From Tricharina praecox (lineage: Eukaryota): a stretch of DNA of 30,673 nucleotides. Shown piece after piece: positions 1 through 30,673 of the stretch. The notes beneath the pieces were generated by a model. It saw only the letters and a list, made by a program, of their open reading frames with translations, made no database searches and was not told the origin of the DNA. The translations under genes were made by a program, and so were the position numbers. Numbering within the stretch: position 1 is the first letter of the stretch; each line of letters starts with the position of its first letter. The DNA lies in the NCBI RefSeq assembly GCF_024521635.1, contig NW_026250431.1, positions 496,001 through 526,673 on the forward strand. Reading direction: 5' to 3'.

Positions 1-312
1 GGATCCATCATTCATCACCCATGCCCGAATTCTCATGAACGTACCGTGACTTAGCTTTTCCAGTCTCAGTGCATCATCCCACACGGACCAGGTGCCGTCG
101 AGCCCATAGAATCCAGGGAAGGTGGACAGCTTGTGGGTATGAAGGAGGCGCGGAACAAGGATGCGCTAGTTCAGTTTCCACACCTCGTGCAGATGTCGGC
201 ACGATAGCGCAAGCTCACCAGCACTATGTATGCCAAGGCACCGGAAAAACTGCAGATGCAGCTCCACCGGCATCGACATGAAACACGCTGGCATCGCTGA
301 GGTAGTTACCAT
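1..312 (-). pseudogene. F-box domain protein with one in-frame TAG; runs off the left edge
   Basis: Frame reads MVTTSAMPACFMSMPVELHLQFFRCLGIHSAGELALSCRHLHEVWKLN*RILVPRLLHTHKLSTFPGFYGLDGTWSVWDDALRLEKL. It has an F-box signature (MPxEL..F..L...L.LSCR.L..VW). TAG is at 166-168 and the frame stays open to base 1. Confidence 0.7.
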
Positions 313-1340
313 CCACGGGGCTGGAGTCGTAGGGGTTGCAGGTGAGGTGGATGGGTTGCGGACTCGGAAACGGTGGTGATAGGTGGTGGGAATAAAGCGG
401 TGGGCGAGACGGGTGATGAGTGGGTACAAAGCGGCGGACGAGCAGCCCTTAAATACCGCAGAACGATACTCCACATCGTCATCTCTTCCGTGCTTCGAAA
501 CTCCCCATCCTCGCGCACGTCGGCGGCCTCGGGGACGTCGTCTTCGCGGCGGACTCTGCTGCGGTGCCTGCGGTGCCTGCGGTGAACAACGGAGATACTT
601 CAGCCGATCAGCTCAGCTCAGCTCGACAACGGGAAGCTTATTGTTTCGCATTGCAATGCAATAGGTTGCTGATTCCAGCCAGAATGACGTCGAGCTCAGA
701 CGTTTCGGGGGGGATGAACTATGTTCGTGTCGAGCGGATCCGTCATCCTGCAGAGTTCGTTGCTGTACTGGAGCGCAACTCGCAGTCAACTTCCATCCGT
801 TTCATTACACCGCTCTACATCAATACTCGATGGACGGACAGACGGACGCGCCCCGGAACTTTACTTTTCACCCTTCATTCTGAGACACTGTTCTCTCCGG
901 CTGGTGGGATTGGCAGGCAGTGGATTCACCGGTAAAAGATACTTTTATAGTAAATCGTGGGCGGCATACGGTCACCAATCGCTTGCACCTTGAGTTTGGT
1001 CTGATGCGTGCTCTGGGTTATTTTTGCTTTCTGAAGTCGACATGTTTCTCTCGTGCCGGTAGATGGCCAGGTCGTGCATTAGCCGGCAACAGTTACCGTT
1101 ATATAGAAGACAGTGAGCAGGAAACGGTCATCAGTCGGTTGCATCTTTGTCTTTGCGTCTGGTACTTTCTCTGGGTTATTATTGCCTGCTGAAGTCTAAA
1201 TGCTTTCGTCTACTTGAAACATTTTCTACATGTCCTCCGATCATCTACTGCAGCAGCATACTTTCGGGCTGTGGAGAAAATTTACAGCAATGGTCATAAT
1301 AGTTTTGGTTTATATCGTATTTGATTGACTACCATAGTCA

Positions 1341-1439
1341 TTACATCCACTCCCAGGTGATCCCCACTCAACCTCCCTGTGCACACATTACATCCACACC
1401 AGGGTGATTCCCTCTCAAACTTTCAACTTCCCTGCGCAC
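1341..1439 (+). repeat. Two-copy ~47-bp tandem duplication
   Basis: TTACATCCAC..CCAGG(G)TGAT.CCC.CTCAA..TCCCTG.GCACA occurs twice in tandem. Confidence 0.7.
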
Positions 1440-1524
1440 AAGACGCATAAAACGTCTAAGATAGGTATCATGATAAGAAAACACGCCTCCTCCCCTCCTC
1501 CTTTCATTCTCTCTCTCGTTTTCT

Positions 1525-1805
1525 TGCAAACACCACATCGTTATCCTCCGCTTCTGCTGTCAAACCCCCATTCTTTCCCTTCTTCTTCTCTTTGTGTCAA
1601 ACACCCATCGATATCCTCCGCTTCTTCTATCAACCCCCCCTCTCTCCCTTCTTCTTCTTTTTGTGTGTCAAACACCCCATTGATATCCTCCGCTTCTTCT
1701 CACAAACGTCCCTCATTCTCTTTCCCTTCTTCTCCTTCGTCTCTCAAACCCCCACCCCCCCCCCCCAATCTTTCCATTCTTCTTCTTATTGTCACAAACC
1801 TCCCT
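1525..1805 (+). repeat. Degenerate ~70-bp CT-rich tandem repeat (about 3-4 units)
   Basis: TGTCAAACACCCATCGATATCCTCCGCTTCTTCT-like units recur near 1526, 1595 and 1666. Confidence 0.75.
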
Positions 1806-1810
1806 CGCTG

Positions 1811-2060
1811 CTCCCCCTTCTCCCCCTTCTCCCCCTTCTCCCCCTTCTCCCCCTTCTCCCCCTTCTCCCCCTTCTCCCCCTTCTCCCCCTTCTCCCCCTT
1901 CTCCCCCTTCTCCCCCTTCTCCCCCTTCTCCCCCTTCTCCCCCTTCTCCCCCTTCTCCCCCTTCTCCCCCTTCTCCCCCTTCTCCCCCTTCTCCCCCTTC
2001 TCCCCCTTCTCCCCCTTCTCCCCCTTCTCCCCCTTCTCCCCCTTCTCCCCCTTCTCCCCC
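1811..2060 (+). repeat. Perfect 9-bp minisatellite (CTCCCCCTT)n, about 28 copies
   Basis: Directly visible; accounts for the FSP, LLP, PPS, GGE and GRR low-complexity ORFs. Confidence 0.98.
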
Positions 2061-2085
2061 TATTCTTGCTCTCCATAGCACCGCA

Positions 2086-2770
2086 TCAGTGACTATCGCC
2101 TCCCGGATCGAGAGAGATGACTTTTAGGAGGTCTCCTTCGGACCCCCCATAGCTGTTGGTGGGTTTGGCATTGGCTACCACACCCATTTTGGTAATGGAC
2201 AGGAAATTTTCCAGTCTGTTGAAGGGTGAGAGTATGCACGGGTGGTGCGGTTTCGTTGGTGTCGAGGCGGAGATGGCTTGAGTTTGTCGTATCTCTGTGG
2301 GAATGAAAGGTACAAAGTAAGCTGCTACAGGCATTGCGGGAGTAGGGATCAGAAGTATATACTTACTACGAACAAGCAGAGCAATCAAAGATTCAATGGC
2401 GGGATCGTGCTTCTCCTCTCTTCTGTTTTGGGGACCAGTTCTGGCGGCACCCCTGGTGGCTCTCGAAAAGTGAACTGCGGCAGTGAAAGATGGGAGGCTG
2501 TCGGCCACCTCTCTTCCACGGACGAGGAATGCGTCGTCCAGCTGTTGGAGCTTTGCCGTGTCATACTTGCGTCTCGCCTTTACCAAGATGTATCCAGAGT
2601 GCACAGACTTGTCAATCACTTCATGCAGCGAGCGGCGTCGGTATCCGCGGCGGTGGCCCAGTCGACCCGCCGCAGAGTGTCGGAGAGTAGTGTTGCTCCG
2701 GGTCCCAACGAAGGAAAAAGAATAAGGATTGCCGATGTCGGCTGGAGTGGAGTATGTGAGGTATGTAAGG
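2086..2770 (-). pseudogene. Hypothetical gene or pseudogene downstream of a TATA box and CT-rich leader
   Basis: Open frame ...TYSTPADIGNPY...SLHEVIDKSVHSGYILVKARRKYDTAKLQQLDDAFL.... TATAAATAAA lies near 3005-3014 (-). The start ATG seen in the paralogous copy at 6378 is ATA here. A possible GTAAGT intron donor lies near 2367. Confidence 0.35.
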
Positions 2771-3034
2771 AAGAGGTACTGGAGAGGATGGGTAGAAAGG
2801 TAGGAATTGAGAAGATGCAACTCCCAGGGGAAAGAAAAAGTGAAGAAGATCAGAAGAGAGATGAGATAGAAAAAGGATGAGAGGATGAGGGATGAAGAGG
2901 ATGAAGAGGATAAGGGATGAAGAGGATAAGGGATGAAGAGGATAAGGGATGAAGAGAATGAAGAGGATGAAAACACGACAGGAGGGAAGAGGAGGGAAGA
3001 GGGGTTTATTTATACAAGCTGTCGGCCAATTCTC
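2664..3034 (-). repeat. Left arm of a ~365-bp inverted repeat (partner 6118-6480)
   Basis: Reverse complement aligns from GAGAATTGGCCGACA through the TATA box, a (TCATCCTCT)n tract and ACATACTCCACTCCAGCCGACATCGG to TCTGCG.CGGGTC. Confidence 0.92.
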
Positions 3035-3146
3035 AACCACCTCGCTGTTTGTGCATTATATGACATCGGCCTTAATCCTTGGCATATCCAAAGAACCAGG
3101 AAACATTTTGTGGGTCACAACATGGAAGCAGTGACATAGATGGCGG

Positions 3147-4110
3147 CTTTTTATTGTTTGATTAGCATTGCATTCAACCTTAGATCATGGCAGTTACCAT
3201 GTTGCATAACCATTTCCACCTCTCTGTCCCTGGCCGCTGGCGATAAGCTCGATGAGGGTTCCCTGTTGCTCTTCGCCCAGCCCGCTTTTATTTTACGCAT
3301 GAAGAAGTCTGCATATTTTGAAGAGATAAAATCAAGGAAATCACTACGTCAGGGCCGCTCCAACCTCCACCATGTCGACCATCATCGTTGACCAGCTGAG
3401 TCCTGCCCACCCCTAGTCGATACCACTAGCTCGTCCAGCTGTTTGTTTTGCTGCCTCCCGCAAGTTCCACCGTTCCTAGTTGCACCTGTCGCTTCTACAG
3501 TACCCTGGTTCCCACCTGGTCCCAGTCTACCGGTGGTCTCGATGTTGGTTGGCTAACTGTTCATGCCGGGATCGGTGGTGGGAGGAAAAGTGGGATCTCT
3601 TCTTCCTTGATATACTTCTCGGGTTTGTTGATACCTAATACCTTTGGTCGATGCCTCTTTCTTCGCGTCATTACTCTGCGCGCGATGTAGCCTCCGATCT
3701 GGACCCTGCTCGTCCTAGCCAGTCGTTGGGTCACCGGGTCCCGTTCCAGGGCCGCCACCTCCAGGATCGGGGGCTCCATGCTGTCTCTGTGCGCAAAAGA
3801 TGGACTCGTCGTCCTGCGTTCGATGTAGAGAGGAAGCGGGTGATAGCCTCGCTGGAGTCCTGGCTGGCCAAGAGGTTCCTGATCTTGAACGTGTCCTTGC
3901 CCCTTCCGGCCTCCTTCGTACATACCGCCGCCTCAAGGCCCCCCTGCTGCGACCTCCACTGTGTGAAACTCTTGAACAGGTCTTCCTAGGCTTGCCTCGC
4001 TCGGTCTGCCCGGATAAGATCGAGCCATGTCGTGACACTCGTTCCATGTCGATGGTATCATACGATGGTATATTGAGTGCACCCCCGTGGAGTTCGTGAA
4101 GAGAGTGTTT
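3147..4110 (-). mobile_element. Degenerate 3' portion of a Tad1-like non-LTR retrotransposon (ORF2 C-terminus plus 3' tail)
   Basis: A minus frame near 3997-3800 reads RQA*EDLFKSFTQWRSQQGGLEAAVCTKEAGRGKDTFKIRNLLASQDSSEAITRFLSTSNAGRR. This resembles the QTREHLF..C..W...Q..LW / I..LL.......FL..T..GR end of fungal LINE ORF2. A decayed GCCATGATCTA...ATGC..ATCAAACAATAAAAA tail lies at 3147-3200. Confidence 0.65.
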
Positions 4111-5764
4111 TCCCAACCGAAGCACAACGGTCCTGGTTCTATTGTCACAAATGTACGAACTCAGGTAGCGCAAGGAAGCTTACGATGTTGTTCATCCACA
4201 CTTTAAGAACATGACATCCACGAATCACCTCTACTAAACGGCGATGCTTGGCGAGTGTGGAGCCCAACTCTAACCTCTAAAGCCTGCTGGACTGATGAAA
4301 CTACGCGGAAGCATGAGAGTTGGGTGGTTGGTAATTGCGTTCTATTTACCAAGTGTAGCGGATGTTGTGGCTATCTAGAGGATATACCGAAGAAAGAAGG
4401 GTGATTTCAGAAGGTATGTTCCCAAGGTGGGAGCCTTCGCCAACCCATCACTCGATCTCGATCAACTCGCTCCCTGCCCCAGCGCCAAAGAGACTCGAAT
4501 GGGCGCGCAATGGCAGTTCTAGCAGAAAACATAGGGCTCAAATAGACCCGGTGCCGCGATCTCATAAAGCGGCTCGGTTGGGTGCGTCATAGCGATCCTG
4601 GCAGGCGGAGTGTGGTGCAGATCGTACAGTGCGGATGGTTTCAACGTCTCAGCTCTGGCAGGCGTTCCGATGTGATTTACCCTACCCTCCACCCTCCGTG
4701 CTGGCCTCTACCGAAGGTTCATGTGGAGCACACGAAAGGCTATCATGACGCTGCCTGGGTGCGATCAGTGCCGCGAGCACATTATGTACGGGTGGTGGGC
4801 TAGTGATTCCAAGCCATGTCGGTTGGTACATAGGCTGCAGGACGCAAGAGTCAATCAAAACGAGCCCGACACCACCAACCGTTGTTGCAGAGCGATGGGA
4901 GAGCTGTGGGCGGAAGGAAGCGAATGGTACTAGGCAGCACCGCCGTTGGGCGGTCCGGCCTGGTATGTAGTGAGGGAGGCAGGGGAAAATGATGGCTTGA
5001 CGTGTCCGGAGAGCGCCGGTTGACTGGGACACGCATGGAAAATGATGTGACCTGAGTGGGTCCAGCTTTTGGGGGGCCTGAGGGCCGGATCGATCTGGGC
5101 AGGAAACTATGGAACTCGGGTGTGACTGATTGTTTTTAGGCCGGACTTTGGCCGGACCTATTGAGACCAGCTGTTACGGAGGTGGTTGTTGTTTTTGTTT
5201 TTGTTTTTGTTGTCGTCGTCGAGCCGATCCGATGCGGTGCTCCAACCGTCATATTTTCCCCGCTGCGAGCTATATAAAGGGGCTCGCCTGTCTTCCTTTC
5301 TTCTGTTTTCTGTATCGCTACTTTAAGTTTTTCTGGAATTGATTGATCACGATTTTGAATCGTCACCCGTTCCCGAGTCTCTCAGTAGTATGCTCTCTTG
5401 GCCGTCTACTTCTGCTTCTTCTTCTTATTCTTTTTATCATCATCATCATCCAAATAGACTACCAACAGTCACATCTTCTCTTTCCTCCATGTGTACTATC
5501 CCCTTGATCCCATCTCTGGCCTATTGGGTGCTGGCTAACGAACTACTCGCAAAAGATGTTCACAGAGACTGCTCCTGGTCCATACTGTCTCGTGTCCTGT
5601 CGTCCCTGAGAACTCAGCCGCCGTTCGTACCATCACCTTCACGAACTCCGGCGCGAACAACATTCACCAGAACACCGTTGTATTAGCATACAGCTTCAGG
5701 TGAGCTTATATCGTGTTCTCTTCGTTCTCACGAATACGGTTCGGAAACTCACAACAGCTCATTA

Positions 5765-6100
5765 AAGTGCCCAACGACAGCCAGTCCAACGCTGGCCACG
5801 GAAGCACGTATTCAAGTGCCCGACGACAGCCAGCCCCTCCTGCTCTGCTAGCGACGATTGAATTCAGCTGCCCGACGAAAACCAGTCCCACGCGGGCCAC
5901 GCAAGCACGTAGTCTCCTCGACAGCGGAGTGTACTTCTCCGATTGGATTCATCATTCAAGTTCCCGACGACAGCCAGTCCGACGCTGGCCACGGAAGTTG
6001 GTCGTCTCCTCCACCGCGGGGTGTAACTATTTCACCTACTCTACCCGCGACGATTGAATTCAGCTGCCCGACGACAGCCAGTCCCACGCTGGCCACGAAA
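5765..6100 (+). repeat. Five related ~38-bp motifs in a higher-order ~195-bp duplication
   Basis: (TC)AAGTGCCCGACGACAGCCAGTCC.ACGCTGGCCACG-like motif near 5765, 5812, 5862, 5956 and 6059. GCGACGATTGAATTCAGCTGCCCGACGA occurs twice. Confidence 0.85.
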
Positions 6101-6117
6101 TGACGCGGTCTCCGCCA

Positions 6118-6480
6118 GAGAATTGGCCGACACCTTATATAATAAACCCTCCTCCCTCCTCTTCCCTCATCTCATCCTCTTCATCCTCTTCATCCTCTTC
6201 ATCCCTCATCCTCTTCATTCTCTTCATTTCTTATCCTCTTCATCCTCTTCATCCCTCATCCTCTCATCCTTTTTTATCTCATCTTCCTTCAAATCTTCTA
6301 ATCCTTTTCTTTTCCCCGGTCCTGTCATCTCCTCTTCCTACCTATCTACCCATCCGTTCCAGCACCTCTTCCTTGCCATGCCTACCACATACTCCACTCC
6401 AGCCGACATCGGTAATCCTTATTTTTTTTCCTTCGTTGGGGCCCGGAGCAACACTACTCTCCGATACTCTGCGCCGGGTC
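6118..6480 (+). repeat. Right arm of the inverted repeat; promoter, leader and truncated N-terminus (MPTTYSTPADIGNPY...)
   Basis: Aligns to the reverse complement of 2664-3034. TATATAATAAA near 6136, ATG at 6378, stop at 6507-6509. Confidence 0.9.
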
Positions 6481-6872
6481 CTTGGCAGCTTGGCACGCGG
6501 GGGATATAGCTCGGCCTGTGCCCAGCCTTTCAACAGACACACATCGTTGCGTGCAGTGTCACGGGCCGCGGTGGTGAATCAGGAATGACAGAAGTGGGGA
6601 GGAAAGCTCCGGCGGACTTTGAGGAGGAGGAGGAGGAGGAGGAGGAGAGGAGGAGGGAAAGGAAACATCAGGGGCAGCTCGACAGTGCCAACATGATCCG
6701 GAGGAAGAGGAGGGAAGCGAAGCATCACGGCCAGCTCGACAGTGCGAATGTGCTGCTGTATTTATAGCCGATCCAGGGAGGTGAGGAGCGATGATAGGCG
6801 ATTGGCTGTTCGTGGTGCGAAACATACTGGTCCGATTTCCTATGTAAGTCTTTTTTGGTAGGCAGAGTAGGG

Positions 6873-6943
6873 CTTTATTTGTTCTTTTTTTTGTGTTCAT
6901 TCATTGAATGCATGCTACCTACCTATCTAAATCATGGTAATAT
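6873..6943 (-). mobile_element. 5'-truncated LINE/SINE 3' tail with target-site duplication
   Basis: Minus strand ATATTACCATGATTTAGATAGG...GCATGCATTCAATGAATGAACACAAAAAAAAGAACAAATAAA. Flanked by GGCAGAGTAGGG (6861-6872) and GGCGGAGTAGGG (6950-6961). Confidence 0.7.
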
Positions 6944-9575
6944 GGTAGTGGCGGAGTAGGGGTCGGATGTGCCCGAAAAAGTTCTAGCTAGAACACCGAG
7001 TGATAGCTGTATATGTCACTCTCAATGTATAGTAACCCCAATGACCTATATGAGCGATCAACTCTTGAGGTTCCATAAAATTGATCAAGATACACCTACC
7101 TATACCCAAAAACATCAATCCTTCTAAAATTTGAGGAACTAGTGGAACACCTCCACATCATAGGCGATCACCCGTCTTTTATCAACCGAAATTATTCTCC
7201 ACTGAGGCCACACGGTAAACCCACTAATGTATCGCTTGGAGCATTCCTATTCGCCTTAGGAAAGGCATCCTTGGAAAGACACTCGGCTAAGCGTGAAGCA
7301 GATGGGTGATGATATCCTGCCGCTCACATTGCGATCGGACTCCAGGTGCCGGACAGGGCGTCCCCGGCTCGCCCTGTGCTAAACGAAACGCGGCGTCACA
7401 CTACGGGTAGCAAGCTTCCAGTTCGCGAAGCTATGTATACCATATCTATCATACTAGGAACGGCGATGATCGGGTGATGAGTGAAACCCTCCATATCTCA
7501 AGAGACGGTAGCTAAAGATCGGTGTGCTTAGCAATACCAGGTAAACACTGGGTTGGCCTGGACGTTGCGTAAATACTACATTCAAAAGATTGGTGAAGAT
7601 CAAAGGACTGATTGACAGAAATATAATCTGCGAAATATGTAGTGGAAGCGATATATGAGATAATATTTTTCGCATAGCTCACTGCTCATCCATTCCTCCA
7701 CCCACTGCTTAACTCTGGCTGCTCTGAACTAGGTGTTTTGACGGAAGTAATGCCTCGACATTATAAACATAACCATCTACAGTTCCTTCGCCCCGAGACT
7801 CCCTCTCCCCGACGAACATCCGGACTCGATAAAGATACCACCCAGCCACTCCGATGTCAATTCGCCCCCGCAAACCTGGCCTACCGTCCACACCCATTCC
7901 ACCATCCACACCACCGTATCCCTCCGTCGGCCCCTCTCCTATTCGCACTCGTATTGCCAGAGTCCCGACTCGTACTTTCAGGCTCGCCTCGACTCTTGAG
8001 CCTCGACATCGTACCGCAAAAGAAAGGGGAGTTACTAGCTCCAGATTCCCCCATGGATCCTCTCTTACATTGTCTTAATCCTTCCAGTAAATCCACCACG
8101 TCCATATGGCTGGCCTGCACCCTTGTCTCCCATCTCCACACCGGTCCAATTCACGTTTCACCTTCTCTTCCAACCCGCAGATCGAAGTAACTACGCGGAA
8201 GGAGCATCGAATCGTGCTGAAATCCGACGGGTGTTCAACGACGAACGTAGGGTCGGATCGGCACGATCGTAGAGGTACGGCGGAGTGTCACGCGGGGTAC
8301 GATGACGGGGTACGATTTAGGGGCACCACTTCGGGGTGCAGCGGAGGGTACCACTTCAGGGTACCACGGTAAGGACCGATAGCGGGGGTACGTTAGCAGG
8401 GTAGAGTACAATCGTGGGGTAGGAACTGGCAGGGTACGATAGCCAAGTATGAAAGCAGTATACAAGCCGTTAAAATTCCGCACAACGCCCGCGGTGCACC
8501 GACGACCGGATAGACGCGAACTGCCATCCATCAACCCCACACACGGAGATACCGACAGACAGACGAGGTCAGCGGTGGCCACAATAGCAGCTTTAGCGAG
8601 AAAATTACCGGAAATTTGCATCTGCAAATGGCAGCAGAGCTGCCGCGAGAAGAGACTCTAACTTCTAGGTCCCATCCGGGGGCCTCTCTTGTGCCAGGGT
8701 TTCCTGCCATTTCGAATGTATTACCTGACAGTAGCAAAGCTGCCATGGCAGGTGAAGAATCTGCCCAATTGGAGAGAATAGGGGCAAGGTGAAGAGGGAA
8801 ATGGTAGGAGGCGGAGGATGAGCGACAAGGCGGAGAAAGAATCCACGCTGATAATCTAGCCATGATTGAAATTCTGGCCACCAGATTTCTTCGGTCTGTC
8901 TGTTTATGGCTAGATGGGTAGTATTTCGCGCTTGCTCGGTCCAAGTTGCACGGTTGCACCGCGTAGCTTGTCGAGGGACAGGAAGCAGAGGAAATTAGGA
9001 ATAGGGAGACGAGGATGAAGAAGACGGGCATGCAGGATTTTGTTGACAACAGGCCTCATACCATCTCCAGCTCGCTAACATGGTATCTACCTAATGTTGG
9101 TTGCTCAAGTAGTTAAAGTTCAAGCCACTCAAAATGAAAGTGGGCGTGGGCAAAGTGAGGACCGCCGCTCTACCAGCATCATTCCGCTGATCACAGCTCC
9201 AGCAGTCCGTGCCCTCATACCCATACCCGTTTTGTGCACCAGTCAGGTTTCCTCCGGCCTGCTATTTTCAGTGATCCACTACCCCGCTCTGTTACGGTGA
9301 GTTTCATGATCTCCGGTCTCCCTATAACCGGCAAAACCACCTCACCACCGAGCACCTTTCGAGGAATCCCGGCAACACCACAGAATCACCGTGCGGCCTT
9401 GGTAAAAAGCTCCCGATGCCTGCGGTAGCCACAAGTTTGACAAACCAAGCTGAGCGCCTGCGTTTATGGCGGTCCACGCAGTGCATGCGGCTTGCATGTT
9501 GGTTTTCATCATGCTCGCATTGAATCTACCTAGACTGCTGGCGTTTTGATCATGTGATGGTTTTCGTATGGGAGT

Positions 9576-9655
9576 TTTGTTTTTTTCATGTTCGTTCTTT
9601 TTTTGTTCATTCATAGATTCCATGCGGCGTATGTATCTAGATCATGGTAATATCA
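9576..9655 (-). mobile_element. 5'-truncated LINE/SINE 3' tail
   Basis: Same ATATTACCATGATCTAGATA...GCATG..TCTATGAATGAACAAAAAAA tail. Flanking near-duplicates TGGTTTTCGTATGGGAGT (9558-9575) and TGGTCTTCGTATCGAGT (9687-9703). Confidence 0.65.
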
Positions 9656-9879
9656 TCTACCCGTGCTCGCATGAAATCTAGATAATTGGTCTTCGTATCG
9701 AGTGATAGACTGTGTGCAGGCTTATGTGGATTCGTTCGGTGGTTGGTTGGATGCTTAGGTGATGGTGGGATTGTTTTTTCTTTCTTTTTTTGCACCACCA
9801 TGCGCACATTAAATCCGGCATTATCAGGATGAGAATAATTTAAGCAGCAGTAATCAAGTGGGTTGATGTTCAGTTTTCC

Positions 9880-10380
9880 TTCACCGCTGTGCTTGATGTC
9901 CGTTAAGTTGCCCCCATTGCCATGCTCGGTGGTCTGTTGGTGTTATGTTTTCTTTACATTCACTACCGTGCCGGCCGGTTGATGTTCTTTCACCGCCGTA
10001 CTCGTCGGTTGGGGTTTTCGTTGCTTTACTTTCACTGCCATACCGGTCAGTTAATGTTCTTCCATCGCCATGCGCGGTGGCCTATGGCTTTTTCCTTTCT
10101 TCTTCTTCTACTGCCGTCCCAGTCGTTCTTTGACCGCCATGTTCGGTGGGATGTGGCTTTTTTAGTTTCCCTTTTCGCTGACTACCGTGCCGGCCGGTTG
10201 ATCTTCACCTCCATGTTCGGTGATTTTCTTTCGCAGCCGTGCTCGGCGGTCTTTTTTTCCTTTTCTTTCACCGCCCTGCTCGGTGGCCGGTTGGGTTTTT
10301 CTTTTCTTTTTTTGCTTCATCAATGAACACGCTCGGTGGTGGTTTGGTTTTCCGTTTCTCTCTCGGCCATACTCGGTGAG
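9880..10380 (+). repeat. Degenerate minisatellite with a CACYGCCRTGCTCGGTGG core and T-rich linkers (about 13 cores)
   Basis: The core recurs every ~27-55 bp and alternates two subtypes (..CTACCGTGCCGGCCGGTTGAT.. and ..CACCGCCATGCTCGGTGG..). Confidence 0.85.
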
Positions 10381-13300
10381 GGGAATATCCGTGTCCATAG
10401 TTTGCATGCAAGAGCCAGTGGGCTGGCTCTGATGGTTGGTTCGCTTTCTCTTTCGTTTATTATTTTCATGTCTGTTATGAGGCGTATTCTTGCGGGTGAG
10501 AAGGAAGGAAGCTGTCTCTTCAGTTGAAGAGCGCGTTTACCCCGCTTTTCGCCGCCTCGACAACCCGCATCAATCACACAGTGCAAAACCACGCTGAAAA
10601 ATGTTGGTGTTTTGTACTCTACTTACATAAAGTGCACTTCTGCTCTCTGCTTCCTGGAAAGCAAAGCATGTGGGCCTCAACTACATATGCGCTTTTAATT
10701 GTCACACCCGGTCAGCAGGTATAGTGCCCAGCAGGCTTGAGACTGCGGATCCGTGGAGCGAAATGGCTACATATGTACTCGAGAGTAAGTAACTTTCTTG
10801 CCGGCCGAGAAACAAAGAACACACTGTTTTTTGGTGGGTGTGTGGGAAGACATTCTCAGTGGTTGCACTGGTTGGACGCCCGCATATGCACGACTGTCGC
10901 ACCGTCATATGCTTTTGCCACTCCGTATTCTACCTACCCACTGAGGTGTTTGCCATGGCCAAGACGGACGTTATGCACAGAGAAAAATATATGGGTGTGC
11001 CATGAGCGACGGTGGTCGTGTGCAATCCGCCAAAGACGAAAAATAAACTAAGACTGAATGCAACCCCAAGCTGTCAATCGTACACCGGCAGTGAAACCTT
11101 CTCCACAGATAAGGTGATCGGCGACCACCAGTAAGCGAAATACCTCATGCAATAATCGGGCATGTGTGTTTGTGTGTCTATATATGCGGGAGATGGTGTC
11201 GGAGTGATGGTTGCCGTCGTAGTTTGGACCATGTTTGAATCGGCATAGAGTAGTACAGTACTTTCCCACAGGCGGCGCACGGTGGGGATTGCTTTTTCGG
11301 TTGCATCAAGCTCGTTTCCAGCTCACGGCGGGGGGAGCTTCACGGTGGTACTGTTTATCATGCCGTGTAATAGTGCATACATTATTGGAAAATTGGTGTG
11401 CCGTAACCACTGTGTCCATCAAATGCCATCCTTTGTGGTGCAATCGAAACAACCAGGCCCCCGACAACCAAAATTGTCTCCCGGGAATGCTACCGCATCC
11501 AGAGACCAATTGCTTTACATACTTCCTGCCCCGTCCTCCACGGTGGAACCAAACGATCCAAATCCCCAATATTCAATTGATTCTCTCGCATGAAGAGTAC
11601 CGGATCCCCAGGCAAACCGGTAGAAGCTAATCTTTTAGCAGCAATATCGACCTAATAGCCCCGCGTCGGTGACGGTACATACCCTTTGGTGCTCGAGCCG
11701 TGTGGAATTGCGAGATATACCCGTTGGTGAACGAGCACTTTTGACATTGGTGACTAGGCGCAGAGGAAGACATCATTTACACGGCTATGGCAGTTGACTA
11801 GCTGGCTCTCTTACTCTGCCAGGCTGGAAAAGCTCCACCTATAAACAGAAACTTCCACCGGTTCAGAGAAATTTTCGTGGCAGAAGCCTTTCCGCGAGCA
11901 CTGTTCTTCTCCGTGGCATCACGTGGCTCTACTCGTCAAGTCACTCGCTTGGTCACGTTACTGACAATGTCACGTTACTCTAAGCATCATGTCTCCTCTT
12001 CCAGATAACATGACGTGACGCAATCGCATACTCCCCGGCGTCTCATCACTCGTGCCAGTACCCCAAAACGACGCGTACCAACATCCGAAAACAATCTTGC
12101 CGGACTTCGAAGATACTTGACTACGCGGCTATGAAGTACGTGCCCGACCAGTGCTGCGAGCCGGAGGCAGTGGCCGGGGGATATTCGAAAGGACGCAAAG
12201 ACAGAGGTCATTTGGAAGGAGGCAGAGGCCGAGAATACTTGGAAGAAACATGCCCGAATATCCGGATGCCGTGCGTATTACCCAGTCATCGTTTTTTTCC
12301 CTCGCGCCCGTGTGTGCCGGAAGAAATGGATGTTGTGTGCGAAGGTATTAGCTCGACGACCTCGCCGTCACCACAGCCAACGTTCCACTTCATCTTCCTA
12401 CGACTCCAAACATCGGCCGTACGCGTACTCACGGTGGAGTCGTCGAGCTCCTACTGCTCACCAACGAGCTCGATGGGAACCCGGCGAACTCGCCGCGGTG
12501 CTGCGGCGCAGGGGCTGTACGGTTACGTCGCATGCGGAATTTTGATTACACGGAATTGGCACCCACCACACAACTGACGGAATATCGAGGAGACGTCCGG
12601 AGTATTTAGAGGAGATGAGATTTAAGGCGATGCTGTTAGAGGAGAAAAATCTCGTTGGATGGTGGGGGATGTCGCCAGAGGTGGAGCAAATTAGCTGGAA
12701 GTCTGCGAGTGTGAATTCCTGCTTCCGTTTGTGTGTCGCTTTTACGCTAGTGGAGGTGGGGGATCGACGAGCAGTGTTCGACACAGTCAGGTCCGGAGTC
12801 TCAAGATTTGCGCCAGTTCGATCCCTTGGACGGACTGGGTAAAAGTAGTCCGTGGATTCCATGGATTTCGTGGACTGACTGCGGACTGCAGTCCGGTTTA
12901 CACTTAGTTTCACTTATGACTGCAGAGAAAAGAGCAAAGGTATGGAATGCCCGCGGTGGAGCTTACTGGGGATTTGCTTGCATTTCATAACTGTCCAATG
13001 GACAATTGGTCTCTATTCGCGCGTTGTGAAGAGCGCAGACTAGATGAGTGAAATTTGCGCTTGAGTCATAGAATTTACTGACTCGCTATAGTATATGCGC
13101 ACACCGACTGACTTGTCATCAAGCTGGATGAGACAGATTTGCAGCCATAGAGTCCTAAACGTGTAGGTACTTAAATAATATCATCTAGTACTGTGCTGGA
13201 CTCTGTGTATGCCCAGAGCCTGCAGTCGAAGCCTGAAGATACTCAATTATCAAATTTGACGGAACACATTTACAAATCACTAGAGCTCTACAAAACAAAA

Positions 13301-13477
13301 GAAGACACAATTTAACGAAAGCCGCAGCCAAAAAAATCGTTCCATTCTAAAATTTCGAGGAGAGCACCATAGTATCGCCTCCGTCCTCACTTTCGCCACC
13401 GCCACCGCCTCCTCGTCCTCGTCATTGTCCTAGCTCTTGCTCTTGTTCTCATTCTCGTTCTTGGTCTCGTCGTCTCC

Positions 13478-14759
13478 CTAGTTTTCGTTCTCGTACGCGT
13501 CCTCGTTCTCGTCCTCCCCTTCGTCATCCCCCTCCCCCACACCCGGCCGGATTCTCCACGCGCCAACAACCCCCGCTACCAGAACGACCAGCAGTGCAGT
13601 ACCCCAGAAGCGGGTCTGTGGCGGCAGCTGGCTCGCCCAGGCATCAGCGCCGCCGGGGGGTGGCGAGGTTTTGACAAGAACCATTTCTGATGCCTGCTCT
13701 GCTGGTAGCCTGAGCGGCCGGACCACCGTCCCTGGCCGGAGAAACTCGCTCTTGTTGCTGACGGGCCATGACACTGCTGGGAAACTGTGTGTCGCTGCGT
13801 CGAGCTTAGCCGACGACCACCTCTATGCGTCCTGTCCCCACTCTCCAAACGCCATCGTAGGGCTCGGCGATGGACGTGGGCACACCAACGGGCACAGAGC
13901 TTGACGGGCAGTGGTCGTCGCTGGAAGAGACGGGACAATCCCGAACAGGAGCACCGCCGCCACCAGGAGCGCTGGCCATACGAGCAGCTTCCAACGCAGG
14001 TGCAGACAGCTTCTCGCGGTCAACCTCGTGATTGTCCCAGCTGCTTCCTGGTATGGAGCTGGCTCGCTGGCCAGGTCCACCACAACCTCCGTCTCCTGCT
14101 GCACCGGCGCAGCCGACGACATCTCAGCTCCCATTCCACCGCCGACGACGGCCTCGCGGCTATCATCGTGGGGATCTTGGGATCCAGTGCCCGCATCCAG
14201 AGCGTCACCAATCAGTGTGACGTGCACGCCAACCGAGATTAGCTCCGACACGTCACCCTCGGATGTCGTCGGGCCGGCATCAGCAGGTTCCACCAAGGAA
14301 GTTGCGGAAGCTTCGGCTTCTTCGGCGGTGGCGATGTTCTCGGCGGCGGCAGCACGCGCAGCTGCCCTCGCGGCTTCGCGTCGACTGGATCACTTGTCAG
14401 TGGACGTCCCATGATCAGGTGTTGCGGAAGACACTTACATGCGTCCCGGGCGCTCGTGATTCCGAGTGCTCGGCGACTACTGGGGACTCGCCGCGTCTGT
14501 GCTGCCGTTTTCGACAGCTACCTGTGCGGTGGCGAGCTGTCCCACCAGCTGTACGCAACGAGCTTGAAGGTCGGCGGACTCCTTACGGGGCGAGTCGCAG
14601 TGGGAGCACCCTGGGGGAGCCTGGACCTCCCGCAGGAGCCGCTGGTACTCTTTGTATTGACGCCTGTGGTTTATCTTTATCAGTAACTATTTACAACGAT
14701 GATATGGGTAGTAGAGAGACTTACCATGTGAGGCGGGGAGGTTGGGTGTTTGGTGGCAT
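13478..14759 (-). pseudogene. Three-exon gene model (388 codons) for a coiled-coil, two-TM, acidic-tail protein with two internal TAGs
   Basis: Exons 14759-14725, 14663-14439 and 14384-13478. Introns are GTAAGT..ACTGAT..ACAG (61 nt) and GTAAGT..ACTGAC..CCAG (54 nt). Spliced frame: MPPNTQPPRLTWRQYKEYQRLLREVQ...CSHC...; hydrophobic segments LLVWPALLVAAVLLFGIV and FWGTALLVVLVAGVVGAW. TAGs at 14477-14479 and 13823-13825. Confidence 0.7.
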
Positions 14760-14974
14760 GGTGAGTGGGGAGTTGGTGACGGTAGTGGATTGGTGGTTGG
14801 AAGGATGTAGGTTACAAATGGCTGAGAGATTTGTTTCTGAGCGAGTTGTATATTGCAGGTGGTTGTATGTAGAAGAGAGGGACTCAAGGTGGGAATGCCC
14901 ACGAATGTATACTGGAAAACGGTGTGGAATTGAAGCATCTAAGGCTGGTAGGAGCCTTTGTATCGCCTTCACTG

Positions 14975-15460
14975 TGGCAAGGCTCAATCGCAACTCCAAG
15001 CCTGAGGAGGACGTTCACGTGCACGTACGTCGCCGAAATAGGAAGTAGCATACATTTTCGCCGGTACCAGTTGAGATAATCAATGAGGCCACTGTCGTGA
15101 GGATAACAGCTTTATCCTCACGAATGGAGTAGTCAACGTTCACATCTACCCTATGGTCGAGATCAATATCTTGACCTTCGGTGGTGGCTTCTCCGCGCGA
15201 GAGCAAGGTGGCACATACGTTCAGAAAGACGACGATCCGATTCAGCCCGGCAACTACTACATATCAGAGTTGGAAATCCACAGTGTAGGTATATGAAGAA
15301 GGTAGCAATGCTGTCTGACGGTATATCAGCGAGCCTCGTCTTCGGCCGGCCGAGTATTTGGCATATCAAGAATCAAGGGTCTACTGGAGTTACGATGATG
15401 TATGGGAGCGAGAGAACCTGTATATAGAGGACCTCTGGTCCGGAGAGACTGTAGAATAAG
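14975..15460 (+). pseudogene. Relic of a fungal HNH-endonuclease-family gene (N-terminal domain only)
   Basis: 15111-15293 reads FILTNGVVNVHIYPMVEINILTFGGGFSAREQGGTYVQKDDDPIQPGNYYISE. This matches the L.LTNGVTN..FY.MVEI....D..PLQPGNYYI N-terminal motif I recall from fungal HNH_2 proteins. An intron-like GTAGGT..CTGAC..CAG follows; no HNH core is recognisable. Confidence 0.6.
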
Positions 15461-15854
15461 AAAAAATTATCAGCCAAAATATCCTCTCCTATTTGACAAC
15501 GCATACCGGTAGTCACTACCGGTTGGTTCCCTACCCGTCTACATGAGCGGCTGCTGAGTATGTAGATTTCATCGCTGTCGATGACGACGACAGGTTCGAC
15601 CGTCGATGTTCGCCATCTACCAACCCCTCGGTCGAAGCGTTTCGTGATGCTATTCGTCAGCGGGACTGTCGAAGCATCATCAATTCTCACGGGGTCCGGG
15701 GAGCAGGATCGTCCGCTCTCGATTCTCCTAGGTGGGGGTCGAGGCTGCGCACATCTTTAGGCTCTCCCTGGAATAATACTAGAGGAGGGACAACTACGCT
15801 CGGTGCTGGCATTTTAGACAGGCGGTGATCGCGAATATAAGGGGTGATGGCGAA

Positions 15855-15970
15855 CCTTGCGGCCAGCGTGGGGATCCTGGGATCCAGTGCTCCCATCCAC
15901 AGCGTCGACGATCAGTGTAACCTGCACAGCGATCGAGATCCTCTCCGTTGGGTCACCATCGGATGCCGTG
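15855..15970 (-). repeat. Paralogous exon fragment of the 13478-14759 gene
   Basis: Direct repeat of about 14153-14270. Minus frame TASDGDPTERISIAVQVTLIVDAVDGSTGSQDPH versus TTSEGDVSELISVGVHVTLIGDALDAGTGSQDPH. Confidence 0.8.
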
Positions 15971-16141
15971 CTATGGAGCTAGGTCATGGCGGTATTGATA
16001 GTAAAAAAGTTTTGGTGTCACAGACTAATAATTTTTATGGTCACGAGTGAGATGTTGAGATGTTTAACAGCCTTGCTTTATTGTGCCCCCAGTATTTCAC
16101 CCCATACATTTATGTACTGGTAATTGTAACCAGCCGATACC

Positions 16142-16766
16142 TTAATTACGATCACGCCTCATAACAAAGCCCCTATGCTTCGGCTTCATCTGGGAAAGAA
16201 GCAACTTATCCTCTCTGCCGAGCAGCATAGCCTTGCGAGAAGCCGGAGTAACTTTCGAAGCTCCAGAAGCTCCACGAGCAGAAGCCGAAGCCGAAGCTTT
16301 AGAAGCAGAAGCCGAAGTTGAAGCTCCACGAGCAGAAGCCGAAGTCGAAGCTCCAGGCGCAGGAGCACCGATGTTTCCTGCATGATAGAGGTTGACGCGT
16401 TCCTCGCAGGCCTTCTTCATAGCCACTCTCTTCTTCTCCCTCAACATCAGCTCGCGCCTTATACTCTCGGCTTCCTTGGCGCATCTGATCTTCTCATTCA
16501 TGAGGAACGCCTGCTTCTTGTTGGTAGTCTCGTCGCTTGTGGCTTTGCGCTGAGCGAGGAACTCAGCGGCCTTGTCGTCAGTGGTCTTGGCGATAGCGTA
16601 CGCGGCGGCGTCCTTGCGGAGCTTCTGGATGACGGTGGGGCCTGGAGTAGAGGGCAGGGGACGAAGTTAGTTGGGCGGTCGAAGGGTCTGGCAAATATTA
16701 GAACTAACTATTAGGCGTCATCTTGCGGAGCCTGCGGAAGGCGGTGCTCTTGAATCTGTGAGACAT
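16142..16766 (-). CDS. Two-exon, 185-aa basic K/R/A-rich hypothetical protein with coiled-coil-like core and Ala/Ser repeats
   Basis: Exon 1 16766-16709; intron 16708-16642 (GTTAGT..ACTAAC..CCAG); exon 2 16641-16142. Spliced frame is stop-free: MSHRFKSTAFRRLRKMTPNSPTVIQKLRKDAAAYAIAK...RRDRN*. Confidence 0.8.
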
Positions 16767-17548
16767 GTTCTTTGTCTTGACGAATTGTTTGTGTGGTGTT
16801 TTGGGGAGTGGAGATGGATGAATTAGGAGTTGTTGTTGCGAAGAAGGTGCAGATGATGTGTCATGGTGAGGAAGGAAGAAGGAGAGAAGGAAGAATGAAA
16901 GGGGATGGAGTTGGCACGAACCCACAGACATCGTCGCACTTGCCGTTGGTGATGAAAAACGAGGGTGAATGAGGGGTAAAAGCCGTGATTCACGAATTCC
17001 GCAAACACTAGCCTCACGAAAACAGAGTAGCTAGTTCACGACGGCAACGCACGTTCTCACATGACACACCAATTCAAATTCGCATCCACCGAATGGTCCA
17101 AAGTCGATGAATGTCTACAGATATCGGAACCAGCAAATCAATCTTGATTCTGTCCGGAAGAGCCATCACGTAGATCGTCATGAATTCTCGCTCGTGATCT
17201 ATCGACTGCTTTCCGGTAAACCTCGCCTTTATAGAGCAGCGCCTGATGGTGTGGATACGAGACGCAGATGGGGGAGCATTTGTATAAGAGCTGCTGGAAG
17301 AAAGAATAGCAAGATGTGTGGACGAGTGTCCGTAAAGCCACGCGCCGGGGCACGGAAAGATTGAAGACCAAAGATCTCCTCGCGAACCAAGACTGTGGTA
17401 CGACTGTCTTCGGTTTCCTCGCCAGCGCGGACGGGGGTCGGAGGAAACTCCTCCTCGGACTTCGGGCCGGCAGCAGCAGTGATTGATCAGCGAGTGATGC
17501 GCAGTGAAGTGGAGTGATTTACCAACACTCTGTGACTGATGTGGCATG

Positions 17549-17722
17549 ACCGCATTCGAATGCGCCAAGAATGAGCCAGACGATAGTCATGACCAAGAAG
17601 CGTACTGTAAATAGGAAACAAACGGGGTGGGAAATGATTTGAAAGGCGACTGATCGTAGATGATTGTCTCCGCTGCGACCGCGCTCGAATGCGCCAGGAT
17701 AGAGCCAGACGACAGTCTTAAT
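17549..17722 (+). repeat. Two ~45-bp direct repeats
   Basis: GACCGCATTCGAATGCGCCAAGAATGAGCCAGACGATAGTC (~17549) versus GACCGCGCTCGAATGCGCCAGGATAGAGCCAGACGACAGTC (~17677). Confidence 0.8.
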
Positions 17723-17732
17723 GGAGCTGAGT

Positions 17733-17997
17733 GCCGTCACCTGGGAGAGAGAGAGAGAGAGAGATGTTCAGTTTATTTCGCATGCAGCAAATCATTCGTA
17801 AGATCCGTAACCTGTTCTTTTTTTTTGTTCTTTCATTGATTACATGTGACCTATCTAGATTATGGCAATATTAAATCCACAACCTGTAGAGAGAGAGATC
17901 TTCCTGTTTTATTTCCCATGCAGCATATCTGGACTATGGCAAGCCGTCGAACTCATTTCCTGCCCACTGTTACCGGCGGGGGGAATCCGCAACCTAT
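17733..17997 (-). mobile_element. Stack of three retroposon 3' tails separated by a repeated 13-bp target motif
   Basis: Separators ATCCGTAACCTGT (17803-17815), ATCCACAACCTGT (17875-17887), ATCCGCAACCTAT (17985-17997) and a weak GCCGTCACCTGG (17733-17744). Inserts carry CATGC, CTAGATTATGGCAATA or CTGGACTATGGCAA motifs with T-rich or (GA)n ends. Confidence 0.65.
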
Positions 17998-18404
17998 ATT
18001 GATGTAGCGAGGGATGAGAAAATGATGAACGAGTGATCGTACAAGATATGTGAGTCACGCCGCCTGATCAAGCTACAGTGGAGCCTCCACTTTCGGCCTT
18101 TCCCACATCAATCACGGTCAAATCACGAAATCACAGCGGCGCATTCGTTCTCTTACCTGCTTCTGAGGAGCGAGTCATACACCCTGATTCATCCAGGAGT
18201 GAGCCATAAACCAAGATAAGACAGGAATGGACTCAATCGAATTTCCCGCACCGGTCACTCCCACCACTACCACCGCTAAATCACTAAATTATATCTGTGA
18301 ATTCTGGCCACCTTCCTGCTCTGGCCCTGGGTGGGCAATCCCCTGAGGTGGGGGATCAGGGTGAGGATTCAGGTGTGCGATCCTTGTTTTTTGTTTACTA
18401 TGCT

Positions 18405-18483
18405 GCTTTTGCATGGGCTGGGCGAAGTAGGGCACCACTGAGGTTTTGATAAGGCACCGCTGGTTTGAATCCCAGTGTGAGCT
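18405..18483 (+). pseudogene. Possible decayed tRNA or tRNA-derived SINE head
   Basis: B-box-like GGTTTGAATCCC inside a CTGG/CCAG stem. Acceptor-like pairing GCTT(TT)GCA/TGTGAGC. A T-run lies ~15 nt downstream. The anticodon arm does not fold. Confidence 0.3.
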
Positions 18484-18599
18484 GTACATACTATTATCCT
18501 TTTTTTTCTGCTCCCGAGTAGGTACCGAGTGACATTCTGGGTTTCTAAGTACTCATCCACAACACTCAACCTCTCAATATTCGACACCCCGTGGCCTAC

Positions 18600-18786
18600 G
18601 CCGAGGACCGAACTTCGAAGCGTGGAGCGCCTACGCAGCCGCTCCCAGGAAGACGCCTACAAAACGGGTCACTTCCTCACGAGGCAGCACACCCCCGGCG
18701 CAAGAACCGCCCACCGATACGCTGCCGGTGGTGCCAGTACCGACTCTGACTCTAGTCCAGAGCAGCTCATCAATGACTGCACCCCC
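18600..18786 (+). mobile_element. Degenerate LINE ORF2 zinc-knuckle fragment
   Basis: Across frameshifts: ELRSVERLRSRSQEDAYKTGHFLTRQH / KNRPPIRCRWCQYR / SPEQLINDCTP. Resembles QLKTGH.LT..Y....K.RP...CWWC.Y..QTREHLF..C of Tad1-like ORF2. Confidence 0.6.
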
Positions 18787-19326
18787 TCACCTCCTCACCC
18801 TTAGAGGCACTACTGGTGTAGATGGAGCGAGCATGTTAGTGACATGTCCAGTAGCGGTTCTCAGATGTATCGAGTGGGCGCGATGTAATGGGAGGGTGGG
18901 TGACTCCATCTCCGGCACAGTGGCGAAGCTGCATGTTTGTACTACCAGCCCAATCGAACCAATGCTCCAATCTTTAAGCAAGACCAATAGACTTGTCAAT
19001 GATTAGAAATATCAGGCGAACGAGTAGATCTGTTTGGACCAGAGCACCCGTAACCATCTCAGGTCTCGAGGCGTTCGTTTCGCAGATCTAACTCTCTCGA
19101 CAGGACGATCGCAACCTGGAGAAGACGATAGTAATCCAATAAGCCCATTCTCCACGAGAAACTGCACGAGAATGATAGCTGAGGAATTGCTGGTGGCTGA
19201 ACCGCTCGCCATATTGTCTCCTTGCGTCGCGTACATCGTTTATGGAAGGTCTTGATATTATTCTTTTCTTTCCGCCACGATTTAAACGCGGAGATTCCCG
19301 CCGCTTAGCCGGTGCTTTCAGTCAGG

Positions 19327-19443
19327 AACAATCGTAAGGGAGCCACCACCACGAAGGAAACTCGCCAGACCGTAAAAATGGCTTCATCCATCAGGAAGGC
19401 TGGGTATGAAGAATATTCCCGATGAATGAGAGATTTGTATAAA
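19327..19443 (+). promoter_or_regulatory. Putative promoter of the pheromone-like gene
   Basis: TATAAA at 19438-19443, about 120 bp before the ATG, followed by a C/A-rich leader. HMG-box-type AACAAT at 19327-19332 is short and could be chance. Confidence 0.5.
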
Positions 19444-19562
19444 GCACGAGTTCATCTTCGCAATTTTTTTCCAGATCCTCATCCAGCCAGCAATCCTCTC
19501 TCCAGATCACCAATCAACACACAAACAACATCTTCGTCGCTATCCATCCAACCGCAGCCACT

Positions 19563-19763
19563 ATGCAGCCAAACGCCAATATCATCTTCGCCGCTGCGAC
19601 CGAGGAGGACACTACCCCGGTGAACTACGGCGATGGCTGTTAGTTACACTCCCTCCTTCCTCCCTCCCTCCTTCCCCCCTTCCTTCCTTCCTTTCGCGGT
19701 CACGGATAACGGTATGGATGTAATTGACGACGGTGACTAGACCAGATGTGTGTTATCTGCTAG
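19563..19763 (+). CDS. Candidate a-factor/M-factor-type lipopeptide pheromone precursor (32 aa, CaaX = CVIC)
   Basis: Exon 1 19563-19638; intron 19639-19740 (GTTAGT..ATTGAC..ACTAG); exon 2 19741-19763. Product MQPNANIIFAAATEEDTTPVNYGDGYQMCVIC*. It has an MQP start like S. cerevisiae MFA1/2, an Asn-Tyr processing site, and an MCVI ending like S. pombe M-factor. Confidence 0.8.
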
Positions 19764-21765
19764 ATGCTCTCTGGATCCTCGGTACGGCCGGATCAGCTTC
19801 CTCCTTTGTCTTTCCTTCTCGACAACCGATCGATCTTCACCGCCAACGTTTCATTTCGGGTTTCCAACGGCTTTCGTGGGGTAGTGGGGGGTAGTAATGG
19901 GGGGTGCAGAAGGCTGCCTTTTGGTTATTCGGGCAAGTGGACTAGAGGTGTAATGTTAAGGATGTATGGTGAAGGGTTATGTGAGACGGAATAACGTACC
20001 TTTTTTTTCTTATATACTACGGCTATGTTCTCTCTTAATGATCGTATCATAACCGTCCCATGGCCTTCCTGGCCTCTCCCGATTGAGTCACGTGAGTTAT
20101 CACTCGTTGCGGTTGTCGTCGGGCGCGGTACGGTTAGGACTCTTTCGTGATGGCATTACCATCTTCGACAGAGAGAAATCATCGATGAATCTACGGTCTT
20201 AATTGTTACGCGAATTTGGCCGAAACCACGCCGATGAAGAAAGTTTTCCGTATCCCGTGACCAACATAGATTTATCCTTCCAAACTAGGTGAGAAGGTTC
20301 TCAACCACAGGAAGCCTGAAGACAATCCGAGGATGAATATGAGATGCAAGTTCATATCTCCGACCGAAAGACACGGTGTTGTCGGGGGGTCGCGAATTAT
20401 GGGAGTCAATAAAGTTGGTGCTAGGTCGATAGACGTGCGGTGACTGGCCCATCTAATCGGTACTTCCCCTGCCAAGTTCCTTTGGCCCTTCAGGTGGGAA
20501 CCTTGCGGATAAAGTTTCCTGGGGATGGTATCTATGAAGAAAATATGTCGAAGGTCGAACCCTAAATATCACGGTATGAAATGGTTTCCCACGCAGATGT
20601 CATTAAATGCAGCCGCCATGATCCTCGCTATCCGCTAAGTAACGCAAGTGGAGGTTGAAGATCTGTTAACGTATCTTGGCCTGCATTGCACATGTGTTTT
20701 TCTCCGATATCGAGATACGTTCTTCGTGCCCGAGGAGCCTCGTCCTTGTGCATAGTGCGGAAGGCATATAAGTGGTCCATTCAGTCTCTTCTCCCACGGC
20801 ATAGAAGAAGTCCGTCGAGTTCAACATCTTGTCGAACAGGATCTGACTGCAACACAGTCCTTCAGCACATATACCGCTTATCTGGGGAATCCGCTTACAG
20901 GTATCTGGAATTCCGGTTATCTGGCATCGGCGATTTCAAGCGCCTCATCATACCTATTTCAGCACATAACCGGCGCATACCGAGATCTCGCAGCCATAGC
21001 CATGCCATTACCGTCCAGTTCACCCAGTTCACCCAGAGAGACGCCGAGGGACGCGGAGTCAGAGGCGGCTTGGGCTCATCGATGACATTGCAGTCAGCAG
21101 GAGCCCCACCGTTTTGCTCCCGGGATGCAGCATCCATACCACCCCGCCGCGCGTATCGATGGTTCGCACATCATTCACGGTCCGTCCAACACGTGCCTCG
21201 GGGTTGAATGGACTGCTACATATATCCAGAACCTTTTCACCAGCATTTATTTATCTTGTTCCGAAATCTCGTCAACCTGGGTAGCCAGGCCCGATACACG
21301 TGACCGACTTTGCACTCCCGTTTAGAGGAGCTATGGGTTTTCACGCGTTTCAAAAAACAGCTGATGCATGGTTTAAACTTTAGAATACCGTATTAATGCA
21401 CCCGCTATGCTAACTCCATACCCTTCCGACTTGCCGAGCCAGTCGTACAGTTTGTCCACCAAACGTTGAAACAGAGCTTGGGGAGGGCCAGGCATTTGTA
21501 TGCTGGTCCCGAGCCGTGAACAAGAATTTCCCGCCGCACAGAGGATCGTCACAATGAAGTACCACATACTTAACTGCCCACGCTCGACACAAAGCCCACC
21601 GTCACCCAAACCACCGGGTCCCGTCGGCGAAACGCATCTCATACCTGGCAGCTCACCATTCCGACTCGATCCTTTCTGCGGCCCGGATCATCTACCGCCT
21701 GTCGCGAAAACTTTACTTCCAGAGAGAGTCCCCCGACGCAGCCCCAGTACGTGGTGGTCGTACTA

Positions 21766-23118
21766 ATGGATCCGGGGCCGCGATTGCAAGTGTGCAAGTG
21801 GACAGGCTGCGGCGAAAACTTTCCCACCTCGAAGGAGCTCCACGACCATGTCCGCGACTCGCATGTGGCCAACGAGGTCGCCGTGGCCGGTTCGTTTACC
21901 TGCGGGTGGGGCTCCTGTCCGACGACGACCAAGAGGCGCGGCAAATTGGTCTCGCACCTTCTCGTGCACGTGAATTACAAGGCGCACAAGTGCAACATGT
22001 GCGAAAAGACGTACAAGCGGCCCCACGAGCTTAAGAAGCACCAGGAGAAGTGGCACGATCAAGACCTCCAGCAGCGCACGCCGAGGGCGTTGGCAGAGGG
22101 CGGACTGCTCGCCCCAACCATCGATAAAGACGTAAGGCCTTCCCTTGACGCATCCATCGAAACTAACCTGGATTTTGAGCAGTGCGTGGAGGAGCCCCCG
22201 GTGATCGACGGAGTGCTTGCCCTAGAGGCACTCGGCGAAATTCATCCCGAGTACCAGCAATGCAACGAGGAGCCTCCGGTGATCGACGGAATGTTTGCCC
22301 TAGAGGCACCCAGCGAAAGTCATCCCGAGTACCAGCAATACAAGGAGGACCCACCGGCGGAGGGAAAACTACTCACTGAGCATGGCTCACAACGCTTGTC
22401 AGACGGGAAGCGGCGCAAAGTGCGGCCCCCGGAGAGCCGTGGATTGCTTGCCCCAAGCGTGTGCAACCAAAGCGTGCCGGACAATAACGTGCAGCGCCTG
22501 CCGTACGATAACATGCATTGCATGCTGGACGAGGCCATGCAATTTCAGCAGGGCGAGGTGAAATTCATGCCGACCACAACGTACGGCAAACAGTTTGCCC
22601 CCGGCCCAACGTTCGAAAACATGATGCTGGTCGAAGAGGACTACGCGTGGCCCCCGGCGTACGATGGTATGCCTGCCGAATACCCTCTTTATCAAGGTCT
22701 GCCGGACGGGCAGCAGTACATGCAGCCCTCGACGGGCAATGTATATTTTGTCCCCGACGCACTCTTCAACTGCCTGCCCTACTCGGCACAGTGCGCGCAG
22801 CTCCCGGCAGAGAATATACAGTGTCCGCCAGCGGCACCGATGCGCGGCATGCCGGATGCAGGAGTGCAATACAACATGCCTCAACTCGCATACGGCGTGG
22901 AAAACGGTTTCCCCGACAATGCGCCTCGGATGAGTAATGGTGCTTACTACTACTCCCACCCCTCGCAGACCGGCTACGGAGTCGCTCCTGGAGCCGGCCA
23001 GATTTCCGCCGCGCATACCGGTTCCGCGATCCACGTCCAAGCAACTCAGCAGCAGCAGCCCCAGGACCGGCGGATGGCCCACAAAAGGTTGTTTGACCTG
23101 GCGGAAGAGCCCCATTAG
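21766..23118 (+). CDS. Three-finger C2H2 transcription factor, PacC/Rim101-like but divergent (450 aa)
   Basis: CKWTGC..F.....LHDHVRDSH, TCGWGSC.TTT.RR..LVSHLLVH, HKCNMCEKTYKRPHELKKH. Trp residues in fingers 1 and 2 and KRP..LKKH in finger 3 are typical of PacC. The C-terminus is Q/P/Y-rich. Confidence 0.88.
   Translation: MDPGPRLQVCKWTGCGENFPTSKELHDHVRDSHVANEVAVAGSFTCGWGSCPTTTKRRGKLVSHLLVHVNYKAHKCNMCEKTYKRPHELKKHQEKWHDQDLQQRTPRALAEGGLLAPTIDKDVRPSLDASIETNLDFEQCVEEPPVIDGVLALEALGEIHPEYQQCNEEPPVIDGMFALEAPSESHPEYQQYKEDPPAEGKLLTEHGSQRLSDGKRRKVRPPESRGLLAPSVCNQSVPDNNVQRLPYDNMHCMLDEAMQFQQGEVKFMPTTTYGKQFAPGPTFENMMLVEEDYAWPPAYDGMPAEYPLYQGLPDGQQYMQPSTGNVYFVPDALFNCLPYSAQCAQLPAENIQCPPAAPMRGMPDAGVQYNMPQLAYGVENGFPDNAPRMSNGAYYYSHPSQTGYGVAPGAGQISAAHTGSAIHVQATQQQQPQDRRMAHKRLFDLAEEPH
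22177..22356 (+). repeat. Intragenic 78-bp (26-aa) tandem repeat, about 2.3 copies
   Basis: EQCVEEPPVIDGVLALEALGEIHPEY / QQCNEEPPVIDGMFALEAPSESHPEY / QQYKEDPP. Confidence 0.9.
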
Positions 23119-23469
23119 AAGTAGATATGTCATGGAGTCTCGTATTAGGTCCGAGAGGCAAGGCTGACTTATCTATAGGATGCACCTTCGGAAGGTCCTT
23201 CGCTGGGACTTGGTGGGGGTGCGTGCGCTTTAGGGTTTATCCGCACACGATGCTTCTTTCACTCTCGGCGTTCGGGTATTTACCGGCGGGCTCACGATAA
23301 CTCTCACGTTGTGTTTATTTCGAACGGTTTTTTGCCGCAAAATGTTCTGATTATCTTATTGGTCGGGCGCTTTTGGAGGTTGGTAAGAACAATCGGGCTC
23401 TGGAGTCTTCGCCCTGGCCGGAAGTCTAAAAAATGCTTGGTTTGTCTGCCTTCTATGCTAATTTTGAAA

Positions 23470-24171
23470 CGCCAAACGTCTATAATGCCTTAGTTTTTTT
23501 GACATTTCAACCCCACCACCACCACTCCAACTCACCACCACCGACCACCACGCAAACCCATTGCGGCGAGCGAAGGAAGAGCTGTCGGCGAGAGGAGGAA
23601 CTGAAGGAGGACTCCTGTCGGCGGGAGAAAACGATTGTGGTTCGTAGTGGGCATCAACATTGGTGGGTATAAATGGCGGGATCAATTAACTGACTGAGCT
23701 AGGAGGGGGACTTACGCTAGGTCGAGTGGGGTTTTCTTCGTCTTTTTCTTTTTCTCTTTCTTTTTCTCTTTCTTTTTCTCTTTCTTTTTCTCTTTCTTTT
23801 TCTCTTTCTTCTTCTCTCCTAATCATCGTCTACTAAATAAACGGGCAACCCTCCATCTCCGCTCTTACCGCTGTGTGAGCTTACTTCGTCGTCCCACGCG
23901 GCACGCCTGTCGGTCTGGAGTTGGCAAAGAGCCCTTGAAAAACCACCGCCAGTAAAATACTCATGTACTCGCCAATGCCTCTCGAGTCCAGACCCCTTTC
24001 TCCCGCTGAAAGGGCCTCTCACTCCCTCCTCTCGTCGACAGCTTCTCCATCGCTGGCCATAGTAGGTTTACGTGATGGTGGGTTTGCATGGTGGTGGTGG
24101 TGGTGGTGGTGGGTTTAAGGTATGGTGGGTTTGAAACGTGCCAAAAACTATGGCATTACAGACGTTTGCCG
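23470..24171. mobile_element. Non-autonomous TIR element (702 bp), Mutator/MULE-like
   Basis: ~140-150-bp imperfect TIRs (CGCCAAACGTCTATAATGCC... and ...GGCATTACAGACGTTTGCCG). Flanks TAATTTTGAAA (23459-23469) and TAATTGAAA (24172-24180) fit a ~9-bp TSD with T slippage. Confidence 0.75.
23740..23812 (+). repeat. 12-bp microsatellite (TTTTTCTCTTTC)n, about 5 copies, inside the TIR element
   Basis: Directly visible; the homologous copy near 28300 has only (GAA)n. Confidence 0.9.
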
Positions 24172-24469
24172 TAATTGAAATCATTCCTCCGCCCATCATT
24201 CGCACGACTCACCAGTGGCAGCATGTTTACTAACCGCCAGGTATCCTGTCTACACACAGCGTATACATATTCCTATGCTGCAGTCCCTCCCAACTTGCTC
24301 TCCATCACATCAAAGTCCAGTACAACCATGCACGCTTCACCCAAGCATTCGCACGGCCTGTATCTTCTGCCTTCACCAATCCACTGTCGTGTTCCAAAGT
24401 TCATTGTCTCATTGAGGTTCCAGCCAGTGTTGATCAGCCGTGGTACGTGTAAGAGGTATACACCGACTT

Positions 24470-24623
24470 ACTTACCGGCCCTTTTTGATCGGTTCAGTCG
24501 CTGGTTTTCGGCTTTTTTGGCTAACATAGCTGCATGTTTTGCTGTGGACTGTCGCGAGGCCTTCTAGCCTGCAGCTTGCTGCTCGGTGGTGGAGTTTATC
24601 CAGACAACGGGCTTCGGTGGCAT
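24470..24623 (-). pseudogene. N-terminal exon of a hypothetical basic protein with an in-frame TAG
   Basis: GCCACCATG Kozak context at 24623. Reads MPPKPVVWINSTTEQQAAG*KASRQSTAKHAAMLAKKAENQRLNRSKRA, then a GTAAGT donor. TAG at 24564-24566. Confidence 0.4.
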
Positions 24624-24764
24624 GGTGGCAAACGCAGGGCTGGTGGCAGTAGTGGTGGTACGGGTGGTGAGGTCGGTGCTGGTGATGCTACGCGTACGAC
24701 AAAAACGCGGGGAGGATGCGAGATATAGCACTGTCGTACCGCATCCGACTTAGTGTTTAGGACC

Positions 24765-25575
24765 TGTTACCTACCAGGACAGTGACGACGCGTCCGTTCA
24801 CTGTACGATCTCCACCCCACTTTCCCACTGGGATCGCGACGGCGTCCCATCGATCACATCGTTCTTCCCACTGAGACCATGACGCCGCGTTTATTACAAG
24901 TACCCCACTCTGCCAGCTAGAACTATTAGTCCTCACCCATCCAAGCTTTACGGCTTCCACAGCGCCCTACCTACCGGGACAGCGATGACGCGTCCGCTCG
25001 AACTGTACGCTTTCCACCGCCCCTGCCCGGACGGCGACGGCGCGCACCCTGCAGCCGTACCATGTGAACCTTAACATGTGAGCCGCGTCACTTAAGCCGC
25101 ACCATTTACCCCAGCTACCTACCTAACTACCCCCAGACCGCGACCATTCGAGCAGTACCATTTCCACAGCACTCCGCCTACTGCAACCTTGACGGCACGC
25201 CCATTCGAACAGTACAATTTCCACCGCACTCGGCTCACTGGGTCTGCGATGGCGCGCCCAACCGAGCCCCACTCCGCCGGCTAGAATTGCGACGTTGCAC
25301 CCTTTCGAGCTATACGGGTTCCACCGCGATCCGCCCACCGGGACTGCGGTGACGCATCCATTCGAGCTACAACGAGCTACATCGTTCTTCCCACTGGGGC
25401 CGCGACGGCGCGCCCTTCTAGCCCTACTTCAGCATGCCAGAACTGCGACGTTGCGCCCATTCGAGCAGTACGATTTCCTACCGCACTCGACCTATCGCGA
25501 CCGAGACCGCGCGCCAATTCGAGCCGCTCGATCCCGCCGGAACACTGCTCACTGGGCCTGTGACGACTTGTCCAT
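24765..25575 (+). repeat. Degenerate ~57-bp GC-rich minisatellite (roughly a dozen full or partial units)
   Basis: Approximate consensus GCGACGGCGCGCCCATTCGAGCAGTACGATTTCCACCGCACTCCGCCCACCGGGACT. Confidence 0.85.
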
Positions 25576-25709
25576 GCATCGCTACTCGCTATGTGAAGCC
25601 AAAATTCGCAGGGCTAGCTCGGCGAATTGTTAAGTCCCTACTCGACTCATGCGAGACAGGGATAAAATTGATGTGAGATGATTGCGATTCATACAAAGAC
25701 CATAACACG

Positions 25710-26528
25710 CTACCACGACGCCGCCTTGATATATCTCTCCTCAGTATCACGTAACGCATTCGCGATCGGCGCCATGCCCGCCAGAATCTGCACGAATTCG
25801 ACCTTCTGCTTCGGATCCGTTAGACGGTACTCCCTGCCGACCTCCATGCGCATTCCGCCCTTGAGCCCGACCACTTTCCACATCGTTTCCAACTGCAGGG
25901 CATCGAGTAACCGTCCCAGCACCGTCGCCTTGATCACGGCCGCCTTCCCCGCCCGCACCGACACCAACCACACTTCCCACTCCGTCTCCTGCGACCCCAT
26001 GAACTCCTGCGCTAGCGAGAGCACGAACGCCGCCTCCTCCGCAAAGTCTACACGTCGCCGCTTCGGCTCGACCACCCACAGCCGTGTGCTGATGTATCCG
26101 CGCGCACGCCAATGCACGGTTCGGTCGTGGTATCGCAGCGAGAAGTGGTAATACGGCCGTTCGTAGCGCGGGCAGAGGTAGCACAGCACCTGCTCGATCA
26201 GCTCGGTGCAACACTTCTGGCGCAGCTCGATGTGGTACGGGGTGGCGGAGAGCTCATTGAGCTCGTACGAGGTTTCGGCGATCGGGAATAGGTGGATCGT
26301 CGTGCAGAAGCCGGGACTGAAGGCGTCGGTGAACGGTTCCGCGGTGTTTTGCACCGCTTCGAGAAGTTCTGGCGGGGCTGTGCCGGCTGGCAAAAGCAAC
26401 CCGAAGCTCACGATTGCTCCGACTGTCGCTAGGTGGTTGTTGTTCCAGTTGCTCGGGTCGATCAGAGAGCGTCGGGGCTTCTTGCGGGAGCTGGTTCGCG
26501 AGGCGGGAGAGGGGGGGAGAGGGAACAT
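25710..26528 (-). CDS. 272-aa hypothetical fungal protein, possibly a PD-(D/E)xK-like fold
   Basis: Uninterrupted ORF from ATG 26528 (MFPLPPSPASRTSSRKKPRR...) to TAG 25710. A recognisable paralog on the opposite strand supports coding status. Contains RARGYI..LWVVEPKRR..EEAAFVLSLAQ..VWLVSV. Confidence 0.8.
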   Translation of the reverse strand: MFPLPPSPASRTSSRKKPRRSLIDPSNWNNNHLATVGAIVSFGLLLPAGTAPPELLEAVQNTAEPFTDAFSPGFCTTIHLFPIAETSYELNELSATPYHIELRQKCCTELIEQVLCYLCPRYERPYYHFSLRYHDRTVHWRARGYISTRLWVVEPKRRRVDFAEEAAFVLSLAQEFMGSQETEWEVWLVSVRAGKAAVIKATVLGRLLDALQLETMWKVVGLKGGMRMEVGREYRLTDPKQKVEFVQILAGMAPIANALRDTEERYIKAASW

Positions 26529-27054
26529 CGGTATCTTGTCGCAGACGGCCTGCGAGGCGGTGGATGATTTCGTGTTAGTTGTGGGGTGGGCAGTCGCGTG
26601 CGTGATGTCAGGACCTGCAAGCGAAGGAACAGGATAACTACACGACCTTGGGATACGTGGGCCTTTAAGACGTCCTTGTGTTGCAACCTCGCGTCCACGT
26701 GACGCCCTGCACTGCGCCGGATAAACACTATGGAAGTGAGGCTCAATAGAGAGGAACGCGAAACATCCCGTCGTTTCCGTATTCCACTGCACCAGAAATA
26801 CTACGCGTTCAATCGCTGTGACGGCTCGAGTGATCGATAGCAACTTGTGCAAACGTATCACAGAACCCTTGTGTGGCGGCCACTGCAGGGGCTTCAAGGA
26901 TACTTCAGGTACTTGGATAACAAACCTTGTGTGGCGCTTCCGCAACAGGGGTATTGCGTCATCGCACTTTCAGCCGCTCACGAAATCAATCGGTCGCCCC
27001 ACTTGCCCCTCTGAACATCTCCCTCCTGTCTCCAACACCGCAACGAACACGGAA

Positions 27055-27930
27055 CGACCGCCCCCTCCACCGAGCTCCTTCCGCAAGAATTCCAAGCGCA
27101 GCGCGCTGCCAGTGGAATCGCGACCGCCTGTCCGCGGTGAGTGCGACTGTCAGCTCGGACAACGCCTTCGTACCTTCGTACTTTTGCACCCTCGCGTCTC
27201 CACCGGAACGACTCGATGCTCTACAACCCACCGCTCCCCCATCCGCCAATTCCTTCAGTCCGATGTCCTCGAACGCACTCCTCTCCACCGCCGTATCTCC
27301 TACCGTCTTAAGTCGCCCAATCCCATAGTACACCGCGCGCGACCGACCGCCGCCAGCAATTGCGTACATACCGAGTTGATCGAGAATGTACCCCGCTATG
27401 TACTAGTACATTCCGCCCTCTCTACATACATACATACGGGCGGTGCATTGACCCGCTATCGGCGCGCTATATACCGCGATAAGACTACGGTATCGATTGG
27501 AGTCCGTGCGGGGTATGCTAGCACGCTTCTGTGTGTGGCCGAGCCGAGCTGGCGTGCGGAGTTGTGGAGGAGGAGGCGGAGTTCGTGCTCTCGCTTTCGC
27601 TCGCGCGGGAGGAGTGGGGTCCGGCGGAAGGAGTGGGAGGAGTGGGAGGTTTGCTTGCTGTCGGTGCGAGCGGGTAAGGTGGCGGTGGTTGAGGCTACGG
27701 TGGTGAGATGGCTACTCACGGCTACTCACGGCGCTCGTAAGGGAGGTGTCAGGAAGGCGCCAGGGAAATCGATTGGAATTGGACACGGCGGAGCGGTGCG
27801 ATGCGAATGGAGGTGGGTGGCTGCAATGGATCGCGTGACGGATTAAGAGGGGAGACTCTGGCGGGGCTGGCGTTGATGGCGAATGCGATACGTGCTGGTA
27901 GAGCGGGATAGATCGCGGCGCGTCATGGTG
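27055..27930 (+). pseudogene. Frameshifted inverted paralog of 25710-26528
   Basis: Collinear blocks in different frames: QWNRDRLSAVSATVS~NWNNNHLATVGAIVS, SPPERLDALQPTAPPSANSFSP~APPELLEAVQNTAEPFTDAFSP, TELIENV~TELIEQV, EWEVCLLSVRAGKVAVVEATV~EWEVWLVSVRAGKAAVIKATV, MRMEVG, LAGLALMANAIR~LAGMAPIANALR. Confidence 0.88.
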
Positions 27931-28212
27931 GGATGGTGGTATCGTGGCTTGCAGTCATGTCGCAACGATTAGGCGTCGGTTCGTGATAGAACTCATGTTT
28001 CCTGTTGCATGCGATCGTCTGATCGTTTTCCGTTAGGTCGCAGTTTTGGATGAGGAAAGGTGCACCGACTTGGACAGGAGCATTAAACTCGGACATGACA
28101 AGCGACAGAAGTAACTGGGAAGATGCTAATTATAAAGTCTAGTTCTCCCTCGTGCCGACCGACGATACTATGGCGAACACACTCGCACCGGAGAAGCACC
28201 AGCCTACGAAAG

Positions 28213-28599
28213 GCGTGGGATGAGGAAGGGAGCCCACACAGACGGCAGACCGGAAATGGGGGGTTGACCGTCTACCTATTTGATAGATGATGATCTAGAG
28301 AGAAGAAGAAGAAGACGAAACCCTACTCGACCTAGCTCAACTCCCCCTCCTCACTCAGTAGTCGACCCCGCCATGCTAACCAACGTTGATGCCCACTACT
28401 AACTACTAACCACTTTCTTTTTCTCCCGCCAACAGGAGTCCTCCTTCACTTTCTCCTCTCGCCGACAGCTCTTCCATCGCTCGTTGCAGTGGGTTTGCGT
28501 GGTGGTGGGTTTGAGTGGTGGTGGGTTTGAGTGGTGGTGGGTTTGAGTGGTGGTGGGTTTGAAACGTGGAAAAAACTATGGCATTAGAGACGTTTGCCG
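28213..28599 (+). mobile_element. Solo one-ended copy of the TIR element family at 23470-24171
   Basis: Aligns with the reverse complement of about 23470-23900. Ends GGCATTAGAGACGTTTGCCG and contains (GTGGTGGTGGGTTTGA)x4 at 28499-28562. Confidence 0.85.
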
Positions 28600-29299
28600 T
28601 TAACTAAAAAACCCAGTAAAGAGCACCCTCATGATGCATCGGGGCTCCCTCACTATACCCAACCGAAACAACCGTAGCATCGCCTTCTTTCAAACGATAA
28701 CCGGACATTTCTGTAACTACCAAGTAACCGTAACCCGTAACCCATCATCCGGTCAACCCTCACAGCCCAACAGTACCCACAAGCGTCGCAGCCCAGCCCA
28801 GGCTCCATCACCACCGCTCAACTCGACCATATCCTCCATGCACCGATGTCCGAGGGCCACACATGCTCTCCACCAGTTATTTCATTCCCGTACCGTAACG
28901 TGAAATCTCGCCACCGTTCATCCGACGCTCGGCGGTTTTCATCCCGTTCTAACTAGTAAGAGGGTCTCCCGAGTGAGTGAATCGAGGCCCGAAATGTCGT
29001 GGAAGATAGATAGGACTGAAGGTGTTACAGAAAAAACTGGGAGACGGTGGTCTGAACTGAACCTCGTCGAGTAGTTACGATGGGGGCGCAATGTATAGGT
29101 AGCTCCGAAGATGCTATGAAATACCCGTCTCGTAGAAGATGGATTCGAAGCGGACAGACGGTTGAGTCCGACGACGACGACGGGCCCGGTGGCCGGCCTC
29201 CGGAGCGGTTGCCCTTCTTACAATCGCTAGATTCAATTCGGCTGCGGCGTAGAGAAGCGAGGGAGCTGTCCGAGAGTGCACCCGAAGGAGCAGCCGACG

Positions 29300-29410
29300 C
29301 CCCCAGACCCAGCATCGCGTAGGAGATGTGCCTGCAGCTGTCGGGGAACGCTAGGATGAGGTTCGGAACAGCAGCGAGCAGTTCCAGTGGAGCAGCGCTT
29401 GCACGGTGGT
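29300..29410 (-). pseudogene. Possible decayed F-box remnant
   Basis: PLELL..(shift)LFRT...SCRH resembles PVELHLQFFRCL...SCRHL of the F-box gene at the left edge. Confidence 0.3.
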
Positions 29411-29874
29411 GACGCCCGCAGCCGGTTCGAGGGGCAGGTGAAGGGTTTCATCTTCTCTTCGTTGCGGGGTTGCGCGATGGTGGAGGAGCGAGGGAGGGAG
29501 CTATGGTGGTGCGAGGCTCAAGCTAAGTAAGATGTTACCCTGGTAACCATATCAACGCATGAACAGGTGACCGGAAGGTGACGTAACGGCTTCTACATAC
29601 ATCCATAGATAGTGTCTCTAGCCTTGCCTTCTGGGCCCGTACAAATCCGGGATTCTGCAGAAGCGAGCAAGCTACATACAACTCCAACTACCCGAAGTTA
29701 CAAGCGAAGTCAGTCACCGGGGAACCGCAGGTCCGCAGCTGTCCGGGGTTCTGACAATCTGGGGTTGCGCAGTAGCGAGGAAGCTACTCTACCCGGGGAG
29801 TACAAGCGAAGTAGCGAACCGGGTAACGATGTGACAGCATGGCCACGTGATCGTGGAGTTACGTAAAACTTTCT

Positions 29875-30396
29875 CGTATGATATTTGCAACATCGCTGCC
29901 TGGGAATCGTGATAACGCGCCGGCATGTGAAGGCCGCATTTGGAGAACGGGGAGTGTGTGTATATCGCCATGATCTAGCCAGGTCGTGGCTATGCAATCA
30001 CTTAATCCTTACGATCTCGTTGATTCGGACAGTTGGCCGGGAAACGGAGTTGAACGGAGTTTTAGCCCGGCCTTATGCAATCAATCAATGCGTACGACCT
30101 CATTGAGTGGGACAGTGGATGGGAGAACGGAGTTCTAGCCCGGAAACTACAATTCTGTCGAGTCGGACAGTGGACCGTGGACTCGGAAACGGAGCCGGGA
30201 GTGTGTGTATATCACCCTGATCTAGCCCGGCCGCACGCAATCAATACGAACGATCCCGTTCCCCCTCCAATGTCTGACTCAAACGGCCGGATAGTGTGTA
30301 TATCACCATGATCTAGCCTGGCCACCATATGCAATCAATGATTAAACAAAAACAAAAAACCGCCGTACGATATCCATCGCACCGCCCCTCCAATGT
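29875..30396 (+). mobile_element. Tandem array of about four LINE 3'-UTR tails separated by a repeated motif
   Basis: Units GGACAG...GGAAACGG..GTGTGTATATCRCCATGATCTAGCC.GG.C..ATGCAATCAAT; the last ends in AAACAAAAACAAAAAA. CGTACGATCTCGTT-like motif at 29875, 30008, 30091, 30247 and 30364. Confidence 0.7.
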
Positions 30397-30481
30397 ACCA
30401 AACGACAGCTCTTTCTCGCCCTCCTCCAATCGCTACCCATCATCGGTCGTACCATCCTCAAGACCCCCAACCAATGTGCTC

Positions 30482-30673
30482 CTACGTTTCCCCCATCTGC
30501 TCAGGCGTCGCAGCGCACTTCTTCTTTGCGGGCGGCCTCTTGCAGCGGCGCAGGACCCAATCGAAATAAAACAGATCCTCGAACGTATCTGGTACTGCGA
30601 GGGTCCGATGCAGGGCGTCGGCGGCCCTCTCCTTGGTATCGAAGTCGATTCTATGCCACGCAGTATCCAGCGT
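30482..30673 (-). CDS. 3' end of a hypothetical protein gene entering from the right edge
   Basis: Open 63-codon frame TLDTAWHRIDFDTKERAADALHRTLAVPDTFEDLFYFDWVLRRCKRPPAKKKCAATPEQMGET*. Confidence 0.55.
   Translation of the reverse strand, partial: TLDTAWHRIDFDTKERAADALHRTLAVPDTFEDLFYFDWVLRRCKRPPAKKKCAATPEQMGET

Follow-up and report, generated by a model that had tools for sequence, protein, structure and literature searches.

A putative intron-split micro-gene, candidate for a farnesylated pheromone of the a-factor class in a filamentous ascomycete

Described a-type pheromones and the candidate

Among the fungal pheromone systems described so far, the M-factor of the fission yeast Schizosaccharomyces pombe appears to be the closest analogue in design to the candidate micro-gene considered here, which lies at positions 19563-19763 of the 30,673-nt stretch of DNA that was analysed (hereafter the window). 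Introns occur in the M-factor genes mfm1-3, which give rise to the mature peptide YTPKVPYMC(farnesyl)-OMe; the counterpart in S. octosporus is YQPKPPAMC (PMC6342294; this and all other sources are cited here from excerpts). The sequence-only reading that this analysis followed up had quoted the same farnesylated methyl ester for S. pombe. Like mfm1-3, the candidate would combine a tiny precursor that contains the mature peptide once with a gene interrupted by an intron, and its mature peptide would likewise begin with Tyr and end with Met-Cys, farnesylated and methyl-esterified in the fission yeast and predicted to be so here. The two are likened by design rather than by sequence homology. The mature M-factor has nine residues against eight predicted for the candidate, whose predicted intron splits a codon inside the predicted mature peptide and whose CaaX box ends in Cys, and the host is in this case probably a filamentous ascomycete.

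The genes for the a-factor precursors of Saccharomyces cerevisiae, MFA1 and MFA2 (PMC2134810), are intron-less and give a mature peptide that exceeds the candidate's in length and hydrophobicity. The candidate's mature part contains an Asp and two Gly residues, and its processing is a prediction. Cleavage is nevertheless predicted at a similar place, after an Asn and before a Tyr, and the candidate further resembles MFA1 and MFA2 in its short precursor, its hydrophilic pro-region and the Val-Ile aliphatic pair of its CaaX box.

Within the Pezizomycotina, mfa-1 of Neurospora crassa and its Sordariomycete relatives, as well as the putative a-factors of the Leotiomycete BCIN_13g03330 family, resemble the candidate in being short, usually unannotated and provided with a CaaX box and a Gly-Tyr near the C-terminus, although the position of the Gly-Tyr is compared by description (PMC10569646, PMC8661429). 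These a-factors end mostly in Met or Leu, as in CVVM, CVIL and CTVM (PMC10569646, PMC8661429). The candidate differs from them in its terminal Cys, in an N-terminus that is not rich in Ser or Thr and, as regards the Sordariomycete members, in the lack of cyanase and EBP2 neighbours. An intron in the coding region of Pezizomycotina a-factor-like genes was not found in the excerpts of the reports on them. Intron-split pheromone genes are known from elsewhere: MFA4 of Yarrowia lipolytica is divided by an intron and was missed by ORF screens (preprint 10.1101/2021.09.28.462209). The frame of the candidate is similarly broken by a predicted intron and invisible to stop-to-start ORF screens. MFA4, however, has three intron-less paralogues through which it was recognised and has been confirmed by a deletion, whereas the candidate is predicted from its sequence.

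The lipopeptide ligand of the Ste3-type receptor had never been found outside the Sordariomycetes before a putative Leotiomycete family was put forward, as the excerpts of a 2023 report state (PMC10569646). The same source agrees with the statement of the sequence-only reading on filamentous ascomycete lineages that lack an identified a-type pheromone gene, most classes being in this position, and our literature searches found no later report of an a-type pheromone in other ascomycete classes.

Anatomy and predicted processing

The locus may hold a micro-gene of two exons, overlooked by annotation, which encodes the precursor of a lipopeptide pheromone of the a-factor class in a filamentous ascomycete, a reading that we hold tentatively and at somewhat less than even confidence. 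All the sequence features claimed earlier for the locus were found in their places by direct reading and with scripts, namely the TATA box, the ATG, the predicted 102-nt GTTAGT..TTGAC..TAG intron and the 32-residue frame ending in Cys-Val-Ile-Cys and a stop (Table 1). The leader behind the TATA box is poor in G, with 11 G in the 117 nt that follow the TATA context (~10%). Its final 100 nt contain eight G and thereby rank among the bottom 2.2% of 100-nt segments of the 30.7-kb window. The base at position -3 of the start codon is A. Exon 1 codes for the pro-region and for the beginning of the predicted mature peptide, including its Asn-Tyr.

Table 1. Coordinates of the candidate micro-gene and of other coding features in the window
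Feature	Position	Strand	Remarks
TATAAA box	19438-19443	+	The window has 11 TATAAA, counting both strands; the next ATG downstream follows after 119 nt
Putative 5' leader	19444-19562	+	C/A-rich, G-poor, without upstream ATG; transcription inferred
Exon 1	19563-19638	+	25 codons including the ATG, then the opening base of a Tyr codon completed in exon 2
Predicted phase-1 intron	19639-19740	+	102 nt, 68% pyrimidine; splicing predicted from signals
Donor GTTAGT	19639-19644	+	Sole GTnnGT near exon 1
Branch-like TTGAC	19724-19728	+	Sole [CT]T[AG]A[CT] motif in the intron; its A 13 nt from the acceptor G
Acceptor TAG	19738-19740	+	First AG past the branch-like TTGAC
Exon 2	19741-19763	+	Remainder of the Tyr codon, Gln-Met-Cys-Val-Ile-Cys and stop TAG (19761-19763)
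CaaX box CVIC-TAG	19750-19763	+	Exists in the spliced frame only
Alternative acceptor CAG	19743-19745	+	5 nt downstream of the TAG acceptor; frame shift, CaaX lost
C2H2 zinc-finger ORF (Zap1_zf1/zf-C2H2)	21574-23118 (stop to stop); 21766-23115 (450-codon ORF)	+	Pfam
DUF7881 exon	15087-15293	+	Pfam, E 2.9e-12

The fate of the C-terminus depends on splicing. Left unspliced, the frame yields a 26-residue peptide ending in GDGC, its TAG stop overlapping the GTTAGT donor; unspliced translation thus bore out the earlier statement that a CaaX box is missing from this form. The claim that an acceptor at 19745 would destroy the CaaX box was also correct, since the product of the alternative CAG acceptor is a 74-residue protein that ends in GSGG. 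The sole branch-like motif and the AG that comes next behind it predict the very splice that makes the CaaX box. A GTTAGT donor and a TTGAC branch are acceptable, but other forms are commoner in the fungal consensus. Inside the proposed intron, a CT-rich tract at 19649-19692 is a tandem repeat with a period of 8 or 15, in roughly 3-5 copies. Should the intron be real, length polymorphism between strains is likely.

The predicted spliced product was compared with the features by which a-factor-class precursors have been recognised. A length below 100 aa and a CaaX box followed by a stop have served as filters for this class (PMC10569646), and the candidate has 32 residues and a Cys-aliphatic-aliphatic-X directly before the stop of the spliced frame. 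As a filter for maturation, Srikant et al. required an Asn in frame ahead of the mature peptide (preprint 10.1101/2021.09.28.462209); the candidate, with an Asn-Tyr eight residues ahead of the Cys, is retained by it. Wilson et al. described a Gly-Tyr close to the C-terminal end in the a-factors of Sordariomycetes and in 87 sequences from Leotiomycetes (PMC10569646), and a Gly-Tyr would be formed here across the predicted splice junction, two residues ahead of the Cys. The Ser/Thr-rich N-terminus of the Pezizomycotina members was not found, the 25 residues of exon 1 including three Thr and no Ser; the N-terminal region of this exon is rich in Ala and acidic. Regarding the terminal Cys, the farnesyltransferase of Arabidopsis shows little specificity for the last CaaX residue, and the CaaX variants constructed to assay this enzyme included CVIC (PMC3017772). 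By analogy, CVIC is a plausible farnesyltransferase substrate.

With the exception of the sequence features themselves, we infer the steps of maturation throughout. Transcription would begin behind the TATA box, and removal of the intron would replace the stop that overlaps the donor by a seven-residue tail ending in Cys-Val-Ile-Cys. The CaaX Cys would then be prenylated by farnesyltransferase, Val-Ile-Cys would be taken off by a Ste24/Rce1-type protease and the new C-terminus would be esterified by a Ste14-type methyltransferase. A cut after the Asn would remove a 21-residue acidic pro-region and leave a farnesylated methyl ester of eight residues, with Tyr at its start and Met-Cys at its end. 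This peptide would be exported by an ABC transporter of the Ste6/Mam1 type and sensed by a Ste3-type receptor on the partner.

Upstream region, neighbours and the wider window

Pheromone response elements of the Ste12 type or HMG-box cores are expected ahead of a mating pheromone gene. In the 1.2 kb upstream of the candidate, TGAAACA, TGAAAC and CAAAG do not occur, about 1.6 copies of CAAAG being expected from the density in the window, and a single AACAAT is present at 19327; we take these motifs to be Ste12-type PRE or HMG-box sites. The absence of regulatory motifs upstream of the candidate is mildly negative evidence. According to Srikant et al., promoter motifs are weak predictors compared with conservation (preprint 10.1101/2021.09.28.462209).

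Sordariomycete a-factor genes sit between genes for cyanase (cyanate hydratase) and EBP2 (PMC8661429). A Pfam scan covered 299 stop-to-stop ORFs of the window, that is, 104 of the 111 ORFs of at least 90 aa, the seven omitted ones overlapping the zinc-finger gene, and all 195 ORFs of 55-89 aa. None of them matched the STE3, MAT, ABC-transporter, cyanase or EBP2 families, so that no cyanase or EBP2 neighbour was found in the window. Only three kinds of ORF had a Pfam match, namely a zinc finger, DUF7881 and a collagen repeat (two ORFs), and Rfam and tRNA scans of the window gave no matches; the window is gene-poor. The collagen-repeat matches are spurious, as they come from a reverse reading of a 9-nt microsatellite. 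The sequence-only reading, which saw in the locus the a-type pheromone precursor of the organism, is therefore borne out in part: the anatomy holds and the CaaX, Asn and Gly-Tyr filters are passed, while upstream motifs, a Ser/Thr-rich N-terminus and Sordariomycete synteny are lacking.

Searches centred on the locus itself returned little. None of the eight stop-to-stop ORFs of at least 55 aa at or beside it (19426-20452) matched Pfam, nor did a 56-residue frame and a downstream 76-residue ORF. In a protein atlas, the 76-residue ORF had low recognition, with no match of at least 0.9 and no credible family. No protein of 28-90 aa in the collection searched shares three 5-residue words with exon 1 (in a 51-residue in-frame reference), so that the predicted products of 32 and 74 residues are both missing from the annotated or called proteins of that collection. 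The exon-1 peptide was not found in a full-text literature search either. A degenerate DNA pattern for the C-terminal heptapeptide and stop matched 13 metagenome contigs, all 13 without further likeness to the locus. No RNA run on record was listed as containing 19350-20050, and one run of presumed type shared 4% of the sampled words. This run and three soil metatranscriptomes were compared with positions 19300-20100 at 80% likeness and no reads were placed, a result that is uninformative on expression either way.

The zinc-finger ORF encodes a protein with an N-terminal three-finger C2H2 domain of the PacC/Zap1 type and a long, unmatched tail rich in Gln and Pro, in which a 78-nt tandem repeat was noted at 22189-2357. 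An exhaustive search with this protein returned 2354 proteins at E <=0.001. Among the 149 matches listed, P0001 excepted, only the finger region of about 100 residues was matched, at 29-47% identity. The best matches of the finger domain are PacC/Rim101-type proteins from many ascomycete classes, including several lichen-forming fungi, and the protein-atlas clusters are fungal; two word-based searches for relatives of the protein gave no match. A public model of 93 residues (P0001, NCBI/UniRef) is identical to the N-terminus of the ORF, and a 450-residue call from a sequencing-run assembly (P0151), in the same cluster, is 100% identical to it. Gene models are thus on public record for this genome. 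The ORF runs uninterrupted for 450 codons, and the 93-residue public model may be truncated.

Besides the zinc-finger ORF, DUF7881 is the only curated domain in the window. As read from the sequence, its exon is followed by an apparent 45-nt intron (GTAGGT...CTGAC...CAG), and such short introns are in the style of filamentous ascomycetes. Together with the ascomycete matches of the finger domain, this suggests that the DNA comes from an ascomycete, probably one of the Pezizomycotina. A basidiomycete pheromone/receptor locus was considered and rejected on account of this ascomycete-type intron and of the lack of a STE3-type Pfam match among the ORFs scanned. Elsewhere in the window, a perfect 9-nt microsatellite, CTCCCCCTT, extends over 1811-2061 (27.9 copies, 100% matches), and a 70-nt repeat array lies just upstream of it at 1527-1738. 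Two long head-to-head ORFs without Pfam match, at 25710-26969 on the minus strand and 26740-27846 on the plus strand, overlap at their 5' ends. They show weak mutual similarity (31% over 197 residues, E 8e-8) and share a near-identical motif around WEV-x-L-x-SVRAGK, and have the look of an orphan gene that was duplicated in inverted orientation and has diverged.

Chance, rival readings and significance

The frequency with which chance gives such a frame was estimated by enumerating both strands for strict CaaX-stops (Cys, two of A/V/I/L/M, any residue and a stop) and for micro-ORFs, defined as ATG-started frames of 18-70 aa read directly or across a single intron of 45-250 nt (donor GT[AGT][AGC]GT, branch [CT]T[AG]A[CT]). 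Composition-matched random windows from a second-order Markov model served as the null. The window contains four strict CaaX-stops on its two strands, the random mean being 4.1. The candidate is its sole CaaX micro-ORF, direct or spliced, with no second copy on either strand. At least one CaaX micro-ORF was present in 62% of 300 random windows, and a spliced one in 15%; by itself, a CaaX micro-ORF is not above chance. One or a few true pheromone genes are expected per fungal genome. Random sequence yields 1.6 CaaX micro-ORF models per window (1500 windows, ~46 Mb), and a random genome-equivalent of about 46 Mb gives on the order of a thousand or more. Real genomes offer similarly large numbers, as Srikant et al. 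counted 284,073 short ORFs with a CaaX-stop in 332 yeast genomes, 125,711 of them with an in-frame Asn (preprint 10.1101/2021.09.28.462209).

The additional features are far less common. In 1500 random windows, candidates with Asn...CaaX numbered 0.34 per window, only six candidates were the first ATG behind a TATAAA located 40-250 nt upstream, and the two features were combined in none of the windows. A suitable Asn was present in about 25% of random candidates. Of 1090 random candidates from 700 windows, 12 had a GY within eight residues before the Cys, four had an Asn-Tyr at a suitable distance and two had both an Asn and a Gly-Tyr. The conjunction of peptide features with promoter context is rare: the Asn/Gly-Tyr filters and the promoter context each reduce the number expected at random ten- to hundredfold. 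Taken at face value, the peptide and promoter filters thus bring the chance look-alikes expected per genome well below one, odds that must be discounted heavily because part of the features were chosen after the locus had been seen, because the Markov null contains no real promoters, low-complexity tracts or simple repeats (which are frequent in this window), and because the splice signals are sub-optimal, an acceptor competes and regulatory motifs are absent.

What speaks for a pheromone gene is, on the one hand, a complete and self-consistent frame with one donor, one branch-like motif and an acceptor at the next AG and, on the other hand, a start codon that is the first ATG behind a TATA box and follows a G-poor leader free of ATG. 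The alternative acceptor 5 nt downstream, use of which would abolish the CaaX box, counts against it. The same facts can be read as a chance frame in intergenic DNA, where a TATA box, pyrimidine tracts and a CaaX frame coincide in a gene-poor, repeat-rich region, and this is a considerable possibility, albeit one we place clearly below even. CaaX micro-ORFs, including spliced ones, come easily in random windows, few ORFs of the window match Pfam, CT-type simple repeats are abundant and one of them fills the proposed intron. Exon 1 has no match among annotated or called proteins of 28-90 aa in the collection searched, mating-related promoter motifs are absent upstream, and the supporting features were picked post hoc by a reader scanning many windows. 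Coincidence accounts less readily for an Asn...CaaX frame at the first ATG behind a TATA box, a combination that no random window produced, for a GY and an Asn-Tyr that each occur in about 1% of random candidates or less, for the unusually G-poor, ATG-free leader and for intron signals that are coherent with one another.

It is also conceivable, but unlikely, that the transcript is real and the CaaX box coincidental, the product being the 74-residue protein, the unspliced 26-residue peptide, a non-coding RNA or a leader/uORF. The promoter-like context favours transcription and is silent on the product, the two acceptors are only 5 nt apart, and the 74-residue alternative contains a hydrophobic stretch, as judged from its frame. 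Yet the sole branch-like motif favours the first AG and with it the CaaX frame; moreover, the other frames at hand, of 56 and 76 residues, lack a Pfam match and the latter is barely recognised in the protein atlas, and an Asn...CaaX frame with a GY is very unlikely for any random ATG. On balance, the locus could well be a true farnesylated pheromone gene of a Pezizomycotina lineage without an identified one, its CaaX box made only by splicing within the region that codes for the mature peptide, although our confidence in this stays a little under the midpoint. We regard it as a good candidate rather than a demonstrated gene, attractive and cheaply testable.

A Ste3-type receptor is retained in most filamentous ascomycetes. 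Should the locus prove to be no more than a chance frame, it would still show the ease with which CaaX micro-ORFs arise. If it is real, it would be notable as a farnesylated a-type precursor whose CaaX box arises only through splicing, and an intron-made CaaX box would explain the failure of stop-to-start and annotation-based screens outside Sordariomycetes and Leotiomycetes. It would then also provide a search template, in which an exon 1 ending in Asn-Tyr-x-x-Gly is joined over a phase-1 intron to an exon 2 of seven codons that closes with a CaaX box. Once validated, the predicted peptide would be a testable ligand for the mating biology of such lineages, and pheromone screens would have to model introns.
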